Origin: Escherichia coli
GTDB lineage: Bacteria; Pseudomonadota; Gammaproteobacteria; Enterobacterales; Enterobacteriaceae
Assembly: GCF_013122565.1 (NCBI RefSeq)
Contig: NZ_CP053258.1
DNA: 64,000 bases
Direction: 5' to 3' (one strand)
Each line of letters starts with the position of its first letter. Within the stretch, counting starts at the first letter, position 1. Of the stretch, positions 1 through 64,000 are shown piece by piece. The notes under the pieces were generated by a model, which did not search any database, was not told the DNA's origin, and was given only the letters and a program-made list of their open reading frames with translations. A program made the position numbers and the translations under genes.

Positions 1-930
1 CGTGTTGCTACTATCACCCTTAATCCGGCTTATGACCTTGTTGGTTTCTGCCCGGAAATTGAACGCGGCGAAGTGAACCTGGTGAAAACCACCGGTCTGC
101 ATGCGGCGGGTAAAGGCATCAACGTGGCCAAAGTATTAAAAGACCTGGGAATTGATGTCACCGTTGGCGGCTTCCTGGGTAAAGACAATCAGGATGGTTT
201 TCAGCAACTGTTCAGCGAGCTGGGCATTGCCAACCGTTTCCAGGTTGTACAGGGGCGCACCCGAATTAACGTTAAGCTGACGGAAAAAGACGGCGAAGTG
301 ACCGACTTCAACTTCTCGGGTTTTGAAGTCACTCCCGCCGACTGGGAACGCTTTGTGACTGATTCTCTGAGCTGGCTCGGTCAGTTCGATATGGTCTGTG
401 TCAGCGGAAGCTTACCGTCAGGCGTCAGCCCGGAAGCGTTCACCGACTGGATGACTCGCCTGCGTAGTCAGTGCCCTTGCATTATCTTTGATAGTAGCCG
501 TGAAGCGTTAGTAGCAGGTTTGAAAGCGGCACCGTGGTTGGTGAAACCTAACCGCCGCGAGCTGGAAATCTGGGCAGGCCGTAAACTGCCTGAAATGAAA
601 GATGTGATTGAAGCTGCGCATGCGCTGCGTGAACAAGGTATTGCGCATGTTGTTATTTCACTGGGTGCCGAAGGCGCGCTTTGGGTTAATGCCTCCGGCG
701 AATGGATCGCCAAACCACCGTCAGTCGATGTCGTAAGCACCGTTGGCGCAGGGGATTCTATGGTTGGTGGCCTGATTTATGGCTTGCTGATGCGTGAATC
801 CAGTGAACACACACTGCGTCTGGCGACAGCTGTTGCAGCCCTGGCGGTAAGTCAAAGCAATGTGGGTATTACCGATCGTCCGCAGTTGGCCGCAATGATG
901 GCGCGCGTCGACTTACAACCTTTTAACTGA
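1..930 (+). CDS. fruK: 1-phosphofructokinase FruK, 5' end outside window (first ~3 codons missing)
   Basis: Open frame from base 1 (RVATITLNPAYDLVGF...) through ORF-track 73..930; PfkB-family translation matches E. coli FruK from recall; stop TGA 928-930; fruA follows 16 nt downstream. Confidence 0.93.
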   Translation, partial: RVATITLNPAYDLVGFCPEIERGEVNLVKTTGLHAAGKGINVAKVLKDLGIDVTVGGFLGKDNQDGFQQLFSELGIANRFQVVQGRTRINVKLTEKDGEVTDFNFSGFEVTPADWERFVTDSLSWLGQFDMVCVSGSLPSGVSPEAFTDWMTRLRSQCPCIIFDSSREALVAGLKAAPWLVKPNRRELEIWAGRKLPEMKDVIEAAHALREQGIAHVVISLGAEGALWVNASGEWIAKPPSVDVVSTVGAGDSMVGGLIYGLLMRESSEHTLRLATAVAALAVSQSNVGITDRPQLAAMMARVDLQPFN

Positions 931-946
931 CAGCAGGAGAGGCATA

Positions 947-2638
947 ATGAAAACGCTGCTGATTATTGACGCTAATCTCGGTCAGGCACGCGCCTATATG
1001 GCGAAGACCCTGCTGGGCGCGGCGGCGCGAAAAGCAAAACTGGAAATCATCGACAATCCGAACGACGCTGAAATGGCGATTGTTCTCGGTGATTCCATCC
1101 CGAACGACAGCGCGCTGAACGGTAAAAATGTCTGGCTGGGCGATATTTCCCGGGCAGTTGCGCACCCTGAGCTGTTCCTGAGCGAAGCCAAAGGCCATGC
1201 GAAACCTTACACTGCGCCGGTCGCTGCGACAGCACCGGTTGCCGCCAGCGGTCCGAAACGCGTAGTTGCGGTGACTGCTTGCCCGACTGGCGTAGCACAC
1301 ACCTTTATGGCGGCTGAAGCCATTGAAACCGAAGCGAAAAAACGTGGCTGGTGGGTGAAAGTTGAAACCCGTGGTTCTGTTGGCGCGGGTAATGCAATCA
1401 CTCCAGAAGAAGTAGCCGCAGCGGATCTGGTGATTGTGGCGGCAGATATCGAAGTGGATCTGGCGAAATTTGCTGGTAAACCGATGTATCGTACCTCTAC
1501 CGGTCTGGCGCTGAAGAAAACCGCGCAGGAACTGGATAAAGCGGTTGCTGAAGCAACGCCGTATGAACCGGCGGGCAAAGCTCAAACGGCGACCTCTGAA
1601 GGTAAGAAAGAGAGTGCAGGCGCATACCGTCACTTGCTGACGGGCGTCTCTTACATGCTGCCGATGGTCGTTGCAGGTGGTCTGTGTATCGCGCTTTCTT
1701 TTGCTTTTGGTATCGAAGCGTTTAAAGAGCCGGGTACGTTGGCAGCGGCGCTGATGCAGATTGGTGGTGGTTCAGCCTTTGCGCTGATGGTGCCGGTACT
1801 GGCAGGTTACATTGCCTTCTCCATTGCCGATCGTCCGGGTCTCACGCCGGGTCTGATTGGCGGTATGCTGGCGGTCAGCACCGGTTCTGGCTTCATTGGC
1901 GGTATTATTGCGGGCTTCCTGGCTGGTTACATTGCGAAGTTAATCAGTACGCAACTGAAACTGCCACAGAGTATGGAGGCGCTGAAACCGATCCTGATCA
2001 TTCCGCTAATTTCCAGTCTGGTGGTCGGTCTGGCGATGATCTACCTGATCGGTAAACCGGTTGCTGGCATTCTCGAAGGGTTGACTCACTGGCTGCAGAC
2101 CATGGGGACTGCGAATGCGGTTCTGCTGGGGGCGATCCTCGGTGGCATGATGTGTACTGACATGGGCGGTCCGGTAAATAAAGCAGCGTACGCATTCGGT
2201 GTGGGTCTGCTGAGTACTCAAACCTATGGCCCGATGGCGGCGATTATGGCGGCAGGTATGGTGCCACCGCTGGCAATGGGTCTGGCAACAATGGTGGCGC
2301 GTCGCAAATTTGACAAAGCGCAGCAGGAAGGTGGCAAAGCCGCTCTGGTTCTTGGTCTGTGCTTTATTTCGGAAGGTGCAATTCCGTTTGCTGCTCGTGA
2401 TCCGATGCGTGTGCTGCCGTGCTGTATCGTGGGTGGGGCGCTGACTGGCGCAATCTCAATGGCGATTGGTGCGAAACTGATGGCACCGCACGGTGGTCTG
2501 TTTGTTCTACTGATCCCTGGCGCTATTACGCCTGTATTGGGTTACCTGGTAGCAATTATTGCCGGTACGCTGGTGGCGGGTTTGGCCTATGCCTTCCTGA
2601 AACGTCCGGAAGTGGACGCAGTAGCGAAAGCAGCGTAA
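947..2638 (+). CDS. fruA: PTS fructose-specific EIIB'BC component
   Basis: 563-aa ORF, ATG at 947 preceded by caggagagg RBS; translation matches FruA (two B domains plus membrane C domain). Confidence 0.95.
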   Translation: MKTLLIIDANLGQARAYMAKTLLGAAARKAKLEIIDNPNDAEMAIVLGDSIPNDSALNGKNVWLGDISRAVAHPELFLSEAKGHAKPYTAPVAATAPVAASGPKRVVAVTACPTGVAHTFMAAEAIETEAKKRGWWVKVETRGSVGAGNAITPEEVAAADLVIVAADIEVDLAKFAGKPMYRTSTGLALKKTAQELDKAVAEATPYEPAGKAQTATSEGKKESAGAYRHLLTGVSYMLPMVVAGGLCIALSFAFGIEAFKEPGTLAAALMQIGGGSAFALMVPVLAGYIAFSIADRPGLTPGLIGGMLAVSTGSGFIGGIIAGFLAGYIAKLISTQLKLPQSMEALKPILIIPLISSLVVGLAMIYLIGKPVAGILEGLTHWLQTMGTANAVLLGAILGGMMCTDMGGPVNKAAYAFGVGLLSTQTYGPMAAIMAAGMVPPLAMGLATMVARRKFDKAQQEGGKAALVLGLCFISEGAIPFAARDPMRVLPCCIVGGALTGAISMAIGAKLMAPHGGLFVLLIPGAITPVLGYLVAIIAGTLVAGLAYAFLKRPEVDAVAKAA

Positions 2639-2795
2639 TAAAAGGTGTGTTACAGGGCAGAAATTTCCTGCCCTGTATCATTGGATGAGCGCAAAGGGAA
2701 TGACCGGCTTATGAATGTAATTTTATGAATTTAAATGGTTTTATCTTTCAGTAGAAACCTGAAACGTTCATCAAACACTAAGGTTATTTCCTCAA

Positions 2796-2824
2796 GGGCA
2801 GATTATTTTCTGCCCTTTTTTATT
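2796..2824 (+). terminator. Intrinsic terminator downstream of fruBKA
   Basis: Stem gggcaga / tctgccc (2796-2802 / 2809-2815) with 6-nt loop, followed by T-run ttttttatt. Confidence 0.6.
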
Positions 2825-3061
2825 GTTCCTGTTCTGTGCATCCCGTCACAAATTCCTCGCTTTTGTAATTCAGGCATTTAATCGCATTTTGTGAGCCTGC
2901 TCAAATCTGCCCATTTTGCCTCTCTGGCGGTAATTTACTTTACGTAAAACATGCATACTATGAGCACATGTTTAAATATGAACACATGTTTAAACCGTCT
3001 TTGCAGTATCTATATTCTTGTGGATTGACAGGGTTGGTAATTTTTTACCAGAGGACGTGCT

Positions 3062-4003
3062 ATGCGCGAAAAGGATTATGTCGTAATTATAGGTTCGGCG
3101 AATATTGATGTCGCCGGATATTCACATGAATCATTAAATTATGCGGATTCAAATCCAGGTAAAATAAAATTTACGCCTGGTGGAGTCGGGCGCAATATTG
3201 CACAAAACCTGGCGTTGCTGGGGAATAAAGCCTGGCTACTTAGCGCAGTAGGCAGTGATTTTTATGGTCAATCGTTGCTAACGCAAACCAATCAATCTGG
3301 TGTTTATGTCGATAAATGCCTGATTGTGCCGGGAGAAAATACGTCGAGCTATTTATCATTACTCGATAATACCGGTGAAATGCTGGTTGCTATAAATGAC
3401 ATGAATATTAGCAACGCTATTACAGCTGAATATCTCGCACAGCACCGTGAATTTATTCAGAGGGCAAAGGTCATTGTCGCGGACTGTAATATCAGTGAAG
3501 AGGCACTGGCATGGATTCTGGATAATGCCGCCAACGTACCCGTATTTGTCGATCCTGTTTCCGCGTGGAAATGTGTCAAAGTGCGCGACCGTCTAAATCA
3601 GATCCACACTCTCAAACCAAACCGCCTTGAAGCGGAAACCCTGAGTGGGATTGCGCTGTCAGGGCGTGCAGATGTGGCAAAAGTTGCTGCCTGGTTCCAT
3701 CAACATGGCCTGAACCGACTGGTATTGAGCATGGGCGGCGACGGCGTTTATTACAGCGATATCAGCGGTGAAAGTGGCTGGTCTGCGCCGATCAAAACCA
3801 ATGTCATTAATGTTACCGGAGCGGGCGATGCCATGATGGCGGGGCTTGCTTCGTGTTGGGTAGACGGAATGCCGTTTGCCGAATCTGTTCGTTTCGCACA
3901 GGGATGTTCGTCAATGGCGCTCTCCTGTGAATACACCAATAACCCCGATTTATCGATTGCCAACGTTATATCGTTAGTGGAGAACGCAGAATGTCTGAAT
4001 TAA
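3062..4003 (+). CDS. psuK: Pseudouridine kinase (PfkB family)
   Basis: 313-aa ORF MREKDYVVIIGSANIDV...; matches E. coli YeiC/PsuK; 13-nt overlap with psuG start. Confidence 0.92.
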   Translation: MREKDYVVIIGSANIDVAGYSHESLNYADSNPGKIKFTPGGVGRNIAQNLALLGNKAWLLSAVGSDFYGQSLLTQTNQSGVYVDKCLIVPGENTSSYLSLLDNTGEMLVAINDMNISNAITAEYLAQHREFIQRAKVIVADCNISEEALAWILDNAANVPVFVDPVSAWKCVKVRDRLNQIHTLKPNRLEAETLSGIALSGRADVAKVAAWFHQHGLNRLVLSMGGDGVYYSDISGESGWSAPIKTNVINVTGAGDAMMAGLASCWVDGMPFAESVRFAQGCSSMALSCEYTNNPDLSIANVISLVENAECLN

Positions 4004-4929
4004 AAATTTCCCCTGAATTATTACAAATTTCCCCGGAAGTGCAGGACGCTTTAAAAAACAAAAAACCGGTTGTGGCGCTGGAATCGACCATTATTTCTCA
4101 CGGGATGCCGTTCCCACAAAATGCCCAGACCGCAATTGAAGTTGAAGAAACTATTCGTAAACAGGGCGCAGTACCTGCCACTATCGCCATTATTGGTGGC
4201 GTGATGAAAGTGGGTTTAAGCAAAGAAGAAATTGAATTACTGGGTCGTGAAGGGCATAACGTGACTAAAGTTAGTCGTCGCGATTTACCTTTTGTCGTTG
4301 CCGCCGGAAAAAATGGCGCAACCACCGTGGCTTCAACGATGATTATTGCGGCGCTTGCCGGAATTAAAGTATTTGCCACCGGCGGAATTGGTGGTGTTCA
4401 TCGCGGGGCGGAACATACCTTCGATATTTCTGCCGATTTGCAAGAACTGGCAAATACTAATGTCACCGTTGTTTGTGCCGGGGCGAAATCTATTCTCGAT
4501 TTAGGCTTAACTACCGAATATTTAGAAACTTTCGGTGTACCGCTAATTGGCTATCAGACCAAAGCGTTGCCTGCGTTTTTCTGCCGCACCAGCCCGTTTG
4601 ACGTCAGCATTCGTCTCGACAGCGCCAGTGAAATTGCCCGTGCAATGGCGGTGAAATGGCAAAGCGGGCTGAACGGTGGCCTCGTGGTAGCGAACCCGAT
4701 CCCGGAACAGTTTGCGATGCCGGAACAGACCATTAACGCTGCGATTGATCAGGCAGTGGCAGAAGCCGAAGAACAGGGAGTCATTGGTAAAGAAAGTACG
4801 CCATTCCTGCTGGCGCGCGTTGCTGAGCTGACCGGCGGTGACAGCCTGAAATCCAACATCCAGCTGGTGTTCAACAACGCCATTCTGGCGAGCGAAATTG
4901 CCAAAGAATATCAGCGTCTCGCGGGTTAA
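3991..4929 (+). CDS. psuG: Pseudouridine-5'-phosphate glycosidase
   Basis: 312-aa ORF MSELKISPELLQISPEVQDALKNKKPVVALESTIISHGMPFP...; matches YeiN/PsuG. Confidence 0.92.
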   Translation: MSELKISPELLQISPEVQDALKNKKPVVALESTIISHGMPFPQNAQTAIEVEETIRKQGAVPATIAIIGGVMKVGLSKEEIELLGREGHNVTKVSRRDLPFVVAAGKNGATTVASTMIIAALAGIKVFATGGIGGVHRGAEHTFDISADLQELANTNVTVVCAGAKSILDLGLTTEYLETFGVPLIGYQTKALPAFFCRTSPFDVSIRLDSASEIARAMAVKWQSGLNGGLVVANPIPEQFAMPEQTINAAIDQAVAEAEEQGVIGKESTPFLLARVAELTGGDSLKSNIQLVFNNAILASEIAKEYQRLAG

Positions 4930-5022
4930 TTTCTGACGGGCAGAAAGCCGTCGCCCGTACTCATCAAGCATACCAAAACCTGGCGCTGACGCCGGGTTTA
5001 CTGGCATGAAGGGAAAATCATT

Positions 5023-6273
5023 ATGGATATAATGAGAAGTGTTGTGGGGATGGTGGTGTTACTGGCAATAGCATTTCTGTTGTCAGTGAATAAAAAGAGC
5101 ATCAGTTTGCGCACGGTTGGAGCCGCACTGCTGCTGCAAATCGCTATTGGTGGCATCATGCTCTACTTCCCACCGGGAAAATGGGCAGTAGAACAGGCGG
5201 CATTAGGCGTTCATAAAGTGATGTCTTACAGTGATGCCGGTAGCGCCTTTATTTTTGGTTCGCTGGTTGGGCCGAAAATGGATGTCCTGTTTGACGGTGC
5301 GGGTTTTATCTTCGCCTTTCGCGTACTTCCGGCGATTATCTTCGTCACTGCGCTCATTAGTCTGCTGTACTACATTGGCGTGATGGGGCTGCTGATTCGC
5401 ATCCTTGGCAGCATTTTCCAGAAAGCCCTCAACATCAGCAAAATCGAATCTTTTGTCGCAGTCACCACTATTTTCCTCGGGCAAAATGAGATCCCGGCGA
5501 TCGTTAAACCGTTTATCGATCGCATGAATCGCAACGAGTTGTTTACCGCAATTTGTAGCGGGATGGCGTCCATTGCTGGTTCGATGATGATTGGTTATGC
5601 CGGAATGGGCGTACCAATTGACTACCTGTTAGCGGCATCGCTGATGGCGATCCCCGGCGGTATTTTGTTTGCACGTATTCTTAGCCCGGCAACCGAGCCT
5701 TCGCAGGTCACATTTGAAAATCTGTCGTTCAGCGAAACGCCGCCAAAAAGCTTTATCGAAGCGGCGGCGAGCGGTGCGATGACCGGGCTGAAAATCGCCG
5801 CTGGTGTGGCGACGGTGGTCATGGCGTTTGTCGCAATTATTGCGCTGATCAACGGCATTATCGGCGGAATTGGCGGCTGGTTTGGTTTTGCCAATGCCTC
5901 TCTGGAAAGTATTTTTGGCTATGTGCTGGCACCGCTGGCGTGGATCATGGGTGTGGACTGGAGTGATGCCAATCTTGCGGGTAGCCTGATTGGGCAGAAA
6001 CTGGCGATTAACGAATTCGTCGCTTACCTGAGTTTCTCCCCATACCTGCAAACGGGCGGCACGCTGGAAGTGAAAACCATTGCGATTATCTCCTTTGCGC
6101 TTTGTGGTTTTGCTAACTTTGGTTCTATCGGTGTTGTCGTTGGCGCATTTTCGGCTATTTCGCCAAAACGTGCTCCGGAAATCGCTCAGCTTGGTTTACG
6201 GGCGCTGGCAGCAGCAACGCTTTCCAACCTGATGAGCGCGACTATTGCCGGGTTCTTTATTGGTTTAGCTTGA
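5023..6273 (+). CDS. psuT: NupC-family nucleoside transporter (putative pseudouridine transporter)
   Basis: 416-aa polytopic membrane ORF; matches YeiM/PsuT; close paralogue of nupX at 8210. Confidence 0.9.
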   Translation: MDIMRSVVGMVVLLAIAFLLSVNKKSISLRTVGAALLLQIAIGGIMLYFPPGKWAVEQAALGVHKVMSYSDAGSAFIFGSLVGPKMDVLFDGAGFIFAFRVLPAIIFVTALISLLYYIGVMGLLIRILGSIFQKALNISKIESFVAVTTIFLGQNEIPAIVKPFIDRMNRNELFTAICSGMASIAGSMMIGYAGMGVPIDYLLAASLMAIPGGILFARILSPATEPSQVTFENLSFSETPPKSFIEAAASGAMTGLKIAAGVATVVMAFVAIIALINGIIGGIGGWFGFANASLESIFGYVLAPLAWIMGVDWSDANLAGSLIGQKLAINEFVAYLSFSPYLQTGGTLEVKTIAIISFALCGFANFGSIGVVVGAFSAISPKRAPEIAQLGLRALAAATLSNLMSATIAGFFIGLA

Positions 6274-6279
6274 GTTTTA

Positions 6280-6319
6280 TTGCCGGATGTACTCGCTTAT
6301 TAAGCGTTGCATCCGGCAA
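6280..6319. repeat. REP-like palindrome between convergent psuT and yeiL
   Basis: ttgccggatg ... gcatccggcaa inverted repeat immediately after psuT stop. Confidence 0.55.
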
Positions 6320-6340
6320 TCGCACTATTGCAAATAATAT

Positions 6341-7000
6341 TTACTGCATCATCCCGGAGAATTTATTCTCCGGGTCCATCTCCAGCGCCAGTCCTGACAA
6401 CTGCTTTCTGTTTTTAATTAGATATCCTTTCTTGCTTTTAATTAATAAACCGTCGTGAATGAATTGTGCGAGAACATATAAAAGATGTCGATAAGAAACG
6501 CCTAAATACTCTGCCGCTTGCGTATGCTTTTCGTGATAAAGATCACCTTCTTGTGAGAGTAATATAAATGCTGCCAGGCGATTCACTAACGGAAATGATT
6601 GATTCTGAGTTAAAGAAACAATATTACGATAATTTTTATGACTTAAGGTGACGCAAAGTTTTCGTAAAAATAGGGTGTCGTTTAATAACAGCGGACGGTA
6701 ATGTTTCATAGGGAGCGCAAGGCACCAACACTCTTCAATAGCCTGTACCGCACGCGGTTCATGGTCTTTATCGATTAACTCAATCTCACCAATAAAACAG
6801 GGGGCGGCAAAGAAATCGATCAGCGACACGCGACCATTAGCTAGCGTGGCGTAAAGCCTGGCGCGGCCTCGCGTCAGGTAAAACAGCCAGGACGGCTGTT
6901 GCCCTTCCTGCACAATGTAGTCACGCGCTAAAAAATGAAACAGCCGCGTATCGGCTGAAACATCCGTTAAAAAGCAATCCTTAAACGCGGATTCACTCAT
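6341..7000 (-). CDS. yeiL: CRP/FNR-family transcriptional regulator YeiL
   Basis: ORF-track 6341..7039 begins at a GTG; internal ATG at 7000 gives the 219-aa protein [14 protein letters not shown]... matching YeiL. Confidence 0.88.
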
Positions 7001-7168
7001 CAATTGCTGCTTAAGATCATTATTGTGGATTTCTTTCACGATGTTTATCCGCTATGAGATTTCTCATATTTAGCATACGTACGCTGTTGTTAAGATTCAA
7101 TCATCGGCCCGATCGAAATTTCTTTGCTGTAGAAAAAATAACGCAACTGGAAACAGAGGAAATAAACA

Positions 7169-8110
7169 ATGGAAAAGAGAAAAATTATTCTGGATTGTGA
7201 TCCGGGTCATGATGATGCTATTGCTATAATGATGGCGGCGAAACATCCGGCAATAGATTTATTAGGCATCACTATTGTAGCGGGTAATCAGACGCTTGAT
7301 AAAACATTAATTAATGGCCTGAATGTTTGCCAGAAACTGGAGATTAATGTTCCGGTTTATGCGGGGATGCCACAACCCATTATGCGGCAACAAATCGTTG
7401 CCGATAATATTCACGGTGATACCGGACTGGATGGCCCGGTATTCGAGCCGCTGACCCGCCAGGCAGAAAGCACTCATGCGGTGAAATACATCATTGATAC
7501 CCTGATGGCAAGCGATGGCGATATCACTCTGGTGCCGGTTGGTCCGCTTTCAAATATCGCGGTGGCAATGCGTATGCAACCCGCGATCCTGCCCAAAATC
7601 CGTGAAATTGTGCTAATGGGCGGCGCTTACGGTACAGGCAACTTCACGCCATCTGCCGAGTTCAACATCTTTGCTGACCCGGAAGCCGCACGCGTGGTGT
7701 TCACCTCCGGCGTTCCATTAGTGATGATGGGCCTCGATCTTACCAACCAGACCGTTTGCACCCCGGACGTGATTGCACGAATGGAAAGGGCAGGCGGCCC
7801 TGCCGGAGAGCTGTTCAGCGACATCATGAACTTCACTCTCAAAACCCAGTTCGAAAACTACGGCCTGGCTGGCGGCCCGGTGCACGACGCCACCTGCATC
7901 GGTTATCTGATTAACCCTGATGGCATTAAAACCCAGGAGATGTACGTCGAAGTGGACGTCAACAGTGGCCCTTGCTATGGGCGTACCGTCTGCGACGAGC
8001 TGGGCGTTCTTGGCAAGCCCGCTAATACCAAAGTCGGCATCACTATTGATACCGACTGGTTCTGGGGCTTAGTCGAAGAGTGCGTGCGCGGCTACATCAA
8101 AACCCATTAA
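7169..8110 (+). CDS. rihB: Pyrimidine-specific ribonucleoside hydrolase
   Basis: 313-aa ORF with N-terminal DCDPGHDD nucleoside-hydrolase motif; matches RihB/YeiK. Confidence 0.93.
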
Positions 8111-8209
8111 GTGTTGATAACAAGCCGGGTCAGTATCGCAAGATGCAGGCCCGGCTATTTCTGAGGGGCAGAAAGCCGTCGCCCAATATGACATGAAGAG
8201 ATAATCACT

Positions 8210-9460
8210 ATGGATGTCATGAGAAGTGTTCTGGGAATGGTGGTATTGCTGACGATTGCGTTTTTACTGTCAGTAAACAAGAAGAAGATCAGCCTGCGTA
8301 CCGTTGGCGCGGCGTTAGTGTTACAGGTCGTGATTGGCGGCATTATGCTTTGGTTACCGCCAGGGCGTTGGGTCGCTGAAAAAGTCGCTTTTGGCGTGCA
8401 TAAAGTGATGGCGTACAGCGACGCGGGTAGCGCATTTATCTTCGGTTCTCTGGTCGGACCGAAAATGGACACCTTATTTGATGGCGCAGGATTTATCTTT
8501 GGTTTCAGGGTGTTACCGGCAATTATCTTCGTCACCGCGCTGGTGAGTATTCTCTACTACATCGGTGTGATGGGGATCTTAATTCGCATTCTCGGCGGTA
8601 TCTTCCAGAAAGCATTAAATATCAGCAAGATCGAGTCATTCGTCGCGGTCACTACCATTTTCCTCGGGCAAAACGAAATTCCGGCGATCGTCAAACCCTT
8701 TATCGATCGTCTGAATCGCAATGAATTATTTACAGCGATTTGTAGTGGCATGGCCTCGATTGCTGGTTCGACAATGATTGGTTACGCCGCGCTGGGCGTG
8801 CCTGTGGAATATCTGCTGGCGGCATCATTAATGGCGATCCCTGGCGGGATCTTGTTTGCCCGCCTGTTAAGCCCGGCAACGGAATCTTCGCAGGTTTCCT
8901 TTAATAACCTCTCTTTCACCGAAACACCGCCAAAAAGCATTATTGAAGCCGCTGCGACAGGGGCAATGACCGGGCTGAAAATCGCCGCAGGTGTGGCGAC
9001 AGTAGTGATGGCATTTGTCGCCATCATTGCGTTAATTAACGGTATTATCGGCGGCGTTGGCGGCTGGTTTGATTTTGAACATGCCTCGCTGGAATCCATT
9101 TTAGGTTACCTGCTGGCCCTACTGGCGTGGGTGATGGGTGTTGACTGGAGTGATGCGAATCTTGCCGGGAGTTTGATTGGTCAGAAACTGGCAATAAATG
9201 AATTTGTCGCTTATCTCAATTTCTCACCCTATCTGCAAACAGCTGGCACTCTCGATGTTAAAACTGTGGCGATTATTTCCTTCGCGTTGTGCGGTTTCGC
9301 TAACTTTGGTTCTATCGGGGTAGTGGTGGGGGCGTTTTCTGCGGTTGCGCCACACCGCGCGCCGGAAATCGCCCAGCTTGGTTTACGTGCGCTGGCGGCG
9401 GCGACACTTTCTAACCTGATGAGCGCTACCATTGCCGGATTCTTTATTGGTTTAGCGTAG
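8210..9460 (+). CDS. nupX: NupC-family nucleoside permease
   Basis: 416-aa ORF, highly similar along its length to psuT; matches NupX/YeiJ. Confidence 0.9.
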   Translation: MDVMRSVLGMVVLLTIAFLLSVNKKKISLRTVGAALVLQVVIGGIMLWLPPGRWVAEKVAFGVHKVMAYSDAGSAFIFGSLVGPKMDTLFDGAGFIFGFRVLPAIIFVTALVSILYYIGVMGILIRILGGIFQKALNISKIESFVAVTTIFLGQNEIPAIVKPFIDRLNRNELFTAICSGMASIAGSTMIGYAALGVPVEYLLAASLMAIPGGILFARLLSPATESSQVSFNNLSFTETPPKSIIEAAATGAMTGLKIAAGVATVVMAFVAIIALINGIIGGVGGWFDFEHASLESILGYLLALLAWVMGVDWSDANLAGSLIGQKLAINEFVAYLNFSPYLQTAGTLDVKTVAIISFALCGFANFGSIGVVVGAFSAVAPHRAPEIAQLGLRALAAATLSNLMSATIAGFFIGLA

Positions 9461-9474
9461 CGCGCAATTTATGA

Positions 9475-9508
9475 GCCGGATAAGATGCGGTCAAGCGTCG
9501 AATCCGGC
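9475..9508. repeat. REP-like palindrome between convergent nupX and yeiI
   Basis: gccggataagatgcgg ... gaatccggc inverted repeat. Confidence 0.5.
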
Positions 9509-9515
9509 AACATTG

Positions 9516-10604
9516 TTACACCATTGGCACTAATGAAAGCGCGTTATCGGCAGACAGGGTAGGGTTGTTTAAGCTGCCGCTGGCGCGTGAAATTGCCGCG
9601 CAGGCCATCGCAAAACGGGCGCTGTCACGGAAATTGTTTCCCTCCAGAAAGCTATATACCAGGCCCGCCATAAAACCATCGTCAGCACCAAAACTGTCTA
9701 CTGTCGTATGCGCTGGTGCGGTCAGCAAAAATTGTTCTCCATCCTTTTCGCTGCAATAAACTGACTCATCGGGCAAATAAACAAACAGTTGCTGAACACC
9801 TTGCTGATGCAACGCATTCACTGCGGCATTACGGTCAACATCGCTGGTGATCGCCTGTCCCCATAAAATTTCCAGCTCCGGTAAAGTGGGTTTCAGGGTA
9901 TGAATATGCGCCAGCCAGTGTTTGATTTTGCCCGCTTTGAATTCTGAAACGGTATCGACAAACACCGGGATCTCATCAGCGAGGGTAAAGACCCATTCCA
10001 GCGCCTCGGCTGTCAGGTTGCAATCAGCCAGTACCACGCCCGCATGACGAAGTAAATCGCGCGACCCGTTCAGTAGTTGCGGTGTCAACTGTTCCAGCAG
10101 ATGGGTATCGTTAATCGCCAGCACGGTTTGATCGTCTCGATTGGCAATTGCCAGATACGTCGATGTGCTTTGACCATGCAAACGAACGCAGCCGGAGACA
10201 TTCACGCCGGCACGGCGCGTTTCTTCCAGGAGCATTTCGCCATAAAAGTCATCGCCAATCACTGAAAGCAAATGGACGTCGCGGCCTAACAGCGCCAGAT
10301 TGTGGGCGATATTGCGTCCAACGCCGCCCGCCGAGCAATGAATTGTACCGGGATGAGAAGCCGCTTGCGGGTAACGGATATCCGCCATCCCGCGAATATC
10401 CATATTGATTGTCCCCACCACTACGCAGTATTCCTGCTCGGTGAGAATGTAACCTTTGCCTTTAATCCGGCCTTTGCGCATTAAATCCATAATATGCGCC
10501 GCAACGCGCGAACGACTGATTTGCAGCATGTCCGCAATTTCGTTCTGCTGAATCAGCGGGTTACGCCGTAAAATTGCAAGGATCTCCTTTTCCCGGTTAT
10601 TCAT
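9516..10604 (-). CDS. yeiI: HTH-fused PfkB-family carbohydrate/nucleoside kinase (uncharacterised)
   Basis: 362-aa ORF: N-terminal winged-HTH-like segment (MNNREKEILAILRRNPLIQQNEIADMLQISRSRV) fused to a PfkB kinase domain paralogous to psuK; matches YeiI. Confidence 0.88.
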   Translation of the reverse strand: MNNREKEILAILRRNPLIQQNEIADMLQISRSRVAAHIMDLMRKGRIKGKGYILTEQEYCVVVGTINMDIRGMADIRYPQAASHPGTIHCSAGGVGRNIAHNLALLGRDVHLLSVIGDDFYGEMLLEETRRAGVNVSGCVRLHGQSTSTYLAIANRDDQTVLAINDTHLLEQLTPQLLNGSRDLLRHAGVVLADCNLTAEALEWVFTLADEIPVFVDTVSEFKAGKIKHWLAHIHTLKPTLPELEILWGQAITSDVDRNAAVNALHQQGVQQLFVYLPDESVYCSEKDGEQFLLTAPAHTTVDSFGADDGFMAGLVYSFLEGNNFRDSARFAMACAAISRASGSLNNPTLSADNALSLVPMV

Positions 10605-10606
10605 CT

Positions 10607-11464
10607 TCAGGCTACCGCTTTTTCAGTTTGTTGCGCTTTCAGCCAGGCGATCTCTTCTGCCCAGATATCCGGGTTGATGGTTTCAAGGATCAGCGGAATG
10701 CCGTCGAAACGGTCATCCTGCATGATCCAGCGGAACGCATCATGACCGATATTGCCTTCACCGAGGCTATGATGGCGGTCAACGCGGCTGCCAAAGGTGC
10801 TTTTCGCATCGTTAAGGTGCATCCCGCGCAGATACTTAAAGCCGACAATACGGGCAAAATCAGCGAACGTTTTCTCGCATTCGGCTGGAGTACGCAAATC
10901 ATACCCGGCAGCGAAAGCATGGCAGGTATCAATGCAGACGCCGACACGGGATTTATCTTCCACGCCGTCGATAATTGCCGCGAGATGTTCGAATTTAAAC
11001 CCTAAGTTACTACCCTGACCGGCGGTGTTTTCAATCACCGCGGTCACACCTTGAGTTTTATCCAGCGCAATGTTGATGGATTCGGCAATACGCGCAAGGC
11101 AATCCTCTTCTGAAATCTGCATCAGATGGCTGCCAGGGTGGAAGTTGAGCAAAGAAAGCTCCAGCTGTTCGCAACGCTGCATTTCATCTATAAAGGCATC
11201 GCGCGATTTTTCCAGAGCTTCAGTGACCGGATGTCCGAGGTTAATCAGATAGCTGTCGTGGGGAAGAATTTGCGCCGATGTGTAGTGATATTTTTCACAG
11301 GCGGCTTTGAATTCATCGATGGTTTGCGTCGTGAGCGGTGCGGCACGCCACTGACGTTGGTTTTTGGTGAACAAGGCAAACGCGGTTGCGTCGATTTCGG
11401 CGGCGCGAATTGCGGCATTTGCCAGACCGCCAGCAGCACTAACGTGCGCTCCAATGTATTTCAT
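10607..11464 (-). CDS. nfo: Endonuclease IV (AP endonuclease)
   Basis: 285-aa [24 protein letters not shown]...; matches Nfo; 2-nt gap to yeiI downstream on the same strand. Confidence 0.95.
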
Positions 11465-11537
11465 GCGAGGACTCCTGTTAAACCCGCTGGAGGAAAACGG
11501 TAATGATAGCGGGTTAACAGGAGCAAGATGTAGTGGT

Positions 11538-12587
11538 TTATGCGATGACGCTTTGAATCACATAGTTAATCGCACCACCACCAACAATCAGCCAGGCAAA
11601 CAGTACCAGTGCCATCAGCAGAGGTTTCGCCCCGGCTTTTTTCAGCGCGCTGACGTGAGTGGTCAGACCCAGCGCCGCCATCGCCATTGCCAGCAGGAAG
11701 GTATCCAGCGTTACCAGCATGTTCACCACGCTCTGCGGTAACAGGTGGAACGAGTTAAAGATGGCAACTACGATGAACAAGATGGCAAACCACGGAATAG
11801 TGATTTTGCTTTTCTCGCCGCTGTTCGCCCCAGACAGCTGTTTAACACGCGCCGCCAGCAGGATGAGGAACGGAGCCAGCATCATCACGCGCAGCATTTT
11901 GGAAATAACTGCTGCGTTTTCCGCATCCGGGCTGATGGCATGACCTGCCGCCACCACCTGCGCCACTTCGTGCACAGTAGAACCAATGTAGATACCGAAA
12001 GTTTCCGGACTAAACCATTGAGACATCAGCGGATATATCGCCGGGTAGAGGAAAATCGCGACGGTCCCGAAGATAACAACGGTTGCAACAGCCACGGTTA
12101 CTTTACTGGCTTCCGCTTTCACTACCGGCTCAGTCGCCAGTACCGCGGCAGCACCACAGATACTGCTACCGGCACCGATCAACCAGCTGGTGTGCTTATC
12201 CAGACCAAACACTTTCTGTCCCAGGAAGCAAGCCAGCAGGAAGGTACTGGACAGCGTCAACACGTCAATGATGATCCCACTGATACCGACATCGGCAATT
12301 TGCGAGAACGTCAGACGGAAGCCATAAAGAATGATACCCAGACGTAATAAATATTGCTTGGCAAACAGCACACCACCGTCACAGCTTTTCCAGATGTGCG
12401 GATAGATGGTGTTGCCTAAAACCATCCCCAACAAAATTGCGAGGGTGAGGGCACTAAACCCGGCACCCGCAACCGCGGGAATGGAACCACCCCACAGGGC
12501 GACCCCGGTGATAACTGCACTCAGGGCTAACCCCGGAATAAAATGCCACAGTGTACGATGTTGTTTCTGTAAGGTGATATTCGTCAT
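11538..12587 (-). CDS. yeiH: UPF0324 inner-membrane protein YeiH
   Basis: 349-aa polytopic membrane ORF matching YeiH; divergent from the LysR-type gene yeiE. Confidence 0.9.
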
Positions 12588-12640
12588 AACCCTCTCCTTT
12601 ATCCGGGCATAAGGTTACGACTAACTGGTTTAAAAATAAA

Positions 12641-12664
12641 ATTGATTATATATTTATAATCAAT
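12641..12664. promoter_or_regulatory. Perfect 24-bp palindrome in the yeiH/yeiE divergent promoter (putative LysR-type YeiE operator)
   Basis: ATTGATTATA-tatt-TATAATCAAT, 10-bp perfect arms; contains TATAAT hexamers on both strands; 22 nt upstream of the yeiE ATG. Confidence 0.45.
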
Positions 12665-12685
12665 CTTTATAAGTGGTAAGCGACT

Positions 12686-13567
12686 ATGCACATCACCCTC
12701 CGGCAGTTGGAAGTTTTTGCAGAAGTATTGAAAAGTGGATCAACCACCCAGGCGTCGGTGATGCTGGCGTTGTCGCAATCAGCAGTGAGCGCAGCCTTGA
12801 CCGACCTGGAAGGGCAGCTTGGCGTTCAACTGTTTGATCGCGTGGGGAAAAGACTGGTTGTTAATGAACACGGGCGGCTGCTCTATCCGCGTGCGTTGGC
12901 ACTGCTTGAACAGGCGGTTGAAATCGAACAACTGTTTCGTGAAGACAACGGCGCGATTCGTATCTATGCCAGTAGTACCATCGGTAACTACATTCTGCCT
13001 GCAGTCATTGCCCGTTATCGCCATGATTATCCGCAGTTGCCGATTGAACTTAGCGTTGGGAACAGCCAGGACGTGATGCAAGCGGTACTGGATTTCCGCG
13101 TTGATATTGGCTTTATTGAAGGACCGTGCCACAGCACTGAAATCATTTCTGAACCGTGGCTGGAAGACGAGCTGGTGGTTTTCGCCGCGCCGACTTCGCC
13201 GTTGGCCCGTGGTCCGGTCACCTTAGAACAGCTGGCCGCTGCGCCGTGGATCCTGCGTGAACGCGGTTCCGGCACGCGAGAGATTGTCGATTATCTGTTG
13301 CTGTCACATTTACCGAAGTTTGAGATGGCGATGGAATTAGGTAACTCCGAGGCAATCAAACATGCGGTGCGTCATGGGTTGGGAATTAGTTGCCTGTCGC
13401 GACGGGTGATTGAAGATCAATTGCAGGCAGGCACATTAAGTGAAGTTGCGGTCCCTCTGCCGCGCCTGATGCGTACGTTGTGGCGTATACATCATCGGCA
13501 AAAACACCTTTCCAACGCGCTACGGCGCTTCCTGGACTATTGCGATCCCGCGAATGTCCCGCGTTAA
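12686..13567 (+). CDS. yeiE: LysR-family transcriptional regulator YeiE
   Basis: 293-aa ORF with N-terminal LysR HTH ([42 protein letters not shown]); matches YeiE. Confidence 0.92.
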
Positions 13568-13771
13568 GTTGCTGTACAAGAACATGCTGGTGCTGTGTCG
13601 ATTTCGTGACGCAGCGCCCTCAGCATGCATTCGCCAGAAAAGAGATTGGCTGCTTTACTTATAATCCCTGGGCGATCATGAAGGTGTCTTATAACCGTGC
13701 ATTTCTGCCGGAAGGATTGCCAATCGTCTGCTACAATCGCGCCTCATTTTTAAGATGGATAGCATTTTTGT

Positions 13772-15241
13772 ATGGTTTCCGAAACTAAAACCACAGAAGC
13801 GCCGGGCTTACGCCGTGAATTAAAGGCGCGTCACCTGACGATGATTGCCATTGGCGGTTCCATCGGTACAGGTCTTTTTGTTGCCTCTGGCGCAACGATT
13901 TCTCAGGCAGGTCCGGGCGGGGCATTGCTCTCGTATATGCTGATTGGCCTGATGGTTTACTTCCTGATGACCAGTCTCGGTGAACTGGCTGCATATATGC
14001 CGGTTTCCGGTTCGTTTGCCACTTATGGTCAGAACTATGTTGAAGAAGGCTTTGGCTTCGCGCTGGGCTGGAACTACTGGTACAACTGGGCGGTGACTAT
14101 CGCCGTTGACCTGGTTGCAGCTCAGCTGGTCATGAGCTGGTGGTTCCCGGATACACCGGGCTGGATCTGGAGTGCGCTGTTCCTCGGCGTTATCTTCCTG
14201 CTGAACTACATCTCAGTTCGTGGCTTTGGTGAAGCGGAATACTGGTTCTCACTGATCAAAGTCACGACAGTTATTGTCTTTATCATCGTTGGCGTGCTGA
14301 TGATTATCGGTATCTTCAAAGGCGCGCAGCCTGCGGGCTGGAGCAACTGGACAATCGGCGAAGCGCCGTTTGCTGGTGGTTTTGCGGCGATGATCGGCGT
14401 AGCTATGATTGTCGGCTTCTCTTTCCAGGGAACCGAGCTGATCGGTATTGCTGCAGGCGAGTCCGAAGATCCGGCGAAAAACATTCCACGCGCGGTACGT
14501 CAGGTGTTCTGGCGAATCCTGTTGTTCTATGTGTTCGCGATCCTGATTATCAGCCTGATTATTCCGTACACCGATCCGAGCCTGCTGCGTAACGATGTTA
14601 AAGACATCAGCGTCAGTCCGTTCACCCTGGTGTTCCAGCACGCGGGTCTGCTCTCTGCGGCGGCGGTGATGAACGCAGTTATTCTGACGGCGGTGCTGTC
14701 AGCAGGTAACTCCGGTATGTATGCGTCTACTCGTATGCTGTACACCCTGGCGTGTGACGGTAAAGCGCCGCGCATTTTCGCTAAACTGTCGCGTGGTGGC
14801 GTGCCGCGTAATGCGCTGTATGCGACGACGGTGATTGCCGGTCTGTGCTTCCTGACCTCCATGTTTGGCAACCAGACGGTATACCTGTGGCTGCTGAACA
14901 CCTCCGGGATGACCGGTTTTATCGCCTGGCTGGGGATTGCCATTAGCCACTATCGCTTCCGTCGCGGTTACGTATTGCAGGGACACGACATTAACGATCT
15001 GCCGTACCGTTCAGGTTTCTTCCCATTGGGGCCGATCTTCGCATTCATTCTGTGTCTGATTATCACTTTGGGCCAGAACTACGAAGCGTTCCTGAAAGAT
15101 ACCATCGACTGGGGCGGCGTAGCGGCAACGTATATTGGTATCCCGCTGTTCCTGATTATTTGGTTCGGCTACAAGCTGATTAAAGGAACTCACTTCGTAC
15201 GTTACAGCGAAATGAAGTTCCCGCAGAACGATAAGAAATAA
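13772..15241 (+). CDS. lysP: Lysine-specific permease (APC family)
   Basis: 489-aa ORF MVSETKTTEAPGLRRELKARHLTMIAIGG...; matches LysP. Confidence 0.95.
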   Translation: MVSETKTTEAPGLRRELKARHLTMIAIGGSIGTGLFVASGATISQAGPGGALLSYMLIGLMVYFLMTSLGELAAYMPVSGSFATYGQNYVEEGFGFALGWNYWYNWAVTIAVDLVAAQLVMSWWFPDTPGWIWSALFLGVIFLLNYISVRGFGEAEYWFSLIKVTTVIVFIIVGVLMIIGIFKGAQPAGWSNWTIGEAPFAGGFAAMIGVAMIVGFSFQGTELIGIAAGESEDPAKNIPRAVRQVFWRILLFYVFAILIISLIIPYTDPSLLRNDVKDISVSPFTLVFQHAGLLSAAAVMNAVILTAVLSAGNSGMYASTRMLYTLACDGKAPRIFAKLSRGGVPRNALYATTVIAGLCFLTSMFGNQTVYLWLLNTSGMTGFIAWLGIAISHYRFRRGYVLQGHDINDLPYRSGFFPLGPIFAFILCLIITLGQNYEAFLKDTIDWGGVAATYIGIPLFLIIWFGYKLIKGTHFVRYSEMKFPQNDKK

Positions 15242-15261
15242 GTTTCCTCCCTTCCTTGCTA

Positions 15262-15288
15262 AGCCCTCTCAACCGAGAGGGCTTTTTC
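15262..15288 (+). terminator. Intrinsic terminator of lysP
   Basis: Stem agccctctc / gagagggct with aacc loop, then TTTTT. Confidence 0.8.
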
Positions 15289-15336
15289 AATTCCATTTCC
15301 CTGACAAATCATGCGGATATAAAATTTAACATTTGG

Positions 15337-15366
15337 ATTGATAATTGTTATCGTTTGCATTATCGT
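15337..15366 (+). promoter_or_regulatory. Fur box in the cirA promoter
   Basis: attgATAATTGTTATCgtttgcATTATCg: overlapping GATAAT/ATTATC hexamers typical of Fur sites, about 170 nt upstream of the cirA ATG. Confidence 0.7.
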
Positions 15367-15533
15367 TACGCCGCAATCAAAAAAGGCTGACAAATCAGAG
15401 GCTGTTCCGGCTTTCTGGGATGATCACCTGCATACAAATAAGTCCACCGCGATGCTGCCGTACGCAAGGGGACGTGAAGAAGATGTGAGCGATAACCCAT
15501 TTTATTTTCGTAGTTACCTCATGGAGATATGGA

Positions 15534-17513
15534 ATGTTTAGGTTGAACCCTTTCGTACGGGTCGGGCTGTGTTTGTCCGCTATTTCTTGTGCATGGCCTG
15601 TGTTAGCGGTCGATGATGATGGCGAAACGATGGTTGTCACTGCATCTTCCGTTGAACAAAACCTTAAAGATGCACCTGCCAGTATCAGCGTCATTACCCA
15701 GGAAGACCTGCAGCGAAAACCGGTACAGAATCTGAAGGATGTCCTCAAAGAAGTGCCTGGCGTACAACTGACGAACGAAGGGGATAACCGTAAGGGCGTT
15801 AGTATTCGTGGTCTGGACAGCAGCTATACCCTGATTCTTGTCGACGGTAAACGCGTTAACTCCCGCAATGCCGTCTTCCGCCACAATGATTTCGATCTGA
15901 ACTGGATCCCGGTCGATTCCATCGAACGTATTGAAGTGGTTCGTGGCCCGATGTCGTCGCTGTACGGTTCCGATGCGCTCGGCGGTGTTGTGAATATCAT
16001 CACCAAAAAAATCGGTCAGAAATGGTCGGGTACCGTTACCGTCGATACCACCATTCAGGAACATCGCGATCGCGGTGATACCTATAACGGTCAGTTCTTT
16101 GCCAGCGGACCATTAATTGACGGTGTGCTGGGAATGAAAGCTTACGGCAGCCTGGCAAAACGTGAAAAGGATGATCCGCAAAACTCAACGACCACCGATA
16201 CTGGAGAAACGCCGCGTATTGAAGGATTCTCCAGCCGCGACGGCAATGTCGAATTTGCCTGGACACCGAATCAAAATCACGATTTTACTGCCGGATACGG
16301 TTTCGACCGTCAGGATCGTGATTCCGACTCGCTGGACAAAAACCGCCTGGAACGCCAGAACTACTCCGTCAGCCATAATGGGCGTTGGGATTACGGCACC
16401 AGCGAACTGAAATACTACGGTGAGAAAGTCGAGAACAAAAACCCTGGCAACAGCAGCCCGATAACTTCCGAAAGCAATACGGTCGACGGCAAATACACGT
16501 TGCCGCTGACGGCGATTAATCAGTTTCTCACAGTTGGCGGTGAATGGCGTCACGACAAACTTAGCGATGCGGTGAACCTGACCGGGGGAACCAGCTCCAA
16601 AACGTCTGCCAGCCAGTACGCGCTGTTTGTGGAAGATGAATGGCGGATCTTCGAGCCGCTGGCGCTGACGACCGGCGTACGTATGGACGATCATGAAACC
16701 TACGGTGAACACTGGAGTCCGCGTGCCTACCTGGTTTATAACGCCACCGACACCGTAACGGTGAAAGGGGGCTGGGCGACGGCATTTAAAGCGCCTTCTC
16801 TGTTGCAACTTAGCCCTGACTGGACGAGCAATTCCTGCCGTGGCGCATGTAAGATTGTGGGTAGCCCGGATCTGAAACCAGAAACCAGCGAAAGTTGGGA
16901 GCTGGGGCTTTACTATATGGGTGAAGAAGGCTGGCTGGAAGGGGTTGAATCCAGCGTTACCGTTTTCCGTAACGATGTGAAAGATCGCATCAGCATCAGC
17001 CGTACGTCTGACGTCAATGCTGCACCGGGCTACCAAAACTTTGTCGGTTTTACAGCGGGCGGTGTGCCGGTATTCAGCTACTACAACGTTAACAAAGCAC
17101 GTATTCAGGGCGTGGAAACCGAACTGAAAATTCCGTTCAACGATGAATGGAAACTGTCACTCAACTACACCTACAACGATGGTCGTGATGTCAGCAACGG
17201 CGAAAATAAACCGCTATCCGATCTGCCGTTCCATACTGCTAACGGTACGCTGGACTGGAAACCGCTGGCGCTGGAAGACTGGTCATTCTATGTTTCTGGT
17301 CACTATACCGGGCAGAAACGAGCCGACAGCGCGACGGCTAAAACACCGGGCGGTTATACCATCTGGAATACCGGCGCGGCCTGGCAGGTGACCAAAGATG
17401 TCAAACTGCGCGCAGGCGTGCTGAACCTTGGCGACAAGGATCTCAGTCGTGACGACTACAGCTATAACGAAGACGGACGTCGTTACTTTATGGCAGTGGA
17501 TTATCGCTTCTGA
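15534..17513 (+). CDS. cirA: TonB-dependent catecholate siderophore / colicin I receptor
   Basis: 659-aa ORF with signal peptide, TonB box (ETMVVTAS) and C-terminal ...AVDYRF; matches CirA. Confidence 0.95.
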
Positions 17514-17520
17514 TGAGAAG

Positions 17521-17547
17521 ATGCCCGGCGCGGATCCTGCCGGGCAT
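17521..17547. terminator. GC-rich hairpin between convergent cirA and the island transporter (possible bidirectional terminator, no U-tract)
   Basis: atgcccggc gcggatcct gccgggcat: 9-bp perfect stem. Confidence 0.35.
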
Positions 17548-17571
17548 AATGCCAGAAATTCGGTTCTGGAT

Positions 17572-18894
17572 TTATAACCGATGAAATTTTGCCAGTAAGG
17601 CCAGTGAAAATGTTGTCAGCAAAATGGTAATGACGGCGTAAATATACACGCCTGACCATTCCCAACTGTTTTTCACCATAATAACTGGAAGCCCTGCCAT
17701 TGCCGCGCCTACATAACTAAATAAGCCCCTGAACCCAGTAATGGAACCTGCCGCATCTTTATGCGTAACATCAAGACATCCGACAGCGAATAACATATGT
17801 GGTCCATATAATGCAAACCCCATGATTGTAAAAAGAATAGCCGTTAATGTGTAGGAGACGTCCTGCACCAGCGGCACGAGAACGATGCAAATACATAAGG
17901 CGATGGCAAACATTAATCCGGTCATCCAGCGGTTACTTTTAAACATAAAATCGGACAAGTACCCCGCCAGTAATCCCCCTGCAAGTCCACCTGCTTCAAA
18001 CCAGGATATAATGGAGTTCGCTTTAATCAGGCTCCAGTTATGAACCTGAGAATAATAAATTTGTGGCCAGTCATTGAGGATGGTGCGTGCAATATAGACT
18101 GACATATCCCCGAGGATAATCAGCCAAACTAATGGGTTGGTAAGAATATATTTAATGAAAATTTGCCAAAAACTCAGATCTACCGGGCTTGCTTTAACTT
18201 GTGCAAGTTCTGTCGGGTCGTTGCGCCACTTACCTACGTTAGGCAAACCGAGTGTGCCAGGACGATCTTTAATCGTAAACAGGGCAACAACCCCCATAAT
18301 CAGCGATATTACACCCGGAACATAAAAGCCCATTTTCCAGCTGCCACTAAAAGCAATGGCAAAGCTTGTCAGGAGAGGCGCAAGACTACCGCCAATATTA
18401 TGCGCCGCTTCAACAACTGCCCACCAGCGCCCGCGTTCATTTTTAGAAAACCACGAGGCCATAATTTTTGCCATCGGCGGAAAACTGGTACCCTGAAGAA
18501 TAGCATTAAGGCTATACAGGATATAGAACGCAGCAACGCTGTCTGAAAAACCGAAAAGAATGTTAACAATACCGACGCCAATAAGTACGGGGCCGGTCAT
18601 TGCGCGTGGGTTAATTTTATCGACTAACATGCCCCCTACAAACTTCATGGAGCCATAAAGAATGTAAAAGACCGACGACATGATAGCGAAATCTTGTGCG
18701 GTTAATGACGTATCCGTCAACATCGCCGGCATGGCCGCAGAGAAATTCTTGCGGGTTAAATAAAATACGGCATAAGAGATAAATACAGAGGTGATGATTT
18801 CAATACGAAATTTTTTATAAGTATGATCAACTTCTTCTTTCGGTTTGACCACTGGTTGGTCGGCCTGGCTGAAAATAAATTTTTTCAAGCTCAT
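17572..18894 (-). CDS. Organophosphate:phosphate antiporter family MFS transporter (GlpT/UhpT/PgtP-like); accessory
   Basis: 440-aa 12-TM ORF; N-terminal VDHTYKKFRIEII and YLTRKNF, WFSKNERGRWWAVVEAAHNIGG and YGPHMLF closely parallel GlpT/PgtP signature regions recalled from E. coli/Salmonella; RBS aaggaaa before the ATG. Confidence 0.8.
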   Translation of the reverse strand: MSLKKFIFSQADQPVVKPKEEVDHTYKKFRIEIITSVFISYAVFYLTRKNFSAAMPAMLTDTSLTAQDFAIMSSVFYILYGSMKFVGGMLVDKINPRAMTGPVLIGVGIVNILFGFSDSVAAFYILYSLNAILQGTSFPPMAKIMASWFSKNERGRWWAVVEAAHNIGGSLAPLLTSFAIAFSGSWKMGFYVPGVISLIMGVVALFTIKDRPGTLGLPNVGKWRNDPTELAQVKASPVDLSFWQIFIKYILTNPLVWLIILGDMSVYIARTILNDWPQIYYSQVHNWSLIKANSIISWFEAGGLAGGLLAGYLSDFMFKSNRWMTGLMFAIALCICIVLVPLVQDVSYTLTAILFTIMGFALYGPHMLFAVGCLDVTHKDAAGSITGFRGLFSYVGAAMAGLPVIMVKNSWEWSGVYIYAVITILLTTFSLALLAKFHRL

Positions 18895-18926
18895 CGTGAG
18901 TTTCCTTTTCTGTGAACCTTATGGTG

Positions 18927-19814
18927 CTATAGTTTTTCTTCTATAAAAAAGAGAAGCGACTCGAAACCATTAAAATTAATCTGGTTAGTAACTTTTTCCC
19001 GGGTTTTAGGTTTTGCTTTCCATGCCACGCCATACCCGGCATGCAGAAGCATAGGAATATCATTAGCGCCATCTCCGCAGGCAATGATGTTTTCACGACA
19101 AATAGATAACTCTGTCGCCAAATTTATCAGGGTTTGCTTTTTCTTTTCTGCATTCATAATGGGAAAGGTAATTTTGTCAGTTAATAGATCTTCCTGAATG
19201 CGTACAGAGTTAGAAAATGCAAAATCAAGTTGATATTTTTCTTTTAATCTCTCAGTAAAAATATCTAAACCGCCGGATATAATTGCCGTCTTGAATCCTT
19301 TTTCTTTAAGAATGGGAAGAATAGTTTTAAGACCTGGTGAAAGGGTCATCTGTTCACAAACCTGATGCAATATATCTTTATGTGTTCCTTTAAGCATGCC
19401 AATTCGGCGGGTAAAACTGGTATCAAAATCGATTTTTCCTTCCATCGCTTCACGGGTCAGCGCGGTGATTTTTTCAGAGATCCCGAGTCTACGGGCTATT
19501 TCATCGACGCCTTCCTCTTCAACAAAGGTGGAATCCATATCAAAGGCAATAATTCCCTCAGCCGGTAAGTCCGTAGGTTTGCGGAAAAAATCAAAATGAT
19601 GATGATCAGCACGGTGACGTAAACCAGCATAAAAATCAGGATTGGTTACATCATCTGTTAATACTAGCTTTAGATACTCTTTATTTATTTGCTCACTGTA
19701 ATTCGTTGTTAACGAAAACACCGAGGATGAAACCTTTAAATGTTGCAAATAATGTTCCAGACATTTTTTGGTGATGTCGATGCCTGTTGGCGACAAGAAA
19801 TAAATAATCGTCAT
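18927..19814 (-). CDS. Phosphoserine-phosphatase-like HAD hydrolase (SerB paralogue); accessory
   Basis: 295-aa ORF with HAD motif I FDMDSTF, EAMEGKIDFDTSFTRRIGMLKG and GDGANDIPML...AWKAKPK closely paralleling E. coli SerB catalytic-domain motifs; no signal peptide. Confidence 0.8.
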   Translation of the reverse strand: MTIIYFLSPTGIDITKKCLEHYLQHLKVSSSVFSLTTNYSEQINKEYLKLVLTDDVTNPDFYAGLRHRADHHHFDFFRKPTDLPAEGIIAFDMDSTFVEEEGVDEIARRLGISEKITALTREAMEGKIDFDTSFTRRIGMLKGTHKDILHQVCEQMTLSPGLKTILPILKEKGFKTAIISGGLDIFTERLKEKYQLDFAFSNSVRIQEDLLTDKITFPIMNAEKKKQTLINLATELSICRENIIACGDGANDIPMLLHAGYGVAWKAKPKTREKVTNQINFNGFESLLFFIEEKL

Positions 19815-20023
19815 TTACCGCTCCTTTTTATCTGCAATGATTATAATAAGGTTTCGTAGCGGCTGATGTATCTAACAATCACAGTTGTGAATGTTAAATA
19901 AAAGATAAAAAAGTGCTTTTTTTGATACCCTGAAATAATAAGATACTAAAAGTACCATTTTTGATACCTTTGCCAGGATATAACGAATAACGAGTTTCAA
20001 CGTTGAAGGAATCATTTACAAAA

Positions 20024-21376
20024 ATGGAAAGCTGCTTAGATATATTCAAGATAGTTATAGGTCCATCCAGTTCCCGCACTGTCGGGCCAATGCGTGCGGC
20101 TTATAATTTTGTCTCACAATTGAAACAGCGAGAAATGTTACCTTTGTTGCGGAAAATTGATGTCGAACTTTATGGCGCACTGTCATTAAGCCGCAAGTGC
20201 CATAATGTTGATGTGGCGATTTATCTCGGTTTGCAAGGTCACTTACCTGACAGCGTTGATATCCGCATGGAAATGTCCGCCATCAGGCGTGCGGAAACTG
20301 AGGCGACGCTGGAAGTTATGCCTGGTGTCAACGTTGGTGTAGCCATTATTTCTAATCCACAGGCGCACCCGGGGCATCCTTATGCGATGACATTTCGTGC
20401 CAGAGATGACTGGTTTACGCTTTATGAAGAAACCTGCTTTTCTGTCGGCGACGGTCAGGTTCAAAAAGCGGGAGAGGCGATGATTCCCTCCTCAGTCACT
20501 CCACATCCTTTTGAATTCCAGAACGCAAACGAATTATTAAAACTTTGTCAGCAAAACGGATTATCTGTTGCGGCATTAATGATGAAAAACGAACTACACT
20601 GCCAGACTTCTGATTTTTTGCATGACGATCTCAATAAAAAATGGGAAGTAATGAAGGATGCGGTCTATCGCGGGATGCATACAGAGGGATTACTTCCTGG
20701 TCCGTATCAGGTTAACCGTCGTGCCTGTGCTTTATATAAATCGTTGCAGGCAAAGGGGTTTACCAATGACTTCCTGACTACGATCAATTGGGTCAATACT
20801 TTTGCCATTGCGGTGAGCGAAGAAAATGCTGCAGGTGGACGCGTCGTGACAGCACCCACCAACGGCGCGAGCGGTATTATCCCGGCCGTACTGTGTTGGT
20901 ATGACAAATTCATTCACGAGCTTGATACTTACTCCGTTACCCGCTTTTTTCTGACCGCCGGTGCCATAGCCATTCTGTTCAAAAAAAATGCCTCTATTCT
21001 GGGGTCTGAAGTTGGATGTCAGGGGGAAATAGGCGTTGCCAGTTCAATGGCGGCAGCAGGATTAGCAGAACTTATGGGCGGGTCAGTGACTCAGGTACTC
21101 AGCGCGGCAGAAATTGCGATGGAACACCATTTAGGTTTGACCTGTGATCCAGTTGGCGGGCAGGTACAAATTCCTTGTATTGAACGAAATGCTATTTCAG
21201 CCGTGAAAGCTATCAACGCAACGACGATGGCTTTGAGTCGCATAAGCGAGCCGTGCATTACGCTGGATGAGATAATTTCCGCGATGTATGAAACCGGAAA
21301 GGATATGAGCGCTAAATACCGGGAAACTTATCATGGCTGTCTTAGCAAATTGCAGCCAAGAAAAAAGGACGCGTAA
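20024..21376 (+). CDS. L-serine dehydratase (Fe-S, SdaA/SdaB/TdcG family paralogue); accessory
   Basis: ORF-track 20003..21376 starts at a TTG; ATG at 20024 ([23 protein letters not shown]...) aligns with the SdaA N-terminus [23 protein letters not shown]; conserved [25 protein letters not shown] and LTCDPV..GQVQ.PCIERNA blocks. Confidence 0.85.
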
Positions 21377-21377
21377 G

Positions 21378-21767
21378 ATGAAATACAATACCATGAATAA
21401 CAACGAAATTATTTTATCTCTGTGCGCACGTATTAAAGAAACGCGGATCTCATTATCATTGACCCAGCAGCAGTTAGCCGATCGTGCATTGGTGGGCATT
21501 GCAACGGTCAAGCGGATTGAAAAGGGGGGAAGTTTAAATCTTGATACCCTCATTTCTCTTCTGCGCGCGCTGAATAAATTGCAAAATCTCGATGCCATAT
21601 TGTTCGAAGCAGAAATGCGTAATTTCAATGAAAATACTTCCAGCGGCGAAGGGGCAGGGCGACTTCAGGTGCGCCAGCAACTGACAGATTTAAACCAGAA
21701 GTCTCCAGCCCCGCACGCAGATGACCGTGATTTTAGTACGGCGCTGGAAAATACTCTTTGCTGGTGA
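21378..21767 (+). CDS. XRE-family (Cro/CI-type HTH) transcriptional regulator; accessory
   Basis: ORF-track 21333..21767; ATG at 21378 (MKYNTMNNNEIILSLCARIKETRISLSLTQQQLADRALVGIATVKRIEKGG) begins 1 nt after the dehydratase stop; typical HTH_XRE signature. Confidence 0.75.
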   Translation: MKYNTMNNNEIILSLCARIKETRISLSLTQQQLADRALVGIATVKRIEKGGSLNLDTLISLLRALNKLQNLDAILFEAEMRNFNENTSSGEGAGRLQVRQQLTDLNQKSPAPHADDRDFSTALENTLCW

Positions 21768-22637
<870 letters not shown>

Positions 22638-22861
22638 TCATCATACCGTTTATTCAATGTGCTGTGAGTAACTTTCACTTCCGTATTTGCATAACGATGT
22701 TTTAACATCTGCTGATGAAAGGCAGCGGCAATTACAATAATTATCGCTGTGAATACTGGATTATGTGCGCCGCCTCACGCACAATAATCAGGCTGTAAAT
22801 CAGCTTAATAACTTTGCCCCCACGCAGGGCGGAGGCGTCACACCTGCAGGAGAAATCATAA

Positions 22862-23530
22862 ATGCCATCACTCAGTAAAGAAGCGGCCCTGGTTCATGAA
22901 GCGTTAGTTGCGCGAGGACTGGAAACACCGCTGCGCCCGCCCGTGCATGAAATGGATAACGAAACGCGCAAAAGCCTTATTGCTGGTCATATGACCGAAA
23001 TCATGCAGCTGCTGAATCTCGACCTGGCTGATGACAGTTTGATGGAAACGCCGCATCGCATCGCTAAAATGTATGTCGATGAAATTTTCTCCGGTCTGGA
23101 TTACGCCAACTTCCCGAAAATCACCCTCATTGAAAACAAAATGAAGGTCGATGAAATGGTCACCGTGCGCGATATCACTCTGACCAGTACCTGTGAACAC
23201 CATTTTGTTACCATCGATGGCAAAGCGACGGTGGCTTATATCCCGAAAGATTCGGTGATCGGTCTGTCAAAAATTAACCGTATCGTGCAGTTCTTTGCCC
23301 AGCGTCCGCAGGTGCAGGAACGTCTGACGCAGCAAATTCTTATTGCGCTACAAACGCTGCTGGGCACCAATAACGTGGCTGTCTCTATCGACGCGGTGCA
23401 TTACTGCGTGAAGGCGCGTGGCATCCGCGATGCAACCAGTGCCACGACAACGACCTCTCTTGGTGGATTGTTCAAATCCAGTCAGAATACGCGCCACGAG
23501 TTTCTGCGCGCTGTGCGTCATCACAACTGA
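22862..23530 (+). CDS. folE: GTP cyclohydrolase I
   Basis: 222-aa [27 protein letters not shown]...; matches FolE. Confidence 0.95.
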
Positions 23531-23546
23531 TTAAAAGGCAGGAACC

Positions 23547-24704
23547 ATGGAGCGCAACGTCACGCTCGATTTTGTTCGCGGCGTCGCCATTCTGGGGATC
23601 CTGCTATTAAACATCAGCGCCTTTGGGCTACCAAAGGCGGCTTATCTCAATCCCGCCTGGTACGGCGCTATTACGCCGCAGGATGCATGGACCTGGGCAT
23701 TTCTCGATCTCATCGGCCAGGTGAAATTCCTCACGCTTTTTGCGCTGCTGTTTGGTGCTGGCCTGCAAATGTTGCTGCCCCGTGGCAGACGCTGGATCCA
23801 GTCGCGGTTAACGCTGTTAGTCTTGCTGGGCTTTATTCACGGTTTATTGTTCTGGGACGGCGATATTCTGCTGGCTTACGGGCTGGTGGGCTTAATCTGC
23901 TGGCGGCTGGTGCGCGATGCGCCATCGGTAAAAAGCCTGTTTAATACAGGCGTCATGCTTTATCTGGTGGGGCTTGGCGTTTTGCTGTTATTGGGGCTGA
24001 TTTCCGACAGCGAGACCAGCCGCGCCTGGACGCCGGATGCATCGGCTATTTTGTATGAAAAATACTGGAAGCTTCACAGCGGCGTTGAAGCGATCAGTAA
24101 TCGTGCCGATGGTGTTGGCAACAGTTTACTGGCACTGGGCGCACAGTATGGCTGGCAACTGGCTGGGATGATGCTCATTGGTGCGGCGCTGATGCGCAGC
24201 GGCTGGCTGAAAGGGCAGTTCAGCTTACGTCACTATCGTCGTACTGGTTTTGTGCTGGTGGCGATTGGGGTGACCATTAACCTTCCTGCCATCGCCCTGC
24301 AATGGCAGCTGGACTGGGCGTATCGCTGGTGTGCCTTCTTACTTCAGATGCCGCGGGAACTGAGTGCGCCGTTTCAGGCGATTGGCTATGCGTCGCTGTT
24401 TTATGGCTTCTGGCCGCAATTGAGCCGCTTTAAGCTGGTGCTGGCGATCGCCTGCGTCGGACGGATGGCGCTGACCAACTATCTATTGCAAACGCTGATT
24501 TGTACCACGCTTTTTTATCACCTCGGTTTGTTTATGCAGTTTGACCGTCTGGAATTGCTGGCGTTTGTTATTCCGGTATGGCTGGCTAATATCCTCTTCT
24601 CTGTTATCTGGCTGCGTTACTTCCGCCAGGGGCCGGTGGAATGGCTCTGGCGTCAGTTAACTTTGCGTGCTGTCGGACCGACAATATCTAAAACATCAAG
24701 ATAA
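23547..24704 (+). CDS. yeiB: DUF418-family inner-membrane protein YeiB
   Basis: 385-aa polytopic membrane ORF matching YeiB. Confidence 0.88.
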   Translation: MERNVTLDFVRGVAILGILLLNISAFGLPKAAYLNPAWYGAITPQDAWTWAFLDLIGQVKFLTLFALLFGAGLQMLLPRGRRWIQSRLTLLVLLGFIHGLLFWDGDILLAYGLVGLICWRLVRDAPSVKSLFNTGVMLYLVGLGVLLLLGLISDSETSRAWTPDASAILYEKYWKLHSGVEAISNRADGVGNSLLALGAQYGWQLAGMMLIGAALMRSGWLKGQFSLRHYRRTGFVLVAIGVTINLPAIALQWQLDWAYRWCAFLLQMPRELSAPFQAIGYASLFYGFWPQLSRFKLVLAIACVGRMALTNYLLQTLICTTLFYHLGLFMQFDRLELLAFVIPVWLANILFSVIWLRYFRQGPVEWLWRQLTLRAVGPTISKTSR

Positions 24705-24845
24705 CGATCTGGATCACATTCGTTAACAAAACGGCTGTAACCGTTTCCATTGCTGTGACTCGATTCACGAAGTCCTGTAGTCAGTGCTGACAAAATAGCC
24801 GCCAGCAAGCAGTCATTTACTGCAATCTCATAACAGGTAGTGAAT

Positions 24846-25886
24846 ATGATCACCATTCGTGATGTAGCGCGTCAGGCTGGCGTCTCTGTGGCAACGGTTT
24901 CCCGGGTGCTCAATAACAGCACGCTGGTCAGTGCCGACACGCGTGAAGCAGTAATGAAAGCCGTGAGTGAGCTGGATTATCGGCCAAACGCCAATGCCCA
25001 GGCGCTGGCAACTCAGGTTAGCGATACCATTGGCGTGGTGGTGATGGACGTTTCTGATGCGTTTTTCGGCGCGCTGGTAAAAGCGGTGGATCTGGTCGCC
25101 CAGCAGCATGAGAAATACGTGCTAATCGGCAATAGCTATCATGAAGCGGAAAAAGAGCGTCACGCTATTGAGGTGTTAATTCGCCAGCGTTGTAATGCGT
25201 TGATTGTTCACTCAAAAGCATTGAGTGACGATGAACTGGCACAATTTATGGATAACATTCCCGGTATGGTGTTAATCAACCGCGTTGTGCCGGGGTACGC
25301 CCATCGTTGCGTTTGCCTGGATAATCTCAGCGGTGCCCGAATGGCGACGCGCATGTTGCTGAATAACGGTCATCAACGTATTGGTTATCTTTCTTCCAGC
25401 CACGGCATTGAAGATGACGCCATGCGTAAAGCAGGCTGGATGAGTGCGTTGAAAGAGCAGGATATTATTCCGCCGGAAAGCTGGATTGGCACTGGTACGC
25501 CGGACATGCCGGGCGGTGAGGCGGCGATGGTTGAACTGCTGGGGCGCAATCTACAACTTACCGCTGTATTTGCTTATAACGACAATATGGCCGCTGGCGC
25601 ACTGACAGCATTAAAAGATAATGGCATTGCGATTCCGTTACATCTCTCAATCATCGGTTTCGATGATATTCCCATCGCCCGTTACACCGACCCGCAATTA
25701 ACGACCGTGCGTTATCCCATTGCTTCAATGGCTAAATTAGCCACCGAACTGGCCTTGCAGGGGGCAGCAGGCAATATTGATCCTCGTGCCAGCCACTGTT
25801 TTATGCCGACGTTAGTGCGTCGTCATTCTGTCGCAACTCGCCAGAATGCGGCGGCGATCACTAACTCAACAAATCAGGCGATGTAA
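24846..25886 (+). CDS. galS: LacI/GalR-family galactose isorepressor
   Basis: ORF-track 24840 is a GTG; ATG at 24846 gives 346-aa [25 protein letters not shown]... matching GalS. Confidence 0.92.
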
Positions 25887-25898
25887 CCGCTTTCAATC

Positions 25899-25914
25899 TG
25901 TGAGTGATTTCACA
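25899..25914 (+). promoter_or_regulatory. Consensus CRP site in the mgl control region
   Basis: TGTGA-gtgatt-TCACA, perfect CRP half-sites; lies just after the galS stop and upstream of mglB; an adjacent GalR/GalS-operator-like sequence tgtaaccgctttca overlaps the galS stop. Confidence 0.55.
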
Positions 25915-26165
25915 GTATCTTAACAATGTGATAGCTATGATTGCACCGTTTTAACGTTGTAACCCGTATGTAACAGTGAATAATCACTTTCACCGAGGTA
26001 ATAGCGTCATAACAACAATTAAAGCCGTTTTCTGGAGCGTTACCGGGCATGGAAGAACGAATTTTAAAAAGTAAGCTTCGGCGTTCAGTAACACTTCATT
26101 AACTCTACTGCCCCGCCGAGCATTTATCTCAAGCACTACCCTGCATAAGAAAAACCGGAGATACC

Positions 26166-27164
26166 ATGAATAAGAAGGTGTTAACCCTGTCTGCTGTGAT
26201 GGCCAGCATGTTATTCGGTGCCGCTGCACACGCTGCTGATACTCGCATTGGTGTAACAATCTATAAGTACGACGATAACTTTATGTCTGTAGTGCGCAAG
26301 GCTATTGAGCAGGATGCGAAAGCCGCGCCAGATGTTCAGCTGCTGATGAATGATTCTCAGAATGACCAGTCCAAGCAGAACGATCAGATCGACGTATTGC
26401 TGGCGAAAGGGGTGAAGGCACTGGCAATCAACCTGGTTGACCCAGCAGCTGCGGGTACGGTGATTGAGAAAGCGCGTGGGCAAAACGTGCCGGTGGTTTT
26501 CTTCAACAAAGAACCGTCTCGTAAGGCGCTGGATAGCTACGACAAAGCCTACTACGTTGGCACTGACTCCAAAGAGTCCGGCATTATTCAGGGCGATTTG
26601 ATTGCTAAACACTGGGCGGCGAATCAGGGATGGGATCTGAATAAAGACGGTCAGATTCAATTCGTACTACTGAAAGGTGAGCCGGGCCATCCGGATGCAG
26701 AAGCACGTACCACTTACGTGATTAAAGAGCTGAACGACAAAGGCATCAAAACTGAACAGTTACAGTTAGATACCGCTATGTGGGATACCGCTCAGGCGAA
26801 AGATAAGATGGACGCCTGGCTGTCTGGCCCGAACGCCAACAAAATCGAAGTGGTTATCGCCAACAACGATGCGATGGCAATGGGCGCGGTAGAAGCACTG
26901 AAAGCACACAACAAGTCCAGCATTCCGGTGTTTGGCGTCGATGCTCTGCCAGAAGCGCTGGCGCTGGTGAAATCCGGTGCACTGGCGGGCACCGTACTGA
27001 ACGATGCTAACAACCAGGCGAAAGCGACCTTTGATCTGGCGAAAAACCTGGCCGATGGCAAAGGTGCGGCTGATGGCACCAACTGGAAAATCGACAACAA
27101 AGTGGTCCGCGTACCTTATGTTGGCGTAGATAAAGACAACCTGGCTGAATTCAGCAAGAAATAA
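26166..27164 (+). CDS. mglB: Periplasmic galactose/glucose-binding protein
   Basis: 332-aa ORF with signal peptide [23 protein letters not shown]; matches MglB. Confidence 0.95.
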
Positions 27165-27224
27165 GACTGATTGGGCGCAGTCTATTACTGCGCCCTTATT
27201 GTATGACCAACAAGGTAAAATTAT

Positions 27225-28745
27225 ATGGTCAGCTCAACGACTCCGTCCTCCGGGGAATACTTGTTGGAAATGAGCGGTATCAACAAGTCCTTTCCTGGTG
27301 TTAAGGCACTTGATAACGTTAATTTAAATGTCCGGCCACATTCTATCCATGCATTAATGGGGGAAAACGGCGCAGGAAAATCAACATTATTAAAATGCCT
27401 GTTTGGTATTTATCAAAAAGACTCCGGCACCATTTTATTCCAGGGTAAAGAGATCGATTTCCATTCTGCAAAAGAAGCCCTGGAAAATGGTATTTCGATG
27501 GTACACCAGGAGTTAAACCTGGTATTACAACGTTCGGTGATGGATAACATGTGGCTGGGGCGATATCCCACCAAAGGCATGTTTGTCGATCAGGACAAAA
27601 TGTACCGCGAAACCAAAGCGATTTTTGACGAACTGGATATTGATATCGATCCGCGTGCGCGCGTCGGCACATTATCCGTTTCGCAAATGCAGATGATCGA
27701 AATCGCCAAAGCGTTTTCCTATAACGCGAAAATTGTGATTATGGATGAACCGACTTCTTCGTTAACCGAAAAAGAGGTCAATCATCTGTTCACTATTATT
27801 CGTAAATTAAAAGAGCGCGGCTGCGGTATTGTTTATATCTCGCATAAAATGGAAGAAATCTTCCAGTTATGTGATGAAGTTACCGTATTGCGCGACGGTC
27901 AGTGGATCGCTACCGAACCGTTGGCAGGGCTGACGATGGATAAGATCATCGCCATGATGGTTGGGCGTTCTCTTAACCAGCGTTTCCCTGACAAAGAAAA
28001 CAAGCCGGGCGAAGTCATCCTCGAGGTGCGTAACCTGACGTCACTGCGCCAGCCGTCGATCCGTGATGTCTCGTTTGATCTGCATAAAGGGGAGATCCTC
28101 GGTATTGCCGGTCTGGTGGGGGCGAAACGTACCGATATTGTTGAGACGTTATTTGGTATTCGCGAGAAATCGGCTGGCACCATTACGTTGCACGGCAAAA
28201 AGATCAATAACCATAATGCCAATGAAGCCATAAACCACGGATTTGCTCTGGTAACTGAGGAGCGCCGCTCAACGGGAATTTATGCCTATCTGGATATTGG
28301 TTTTAACTCGTTAATTTCCAATATTCGCAACTACAAAAACAAAGTTGGTTTACTGGATAACTCGCGGATGAAAAGCGATACCCAGTGGGTGATTGATTCG
28401 ATGCGGGTAAAAACGCCGGGGCATCGGACGCAAATTGGTTCGCTCTCAGGTGGTAATCAGCAAAAGGTGATTATTGGGCGCTGGCTACTAACGCAACCGG
28501 AAATATTAATGCTCGATGAACCGACGCGCGGTATTGATGTCGGGGCGAAGTTTGAGATCTATCAGTTAATTGCCGAACTGGCGAAGAAAGGCAAAGGGAT
28601 TATTATTATCTCCTCTGAAATGCCTGAGTTGTTAGGGATAACAGACCGTATTCTGGTCATGAGCAACGGTCTCGTTTCCGGAATTGTCGACACAAAAACA
28701 ACAACGCAAAACGAAATTCTGCGTCTTGCGTCTTTGCACCTTTAA
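27225..28745 (+). CDS. mglA: Galactose/methyl-galactoside ABC transporter ATP-binding protein (duplicated ABC domains)
   Basis: 506-aa ORF with two Walker A motifs (GENGAGKST; GLVGAKRT); matches MglA. Confidence 0.95.
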
Positions 28746-28760
28746 GATTAGGGGCTTCCC

Positions 28761-29771
28761 ATGAGTGCGTTAAATAAGAAAAGTTTTCTTACTTACCTGA
28801 AAGAGGGCGGTATTTACGTCGTTCTTTTAGTTTTGCTGGCGATTATTATTTTCCAGGACCCAACATTTTTAAGTCTGTTGAACTTAAGTAATATTCTCAC
28901 CCAGTCATCGGTGCGTATTATTATCGCGCTCGGTGTGGCAGGGTTAATTGTCACCCAGGGGACCGACCTTTCTGCAGGTCGCCAGGTGGGGCTGGCGGCA
29001 GTAGTAGCGGCGACGTTATTGCAGTCCATGGATAACGCCAACAAAGTGTTCCCGGAAATGGCGACGATGCCGATTGCGCTGGTTATTCTGATTGTCTGTG
29101 CCATTGGTGCGGTGATCGGTTTGATCAACGGTCTGATTATCGCTTATCTCAACGTGACGCCGTTCATTACCACGCTCGGCACGATGATCATCGTCTATGG
29201 CATCAACTCGCTCTATTACGACTTTGTCGGGGCGTCGCCGATTTCTGGTTTCGACAGTGGCTTCTCTACCTTTGCTCAGGGCTTTGTCGCGCTGGGGAGT
29301 TTCCGTCTCTCTTACATCACCTTCTACGCGTTGATTGCGGTGGCGTTCGTCTGGGTGTTGTGGAACAAAACCCGCTTCGGTAAGAACATTTTTGCCATTG
29401 GCGGTAACCCGGAAGCGGCAAAAGTATCTGGTGTCAACGTCGGCCTGAACCTGCTGATGATCTACGCGTTGTCTGGCGTGTTCTATGCCTTTGGCGGGAT
29501 GTTAGAAGCCGGACGTATCGGCTCTGCCACCAACAACCTCGGCTTTATGTATGAGCTGGATGCTATCGCGGCGTGCGTGGTAGGCGGTGTATCGTTCAGC
29601 GGCGGTGTGGGGACGGTGATTGGCGTGGTGACCGGGGTAATTATTTTTACCGTCATCAACTATGGCCTGACGTATATCGGCGTAAACCCATACTGGCAGT
29701 ACATCATCAAAGGGGCGATTATTATCTTCGCCGTAGCGCTGGATTCACTGAAATACGCGCGTAAGAAGTGA
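28761..29771 (+). CDS. mglC: Galactose/methyl-galactoside ABC transporter permease
   Basis: 336-aa membrane ORF matching MglC. Confidence 0.95.
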   Translation: MSALNKKSFLTYLKEGGIYVVLLVLLAIIIFQDPTFLSLLNLSNILTQSSVRIIIALGVAGLIVTQGTDLSAGRQVGLAAVVAATLLQSMDNANKVFPEMATMPIALVILIVCAIGAVIGLINGLIIAYLNVTPFITTLGTMIIVYGINSLYYDFVGASPISGFDSGFSTFAQGFVALGSFRLSYITFYALIAVAFVWVLWNKTRFGKNIFAIGGNPEAAKVSGVNVGLNLLMIYALSGVFYAFGGMLEAGRIGSATNNLGFMYELDAIAACVVGGVSFSGGVGTVIGVVTGVIIFTVINYGLTYIGVNPYWQYIIKGAIIIFAVALDSLKYARKK

Positions 29772-29785
29772 TGTAATTGTGGATA

Positions 29786-29832
29786 TTGCCGGATGCGCTG
29801 CATCCGGCAATCGGTGCCAAATGCCGGATGCG
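29786..29832. repeat. REP element(s) between convergent mglC and preA
   Basis: Perfect palindrome ttgccggatgc-gct-gcatccggcaa, then a second partial gccggatgcg copy. Confidence 0.6.
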
Positions 29833-29841
29833 TCTCTGGTT

Positions 29842-31077
29842 TTACAACGTTACCGGGTGTTCTTTCTCTCCCTTCTTAAACTTCACTTCTCCGAGATCAA
29901 TACAACCCACCGGGCAGACGTGACCACAAAGCAGACAACCCACACATTTCTCGGTATTACAATGCGGTGTGCGGGTTTTCTCGCTCCATTCCATCGCCTG
30001 GTGACCGCCGTCGTAACAGGAAATATAACAGCGTCCACAGCCAACACATTTATCAAGATTGATACGGGGATAGACAATATAACTGCGGTCTAAATCTTCC
30101 GCCGGGACAATATTGTTATTCGCCAGACCTACCATCTCCTGCAACGAATCAAATCCCTGATCGGCGAGATAATGCGATAACCCGCTCGCCATATCTTCTA
30201 CGATGCGATAGCCGTACTGCATAATGCCGGTGGTGACCTGTAACGTTGCTGCGCCGAGCAATAAAAACTCCGCCGCATCCTCCCAGGTTTCAATACCGCC
30301 GATACCGCTGATTGGGAAATCGCGCAGTTCTGGATGGGTGCGCATTTGCTGAATGAAGCGCAGGGCGATCGGTTTTACCGCTTTACCGGAATATCCGGAA
30401 ATACTCGATTTTCCGTTAACGATCGGCATACCGATTTTCTGATTAAGATCGATATTGGTGATGGATTTAACGGTGTTAATCGCCGCAATGCCATCTGCGC
30501 CGCCGCGCTTCGCCGCCAGCGCCACTTCGCACATATCACCGATATTCGGCGTCATCTTCGCCAGCATTGGCAGCGTGGAACCCCGTTTCACTGCCCGACA
30601 ATATTTTTCTACCAGCTCCGGGCTTTGCCCGACATCGCTACCCATCGCATGAGAAGTCATTTGCGGACAGGAGAAGTTGCACTCGATCATATCCGCGCCA
30701 GCTTCTTGCACCAGGCGCGCCAGCTCCTCCCATTGCTGCTCATTTTCCCCCATGATCGAAGCGATCAATACTTTGTCCGGGTAATCTTCCTTCAGCCGAC
30801 GCAGGGCGGCCAGATTCTCTTCCAACGGATGTTCAGCAATCTGCTCCATATTTTTGAAGCCGATAAAACCGGTATCTTCTTTCACCAGATGATCAAAACG
30901 CGGCGAGACTTCGTTGGCGATAAAAAAGCCGATCGTTTTAAACACCACACCGCCCCAACCTGTGTCGTAGGCTTTGGCACACATCTCATAGCAGTTGCCT
31001 ACCGGCGAAGAAGAGAGGCAGAATGGGTTGGGAAACTTCACGCCGCAAAAAGTAATCGAAAGATCTTTCGTTAACAT
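29842..31077 (-). CDS. preA: NAD-dependent dihydropyrimidine dehydrogenase subunit PreA
   Basis: ORF-track 29842..31083; start moved to the second Met (31077) to give 411-aa [19 protein letters not shown]...; C-terminal 4Fe-4S ferredoxin cysteine motifs; matches PreA/YeiA. Confidence 0.9.
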
Positions 31078-32309
31078 GAGCAAGCTCCCTCTAAATAGTG
31101 ATGAATCGCCTCGGCGGCTTCTTTCCCGGTTTTCACGGCATAGACCACGGTTTTGTCACCCTCAACAATATCGCCAGCAGCAAAGACTTGCGGATCGCGG
31201 GTCTGATAATTTTGTGTTTTGATGGTGTTACGCTGCGGCTCTAACTCCGCAAAGGCATCCAGTCTGGCATGCTGACCGACGGCGAGAATAATTTTATCTG
31301 CCACCATCGTCAGTTCGCCCGATAACCGTACATGCTTAAACGTGACTTTATTGCCTTCCACGGCTACTGGCGTGAATCCATCGATGATCGAAACGCCCAG
31401 CTCCCGGGCGCTGGCAAACTCTTTTTCGCTTGCCGGAAACTCATCTAACTCTTCACGCGCTACGCAAGTTACCGCCTGACAGCCGAGAACTTTCAGCGTG
31501 CTGGCTACGTCCATCGCGACATCACCGCCGCCGATAATTAATGCGCTTTGTGGAATGCTGATATCGCCTTGCGCCTGTCGTGCACGTTGCAGGAAGTCGA
31601 CGGCAATCTCAACGTCGCTATGCTCAAACAGCGGTAGCCCGGAACCGCTTGATAACCCCACGGTGACCAGTACCGCGCGGTTTTCCGCTTTCAGTTGCTC
31701 CAGGGTGAGTGTTTTACCGACTTCGTTGTTGCACTTAATGGTCACGCCCATTTTTTCAATACGGGCGATTTCTGCATCCAGCACTGATTGCGGTAACCGA
31801 AATTGCGGAATACCGTTACGCAACCAGCCACCGGGGTGCGCTTCTTTCTCATAAATCGTGACGTCATAACCCTGGTTTGTTAGCGTCACACTGGCCTGCA
31901 ATCCGGCAGGACCTGCGCCAATAATCGCGACTTTGCCGAGCGTTTTAGTACCGGGCTGATAAATTTCCATCCCGGTTTGTTGTTCAAAATCAGTAACAAA
32001 ACGCTGTAAGCGGCCGATATCAATGGGAGCATCAACACCGGCACGGGTACAACCGCTTTGGCATAATTTCTCCGTCGGGCACACTCTGGCACAAACGGCA
32101 CCGAGGGCATTATTTTCGCGAATTGTCTCGGCAGCGCCTTTAAAATTACGAAAGTAGATTGAGCGAATAAATTTCCCCGGATCGGTCTGTGCCGGGCAAG
32201 CCTGACTACAGGGAGCGTCGTGACATAATAAACAGCGAGAGGCTTCTTTAATCGCCAGTAAAGGCGTAAAAGCCGGAGTGAGTTCATCCAGATAATTTTG
32301 TTGCGGCAT
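31071..32309 (-). CDS. preT: NAD-dependent dihydropyrimidine dehydrogenase subunit PreT
   Basis: 412-aa ORF with GAGPAG dinucleotide-binding motif; matches PreT/YeiT; overlaps preA start. Confidence 0.9.
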
Positions 32310-32401
32310 GTGATCTTCCTTAATGCTATGAGTAATTAAGGCGAACGCTAAATAAATATTGCGTGCTGATATTAAGGCTATGCGCGTGGGGAAATTTAAA
32401 C

Positions 32402-32417
32402 TGTGAAAGGATTCACA
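32402..32417 (-). promoter_or_regulatory. Consensus CRP site upstream of preTA
   Basis: TGTGA-aaggat-TCACA, about 90 bp upstream of the preT start. Confidence 0.45.
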
Positions 32418-32502
32418 AATAGCTGCGGTTCAGAATGTTATATCCGCAGCTTATTGAGTGAAGTAATAATTATTCTCAATAATTAACAGAAAAGAGAAAA
32501 TA

Positions 32503-34498
<1,996 letters not shown>

Positions 34499-34554
34499 GG
34501 CGTTGCCTCATAATCATGTAATGGGATAACAGTTTACGAACCCGTTATGGCTTT

Positions 34555-34627
34555 ATATGTGATCTGAATCTCATTAATTATGCAACGCGTGAAACTTACA
34601 TCAAAAATGCGCGACGCATCGCAAATT
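34555..34627 (-). promoter_or_regulatory. cdd promoter region with tandem CRP-like sites (CytR/CRP-regulated)
   Basis: TGTGAtctgaaTCTCA at 34558-34573 and a second CRP-like element tgcgcgacgcatcgcaaa near 34608-34625, in the 129-bp region upstream of cdd. Confidence 0.5.
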
Positions 34628-35754
<1,127 letters not shown>

Positions 35755-35956
35755 TTAATTCGTAAAACGTGCTACCGATCACATTAAGAAATCAGCGCTT
35801 ATTTTTTCGCTCCCCGGTATTACGCAATGAGCAGCGAACTCAGGCATACATCAAGCATAGAGAGGGATTGCAGTTTGCAGCAATCCCTCTTTGCAGACCT
35901 TTAATCCGCTGACCATCGGCGCTAACATAGCGCCTCATTTTTTTGCGGGTGATGAT

Positions 35957-36907
35957 ATGCGTGTGTTACTGGCACCGATGGAGGGAGTGCTTGACTCTCT
36001 GGTGCGTGAATTGCTGACCGAAGTTAACGACTACGATCTGTGCATCACCGAGTTCGTCCGCGTGGTGGATCAACTGCTGCCGGTAAAAGTTTTTCATCGC
36101 ATTTGCCCTGAGCTACAAAACGCCAGCCGGACACCATCCGGTACGCTGGTGCGCGTGCAGTTGTTGGGTCAGTTCCCACAATGGCTGGCAGAGAACGCCT
36201 CCCGTGCGGTGGAATTAGGTTCCTGGGGCGTGGATCTCAATTGCGGCTGCCCGTCGAAAACGGTTAACGGTAGCGGCGGCGGCGCGACGTTACTCAAAGA
36301 TCCTGAACTCATCTACCAGGGTGCAAAAGCGATGCGTGAAGCTGTACCGGCGCATTTGCCCGTCAGCGTGAAAGTGCGTCTGGGCTGGGACAGCGGTGAG
36401 AAGAAATTTGAAATCGCCGATGCGGTTCAACAGGCTGGCGCTACGGAGCTGGTGGTGCATGGGCGGACGAAAGAGCAGGGTTACCGCGCGGAGCATATTG
36501 ACTGGCAGGCGATTGGTGAGATTCGCCAGCGGCTGAATATTCCGGTGATTGCCAACGGTGAAATCTGGGACTGGCAGAGCGCGCAACAATGCATGGCGAT
36601 CAGCGGCTGCGACGCAGTGATGATTGGTCGCGGGGCGCTCAATATTCCCAACCTGAGCCGGGTAGTAAAATATAACGAACCGCGAATGCCGTGGCCGGAG
36701 GTGGTTGCTTTGCTGCAAAAATATACCCGTCTGGAAAAGCAGGGCGATACCGGGTTATATCACGTAGCGCGGATTAAACAGTGGTTGAGTTATTTGCGTA
36801 AAGAATACGCTGAAGCAACAGAATTATTTCAGCATGTTCGGGTGTTGAATAATTCCCCTGATATTGCAAGGGCTATTCAGGCAATTGATATCGATAAGCT
36901 GCGATAA
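35957..36907 (+). CDS. dusC: tRNA-dihydrouridine(16) synthase
   Basis: ORF-track starts at a TTG (35891); ATG at 35957 gives [19 protein letters not shown]... matching DusC. Confidence 0.9.
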
Positions 36908-37294
36908 TAGTGGAATCGCAGCTTATCAGAGACAATGAATCGCTTATTCAGCTTCATCATCTTGTTGCGCTCCTTTCATGAACTAAGCCATATATTGCCA
37001 CTGGCGCAAGGAGCGCGCAGGGGGAGGACAATCGCCTCCTCCCCCTGCACCCCCGGGCTCTGGCGAACAAAATCGCCGCTGCGCGGTACCTTCAGCTTAT
37101 CCCCTTCGGCTACCGGGTCGGGCGCGAGGTAACGTCCTTGTAAGACGCGCCCTCAGCCCACATCCATGTGGGCTGTCCCGGCCTTCGGGGAACGCTTCAG
37201 CGATTTTGACGCCACCAACACCGGAGCTGTTTGCAAATCAAGTACACAAAATATCTAGTTCCTGACCTGACAACTTATATGCCATATCTGATTT

Positions 37295-37378
37295 TTAAAA
37301 TATCATCTTAAATACGCCAGTCACCACCAGTAGCCCAATCAGGAAAATAATCAATACAGCCCAGAGTATAATTTTCAT
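37295..37378 (-). CDS. yohP: Small membrane protein YohP (27 aa)
   Basis: Hand translation of the minus strand: MKIILWAVLIIFLIGLLVVTGVFKMIF*, a single hydrophobic helix; below the ORF-track size cut-off; matches YohP from recall. Confidence 0.75.
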   Translation of the reverse strand: MKIILWAVLIIFLIGLLVVTGVFKMIF

Positions 37379-37601
37379 TGGCGTTCCTTTATTTGTGAGT
37401 GCTGAATAAGTATAGGAAAAAACGAAGCCCTTTGCCGTTATCCATAAACGATTAAGATAAATCGGAAGATATCATTCACTTAGTGTATATTTTTCTGGAT
37501 ATGTCGTTTTATTGCTACTGATGTATTGCCACGCGAAACTAAAAAATATATCGCAACACACGGTAATCTCCCCGCACCTTTTCTTACCTGATTATTCCCC
37601 C

Positions 37602-39038
37602 ATGAATCGTGATTCCTTTTATCCAGCCATCGCCTGTTTTCCGCTGTTACTGATGCTGGCCGGATGTGCGCCTATGCATGAAACCCGCCAGGCGTTAAGC
37701 CAGCAAACGCCCGCTGCACAAGTTGACACCGCATTACCCACGGCGCTGAAAAATGGTTGGCCAGACAGCCAATGGTGGCTGGAGTATCACGATAATCAAC
37801 TCACTTCATTAATTAACAATGCACTACAGAACGCACCGGATATGCAGGTGGCTGAACAGCGCATTCAGCTAGCTGAAGCCCAGGCGAAGGCAGTTGCTAC
37901 TCAGGATGGTCCGCAGATCGACTTTTCTGCGGATATGGAGCGGCAAAAAATGTCGGCAGAAGGGCTAATGGGGCCGTTTGCTCTGAACGATCCGGCCGCA
38001 GGTACGACCGGTCCGTGGTACACCAACGGAACTTTTGGCTTAACGGCGGGCTGGCATCTCGATATCTGGGGAAAGAATCGGGCGGAGGTTACTGCCCGCC
38101 TGGGTACGGTTAAAGCACGGGCGGCGGAACGCGAGCAAACCCGCCAATTGCTGGCTGGCAGCGTAGCCCGCCTGTACTGGGAGTGGCAAACCCAGGCGGC
38201 GTTAAACACGGTCTTGCAGCAAATAGAAAAAGAGCAGAACACCATTATCGCGACCGATCGCCAGCTATATCAGAACGGGATTACTTCTTCAGTTGAAGGT
38301 GTGGAAACCGATATTAATGCCAGCAAAACCCGGCAGCAGCTCAACGATGTCGCGGGGAAAATGAAAATTATTGAGGCACGGTTAAGCGCACTTACAAATC
38401 ACCAGACAAAGTCATTGAAGCTTAAACCGGTCGCGTTGCCGAAAGTGGCAAGCCAGCTTCCTGATGAACTGGGGTACTCCTTACTGGCCCGGCGGGCAGA
38501 TTTGCAGGCGGCGCACTGGTACGTTGAGTCATCGTTAAGCACCATTGATGCGGCGAAAGCGGCATTTTATCCTGACATCAACCTGATGGCCTTCCTGCAA
38601 CAGGATGCGTTGCACTTAAGCGATCTGTTCCGTCATTCCGCGCAGCAAATGGGCGTTACGGCAGGCCTGACGCTACCCATTTTCGATAGTGGTCGTCTTA
38701 ACGCAAACCTCGATATCGCAAAAGCCGAAAGCAACTTGTCTATCGCCAGCTACAACAAAGCAGTGGTTGAAGCGGTGAATGACGTGGCGCGGGCAGCCAG
38801 TCAGGTTCAGACACTGGCGGAGAAAAACCAGCATCAGGCGCAAATTGAGCGCGATGCCTTGCGTGTGGTAGGTCTTGCGCAGGCGCGCTTTAACGCGGGC
38901 ATCATTGCTGGTTCCCGTGTCAGCGAAGCCAGAATCCCGGCGCTGCGTGAGCGGGCCAATGGCCTGTTATTGCAAGGGCAGTGGCTGGATGCCTCCATTC
39001 AACTCACTGGTGCGTTGGGCGGGGGTTACAAACGCTGA
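37602..39038 (+). CDS. mdtQ: Outer-membrane efflux lipoprotein (NodT/OprM family), apparently intact
   Basis: ORF-track 37512..39038 is one continuous frame; ATG at 37602 gives MNRDSFYPAIACFPLLLMLAGC (lipobox LAGC); 478 aa. Confidence 0.8.
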   Translation: MNRDSFYPAIACFPLLLMLAGCAPMHETRQALSQQTPAAQVDTALPTALKNGWPDSQWWLEYHDNQLTSLINNALQNAPDMQVAEQRIQLAEAQAKAVATQDGPQIDFSADMERQKMSAEGLMGPFALNDPAAGTTGPWYTNGTFGLTAGWHLDIWGKNRAEVTARLGTVKARAAEREQTRQLLAGSVARLYWEWQTQAALNTVLQQIEKEQNTIIATDRQLYQNGITSSVEGVETDINASKTRQQLNDVAGKMKIIEARLSALTNHQTKSLKLKPVALPKVASQLPDELGYSLLARRADLQAAHWYVESSLSTIDAAKAAFYPDINLMAFLQQDALHLSDLFRHSAQQMGVTAGLTLPIFDSGRLNANLDIAKAESNLSIASYNKAVVEAVNDVARAASQVQTLAEKNQHQAQIERDALRVVGLAQARFNAGIIAGSRVSEARIPALRERANGLLLQGQWLDASIQLTGALGGGYKR

Positions 39039-39090
39039 TGATATGCGCCTTCTATACTTAACGTTTATTCAGCGTTAAGTGGAGAACTCG

Positions 39091-39852
39091 ATGGCACAGG
39101 TCGCGATTATTACCGCCTCCGATTCGGGGATCGGCAAAGAGTGCGCGTTATTACTGGCGCAGCAGGGGTTTGATATTGGCATTACCTGGCACTCAGATGA
39201 AGAAGGGGCAAAAGATACCGCGCGTGAGGTGGTTAGCCATGGCGTACGTGCGGAGATCGTGCAACTGGATCTCGGCAATCTGCCAGAAGGTGCGCAGGCG
39301 CTGGAGAAACTCATTCAACGGCTGGGGCGTATTGATGTGCTGGTGAATAATGCGGGTGCAATGACCAAAGCGCCGTTTCTTGATATGGCTTTCGATGAGT
39401 GGCGCAAGATTTTTACCGTTGATGTTGATGGTGCATTTTTATGCTCGCAAATTGCTGCCCGTCAGATGGTGAAACAAGGGCAGGGCGGTCGCATCATCAA
39501 CATTACGTCGGTACATGAACATACACCGTTGCCGGATGCCAGCGCCTACACAGCCGCTAAACATGCGCTCGGCGGGTTAACCAAAGCGATGGCGCTGGAG
39601 CTGGTCAGGCATAAGATTTTGGTGAACGCAGTCGCACCTGGGGCGATCGCTACGCCAATGAACGGCATGGATGATAGCGACGTGAAGCCCGACGCGGAGC
39701 CTTCGATTCCTCTGCGGCGTTTTGGCGCAACGCATGAGATTGCCAGCCTGGTGGTGTGGCTTTGTTCGGAGGGCGCAAATTACACCACCGGGCAGTCGTT
39801 GATAGTGGATGGCGGCTTTATGTTGGCGAATCCGCAGTTCAACCCAGAATAG
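39091..39852 (+). CDS. yohF: SDR-family oxidoreductase YohF
   Basis: ORF-track starts at a GTG (39079); ATG at 39091 gives 253-aa MAQVAIITASDSGIGKECAL... (TGxxxGIG motif); matches YohF. Confidence 0.9.
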   Translation: MAQVAIITASDSGIGKECALLLAQQGFDIGITWHSDEEGAKDTAREVVSHGVRAEIVQLDLGNLPEGAQALEKLIQRLGRIDVLVNNAGAMTKAPFLDMAFDEWRKIFTVDVDGAFLCSQIAARQMVKQGQGGRIINITSVHEHTPLPDASAYTAAKHALGGLTKAMALELVRHKILVNAVAPGAIATPMNGMDDSDVKPDAEPSIPLRRFGATHEIASLVVWLCSEGANYTTGQSLIVDGGFMLANPQFNPE

Positions 39853-39893
39853 CGCAGTGAGGTGCGTGGTTATTTCAATGGGGAATATTTTGG

Positions 39894-39957
39894 TAGGCAT
39901 GGTAAGACGCGCCAGCAACGCATCAGGCATGTTGGATGCGGCGCGAGCGCCTTACCC
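39894..39957. repeat. REP-like GC-rich palindromic element between convergent yohF and yohD
   Basis: ggtaagacgcgcc ... ggcgcgagcgccttacc imperfect inverted repeats. Confidence 0.45.
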
Positions 39958-39969
39958 AAGGCAATGGTT

Positions 39970-40548
39970 TTACGCCTGATTATCCGGCTTTTTCTTCCCG
40001 CGCCGTTTCAGCCACCAGCGCACGCCTACCACCAGAACCACGACCAGAATCAACCAGACCCAGTGCTTCAAATGCTGATCGAGATTGTGCAACCACGGCG
40101 CAATCACCTGACCACCAGCGTAACCGATAGTGGTAAAAATCAACGCCCAGGCAAATGCGCCGAGGATATTCAGTGGCAGAAAGATTTTCGGCGGCAGCTG
40201 GCTGGCACCAATCAGCGTCGGGCCAATCACCCTAAAGCCATACATAAAACGCGTACCAATGACAAACAGATACGGATGGCGTTGGATAAGTTTCTGCGCC
40301 CGCTCAATTTTATCCTGATGTTTCGAGAAACGGCGTAACAGCTTGCCGCCAAACCGCCGTCCGCACAGATAGAGCACCTGGTCGCCAATCATGCCGCCAA
40401 GCGCTACAGAAAGTACCACCAGCGGGAACTTTAATAGCTCCTGATGTGCCGCAACGCCTCCCAGCAAAGTCACGGTTTCACCTTCCGCCAGGCTACCGAT
40501 CACCAGCGCGGCATAACCATATTGTGAGATGAGTGTATTGAGATCCAT
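39970..40548 (-). CDS. yohD: DedA-family inner-membrane protein YohD
   Basis: ORF-track 39970..40584; internal ATG at 40548 gives 192-aa MDLNTLISQYGYAALVIGSLAEG... Confidence 0.88.
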   Translation of the reverse strand: MDLNTLISQYGYAALVIGSLAEGETVTLLGGVAAHQELLKFPLVVLSVALGGMIGDQVLYLCGRRFGGKLLRRFSKHQDKIERAQKLIQRHPYLFVIGTRFMYGFRVIGPTLIGASQLPPKIFLPLNILGAFAWALIFTTIGYAGGQVIAPWLHNLDQHLKHWVWLILVVVLVVGVRWWLKRRGKKKPDNQA

Positions 40549-40717
40549 AGGCCAGTCTGTCTCCCTTTGGTTGTCTGTAAGCATACACCCTGTGAATCAT
40601 TCACGCTGAAAAAGGACATACATCAGACGGTGCAAATTACATGGGTGAACAAAAAATAATCACAAGCTGGCTTATACTTGAACTGTCAGGTTCATGAACT
40701 CACAACAAGGGGGCGGT

Positions 40718-41305
40718 ATGAGCCATGTCTGGGGACTGTTTTCTCATCCCGATCGTGAAATGCAGGTGATTAATCGCGAAAACGAAACGATTTCTCACCA
40801 TTACACCCACCACGTTTTGCTGATGGCGGCGATTCCGGTGATTTGCGCCTTCATTGGCACTACACAGATTGGCTGGAATTTTGGCGATGGCACTATCCTG
40901 AAGTTATCCTGGTTTACCGGACTGGCGCTGGCTGTCTTGTTTTACGGCGTTATGCTGGCTGGGGTTGCGGTGATGGGGCGGGTCATCTGGTGGATGGCGC
41001 GTAATTATCCGCAGCGTCCGTCACTTGCGCACTGCATGGTCTTCGCGGGCTACGTTGCAACTCCGCTGTTTTTAAGCGGTCTGGTGGCGCTCTACCCGCT
41101 GGTCTGGTTGTGCGCGCTGGTCGGCACGGTGGCACTGTTTTACACCGGTTACCTGCTTTACCTTGGTATTCCGAGCTTCCTGAATATCAACAAAGAGGAA
41201 GGCCTTAGCTTCTCCAGTTCGACGCTGGCGATTGGCGTGCTGGTGCTGGAAGTGCTTCTCGCCCTAACCGTTATACTATGGGGCTACGGTTATCGTTTGT
41301 TCTAG
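40718..41305 (+). CDS. yohC: Yip1-family inner-membrane protein YohC
   Basis: ORF-track 40694..41305; ATG at 40718 after aagggggcgg gives 195-aa MSHVWGLFSHPDREMQVINREN... Confidence 0.88.
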   Translation: MSHVWGLFSHPDREMQVINRENETISHHYTHHVLLMAAIPVICAFIGTTQIGWNFGDGTILKLSWFTGLALAVLFYGVMLAGVAVMGRVIWWMARNYPQRPSLAHCMVFAGYVATPLFLSGLVALYPLVWLCALVGTVALFYTGYLLYLGIPSFLNINKEEGLSFSSSTLAIGVLVLEVLLALTVILWGYGYRLF

Positions 41306-41478
41306 AAAGTTCTTTTGCGTTGCATTGCTGGCGTAAATGTCAGCAATGCAGCATTTCCTCACGATTCTCCTTTGACGATCGCACTTTTTGCTCGTTATGA
41401 TGGCGTCGCTAGCCTCAGTAAATCCTTACTCCGGCGGTGCGCAACCCGTGCGCGTGAACCACTATCTGAATGCTCATC

Positions 41479-42411
41479 ATGCCGAAATTTCGAGTTTCTT
41501 TATTTAGCCTGGCCCTTATGCTGGCTGTGCCTTTTGCACCGCAGGCCGTTGCGAAAACGGCAGCCGCTACCACCGCTTCACAACCGGAAATTGCCTCCGG
41601 TAGCGCGATGATTGTTGATCTGAATACTAACAAAGTGATCTATTCGAACCACCCGGATCTGGTGCGTCCGATTGCGTCTATCAGCAAATTAATGACCGCG
41701 ATGGTTGTGCTGGATGCACGACTGCCGCTGGATGAAAAACTAAAAGTGGATATCAGCCAGACGCCGGAGATGAAAGGGGTCTATTCGCGCGTACGACTGA
41801 ATAGCGAAATCAGCCGTAAAGATATGCTGTTGCTGGCGCTGATGTCTTCAGAAAACCGCGCGGCGGCAAGCCTTGCGCACCATTATCCCGGTGGTTACAA
41901 AGCCTTTATTAAGGCAATGAATGCGAAAGCGAAATCGCTCGGAATGAACAACACGCGCTTTGTTGAACCTACCGGATTGTCGGTGCATAACGTTTCAACT
42001 GCCCGTGACTTAACCAAACTGCTCATTGCCAGCAAACAATATCCGTTGATCGGTCAGTTAAGTACTACCCGGGAAGATATGGCAACCTTCTCTAACCCGA
42101 CGTATACGCTGCCGTTCCGCAATACTAATCATCTGGTGTATCGCGATAACTGGAATATCCAGCTAACCAAAACCGGCTTTACCAATGCGGCGGGCCATTG
42201 TCTGGTGATGCGTACGGTTATCAATAATAAACCGGTGGCGCTGGTAGTGATGGACGCGTTTGGCAAATATACCCATTTTGCCGATGCCAGCCGCCTGCGT
42301 ACCTGGATTGAAACCGGTAAAGTGATGCCTGTTCCGGCAGCAGCGTTGAGCTATAAAAAACAAAAAGCCGCCCAAATGGCGGCGGCGGGGCAGACGGCAC
42401 AGAACGATTAA
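41479..42411 (+). CDS. pbpG: D-alanyl-D-alanine endopeptidase (PBP7)
   Basis: ATG at 41479 gives 310-aa [25 protein letters not shown]...; SxxK motif SISK; matches PbpG. Confidence 0.92.
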
Positions 42412-42414
42412 GAG

Positions 42415-42595
42415 TAGGCAGGATAAGGCGTTTACGCCGCATCCGGCATTCGGAGCACAATGCCTGATGCGATGTTTGCGCATCTTATCAGGCCTACAAA
42501 CGTGACGCGTCCGTAGGCAGGATAAGGCGTTCACGCCGCATCCGGCATCCGGTGCACGCTGGCTGATAAGATGCTTGCGCATCTTATCAGGACTC
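42415..42595. repeat. BIME/REP cluster between convergent pbpG and dld
   Basis: Two copies of gcaggataaggcgtt(t/c)acgccgcatccggcat plus repeated gcgcatcttatcagg units. Confidence 0.75.
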
Positions 42596-42622
42596 CATCT
42601 GCATCATGGCATCCAGCCGTAT

Positions 42623-44338
42623 TTACTCCACTTCCTGCCAGTTTTTCCGCTTACTGGTTTTACCGATCCCCGGATTCATACTGTTGGTCGGATCGTTCTC
42701 GCGATAAAACTTCTGCAACGTCTCCGGTGCTTTATACAAATGACCGACGTTATGCTCGGCAGGGTATTGTGCGCCGCGCTGCTGTAGCAGTTCCAGCATC
42801 TGTTCTTTCAACGCATGCACATCCACGCCTTTTTTAACGATGTAATCCTGATGGAAGACATAGCACATAAAATGGCCGTAATAGAGCTTGTGCACCAGCT
42901 GGCTGTCGATCTCCGGCGGTAAATGCTCATACCATTCGGTGTCGTTACGCCGCAGAGCGATATCCAGCGCCAGAATGTCTTCGACTTCATCGGAATGCAC
43001 CGCCTGATAACGAATTGCTGCGCCCGCAGCGGCGAAACGGTGTAAAAACGCTTTGCTGCCTTCCTCCGGCGTACAGACAAAGAAATCGCCCTCGGCCTGT
43101 TTGAAATAATCCACCAGCCACGATTTGGCTTCACCAACGCCATCGCCCGCCATTTTTAACAGCAGATGATGCTCGTATTTATCGCGCCAGTTTTTCATGC
43201 GCGGCGGTAAATGGCTGGGGAACAGGTGACCGAATTTTTGCATCGCACGGTCAGTAAAATGCGGACGGAAGAATTTCACTTTCTCCAGCATCGCATCGGT
43301 GCGTCCCTTGAGATTAAAGAAGAACGGCATCTTATCGGTGCCTAACTTATCAATCATCAGGAAGGTGTCTTTGCCGTATTTTTCCGCAATATCGTAGATA
43401 TCCCGGTGCATATATTCCCCGGCAACCGGCAGATTTTCGAAGTTAGCCAGAATATGACGGCGGATTTCGGTCAGCACTTCCGGCTGGTTGGTGCCGATAT
43501 AAAACACCTGCTGATTTTTTTCCGCTTCGAAGGTATCAAGACGTACTGCAAAGACGGCCAGCTTCCCGGCGCAACCAGACGATTCAAATAACCGATCCGG
43601 ATCGGCGTTATAACGTGCGGGCGTGTCGGCTTCAATATCACGAACGCGGTGGACATAGTCATAATCGTGGGCGTGACGACCATCGTGACGCACATCGTCA
43701 TCTTTGATGCGATCGTCATCCAGCTTGCTAAGGATCTGCTCCGGCGTTTCGCCCAGATCAATCCCCAGATGGTTCACCAGCGTCAGTTTGCCATCTTCAT
43801 TTATACGCGCGAATAACGACATTTCGGTATACGCCGGGCCACGTTGCACCAGCGAGCCGCCGGAGTTGTTACAAATACCGCCGATAACCGATGCGCCAAT
43901 GCACGATGAACCAATCACCGAGTGCGGTTCGCGTCCCAGCGGTTTGAGGGCTTTTTCCAGCGAATAGAGCGTGGTGCCCGGATAGGCCAGCACCTGTTCG
44001 CCCTTGCCAAGAACGTGCAGCTTGTCGAGACGCAGGGTGCTGATGATCACGATATCGCGATCATAATCGTTACCGTTTGGCGTCGATCCTTCGGTCAGGC
44101 CTGTATTGGCAGCCTGCATCAGAATAATTTTGTCGGCGGTGACGCAGGCTTTCAGCACCCGCCACAATTCCAGTAGTGAGCCAGGGAAAACGACAGCCAG
44201 CGCGTCGCCCTGACCAGAACGGAAGCCCTTGCGATAGCGGGCCGTTTTTGCGGGATCGGTGAGCAGGTGTGAATGACCGACCAGACGGGCAAGTTCATTC
44301 AAAAAGGCTTTATTATCAGTTGTTGTCATGGAAGACAT
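42623..44338 (-). CDS. dld: FAD-dependent D-lactate dehydrogenase (membrane-associated)
   Basis: ORF-track starts at a GTG (44371); ATG at 44338 gives 571-aa MSSMTTTDNKAFLNELARLVG... matching Dld. Confidence 0.93.
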   Translation of the reverse strand: MSSMTTTDNKAFLNELARLVGHSHLLTDPAKTARYRKGFRSGQGDALAVVFPGSLLELWRVLKACVTADKIILMQAANTGLTEGSTPNGNDYDRDIVIISTLRLDKLHVLGKGEQVLAYPGTTLYSLEKALKPLGREPHSVIGSSCIGASVIGGICNNSGGSLVQRGPAYTEMSLFARINEDGKLTLVNHLGIDLGETPEQILSKLDDDRIKDDDVRHDGRHAHDYDYVHRVRDIEADTPARYNADPDRLFESSGCAGKLAVFAVRLDTFEAEKNQQVFYIGTNQPEVLTEIRRHILANFENLPVAGEYMHRDIYDIAEKYGKDTFLMIDKLGTDKMPFFFNLKGRTDAMLEKVKFFRPHFTDRAMQKFGHLFPSHLPPRMKNWRDKYEHHLLLKMAGDGVGEAKSWLVDYFKQAEGDFFVCTPEEGSKAFLHRFAAAGAAIRYQAVHSDEVEDILALDIALRRNDTEWYEHLPPEIDSQLVHKLYYGHFMCYVFHQDYIVKKGVDVHALKEQMLELLQQRGAQYPAEHNVGHLYKAPETLQKFYRENDPTNSMNPGIGKTSKRKNWQEVE

Positions 44339-44533
44339 TTTCCACTCCTTGTGGTGGCGAAAAAATATCACAAACTAGAATAGCGCCTTGTATGACAATT
44401 CAGCGAGTGAATATTTTGAAAATTCAGACAATAAACTGAGCATTCTTTTTCTCTCTCCATCATGCTTATGGCAAACTACGGTTTTTGCACCATTTTCGCT
44501 GCCACGTCGGGCAACAAAGGAAGAAAAATCCAT

Positions 44534-46831
44534 ATGAAATGGCTATGTTCAGTAGGAATCGCGGTGAGTCTGGCCCTGCAGCCAGCACTGGCGGATGATT
44601 TATTCGGTAACCATCCATTAACGCCTGAAGCGCGGGATGCGTTCGTCACCGAACTGCTTAAGAAAATGACAGTTGATGAGAAAATTGGTCAGCTGCGCTT
44701 AATCAGCGTCGGCCCGGATAACCCGAAAGAGGCGATCCGCGAGATGATCAAAGACGGTCAGGTTGGGGCGATTTTCAATACCGTAACCCGTCAGGATATC
44801 CGCGCCATGCAGGATCAGGTGATGGAATTAAGCCGCCTGAAAATTCCTCTTTTCTTTGCTTACGACGTGCTGCACGGTCAGCGCACGGTGTTCCCGATTA
44901 GCCTCGGTCTGGCCTCGTCTTTTAACCTCGATGCAGTAAAAACGGTCGGACGTGTCTCTGCTTATGAAGCGGCAGATGATGGCCTGAATATGACCTGGGC
45001 ACCGATGGTCGATGTCTCGCGCGATCCGCGCTGGGGACGTGCTTCCGAAGGTTTTGGCGAAGATACGTATCTCACCTCAACAATGGGTAAAACCATGGTG
45101 GAAGCGATGCAGGGTAAAAGCCCGGCAGATCGCTACTCGGTGATGACCAGCGTCAAACACTTTGCCGCATACGGCGCGGTAGAAGGCGGTAAAGAGTACA
45201 ACACCGTCGATATGAGTCCGCAGCGCCTGTTTAATGATTATATGCCGCCGTACAAAGCGGGGCTGGACGCAGGCAGCGGCGCGGTGATGGTGGCGCTGAA
45301 CTCGCTGAACGGCACGCCAGCCACCTCCGATTCCTGGCTGCTGAAAGATGTTCTGCGCGACCAGTGGGGCTTTAAAGGCATCACCGTTTCCGATCACGGT
45401 GCAATCAAAGAGCTGATTAAACATGGCACGGCGGCAGACCCGGAAGATGCGGTGCGCGTGGCGCTGAAATCCGGAATCAACATGAGCATGAGCGACGAGT
45501 ACTACTCGAAGTATCTGCCTGGGTTGATCAAATCTGGCAAAGTGACGATGGCAGAGCTGGACGATGCTGCCCGCCATGTACTGAACGTTAAATATGATAT
45601 GGGGTTGTTTAACGACCCATACAGCCATTTGGGGCCGAAAGAGTCTGACCCGGTGGATACCAATGCCGAAAGCCGCCTGCACCGTAAAGAAGCGCGTGAA
45701 GTGGCGCGTGAAAGCCTGGTGTTGCTGAAAAACCGTCTCGAAACGTTACCGCTGAAAAAATCGGCCACCATTGCGGTGGTTGGGCCACTGGCGGACAGTA
45801 AACGTGACGTGATGGGCAGCTGGTCCGCAGCCGGTGTTGCCGATCAATCCGTGACCGTACTGACCGGGATTAAAAATGCCGTCGGTGAAAACGGTAAAGT
45901 GCGGTACGCCAAAGGGGCGAACGTTACCAGTGACAAAGGCATTATCGATTTCCTGAATCAGTATGAAGAAGCGGTCAAAGTCGATCCGCGCTCGCCGCAA
46001 GAGATGATTGATGAAGCGGTGCAGACTGCGAAACAATCTGATGTGGTGGTGGCTGTGGTCGGTGAAGCACAAGGCATGGCGCACGAGGCCTCCAGCCGTA
46101 CCGATATCACTATTCCGCAAAGCCAACGTGACTTGATTGCGGCGCTGAAAGCCACTGGTAAACCGCTGGTGCTGGTGCTGATGAACGGGCGTCCGCTGGC
46201 GCTGGTGAAAGAAGATCAGCAGGCTGATGCGATTCTGGAAACCTGGTTTGCGGGGACTGAAGGCGGTAATGCAATTGCCGATGTATTGTTTGGCGATTAC
46301 AACCCGTCCGGCAAGCTGCCAATGTCCTTCCCGCGTTCTGTCGGGCAGATCCCGGTGTACTACAGCCATCTGAATACCGGGCGTCCGTATAATGCCGACA
46401 AGCCGAACAAATACACTTCGCGTTATTTTGATGAGGCTAACGGGGCGCTGTATCCGTTCGGCTATGGTCTGAGCTATACCACTTTCACCGTCTCTGATGT
46501 GAAACTTTCTGCGCCGACCATGAAGCGTGACGGTAAAGTAACTGCCAGCGTGCAGGTGACGAACACCGGTAAGCGCGAAGGGGCGACGGTAGTCCAGATG
46601 TACTTGCAGGATGTGACGGCTTCCATGAGCCGTCCAGTGAAGCAGCTGAAAGGCTTTGAGAAAATCACCCTGAAGCCGGGCGAAACTCAGACCGTCAGCT
46701 TCCCGATTGATATCGAGGCGCTGAAGTTCTGGAATCAGCAGATGAAATATGACGCCGAGCCTGGCAAGTTCAATGTCTTTATCGGCACTGATTCCGCACG
46801 CGTTAAGAAAGGCGAGTTTGAGTTGCTGTAA
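44534..46831 (+). CDS. bglX: Periplasmic beta-glucosidase (GH3)
   Basis: ORF-track 44462..46831; ATG at 44534 gives 765-aa protein with signal peptide MKWLCSVGIAVSLALQPALA; matches BglX. Confidence 0.93.
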   Translation: MKWLCSVGIAVSLALQPALADDLFGNHPLTPEARDAFVTELLKKMTVDEKIGQLRLISVGPDNPKEAIREMIKDGQVGAIFNTVTRQDIRAMQDQVMELSRLKIPLFFAYDVLHGQRTVFPISLGLASSFNLDAVKTVGRVSAYEAADDGLNMTWAPMVDVSRDPRWGRASEGFGEDTYLTSTMGKTMVEAMQGKSPADRYSVMTSVKHFAAYGAVEGGKEYNTVDMSPQRLFNDYMPPYKAGLDAGSGAVMVALNSLNGTPATSDSWLLKDVLRDQWGFKGITVSDHGAIKELIKHGTAADPEDAVRVALKSGINMSMSDEYYSKYLPGLIKSGKVTMAELDDAARHVLNVKYDMGLFNDPYSHLGPKESDPVDTNAESRLHRKEAREVARESLVLLKNRLETLPLKKSATIAVVGPLADSKRDVMGSWSAAGVADQSVTVLTGIKNAVGENGKVRYAKGANVTSDKGIIDFLNQYEEAVKVDPRSPQEMIDEAVQTAKQSDVVVAVVGEAQGMAHEASSRTDITIPQSQRDLIAALKATGKPLVLVLMNGRPLALVKEDQQADAILETWFAGTEGGNAIADVLFGDYNPSGKLPMSFPRSVGQIPVYYSHLNTGRPYNADKPNKYTSRYFDEANGALYPFGYGLSYTTFTVSDVKLSAPTMKRDGKVTASVQVTNTGKREGATVVQMYLQDVTASMSRPVKQLKGFEKITLKPGETQTVSFPIDIEALKFWNQQMKYDAEPGKFNVFIGTDSARVKKGEFELL

Positions 46832-46840
46832 TGCTTTAGT

Positions 46841-46900
46841 AAGGGCGCGACGTTTGCGCCCTTTGTAGGCCGGATAAGGCGCTCGCGCCGCATCCGGCAG
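46841..46900 (+). terminator. bglX terminator hairpin followed by a REP unit
   Basis: Stem aagggcgc / gcgccctt with 7-nt loop, then taggccggataaggcgctcgcgccgcatccggcag REP. Confidence 0.6.
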
Positions 46901-47041
46901 GAAACGCCGGACCGAATATGCCTCTTAAGTATTTATCTGATTCTGCAACTGATTCCTTCCGCTCAGGCTAACCCCGCCATTATCAACTATGCTTTTCTCT
47001 TAATTCGCTGAAAACAACAGTAAAAGAATGAGGAAAGCATC

Positions 47042-47959
47042 ATGCCACTCTTAAAGCTCTGGGCAGGTTCACTGGTTATGTTGGCAGCCGTGAGCCTGCC
47101 GCTACAGGCGGCTTCCCCCGTTAAAGTCGGTTCAAAAATCGATACCGAAGGCGCGCTGCTCGGCAACATCATCTTGCAGGTACTCGAAAGCCACGGCGTA
47201 CCGACGGTGAATAAAGTGCAACTCGGAACGACTCCTGTGGTGCGCGGGGCGATTACTTCCGGTGAACTGGATATCTATCCGGAATATACCGGCAATGGCG
47301 CTTTCTTCTTTAAAGATGAAAACGATGCAGCGTGGAAAAATGCCGGGCAGGGCTACGAGAAAGTCAAAAAGCTCGATGCGGAGCACAACAAGTTAATCTG
47401 GCTGACGCCCGCACCTGCGAATAACACCTGGACCATCGCCGTGCGTCAGGATGTGGCAGAGAAAAACAAACTCACTTCGCTTGCTGACCTGAGTCGTTAT
47501 CTGAAAGAGGGCGGAACCTTCAAACTGGCAGCCTCGGCAGAGTTTATCGAACGCGCCGATGCCTTACCCGCGTTTGAAAAAGCCTACGACTTTAAACTCG
47601 ATCAGGATCAGTTACTGTCACTGGCCGGTGGCGACACGGCGGTAACGATTAAAGCCGCTGCCCAGCAAACTTCTGGCGTTAATGCCGCAATGGCTTACGG
47701 CACTGACGGTCCGGTCGCGGCGCTGGGGCTGCAAACCTTAAGCGATCCGCAAGGCGTGCAACCTATCTACGCGCCTGCACCAGTAGTGCGTGAATCGGTG
47801 TTGAAGGAATATCCGCAAATGGCACAGTGGCTACAGCCAGTCTTCGCCAGCCTCGATGCAAAAACATTGCAGCAACTGAATGCCAGCATTGCAGTGGAAG
47901 GACTGGATGCCAAAAAAGTGGCTGCCGACTACCTGAAACAAAAAGGGTGGACGAAGTAA
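47042..47959 (+). CDS. osmF: Glycine betaine ABC transporter periplasmic binding protein
   Basis: 305-aa ORF with signal peptide MPLLKLWAGSLVMLAAVSLPLQAA; matches OsmF/YehZ. Confidence 0.93.
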   Translation: MPLLKLWAGSLVMLAAVSLPLQAASPVKVGSKIDTEGALLGNIILQVLESHGVPTVNKVQLGTTPVVRGAITSGELDIYPEYTGNGAFFFKDENDAAWKNAGQGYEKVKKLDAEHNKLIWLTPAPANNTWTIAVRQDVAEKNKLTSLADLSRYLKEGGTFKLAASAEFIERADALPAFEKAYDFKLDQDQLLSLAGGDTAVTIKAAAQQTSGVNAAMAYGTDGPVAALGLQTLSDPQGVQPIYAPAPVVRESVLKEYPQMAQWLQPVFASLDAKTLQQLNASIAVEGLDAKKVAADYLKQKGWTK

Positions 47960-47965
47960 TTTCCC

Positions 47966-49123
47966 GTGACTTATCTACGTATTAATCCTGTTCTGGCGCT
48001 GCTGCTGTTGCTGACGGCAATCGCAGCGGCGCTGCCGTTTATCAGTTACGCGCCTAATCGTTTAGTCTCGGGTGAAGGGCGACATCTCTGGCAGCTGTGG
48101 CCGCAAACGATCTGGATGCTGGTGGGCTTTGGTTGCGCCTGGCTGACAGCCTGTTTTATTCCCGCTAAAAAAGGCAGCATTTTTGCACTCATTCTGGCGC
48201 AATTCGTCTTCGTATTGCTGGTGTGGGGAGCTGGAAAGGCGGCGACCCAACTGGCGCAAAATGGCAGTTCGCTGGCGCGTACCAGCCTCGGCAGTGGTTT
48301 CTGGCTGGCTGCCGCGCTGGCATTGCTGGCCTGTAGCGATGCCATCCGCCGAATCTCCACGCATCCGCTGTGGCGCTGGTTGTTGCATATGCAGATTGCC
48401 ATTATTCCGCTGTGGTTGCTGTACTCCGGCATGCTTAACGATCTCTCACTAATGAAAGAATACGCCAACCGTCAGGATGTGTTTGACGACGCGCTGGCAC
48501 AACATCTGACGTTGCTGTTTGGTGCGGTGCTGCCTGCGTTAGTGATTGGTGTGCCGTTGGGCATCTGGTGCTACTTTTCCACTGCGCGGCAGGGGGCAAT
48601 TTTTTCTCTGTTCAATGTCATTCAGACCGTGCCTTCGGTAGCGCTTTTTGGCCTGTTGATTGCGCCGCTTGCCGCGCTGGTTACGGCCTTTCCGTGGCTG
48701 GGGAAGCTCGGCATAGCAGGAACCGGAATGACACCCGCACTGATTGCGCTGGTGCTCTATGCCTTGCTGCCGCTGGTGCGCGGCGTGGTAGTCGGTTTGA
48801 ACCAGATCCCGCGCGATGTGCTGGAGAGCGCCAGAGCGATGGGCATGAGCGGGGCGCAGCGATTCCTGCATGTTCAGTTACCACTGGCGTTACCGGTATT
48901 TCTGCGCAGCCTGCGGGTGGTGATGGTGCAAACTGTAGGTATGGCGGTGATTGCGGCGTTAATCGGCGCAGGCGGTTTTGGTGCGCTGGTTTTCCAGGGG
49001 CTGCTAAGCAGCGCCATTGATTTAGTGTTGCTGGGGGTGATCCCGGTAATTGTTCTGGCGGTGCTTACCGACGCGCTGTTCGATTTGCTTATCGCACTGC
49101 TGAAGGTGAAACGTAATGATTGA
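47966..49123 (+). CDS. yehY: Glycine betaine ABC transporter permease
   Basis: 385-aa membrane ORF (GTG start at 47966) matching YehY. Confidence 0.88.
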
Positions 49124-50042
49124 ATTTAGCCATGTCAGCAAACTGTTCGGCGCACAAAAAGCCGTTAACGATCTCAATCTCAATTTTCAGGAAGGGAGTT
49201 TTTCGGTGCTGATTGGCACATCTGGTTCCGGCAAATCCACCACCCTGAAAATGATTAATCGCCTGGTGGAGCATGACAGCGGAGAGATCCGCTTTGCCGG
49301 AGAAGAAATTCGTTCGCTGCCAGTACTGGAGTTGCGCCGCCGGATGGGCTATGCCATTCAATCTATTGGCCTGTTCCCCCACTGGAGCGTGGCGCAAAAC
49401 ATCGCTACCGTGCCGCAATTGCAAAAATGGTCGCGGGCGCGGATTGACGATCGTATCGACGAATTAATGGCGCTACTGGGGCTGGAGTCAAATTTGCGTG
49501 AGCGTTATCCGCATCAGCTTTCCGGTGGTCAGCAGCAACGTGTGGGAGTGGCGCGCGCACTGGCTGCCGATCCGCAAGTCTTACTGATGGATGAACCCTT
49601 TGGCGCACTGGACCCGGTAACGCGCGGCGCGTTGCAACAAGAGATGACGCGCATTCACCGTTTGCTGGGGCGCACTATTGTGCTGGTCACTCATGATATT
49701 GATGAGGCGCTACGGCTGGCAGAACATCTGGTATTGATGGATCGCGGTGAAGTGGTGCAGCAGGGCAATCCGCTGACGATGCTGACTCGTCCGGCGAATG
49801 ATTTTGTCCGCCAGTTTTTTGGACGTAGTGAACTGGGTGTGCGCCTGCTTTCGTTACGTAGTGTGGCGGATTACGTGCGTCGCGAAGAACGAGCAGAAGG
49901 TGAGGCACTGGCAGAAGAGATGACGCTACGCGATGCGCTCTCTCTGTTTGTCGCGCGGGGATGCGAGGTGCTGCCGGTGGTGAACATGCTGGGCCAGCCT
50001 TGCGGCACGCTGCATTTTCAGGATCTGCTGGTGGAGGCGTAA
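49116..50042 (+). CDS. yehX: Glycine betaine ABC transporter ATP-binding protein
   Basis: 308-aa ORF with Walker [10 protein letters not shown] and signature LSGGQQQR; overlaps yehY by 8 nt. Confidence 0.93.
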
Positions 50043-50046
50043 ACGT

Positions 50047-50778
50047 ATGAAGATGTTGCGCGATCCGCTGTTCTGGCTCATTGCTCTGTTTGTGGCACTG
50101 ATTTTCTGGCTGCCTTACAGCCAGCCGCTGTTTGCTGCCTTGTTCCCACAACTGCCACGACCCGTTTATCAGCAAGAAAGTTTTGCAGCTCTGGCACTGG
50201 CTCATTTCTGGCTGGTGGGAATTTCGAGTTTGTTTGCGGTGATCATTGGTACTGGTGCCGGAATTGCAGTCACTCGCCCGTGGGGCGCGGAATTTCGCCC
50301 ACTGGTGGAAACTATTGCCGCCGTTGGGCAGACTTTTCCGCCTGTCGCAGTGCTGGCGATTGCTGTTCCGGTGATCGGCTTTGGTCTGCAACCAGCGATT
50401 ATCGCCTTGATCCTGTACGGCGTGCTGCCCGTCCTGCAGGCGACACTTGCCGGGCTGGGAGCGATTGATGCCAGCGTGACAGAAGTTGCGAAGGGTATGG
50501 GAATGAGTCGTGGTCAGCGACTGCGTAAGGTCGAGCTACCGCTGGCGGCTCCGGTGATTCTGGCGGGCGTGCGAACTTCGGTGATTATCAACATTGGTAC
50601 GGCGACAATCGCCTCAACGGTAGGGGCCAGCACGCTGGGTACGCCCATCATCATCGGGCTTAGCGGATTTAATACCGCGTATGTGATCCAGGGGGCGTTA
50701 CTGGTGGCACTGGCGGCGATCATCGCAGACCGCCTGTTTGAAAGGCTGGTGCAGGCGCTTAGCCAGCACGCAAAATAA
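50047..50778 (+). CDS. yehW: Glycine betaine ABC transporter permease
   Basis: 243-aa membrane ORF matching YehW. Confidence 0.92.
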
Positions 50779-50866
50779 AGGTATAACCTGCGAGCATGAC
50801 GCCACCAATTCCGCCTAACGCCATAAACAGGAACAGGGCGATGACCCCAATTTTAGCTATGCGCAT
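50759..50866 (-). CDS. yohO: Small membrane protein YohO (35 aa)
   Basis: Hand translation of the minus strand: [35 protein letters not shown], preceded by aaggag SD; 3' end overlaps the yehW stop region convergently; absent from the ORF track. Confidence 0.7.
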
Positions 50867-50925
50867 AATGCACTCCTTATGTTAACGAAAGGATTGTACA
50901 GTAAAGCGCATTTGTTAACGAATCA

Positions 50926-51657
50926 TTAAATGCCGAGTGGGAAAATATCATGGCCTTGTTCTTGCCAACTGGTGAGTTGCTGCTGTTGGGCGGAGGTTCG
51001 ATTTTCACCGCACCACACCAGCAATGTACGGCCTTCGAATAGTTCAGGGCGTAGTTGATTGAGCGAGTGGGCGAGGACATCAATGCGCCATCCTTGTTGA
51101 CTGGCAATCCAGCCCTCCAGCCACAGACGGGTGGTATCCTGAATATTCCAGCCAACCACCAGCGCATCTTTACCCTGTTTTTTACGTGCCGAAGCCAGAC
51201 AAATGGCGATGTAGTTGATCAGTACGCCGTCGAGGATCGCCAGCAGCGCCTGGAGAGTCGGTTGTTGGCACTGAAGCCGTCGGCGCAGAGGAATAAACAG
51301 ATGCGTGGTGAGTGTCTGGGCGGGGTAATCCTGACCGCGCTCTTTGATCCACGTTCGCAGGCTATGCAGATTGCCGCTTTGCAGGTAAGTCAGTAATGTT
51401 TCTTGCTGATCGCGCCAGCCGTTCTGCACATCAACATTTTCATTACTGAGCAGCACTTTTACTTTGCTGACCTGCACGCCGTTGTCGATCCAGCGTTTGA
51501 TCTCGCGGATCCGGTCAATATCGGCATCGTTGAACAGCCGATGACCGCCGTCTGTCCGTTGCGGTTTCAGCAATCCGTAACGCCTCTGCCACGCGCGTAA
51601 CGTGACAGGGTTAATATCACAAAGCAACGCCACTTCACCAATTGTGTAAAGCGCCAT
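50926..51657 (-). CDS. mlrA: MerR-family transcriptional regulator MlrA (curli/csgD activator)
   Basis: 243-aa ORF MALYTIGEVALLCDINPVTLRAWQRRYGLL... (MerR HTH); matches MlrA. Confidence 0.93.
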   Translation of the reverse strand: MALYTIGEVALLCDINPVTLRAWQRRYGLLKPQRTDGGHRLFNDADIDRIREIKRWIDNGVQVSKVKVLLSNENVDVQNGWRDQQETLLTYLQSGNLHSLRTWIKERGQDYPAQTLTTHLFIPLRRRLQCQQPTLQALLAILDGVLINYIAICLASARKKQGKDALVVGWNIQDTTRLWLEGWIASQQGWRIDVLAHSLNQLRPELFEGRTLLVWCGENRTSAQQQQLTSWQEQGHDIFPLGI

Positions 51658-51878
51658 CGTCTCACCCTTGCTCGCGAGGTCCCGGTTTAACTTTAGACGC
51701 AGTTTTGCGAACCAGGTAGTTTTGCCCGTTTTTTGTGCATCTATAGGGTGATTTTATTTTTGCCAGGCGATTTTGAGTGATCGTACTCACGAATTCTCAT
51801 TTTTCTGCAAGAGTTCAAAGAAAGTTAAACGCAGGCAATGTATGTTACGCGTTTTAAAGGGAAGTGTGGTTTGCGGGT

Positions 51879-53564
51879 ATGTACGATTTTAATCTGGTGT
51901 TGCTGCTGCTTCAGCAGATGTGCGTTTTTTTAGTCATTGCATGGTTAATGAGTAAAACGCCATTATTCATACCGTTAATGCAGGTCACGGTTCGTCTGCC
52001 GCATAAATTTCTCTGCTACATCGTCTTTTCCATCTTCTGCATCATGGGCACCTGGTTTGGGTTGCACATTGACGATTCTATTGCCAATACCCGTGCGATA
52101 GGCGCGGTAATGGGCGGCTTACTCGGCGGTCCGGTCGTCGGTGGACTGGTTGGTCTGACCGGCGGGTTACATCGATATTCGATGGGGGGCATGACCGCGT
52201 TAAGTTGCATGATCTCGACCATCGTTGAAGGATTGCTCGGCGGCCTGGTACACAGCATCCTGATCCGCCGCGGGCGCACTGATAAAGTCTTTAACCCCAT
52301 TACCGCCGGTGCCGTCACGTTCGTCGCTGAAATGGTGCAAATGTTGATCATCCTGGCAATCGCCCGACCTTATGAAGATGCGGTGCGTCTGGTGAGTAAT
52401 ATTGCTGCGCCAATGATGGTCACCAATACCGTCGGCGCGGCGCTGTTTATGCGTATATTGCTCGATAAACGCGCGATGTTTGAAAAATACACTTCAGCTT
52501 TTTCTGCCACTGCGCTGAAAGTGGCGGCCTCGACGGAAGGCATTTTGCGTCAGGGGTTTAACGAAGTGAACAGCATGAAAGTGGCACAGGTGCTGTATCA
52601 GGAGCTGGATATTGGTGCAGTCGCGATTACCGATAGAGAGAAATTGCTGGCCTTTACCGGAATTGGTGACGACCACCATTTACCCGGCAAACCGATTTCT
52701 TCGACTTACACCTTAAAAGCGATTGAAACCGGTGAAGTGGTCTACGCTGATGGCAACGAAGTACCTTATCGTTGCTCTTTGCATCCGCAATGCAAACTGG
52801 GGTCGACGCTGGTAATTCCGTTGCGTGGTGAAAATCAGCGGGTGATGGGCACCATCAAATTGTATGAAGCCAAAAACCGTTTATTCAGTTCAATCAACCG
52901 CACGCTGGGCGAGGGGATTGCGCAACTGCTTTCGGCGCAGATCCTCGCCGGGCAATATGAGCGGCAAAAAGCGATGCTCACCCAGTCAGAGATCAAACTG
53001 CTTCACGCCCAGGTGAACCCCCATTTTTTGTTTAATGCGCTTAACACCATTAAAGCGGTGATCCGTCGCGACAGCGAACAGGCCAGCCAGCTGGTGCAGT
53101 ATCTTTCCACTTTTTTCCGCAAAAACTTAAAGCGGCCTTCGGAGTTTGTTACTCTCGCCGACGAAATTGAACATGTGAATGCTTATCTGCAAATTGAAAA
53201 GGCGCGCTTCCAGTCGCGGTTGCAGGTCAACATTGCTATTCCGCAAGAATTATCCCAGCAGCAATTGCCCGCGTTTACCCTGCAACCGATAGTGGAAAAC
53301 GCCATTAAACATGGGACATCACAACTGCTGGATACAGGGCGAGTGGCAATCAGCGCCCGACGTGAGGGGCAACATTTGATGCTGGAGATCGAAGACAATG
53401 CCGGTTTGTATCAACCGGTAACCAATGCCAGTGGGCTGGGGATGAATCTGGTGGATAAGCGTTTACGTGAACGGTTTGGCGATGACTATGGGATAAGCGT
53501 CGCCTGTGAGCCTGATAGTTACACCCGAATAACGTTACGACTACCATGGAGGGACGAGGCATGA
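51879..53564 (+). CDS. btsS: LytS-type sensor histidine kinase (pyruvate-responsive BtsS)
   Basis: ORF-track starts at a GTG (51864); ATG at 51879 gives 561-aa [15 protein letters not shown]...; 5TM-LytS N-terminus, GAF and His-kinase blocks. Confidence 0.9.
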
Positions 53565-54280
53565 TTAAAGTCTTAATTGTCGATGATGAACCGTTAGCAC
53601 GGGAGAACCTGCGCGTATTTTTGCAGGAGCAGAGCGATATTGAAATCGTTGGAGAGTGTTCAAACGCCGTGGAAGGGATCGGCGCGGTGCATAAACTGCG
53701 CCCGGATGTGCTGTTTCTCGATATCCAGATGCCGCGCATCAGTGGTCTGGAAATGGTGGGGATGCTTGACCCGGAACATCGCCCGTATATTGTTTTTCTC
53801 ACCGCGTTTGACGAATACGCCATTAAAGCCTTTGAAGAACATGCCTTTGATTATCTGCTGAAGCCAATTGATGAAGCGCGACTGGAGAAAACGCTGGCGC
53901 GTTTGCGGCAGGAACGCAGCAAGCAGGATGTTTCGCTGTTACCGGAAAATCAACAGGCGCTGAAATTTATCCCTTGTACGGGGCATAGTCGGATTTATTT
54001 GCTGCAAATGAAAGATGTGGCATTTGTCAGCAGTCGGATGAGCGGTGTCTACGTTACCAGCCACGAAGGGAAAGAGGGCTTTACCGAATTGACATTACGT
54101 ACCCTGGAAAGTCGTACACCACTACTGCGCTGCCATCGTCAGTATCTGGTTAACCTCGCGCATTTACAGGAGATTCGTCTGGAAGATAACGGCCAGGCCG
54201 AGTTGATTTTGCGTAATGGCTTAACCGTGCCGGTCAGCCGCCGTTATCTGAAAAGCTTAAAAGAGGCGATTGGCCTGTAA
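53561..54280 (+). CDS. btsR: LytTR-family response regulator BtsR
   Basis: ATG at 53561 (ATGA overlap with btsS stop) gives 239-aa [18 protein letters not shown]... Confidence 0.92.
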
Positions 54281-54326
54281 AAGACTGCTAAAATGGCTTT
54301 TTGCCTCATCAACACCTGAAGGCCTC

Positions 54327-54797
54327 ATGCTAAGTAACGATATTCTGCGCAGCGTGCGCTACATTTTGAAAGCCAATAATAATGACCTGGTGCGTATTCT
54401 GGCGCTGGGTAATGTCGAAGCCACCGCGGAACAGATCGCCGTCTGGCTACGTAAAGAAGACGAAGAGGGTTTTCAGCGTTGTCCGGACATTGTTTTGTCG
54501 TCATTCCTCAATGGCCTGATTTATGAAAAACGCGGCAAGGATGAGTCTGCTCCGGCACTGGAGCCGGAACGTCGCATTAATAACAACATCGTGCTGAAAA
54601 AATTACGCATCGCGTTTTCGCTGAAAACCGATGACATTCTGGCGATCCTCACCGAACAGCAGTTCCGCGTTTCGATGCCGGAAATTACAGCGATGATGCG
54701 CGCACCGGATCATAAAAACTTCCGCGAATGCGGCGATCAATTTTTACGTTATTTTCTGCGTGGACTGGCAGCGCGCCAGCATGTGAAGAAAAGCTAA
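54327..54797 (+). CDS. yehS: DUF1456-family protein YehS
   Basis: ORF-track 54270..54797; ATG at 54327 after tgaagg RBS gives 156-aa MLSNDILRSVRYILKANNNDLV... Confidence 0.85.
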   Translation: MLSNDILRSVRYILKANNNDLVRILALGNVEATAEQIAVWLRKEDEEGFQRCPDIVLSSFLNGLIYEKRGKDESAPALEPERRINNNIVLKKLRIAFSLKTDDILAILTEQQFRVSMPEITAMMRAPDHKNFRECGDQFLRYFLRGLAARQHVKKS

Positions 54798-54837
54798 GAC
54801 GGGTATGGCGGCCATGCGAAACATGGCCGCCGACAGA

Positions 54838-55299
54838 TTATTTCACTTCTTTAAAACCAGCGGCTTTCATCACCAGTTCCATTTGCGCCATAGTGATACC
54901 TTTTTTGGCATCTTCAGCAGAAACGTTGATTCCTGAAATACCCTGCAGGGCTTTAAAATCCACTTTTTCCATATCGATAGTCACGTTTTCCTGCGCGTAG
55001 GTATCGGTATAGGTTAATTTTTCTTCAACACCCTCGATGTTTTTGTATTTGGCGCTTAACGGCTCAAGTGTCTTGGCAGCATCTTCTTTGGTGGTTGCAC
55101 CAATGGAGGCAAATTGAATTTTGGTTTCAGAAGATTGCTTAAGCACCTTGTCACCTTTGTAGATATAGGTAATGGCAATTTCAGTGCCGTTCAGATTGGC
55201 GCTGAATTTCTTCGATTCTTCTTTGTCACCGCAGCCAGCAAGAGAGAAAACCAGAACAGATGCAACAACAAGGGAAAACAGCTTATTGAAAGCCTTCAT
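54838..55299 (-). CDS. yehR: Lipoprotein YehR
   Basis: ATG at 55299 gives 153-aa MKAFNKLFSLVVASVLVFSLAGC (lipobox). Confidence 0.88.
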   Translation of the reverse strand: MKAFNKLFSLVVASVLVFSLAGCGDKEESKKFSANLNGTEIAITYIYKGDKVLKQSSETKIQFASIGATTKEDAAKTLEPLSAKYKNIEGVEEKLTYTDTYAQENVTIDMEKVDFKALQGISGINVSAEDAKKGITMAQMELVMKAAGFKEVK

Positions 55300-55423
55300 G
55301 TAAAACTCCATTTTATTTAATCAAGGAACTGGTGACTCTCACCAGGGGCTATATAGGATATGCCTAATACCGTGGCGTGAGCAGTCCGGAACTGGAGTAG
55401 AACTCTTAGTAAAAAGCACTATT

Positions 55424-57424
55424 TCATCCTTTTTGCTGAAGCATGGGGAATAATTGTTCGCACAGCAAAACACCGTTATTCATTGCTTCTACCCGTGCCT
55501 CGCTTTCTGTATTACGAAATTGTCCCAACACATGTGCCAGCCGATAAAAAACCACCGCGGTGAGGTCATTCGCCAGCAACTCTGCCTGACCAATAGCACT
55601 CTGTTCCTGATAGCGCCAGCCGTTATGGAGCAGTTGAATAAGTAACGCCTGGCAGCGCATCAGCAACTGATGAGCAGTAGACGGCACAGGCAGAACGCTG
55701 GCAGAAGGTAGCGGTGCCACAGGCGCAGTTTCTGCGTCCAGCGCCCAGGCGCGGGTTTTTGTCATCATTACCCGTGGTTCCAGTGTCAATTGCCCATCAA
55801 CAAAACTGACAAAGCCAGAAACCAGACACACGGGGTCCTCTGTTTGTTGCAAAAGCGCCGCCATGCGTTCAACGGCATAAGGCGCGCTGGCTGAGGCTGG
55901 TAGGGATAACGTCAGCACATTATCTTCCCCTTCGCCGCTAATGACCTGCGCATCCAGTGTCTGGCGGCTGCTATCCCAACCAAGCGAAATACACTCCGCT
56001 ACCGGCAGAATAAATAAGTTATCGACCTGGTTGAGTGGTCGTATGCAGGCGGGGGGACGCTGGCGTAAATATTCCCGCAAAGCCACAATGCCCGGCTGGC
56101 GCAACGGCGCGCTCAACATTTGCCAGGCGTCTGGCGACAACGGCACAACGCTGCTTAAGCGGTTGCGGGTAGCTAACAGCAGCTCGCCATCGGCACTGCG
56201 TTTTGCTGCTTGTGAAACAATTTGCCCACCTGCCAGTGCGCCAGCCTGAAAACTAAACAGCCGACGTTTTGCCGCGGGAGCGTTTTCTTGTTCGCTTCTC
56301 GGCCAACTACGCGAAAGATGCAAAATACTGCCGGTGTCGGGATCGGTGAACCAGATGCGTAAACCATACTGCTCAATATCCTGCCAGCAACGCATACCTA
56401 AAGACACCAGCCGCAGATGATCAAGCTTTGCTTCTCCGGCAATGCCAGCGCCAACGACCGTGCGCCACGGCACAGGAGGAACTTCACCGATACTGTCGCG
56501 CCGGGCCATCTCTTGTGCGCAATTTAATCGACTGTTTAATGCCGCAAGCTGACGTAAGCATTCTCCGGCATGATAGTGGCTGGCGCGGGCGTGGAAGGCA
56601 TCAACGCTGGCGCGCAGTTGCCGTAGCGATTCACTCACCCATCGCCAGTTGCAGCGTTCCGCCGCCTGCTGTGCGCGGCTGAAAGCGGCCTCGTAATGGA
56701 TTGGCGGCTGGCTGATGCCGCCCAGCCATAATGCCTGACTTAATTGCTGAACATATTGACGACACGCGTTGCCCTCTTCGCTGGCAAACGGATCGTCAGA
56801 TGATGTGACGTGTTCGCTGCGCATCTGCCAGATTAAATGAGTAAATTCCGCTTGCTGAGTTTTTGCCTCGACGAAGGCCTGCACAGCCAGTACGACATGT
56901 TCGCAAAGTGTGCCGTCAATACAATCACAACGGGCGAAACGAATACTGCTGCGGGAATAAAAACGCACATCGCTCATCGGTAAGCGGGCAGAGGGAATTT
57001 CGCCCGGCGTACAGAACAACTCAATGGTGATGCCTTTAGCGACCAACGCCTGTGCGCGTTTGCGGGTGGCATCGGGAAGGGTAGCCAGTTCTTCCAGCCA
57101 GATTGCCGGATCCCACTCTTCTTCTTTTTCCGTGGGCTGAACGGTGGCACAAAGTCGTTGATAACTTAACACCAGCATAACGCGATGACGGCACATGCCG
57201 CTGGCCCCGCAGGTGCACTGAGCCTCTTTCAGTGCCTGACCGTTCGCCAGCTGGGTACGGACACCGTCACTGAAGGTGGCGATTAAAGCGCCGTTCTCAT
57301 GGCTGATTTCCGGGACGTTGCCATTTTCCAGTTCCTTAAGGCTGCGCTTAACAAAACCGGCATTGCTTAACGCCGTCAGTGCCTGCGGTGTCAGTTCTAA
57401 TAATTCCGGGCGTAGTGAATTCAT
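55424..57424 (-). CDS. yehQ: SWIM zinc-finger protein YehQ
   Basis: ORF-track 55424..57448; start placed at the ATG at 57424, which forms an ATGA overlap with the yehP stop; contains CxC...CxH SWIM-type motifs (CTCGASGMCRHRV; CDCIDGTLCEHVV). Confidence 0.8.
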   Translation of the reverse strand: MNSLRPELLELTPQALTALSNAGFVKRSLKELENGNVPEISHENGALIATFSDGVRTQLANGQALKEAQCTCGASGMCRHRVMLVLSYQRLCATVQPTEKEEEWDPAIWLEELATLPDATRKRAQALVAKGITIELFCTPGEIPSARLPMSDVRFYSRSSIRFARCDCIDGTLCEHVVLAVQAFVEAKTQQAEFTHLIWQMRSEHVTSSDDPFASEEGNACRQYVQQLSQALWLGGISQPPIHYEAAFSRAQQAAERCNWRWVSESLRQLRASVDAFHARASHYHAGECLRQLAALNSRLNCAQEMARRDSIGEVPPVPWRTVVGAGIAGEAKLDHLRLVSLGMRCWQDIEQYGLRIWFTDPDTGSILHLSRSWPRSEQENAPAAKRRLFSFQAGALAGGQIVSQAAKRSADGELLLATRNRLSSVVPLSPDAWQMLSAPLRQPGIVALREYLRQRPPACIRPLNQVDNLFILPVAECISLGWDSSRQTLDAQVISGEGEDNVLTLSLPASASAPYAVERMAALLQQTEDPVCLVSGFVSFVDGQLTLEPRVMMTKTRAWALDAETAPVAPLPSASVLPVPSTAHQLLMRCQALLIQLLHNGWRYQEQSAIGQAELLANDLTAVVFYRLAHVLGQFRNTESEARVEAMNNGVLLCEQLFPMLQQKG

Positions 57425-58557
57425 GACTGAAGATTCTCCGCAAGCCATGATGCCAGCTCGCCCGGTGTCATGGCGGCTATTTGTGCGCCGATATTAACCA
57501 GCGCCTGGGCCGTATCGTGGTCATAGCAGGGTGTTGCGTTGCTATCGAGCGCCGCCAGTCCCAGCACTTTGATGCCGCTCTGGACACACTTTTTCACCTG
57601 ATGCGTCAGCAATGATGATGAACCCCCTTCGTAAAAATCGCTCACGAGGATAATGACGCTTTTTGCTGGTTGTTCAATAAGTTGCCGACCATACTCCACG
57701 GCACTGGCGATATTGGTCCCGCCACCCAACTGTACTTTCATTAATAACTCTACCGGATCGGCAACGTCTGCCGTGAGATCAACGACGCTTGTGTCAAACG
57801 CCACCAGATGGGTACGAATGCCGGGTAACTGCCACAAACAGGCCGCCATCACCGCAGAGTGGATCACCGAATCGACCATCGAGCCGCTTTGATCAACCAG
57901 TAAGACCAGTTGCCATTGTTCGCTTTGGCGTTTAATGCGGCTGTTAAAGCGGGGGGATTCGATATACAACTTGCCGTGTTGCGGGTGCCAGTGTTGCAGG
58001 TTGGCGCGCAGAGTACTTTTGAAATCAAAGTTTCGCGCCAGTGGAATAAATGAGCGGCGACGGCGATCGCGGACACCAGAAAAAGCCTGACGAACCTCCT
58101 TTGCCAGTTGTGCCATAATTTCTTCCACAACCTGGCGCACTATCCGGCGGGCGGCAGCCAGTACTTCGGGATTCATCAGATGTTTGGTGTGCAAAACGGC
58201 GCGTAGCAGGCTTTCAGAAGGCTGCATACGTTCCAGCACGTCGAGATTTGTCACCACATCTTCAATGCCGTAGCGCAGTACGGCATCGCTTTCCAGCCGC
58301 TCAATCACCTGTTGCGGAAACAGCGTGTGAATACTGTTGATCCACTCAGGAGTGGTGAGATTTGAGCCACCTAATCCACCGGAGCGTTCACCACGCTGGA
58401 GCCGTTCAGGATCGCGCCCATACAGCCACTCCAGCGCGTGGTCTATCTGCCGGGCGTTGTCATCCAGCCCACAAAGCGTCGTTTCTGCCGCTTCGCCAAG
58501 AATTAATCGCCAGCGTTGTAGTTCACGGGTGGTCAGAAGATCGTTCAGTTCAGACAT
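57421..58557 (-). CDS. yehP: von Willebrand factor A (VWA) domain protein YehP
   Basis: ORF-track 57421..58785; internal ATG at 58557 gives 378-aa MSELNDLLTTRELQRW...; MIDAS motif LVLLVDQSGSM. Confidence 0.88.
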   Translation of the reverse strand: MSELNDLLTTRELQRWRLILGEAAETTLCGLDDNARQIDHALEWLYGRDPERLQRGERSGGLGGSNLTTPEWINSIHTLFPQQVIERLESDAVLRYGIEDVVTNLDVLERMQPSESLLRAVLHTKHLMNPEVLAAARRIVRQVVEEIMAQLAKEVRQAFSGVRDRRRRSFIPLARNFDFKSTLRANLQHWHPQHGKLYIESPRFNSRIKRQSEQWQLVLLVDQSGSMVDSVIHSAVMAACLWQLPGIRTHLVAFDTSVVDLTADVADPVELLMKVQLGGGTNIASAVEYGRQLIEQPAKSVIILVSDFYEGGSSSLLTHQVKKCVQSGIKVLGLAALDSNATPCYDHDTAQALVNIGAQIAAMTPGELASWLAENLQS

Positions 58558-60829
58558 GGAAAACTCCCCAGTGTTGCAGCGATGCCAGTGCCTGCTGTTC
58601 GAGTTGTTGATGATGTGCAATGGCTTGTGGTGGACAATGCAACGGCATTTGCAGAGCCGAAACGGGAAGTTGCGCCAGTTGATAATGTTCAAGCACCTGA
58701 TGCGCCAGCGTCCCGCGTTCTCGTGGCGGTAGCCAGGCCATCGCCGCGCGTAAATCGGGCAGGGCATTGATAAAATCGGCATCACTTAGTTGATTTAAAT
58801 GACTGCTGAAACCGGCGATAAATGCCGGCTGACAAGCCAGTTGATGACGGGCTAATGCCAGCAAACCGTGCAGCGCCTCGCCGGATTGGGCCGGGGATAA
58901 CTGCGTCAGCATTGTCAGCGCCGCTTCGGCACTAGCGTTGGGATGTTCCAGACGCATCAGTGCGCCAAGAGTCGCGCCGCGATCCAGCGCCGGGGCATGA
59001 ATCGCCTGACTGCGGCGCTCCAGTAAGGCTACCGCCGCAGAAAGCGAAACGCCGGATAAGTTAACGCCGCTATGTAGATCGCGCAGGATATGGCAAAGCG
59101 CTTGCCAGCTATGCAGGTGAGCGTGAAACTCCTTTTCATCCGGTCTGCCGTTGGATTCACACAGCCACAGCGTGCGATCGATAGCCGCGCATAACGTCGT
59201 TTGTAATATCTGCGCGCCTTGCATACCGCTAATTTCATCCAGCCGCCATAAGGCATATAGCACTTCCAGCGCCTGGCCCATTTCGGCAAATTGATTTTCC
59301 TGGGCGATTAATAATGTGAGTTGTTCCAGTAATTGCTCACTAAAGCTCGCCAGGCCCGCTAACGCCGCCTGGCTAAGACATGCGGTAATGCTGCCGATTC
59401 CACCCGCGTCCAGCATATCGGCTTCTAATTTATTGCGTGCGGCTTCCTGGAGTGTTGCACCAAAGCAGGCGGCCTCAATCAATGCCGCATGCTGGCTAAG
59501 CGGGCGGGTTAATTTCCAGCGTTCTTCACCGTTGCCTGCAAGTGTCAGTGTACTTCCCTGCTGGCGTACAATCCCTGGGATCTCCAGTATTGCCAGCCGA
59601 TGTAACACCTGACTTTGCGCTAGTCCATTGGGGTTAAAGCGATTTAAGGTAAGCTGCGCCGGAAGAGAGATTCCGGTACGTTCCAGTTCGCAGGTGACAT
59701 CTTTTGGCAGAGGCGGTTGTGGCGTGGAGGGGGCAAGTTTACCGAATCCGTCACCCGCTAATGTGTCTATCAACGTTAGCAGAATCGGATCGGTATCGGG
59801 ATGAATAACTCCGCGATAGCTCCACGGCAACGGCGCGTTCAAGGCTTCTTTAATCAGCGAGCCTGCTATGGCATCCAGCCAGTCAGTGCGTAACGGTAGT
59901 GTATGACCGCGCAACTGTGCCAGCGCCATCACATGCAGATGAGCGGCAGCCATATCAGCGGTAGAAGCGGGCAATTTGTGCTGGCGCAAACGGGCAAGGA
60001 TAGTTTTTAGCAGTTGTTCACCGGCCTGCTGTAAGCCCCACTGCCAGCACCAGTTTTGCCAGACCGGGGCAGGCATACCGGAAAGGTATCCAGCCAGCAC
60101 ATCAAGGCGCTTTTCACTGTAGGGGGTGAGATAACAACCTGTAACGGCATCTGCCAGCGACGGCAATTCTGGCGTGTTAATTTCCTGCGGACATTCGCGC
60201 CACATTTTTGCCAGTGCCGGAGCGTGCCAGCCACCGCAGACAACTAACACGTCGCCATTATTTTGCTGCATCGCCCATCCAATCCAGCGGGCCATAAAGG
60301 CTTCGCGCTGACGATTGAGTGCATCGCCGAGGAAATCGCCCCGCAGTTGGGCAAAATAGTGCGCCAGTGCAGAGGGTAATGCAGTTCGCTGGCTTTCATC
60401 TTCGAACAAGTGATCCCACAGGGTATCGCTGTTATCCATGCGGGTGGCACGCAGCAGCAAGGTCTGGCTTTCCTCTTGCGTATCAGGCGAATCGTCCTCT
60501 TCTTCACTCTGTGCCCAGCAAGGCAAATCGATGAAGTAAGTTTGTGCCTGAATACGACGAGCGGCTTGTAGCGCCTGCCACTCCGGCGAAAATTCAGCAA
60601 ATGGCGTCCAGGCACCACGCCCGGGGGCTGCACCGTCCTGATACTGGCAATAACTGTAAATAGCTACCGGAAGCTGGTGGGCTAAAAACAGTTCGTCTAC
60701 CCGGTCATTAAAATCAGCCGGGCCTTCAATCAACACGTATCGTGGCCGCTGGCTTTCGATTAACGATTTCACCAGCCGGGCGCAGGCCGGACTATGATGC
60801 CGGATGCCGACAATTAACAGCTCGCTCAT
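58550..60829 (-). CDS. yehM: Large uncharacterised protein YehM
   Basis: ORF-track 58550..60997; internal ATG at 60829 gives 759-aa MSELLIVGIRHHSPACARLV... Confidence 0.85.
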   Translation of the reverse strand: MSELLIVGIRHHSPACARLVKSLIESQRPRYVLIEGPADFNDRVDELFLAHQLPVAIYSYCQYQDGAAPGRGAWTPFAEFSPEWQALQAARRIQAQTYFIDLPCWAQSEEEDDSPDTQEESQTLLLRATRMDNSDTLWDHLFEDESQRTALPSALAHYFAQLRGDFLGDALNRQREAFMARWIGWAMQQNNGDVLVVCGGWHAPALAKMWRECPQEINTPELPSLADAVTGCYLTPYSEKRLDVLAGYLSGMPAPVWQNWCWQWGLQQAGEQLLKTILARLRQHKLPASTADMAAAHLHVMALAQLRGHTLPLRTDWLDAIAGSLIKEALNAPLPWSYRGVIHPDTDPILLTLIDTLAGDGFGKLAPSTPQPPLPKDVTCELERTGISLPAQLTLNRFNPNGLAQSQVLHRLAILEIPGIVRQQGSTLTLAGNGEERWKLTRPLSQHAALIEAACFGATLQEAARNKLEADMLDAGGIGSITACLSQAALAGLASFSEQLLEQLTLLIAQENQFAEMGQALEVLYALWRLDEISGMQGAQILQTTLCAAIDRTLWLCESNGRPDEKEFHAHLHSWQALCHILRDLHSGVNLSGVSLSAAVALLERRSQAIHAPALDRGATLGALMRLEHPNASAEAALTMLTQLSPAQSGEALHGLLALARHQLACQPAFIAGFSSHLNQLSDADFINALPDLRAAMAWLPPRERGTLAHQVLEHYQLAQLPVSALQMPLHCPPQAIAHHQQLEQQALASLQHWGVFHV

Positions 60830-60839
60830 GCATCTTTCC

Positions 60840-61928
60840 TCACGGCAGGCGGTGGCGGGCTTGATAATAAGCCTGCCAGTGAGCTTCTTTATGTGTGGCG
60901 ACTCGCTGTTCGAAGTAACGGCGCAGACGAGCGCGATCTTCTTCGTTATCTTTGACGATGGTTCCGGCAATACAGTCCACCAGATCGGCTGGCTCACCTG
61001 CGCGATTCGCTAAAAACCAGGCGCGGACGCCCACAGCGTGGGCCACGTTCACGGCTTCAGCGGTGGACATAATCGCTGTTAGTGTATCCATTGACGTTTT
61101 CTTTTCGCCGTTGGCACGCAGATCGCGGAAGGTGCGGACCAGTAACTCCAGTACCGCGTCAGGCACTTTATGCGGAATACCGCTATGGGCCAGCAAACGC
61201 GCCGAAGCACTGGCGACCAGTTCCAGCTCCTGAGCGAAATCCATAATCGGAAAGACAGTTTCAAAATCGAAGCGACGCTTTAGCGCAGCACTCATCTCAT
61301 TGACGCCGCGATCGCGCGTATTGGCAGTGGCAATAATATTAAAGCCTTCCCGCGCATAGAGTTGACTGGCTTCACCAGTGAGTTCCGGCACCGTCATCAC
61401 CCTGTCAGAAAGCATACCTAACAGACAGTCTTGCACTTCCAGCGGTGTACGCGTTATCTCTTCAAAACGGACGATTTTGCCGTCGCGCATTCCCTGGTAA
61501 AGCGGGGCAGGGACCAGCGCTTCCGTTGATGGACCATGATTGATAAGCAGAGCGTAGTTCCAGCCGTACTTGATTTGATCTTCAGTGGTAGATGCGCCGC
61601 CCTGGATGGTTAACCCGGCATCGCCGCTAATAGCGGTTGCCAGTAATTCAGACAGGAGAGATTTTGCGGTGCCCGGTTCCCCCACCAACATCAAACCGCG
61701 CCCGGTGGCAAGAGTGACTAACATACGTTCGACAGCAGAGGGACTAATCACGACTTTACGGCTAATATTTTGCGCGCTATCGCCAAGGATAAAAGCACGT
61801 GCCGCAGGCAAACTTAACTGCCAACCGGGCGGGCAAGGTGCGTTATCATTTTGTTTTAATTTTGCCAGTTCATCGGCGTATAACACAGCGGCAGGCGGAC
61901 GCTGCAGATGATTATTCTGCGGTGACAT
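60840..61928 (-). CDS. yehL: MoxR-like AAA+ ATPase YehL
   Basis: ORF-track 60840..61994; internal ATG at 61928 gives 362-aa MSPQNNHLQRPPAAVLYADEL...; Walker A GEPGTAKS. Confidence 0.88.
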   Translation of the reverse strand: MSPQNNHLQRPPAAVLYADELAKLKQNDNAPCPPGWQLSLPAARAFILGDSAQNISRKVVISPSAVERMLVTLATGRGLMLVGEPGTAKSLLSELLATAISGDAGLTIQGGASTTEDQIKYGWNYALLINHGPSTEALVPAPLYQGMRDGKIVRFEEITRTPLEVQDCLLGMLSDRVMTVPELTGEASQLYAREGFNIIATANTRDRGVNEMSAALKRRFDFETVFPIMDFAQELELVASASARLLAHSGIPHKVPDAVLELLVRTFRDLRANGEKKTSMDTLTAIMSTAEAVNVAHAVGVRAWFLANRAGEPADLVDCIAGTIVKDNEEDRARLRRYFEQRVATHKEAHWQAYYQARHRLP

Positions 61929-62037
61929 ATATTCATCCCTGAAATGTATTAATGAAATAAACGATATTTTACGCGCAATAAATGTTTGGTGCATTAGTTG
62001 TTTGAGCGAAAAATATCTGGAAAGCAGATCACAGTAA

Positions 62038-62120
62038 ATAAAAAAACCTGCTGGTGAGGCAGGTTCTTTTATTTACTACAGTGACGCTAACTTGCTGATT
62101 GTGCAACATTTCGTACCAAC
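62038..62120 (-). ncRNA. orzO: OrzO-like type I antitoxin sRNA (about 83 nt)
   Basis: Minus-strand promoter (-35 TTGCAA at 62150-55, 17-bp spacer, -10 TATAAT as reverse complement of 62127-32); 5' region complementary to the zorO 5' UTR; ends at hairpin aacctgc-tggtgag-gcaggtt (62045-62065) followed on the minus strand by TTTTTTT. Confidence 0.7.
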
Positions 62121-62126
62121 GAATAA

Positions 62127-62177
62127 ATTATAACCATATCCACACTCCATTGCAATTCAGTGAGTGAGATTTATAAT
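62127..62177. promoter_or_regulatory. Overlapping divergent promoters of orzO (-) and zorO (+) sharing one -35 hexamer
   Basis: Palindromic TTGCAA (62150-55) serves as -35 for +strand -10 TATAAT (62172-77, 16-bp spacer) and -strand -10 TATAAT (62127-32, 17-bp spacer). Confidence 0.65.
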
Positions 62178-62358
62178 CCTGCCCGTTGGGAGGTTGTGCC
62201 GGATCGGACCAATTTTAAGTCCTGGCTGCCGGACGGGTGGTGCCGCAGGCGGTGCCCTGATCCGGAGAGCAACGTTTCGTACCAACATACGTAAACCAGT
62301 ATCGACAGGCAGTGTAAGGGTAAGGTGCTGGTGTTGCGCTCCTTAATAAGGAGAGCGG

Positions 62359-62448
62359 ATGGACACGCTGACACAAAAGTTAACCGTGCTCATTGCCGTA
62401 CTGGAGTTATTAGTGGCTCTGTTACGGTTGATTGATTTGTTGAAGTAA
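62359..62448 (+). CDS. zorO: Type I toxin ZorO (29-aa hydrophobic peptide)
   Basis: Hand translation MDTLTQKLTVLIAVLELLVALLRLIDLLK*; strong SD aaggag 5 nt upstream; about 174-nt 5' UTR from the predicted TSS; matches my recollection of ZorO from E. coli O157:H7. Confidence 0.85.
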   Translation: MDTLTQKLTVLIAVLELLVALLRLIDLLK

Positions 62449-62469
62449 CGGGCAAATTGAAACGCATCT

Positions 62470-62496
62470 AAGGGGGAATACCGTTTCCCCCTTTAA
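62470..62496 (+). terminator. Terminator hairpin after zorO
   Basis: Stem aagggggaa / ttccccctt with 6-nt loop, short T tail. Confidence 0.55.
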
Positions 62497-62645
62497 TAAA
62501 ATGATTACATCTTCCATTAATTCACCCGATAACTTTTTTCATATTTATAAATTCATCGATTTTATAATCAACGTACTATTTGGCCGGGATGTGAATAATC
62601 ATGGTGGGCTATTGGCGAAAAATATCTGGAAAGTAGATCGCAGAA

Positions 62646-62729
62646 AATAAAAGAACCTGCTGGTGAGGCAGGTTCTTTTATTTACTACTTTGATGTTAAG
62701 TTACTGATAGTGCAACATGGCATCTCAAC
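62646..62729 (-). ncRNA. orzP: OrzP-like type I antitoxin sRNA
   Basis: Same architecture as orzO: -35 TTGCAA 62759-64, -10 reverse complement of 62736-41, hairpin 62654-62674 plus T-run on the minus strand. Confidence 0.65.
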
Positions 62730-62735
62730 GAACGA

Positions 62736-62786
62736 ATTATAACCACCTCGGGGCCGTGTTGCAATTAAGATAATGAGATTTATAAT
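62736..62786. promoter_or_regulatory. Overlapping divergent promoters of orzP (-) and zorP (+)
   Basis: Shared TTGCAA (62759-64); +strand TATAAT 62781-86; -strand TATAAT reverse complement of 62736-41. Confidence 0.6.
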
Positions 62787-62967
62787 CCTGACTGTTGGGA
62801 AGTTGCGCCGGATCGAACCCATTTCAAGTCCTGGCTACCGGACGGGTGGTGCCGCAGGTAGTGCTCTGATCCGGAGTGCAACATGGCGACTCAACATACG
62901 TAAACCAGTATCGACAGGCAGTGTAAGGGTAAGGTGCTGGTGTTGCGCTCCTTAATAAGGAGAGCGG

Positions 62968-63057
62968 ATGGACACGCTGACAAAAAAGTTAACCGTGCTC
63001 ATTGCCGTACTGGAGTTATTAGTGGCTCTGTTACGGTTGATTGATTTGTTGAAGTAA
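62968..63057 (+). CDS. zorP: Type I toxin ZorP (29 aa; one substitution, Q6K, relative to the upstream copy)
   Basis: Hand translation MDTLTKKLTVLIAVLELLVALLRLIDLLK*; identical SD and context to zorO. Confidence 0.85.
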   Translation: MDTLTKKLTVLIAVLELLVALLRLIDLLK

Positions 63058-63078
63058 CGGGCAAATTGAAACGCATCT

Positions 63079-63105
63079 AAGGGGGAATACCGTTTCCCCC
63101 TTTAA
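63079..63105 (+). terminator. Terminator hairpin after zorP
   Basis: Same aagggggaa / ttccccctt hairpin as after zorO. Confidence 0.55.
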
Positions 63106-63110
63106 TAAAG

Positions 63111-63238
63111 CTATACTCGTCATACTTCAAGTTGCATGTGCTGCGACTGCGTTCGTTCACCCCGGTCACTTACTTTAGTAAGCTCCTGGGAATTCACTCG
63201 CTTATCGCCTTCCTGCAACTTGAATTATTTAGAGTATA
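63111..63238. repeat. ERIC (IRU) enterobacterial repetitive intergenic consensus element
   Basis: Reverse complement of 63150-63198 reads gtgaattcccaggagcttactaaagtaagtgaccggggtgaacgaac, matching the ERIC core GTGAATCCCCAGGAGCTTACATAAGTAAGTGACTGGGGTGAGCG; terminal inverted repeats ctatactcgtcatacttcaagttgca / tgcaacttgaat...agagtata. Confidence 0.85.
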
Positions 63239-63541
63239 TTATTCTATTTCTTGGTTGAATATATTCTGTAGTTCGCGATTAAAAATTGCTATTACCGTTT
63301 CAGGTGATTCACCTCGTAATTTCCGCTCATCAATACACTCATCTCTTATATAAATCAACGCATCATTTATTTGCGGGTCGGCATCATTAAATGTTGGATG
63401 TAGCCGGAATCGCTCCAGCCGGTAGACGGAACCTGTAAATAATTCAGAGCATTTATGGATCTCAAGTCTGAAGGAAAACGGATCTTCAGGTACAGGGACC
63501 TCATAATCGTAAATAGCAACCAGCTCTTTTTGCACGATCAT
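63239..63541 (-). CDS. yehK: Small uncharacterised protein (YehK-like)
   Basis: 100-aa ORF MIVQKELVAIYDYEVPVPEDPF...; the position between yehI and yehL corresponds to yehK in K-12; identity by synteny only. Confidence 0.5.
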   Translation of the reverse strand: MIVQKELVAIYDYEVPVPEDPFSFRLEIHKCSELFTGSVYRLERFRLHPTFNDADPQINDALIYIRDECIDERKLRGESPETVIAIFNRELQNIFNQEIE

Positions 63542-63600
63542 CGCTTTCCCGTTGGTAAGTCGTGTTGAAAACGGGCAGTCGCATCACTGCCCGTTGTGTT

Positions 63601-64000
63601 TTAATGGAAAATGACGTCGGGTGCGCTTAACGCCTCACTCAAATCAAACACATCAAGTTCGGCAAAAGTGACGGATTTATTGTCACGGTACACTCGAAGA
63701 GAACGGAAGCTCATTAACGCTTTGCTATCAACATTGTAGTGGTTAAAACCGGGTGAAAACTTAAGGACCAGCCGGTACTCGCCCAGGTCATAGACAAATG
63801 CATCCTCATAGCCTGACTCCCAGCCTTTGTATCGCATTCCCATAAGCTGCCCAACGGTAGCGGATTTACCTTCCCAGCGAGTCAGGCTGTTACTGGTTGA
63901 CTCGTCAGGTGTGAGCAGCACCGTGCGGCGCGACAACTGGCGAAAAGGCGGCATAATTTCGTAATCGGCAAAAAGCTGTGCAAATTCACTGCGCATTTCT
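63601..64000 (-). CDS. yehI: 3' end of a large ORF continuing beyond the window (likely YehI, DUF4132 family)
   Basis: Open frame on the minus strand from the window edge down to the stop at 63601 (...FDLSEALSAPDVIFH*); assignment by synteny with K-12 yehI-yehK-yehL. Confidence 0.5.
   Translation of the reverse strand, partial: EMRSEFAQLFADYEIMPPFRQLSRRTVLLTPDESTSNSLTRWEGKSATVGQLMGMRYKGWESGYEDAFVYDLGEYRLVLKFSPGFNHYNVDSKALMSFRSLRVYRDNKSVTFAELDVFDLSEALSAPDVIFH

Follow-up and report, generated by a model that had tools for sequence, protein, structure and literature searches.

Between yehL and yehK of Escherichia coli, an array of zor-orz toxin-antitoxin units can end directly beside an ERIC/IRU repeat, which leads one to ask whether the repeat marks the edge of an accessory island or whether it reached a resident locus on its own. 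We addressed this question in a 64,000-nucleotide stretch of E. coli DNA (contig NZ_CP053258.1), hereafter the window, which carries two zor-orz units and a full-length ERIC copy. The junction was aligned among representative loci from E. coli and outgroups, and its alleles were counted among 5,426 complete E. coli genomes. Taken together, we consider it probable (roughly 85%) that the repeat is an ordinary ERIC MITE, inserted a single time at a TA dinucleotide 3' of the TAA stop codon of yehK when the toxin-antitoxin array was already present.

ERIC elements are MITEs with terminal inverted repeats, TA termini and a target duplication (PMC2229807, PMC3184786), for which no cognate transposase is known (PMC2229807). 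The initial annotation had recognised a full-length copy with terminal inverted repeats in the gap that separates a zor terminator from the yehK stop codon, and our alignments bear this out, with the start moved by one nucleotide from 63111 to 63112. The full-length element comprises 127 nt with the following parts:

63112-63238, no strand assigned: ERIC element, called from end-to-end alignment with unlinked ERIC copies and from a long predicted hairpin (z = -6.7)
63112-63136, no strand assigned: left terminal inverted repeat, 25 nt, 84% complementary; starts with TA, one of the two target copies
63214-63238, no strand assigned: right terminal inverted repeat; ends with TA, the second target copy, and includes the 17 nt retained in K-12 (63222-63238)

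The element starts with TATACTCGTCATACTTCAAGTTGCA and ends with TGCAACTTGAATTATTTAGAGTATA, the two ends pairing as the 25-nt inverted repeat. The window copy escapes a search with the textbook 44-nt ERIC core when up to 3 mismatches are allowed, because five substitutions are spread across its core. The strict search was replaced by a primer-wise comparison and by alignment to other ERIC copies. On the minus strand, the centre of the element reads GTGAATTCCCAGGAGCTTAC...AAGTAAGTGACCGGGGTGAACG, with three mismatches to the ERIC1R target and two to the ERIC2 target, the sequences compared being those which we take to be the ERIC1R and ERIC2 primers. The window copy aligns end to end with unlinked copies in the ybhI-ybhJ and yajO-dxs spacers, the edges of homology falling at the same bases, at a mean column identity of 85% with the flanks included. 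Folded as RNA, it is predicted to form one long hairpin of -49.5 kcal/mol, compared with a mean of -27.1 kcal/mol for shuffled sequences, none of 200 shuffles matching it. The consensus fold across ERIC loci contains 41 pairs, nearly all of them invariant and one of them compensatory.

Rfam contains no ERIC family, and the sole model touching the element is V_AS5, an ERIC-like Vibrio hairpin, which matches over its full length with 40 bits, below its gathering score of 96. As a side observation, this model (Vibrio antisense RNA AS5) aligns whole-length to 63116-63239 on the minus strand, and the family may represent an ERIC-like repeat of Vibrio, not a dedicated sRNA. When a 261-nt junction query including ERIC (window 63040-63300) was searched by megablast, the median number of places matched in an E. 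coli genome was six, indicating that the family is dispersed. All ERIC copies that we inspected are intergenic, the one at the yehK site lying between convergent genes. Across the 64-kb window, we found neither a second ERIC copy nor a cognate transposase. The sequence at 63112-63238 is a regular member of the ERIC family. This family, also named IRU or RU-1, was reportedly described by Sharples and Lloyd in 1990 and by Hulton and colleagues in 1991, and its evolution in E. coli is said to have been treated by Wilson and Sharp in 2006.

The surroundings of the element comprise two tandem zor-orz units and yehK:

62040-62113, minus strand: orz antitoxin sRNA gene of the yehL-proximal unit, Rfam OrzO-P (RF02083), 88.8 bits against a gathering score of 60
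62359-62448, plus strand: zor toxin ORF of the yehL-proximal unit, 29 aa, ZorO sequence (unit 62010-62618 with a 117-nt spacer)
62649-62722, minus strand: orz antitoxin sRNA gene of the ERIC-proximal unit, Rfam OrzO-P (RF02083), 90.2 bits against a gathering score of 60
62968-63057, plus strand: zor toxin ORF of the ERIC-proximal unit, 29 aa, Q6K variant (unit 62619-63110, by sequence zorQ-class)
63079-63102, plus strand: ERIC-proximal zor terminator hairpin with a 9-bp perfect stem, kept in all zor-bearing alleles
63239-63541, minus strand: yehK, encoding 100 aa in this allele owing to an in-frame loss of 5 aa; TAA stop directly abutting ERIC

The left end of ERIC lies 9 nt past the terminator hairpin, and immediately after its last base comes the yehK stop codon, TTA at 63239-63241 when read on the plus strand and TAA when read on the minus strand. 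Both Zor ORFs encode MDTLT(Q/K)KLTVLIAVLELLVALLRLIDLLK, and the promoter-like sites within the units are arranged divergently. The zor-orz genes of the window have the make-up of a type I toxin-antitoxin locus, namely an Orz sRNA recognised by a curated model and a divergent ORF for a hydrophobic 29-aa Zor with a long 5' UTR. The terminator beside ERIC had been ascribed to zorP. However, the ERIC-side unit, which encodes Q6K here, is 98% identical to the second unit of LD91-1 (ZorQ, A20S), and the yehL-side unit is 99% identical to the zorO unit of O157. In an O157 genome, the ZorP (T3S) unit adjoins yehL and the ZorO unit adjoins yehK. Judged by these identities, the ERIC-adjacent unit is zorQ-class and not the zorP of EDL933, which corrects the naming of the units in the window. 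In GCA_052983875.1, the Q6K unit is the only one, and it is accompanied by the same ERIC.

On both sides, the locus is embedded in the syntenic core genes yehM, yehL, yehK and yehI, and every genome examined has conserved core sequence at the flanks. The earlier observation that no integrase or transposase flanks the locus is confirmed by this synteny. The locus is at most 94% identical to those of complete E. coli genomes, which would suggest a non-coli Escherichia as the source. This origin is rejected, since O157-lineage genomes match a housekeeping stretch of the window at 99.6% identity and the low value at the locus stems from the differing unit types; the window is thus E. coli in a broad sense. 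No complete E. coli genome combines exactly these two units with a full ERIC, and one NCBI assembly has at least two units together with an ERIC of identical length. Two Logan assemblies, SRR11451224 and SRR11451197, match the window at 100% identity over 63116/63119-64000, their contigs ending inside ERIC. Short-read draft genomes, whose contigs break inside ERIC, will thus under-report the architecture of the array and the repeat. As for yehK itself, the window allele has a 15-nt in-frame deletion converting FHQRDRED into FND (100 vs 105 aa), which it has in common with E. coli SCU-313 and Escherichia sp. MOD1-EC7003. The gene is unusually divergent between strains, with nucleotide identities of 88-94%.

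The alignment of representative loci revealed a series of alleles at the junction. With one or two zor-orz units, the site can be empty of ERIC and then reads ...TTTAATAAAGC-TA-TTTTTC... or ...AATAAAC-TA-ATATTC..., as found in E. coli strains MLI106K3, ZF8-1, SCU-313, NS-NP030, c1-17, 3150 and CUVET16-465. It can carry the full 127-nt ERIC, e.g., in Z247 (...AAAGC-TA[...]TA-TTATTC...), or the full ERIC with a 78-nt internal insert at an otherwise identical junction, e.g., in IHE3034. A short form of 56 nt, found in O157 and LD91-1, is the exact product expected from a deletion between two internal 8-nt CTGCGACT repeats, and its full-length precursor with O157-like ends is present in strain Z1323CEC0015. 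Nissle 1917 carries a second short form with another right end, and MG1655 represents the K-12 type. The comparison of empty sites (...AAA(G)C-TA-T(T/A)ATTC) with filled ones (...AAAGC-TA[ERIC]TA-TTATTC) revealed a single TA in the former and a TA at both ends of ERIC in the latter, i.e., the target duplication expected for ERIC.

We counted these alleles among the 5,426 genomes with junction-specific queries, in which one flank was too short to seed a match alone and a coverage of at least 80% was taken as the exact junction. The K-12-type junction is the most frequent (1,842 genomes, 34%), followed by the empty ERIC site with zor-orz (1,395 genomes, 26%). The O157-type short form accounts for 949 genomes (17%), a count that includes a few full copies with O157-like ends, and the full-length ERIC with or without insert for 906 (17%), about 300 of which bear the insert at the yehK site. 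The remaining ~6% are of the Nissle type, disrupted by IS elements or without the region. The allele proportions among 40 evenly spaced genomes agree with this census.

Several of the rarer forms deserve a separate description. The insert of 78-80 nt sits at a fixed internal position of the ERIC at the yehK site (locus sequence 1144-1222 in IHE3034; also in Escherichia sp. MOD1-EC7003) and copies of it with ~93% identity lie in two spacers elsewhere, preT-yeiS and yajO-dxs, the latter a known ERIC site. The insert was found in 645 genomes, usually once per genome, and the lower-identity matches inspected lie in ERIC copies at other loci. The preT-yeiS site of the window is free of ERIC. The insert looks like a secondary insertion targeting ERIC, a type of event that Sharp reportedly described in 1997. 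The right end of the short ERIC in Nissle 1917 (locus sequence 1105-1160), GAAGTATGATGAGTATA, is a near-perfect complement of its own left terminal repeat, unlike the other alleles at the yehK site, and could have arisen by hairpin-templated correction or by gene conversion from another ERIC copy. IS elements were found at two places: an IS3-like element inside the zorO unit of Z1323CEC0015 (locus sequence 344-1413) and ISVsa5 (IS4 family) inside the K-12-type remnant of D72 (locus sequence 1567-2775).

The most informative allele is that of K-12. MG1655 has been described as lacking the zor-orz locus (PMC3919570). Loci with orz only, retaining 27-29 nt of the zor UTR, were subsequently reported for ~30% of E. 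coli, along with expression of OrzPmg in MG1655 (PMC11264685); the text of that report contains neither the term ERIC nor the term recombination and offers no mechanism for the orz-only state. In our alignment, K-12 retains ~210 nt near-identical to the zorP-orzP unit of O157, including an orz that scores 99.9 bits with Rfam OrzO-P, and the similarity ends at ...CGGATCGGACCAATTT, which lies ~30 nt inside the zor 5' UTR. From there, K-12 continues with GAATTATTTAGAGTATA, a 17-nt sequence identical to the end of the window ERIC, and then with TTATTC and yehK. At the junction, ...GGACCAATTT, up to which the near-identity with zorP-orzP extends, is joined directly to GAATTATTTAGAGTATA. The two sides have a microhomology of 5/6 nt (CAATTT/CAACTT), with an imperfect extension to ~11 nt between CAATTT(T)AA of the unit and CAACTT(G)AA of ERIC. 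From the comparison with the K-12 junction, the corresponding positions in the window are:

62210-62215, no strand assigned: CAATTT, located in the 5' UTR of zor in the yehL-proximal unit, equivalent of the left deletion endpoint
63216-63221, no strand assigned: CAACTT, microhomology on the ERIC side and right endpoint of the K-12-type deletion

In the second unit, the equivalent of the left endpoint is CCATTT at 62820-62825. Compared with the O157 zorP unit, MG1655, which keeps the orphan orz (locus sequence 639-714), has four substitutions that form a cluster immediately downstream of the former -10 box of zor.

The 17-nt ERIC stub at the junction fixes the direction of change: the orz-only state derives from one that bore both ERIC and the toxin. 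The deletion parent would have carried a P-type unit beside yehL and a TTT-variant right end of ERIC, ...CAACTTGAATTATTTAGAGTATA, with a deletion of ~390 or ~1,000 bp; such a parent was not observed as an extant genome. Alignment of the junction with K-12 had been proposed as a way to define the boundaries of the locus. It does place the right end of the deletion inside ERIC, but the left edge is no island boundary, as orz persists beyond it. A full ERIC with unrelated boundaries was not seen in genomes lacking zor, which carry only the 17-nt stub, itself a boundary of the deletion.

To place these alleles in a longer history, we searched for YehK beyond E. coli, and three non-coli Escherichia loci form the whole outgroup basis. 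E. whittamii has two units and an empty ERIC site, AAAC-TA-TTATTC, where yehK ends with TAA and the TA follows directly. Escherichia sp. E1V33 has one unit and a full ERIC 97.7% identical to that of the window, and Escherichia sp. MOD1-EC7003 has one unit and an insert-bearing ERIC, both at the same site and in the same orientation. These loci indicate that the array is older than E. coli and that the ERIC insertion is common to its nearest relatives. In MOD1-EC7003, ERIC is followed by the flank TATA-ACTC rather than TATA-TTATTC, so that the yehK TAA is lost and the ORF runs four codons into ERIC (…EIELYSK, then stop). Two other interpretations were considered and dismissed. A recombination breakpoint at ERIC in E1V33, suggested by the 97.7% identity of ERIC and 88% of yehK, was not borne out, as the binned identity is a mosaic with yehK diverging fast throughout and with no clean switch. 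An insertion of ERIC into the TA of a yehK TAG stop codon, suggested by the TTTTTC flank of MLI106K3, is ruled out by the two flank variants of E. coli and by the TAA-TA of E. whittamii.

Based on these alleles, we propose the following history. A zor-orz array would have been established between yehL and yehK before any ERIC was present. One ERIC would then have entered the TA directly 3' of the yehK TAA, in the short gap between the convergent yehK and the last zor, and the copy would have decayed in place by internal deletion, by internal insertion and by the K-12 deletion. The short form arose by a deletion between the internal CTGCGACT repeats. The K-12 allele has a single deletion that starts near nt 30 of the zor 5' UTR and stops near position 110 of ERIC, at the CAAyTT microhomology; it removed all toxin genes and left the orphan orzP together with the 17-nt ERIC stub. 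Independently, the array would have changed back and forth between one and two units, plausibly by recombination between the 609-nt zor-orz units and not by ERIC, presumably as unequal exchange. Because 1,395 of the 5,426 genomes, as well as E. whittamii, have zor-orz but no ERIC at its site, ERIC is identified as the later and independent insertion. On grounds of parsimony, we infer a single insertion, old enough to predate or span the separation of E. coli and its closest cryptic clades. Once in place, the element would presumably be transcribed as the 3' tail of the yehK mRNA, where it is modelled to fold into the long hairpin.

The initial annotation had viewed the repeat as the border of an accessory zor-orz island, acquired or lost by recombination between repeats, an idea in keeping with the position of ERIC directly beside the array in the window, with the absence of mobility genes from the flanks and with the one end of the K-12 deletion that lies in ERIC. 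Loss without a mobile element still holds, in the form of a plain deletion, but homologous recombination between repeat copies as its route does not, since the junction is a microhomology of 5/6 nt and no second ERIC exists within 64 kb. Furthermore, the repeat and the array vary independently: 26% of the genomes, like E. whittamii, combine zor-orz with an empty ERIC site, and orz with the left ~210 nt of the unit is kept where zor-orz had been called absent. With the deletion endpoints inside the unit and inside ERIC, and with flanks of conserved core sequence in every genome examined, we regard an island bounded by this repeat as very improbable. A different objection concerns the number of insertions. 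ERIC alleles at the yehK site differ by up to 10% (the window vs Z1323CEC0015), a difference that could be due to age, to gene conversion by ERIC copies elsewhere or to more than one insertion at a favoured TA. If the TA after the yehK stop were a hotspot, the full, short, insert-bearing and Nissle-type forms would stem from several insertions, and some empty sites would be precise excisions; the very different right end of the Nissle short form and the recurrence of the same 78-nt insert in ERIC copies elsewhere would fit such a hotspot as well. However, the insertion point and the orientation are identical in all copies, and the full-length precursor with O157-like ends exists, the deletion between CTGCGACT repeats explaining the short form exactly. 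The TTATTC flank is common to the filled alleles and K-12 but not to the empty sites of E. coli. To our knowledge, transposition of ERIC has never been seen experimentally. Repeated insertion therefore appears distinctly unlikely to us. No empty site has the exact flanks of the filled alleles (TTTTTC or ATATTC in empty E. coli sites vs TTATTC in filled ones), so that excision may or may not have contributed to the empty sites.

ERIC might also be kept as an RNA element, with a hairpin at the 3' end of the yehK mRNA that sets its stability or blocks read-through antisense to zor, thereby insulating the toxin gene. The strong predicted hairpin with its 41 consensus pairs, the retention of both terminal repeats in the short form and the absence of any predicted canonical terminator on the minus strand between yehK and the array are compatible with this explanation, and copies of ERIC in Yersinia modulate the decay of flanking mRNAs via RNase E (De Gregorio 2005, per PMC2229807, PMC3184786). 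Even so, ERIC is absent in 26% of the genomes and destroyed in 34%, and an internal deletion, a 78-nt insertion and a truncation are all tolerated, so that most genomes lack the element or have it truncated or disrupted. The almost invariant pairing, with its single compensatory pair, shows only a recent palindrome and gives no sign of selection on structure. Maintenance as an RNA element is unlikely in our judgement, even though a role of ERIC in the stability of the yehK 3' end or in the insulation of zor is conceivable by analogy with the Yersinia copies. A bolder extension of the single-insertion history would be that the hairpin-forming arms of the ERIC palindrome promoted the slipped or microhomology deletion by which zor was lost and OrzP orphaned or, in a weaker version, that ERIC insulates zor from read-through antisense from yehK. 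This extension we consider rather doubtful. If it were true, the insertion of a MITE beside a type I toxin-antitoxin locus would be the direct cause of the decay of that locus in about one-third of E. coli, including K-12.

The proposed single insertion of ERIC beside a resident array adds little to the understanding of mechanism and bears mainly on the history of the locus. The zor-orz array would be an ancestral locus of Escherichia, not an acquired island, and the ERIC at the yehK site a later MITE insertion, whose six or more allelic states provide a natural series for ERIC decay. The widely used "zor-orz-free" K-12 background is the product of one deletion from the zor 5' UTR into ERIC, making OrzPmg a relic of an ancestor that bore both ERIC and the toxin. 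The ERIC-anchored deletion junction appears to be the only detail so far undescribed, the element, the toxin-antitoxin locus and the orz-only state having been published already.

Among known systems, the closest to the array is the zor-orz locus of EDL933 (Fozo 2010; Wen 2014, PMC3919570; PMC11264685). Both consist of two tandem units between yehL and yehK, each with an ORF for a 29-aa Zor and a divergent Orz sRNA above the Rfam threshold for OrzO-P. They differ in order, with a zorO-type unit on the yehL side and a zorQ-class unit on the yehK side in the window, whereas the EDL933 lineage has zorP on the yehL side and zorO on the yehK side. They also differ in the repeat, which is full-length in the window and the 56-nt short form in the EDL933 lineage. 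The K-12-type allele is the same state as the orz-only loci of OrzPmg, with an intact orzP and ~27-29 nt of the zor 5' UTR, and its frequency of 34% compares with the ~30% reported (PMC11264685); here, the right side of the junction is identified in addition as the last 17 nt of ERIC.

Correia/NEMIS, RUP and the ERIC copies of Yersinia, the latter with RNase E-dependent mRNA decay, resemble the window ERIC in architecture and in their typical 3' untranslated location. Whereas these MITEs affect neighbouring transcripts, an effect of the window ERIC is hypothetical. Compared with the ERIC/IRU family at large, the window copy has the same length of 127 nt, the terminal inverted repeats, the TA termini with their duplication and the central core. 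It likewise lies outside genes, just past a stop codon, with a transcript predicted to form a long hairpin, and short internally deleted forms as well as insert-bearing forms occur at the yehK site as they do in the family. Nothing essential sets the window copy apart from its family, the sole local oddity being that its right terminal repeat served as a deletion endpoint in one-third of E. coli.
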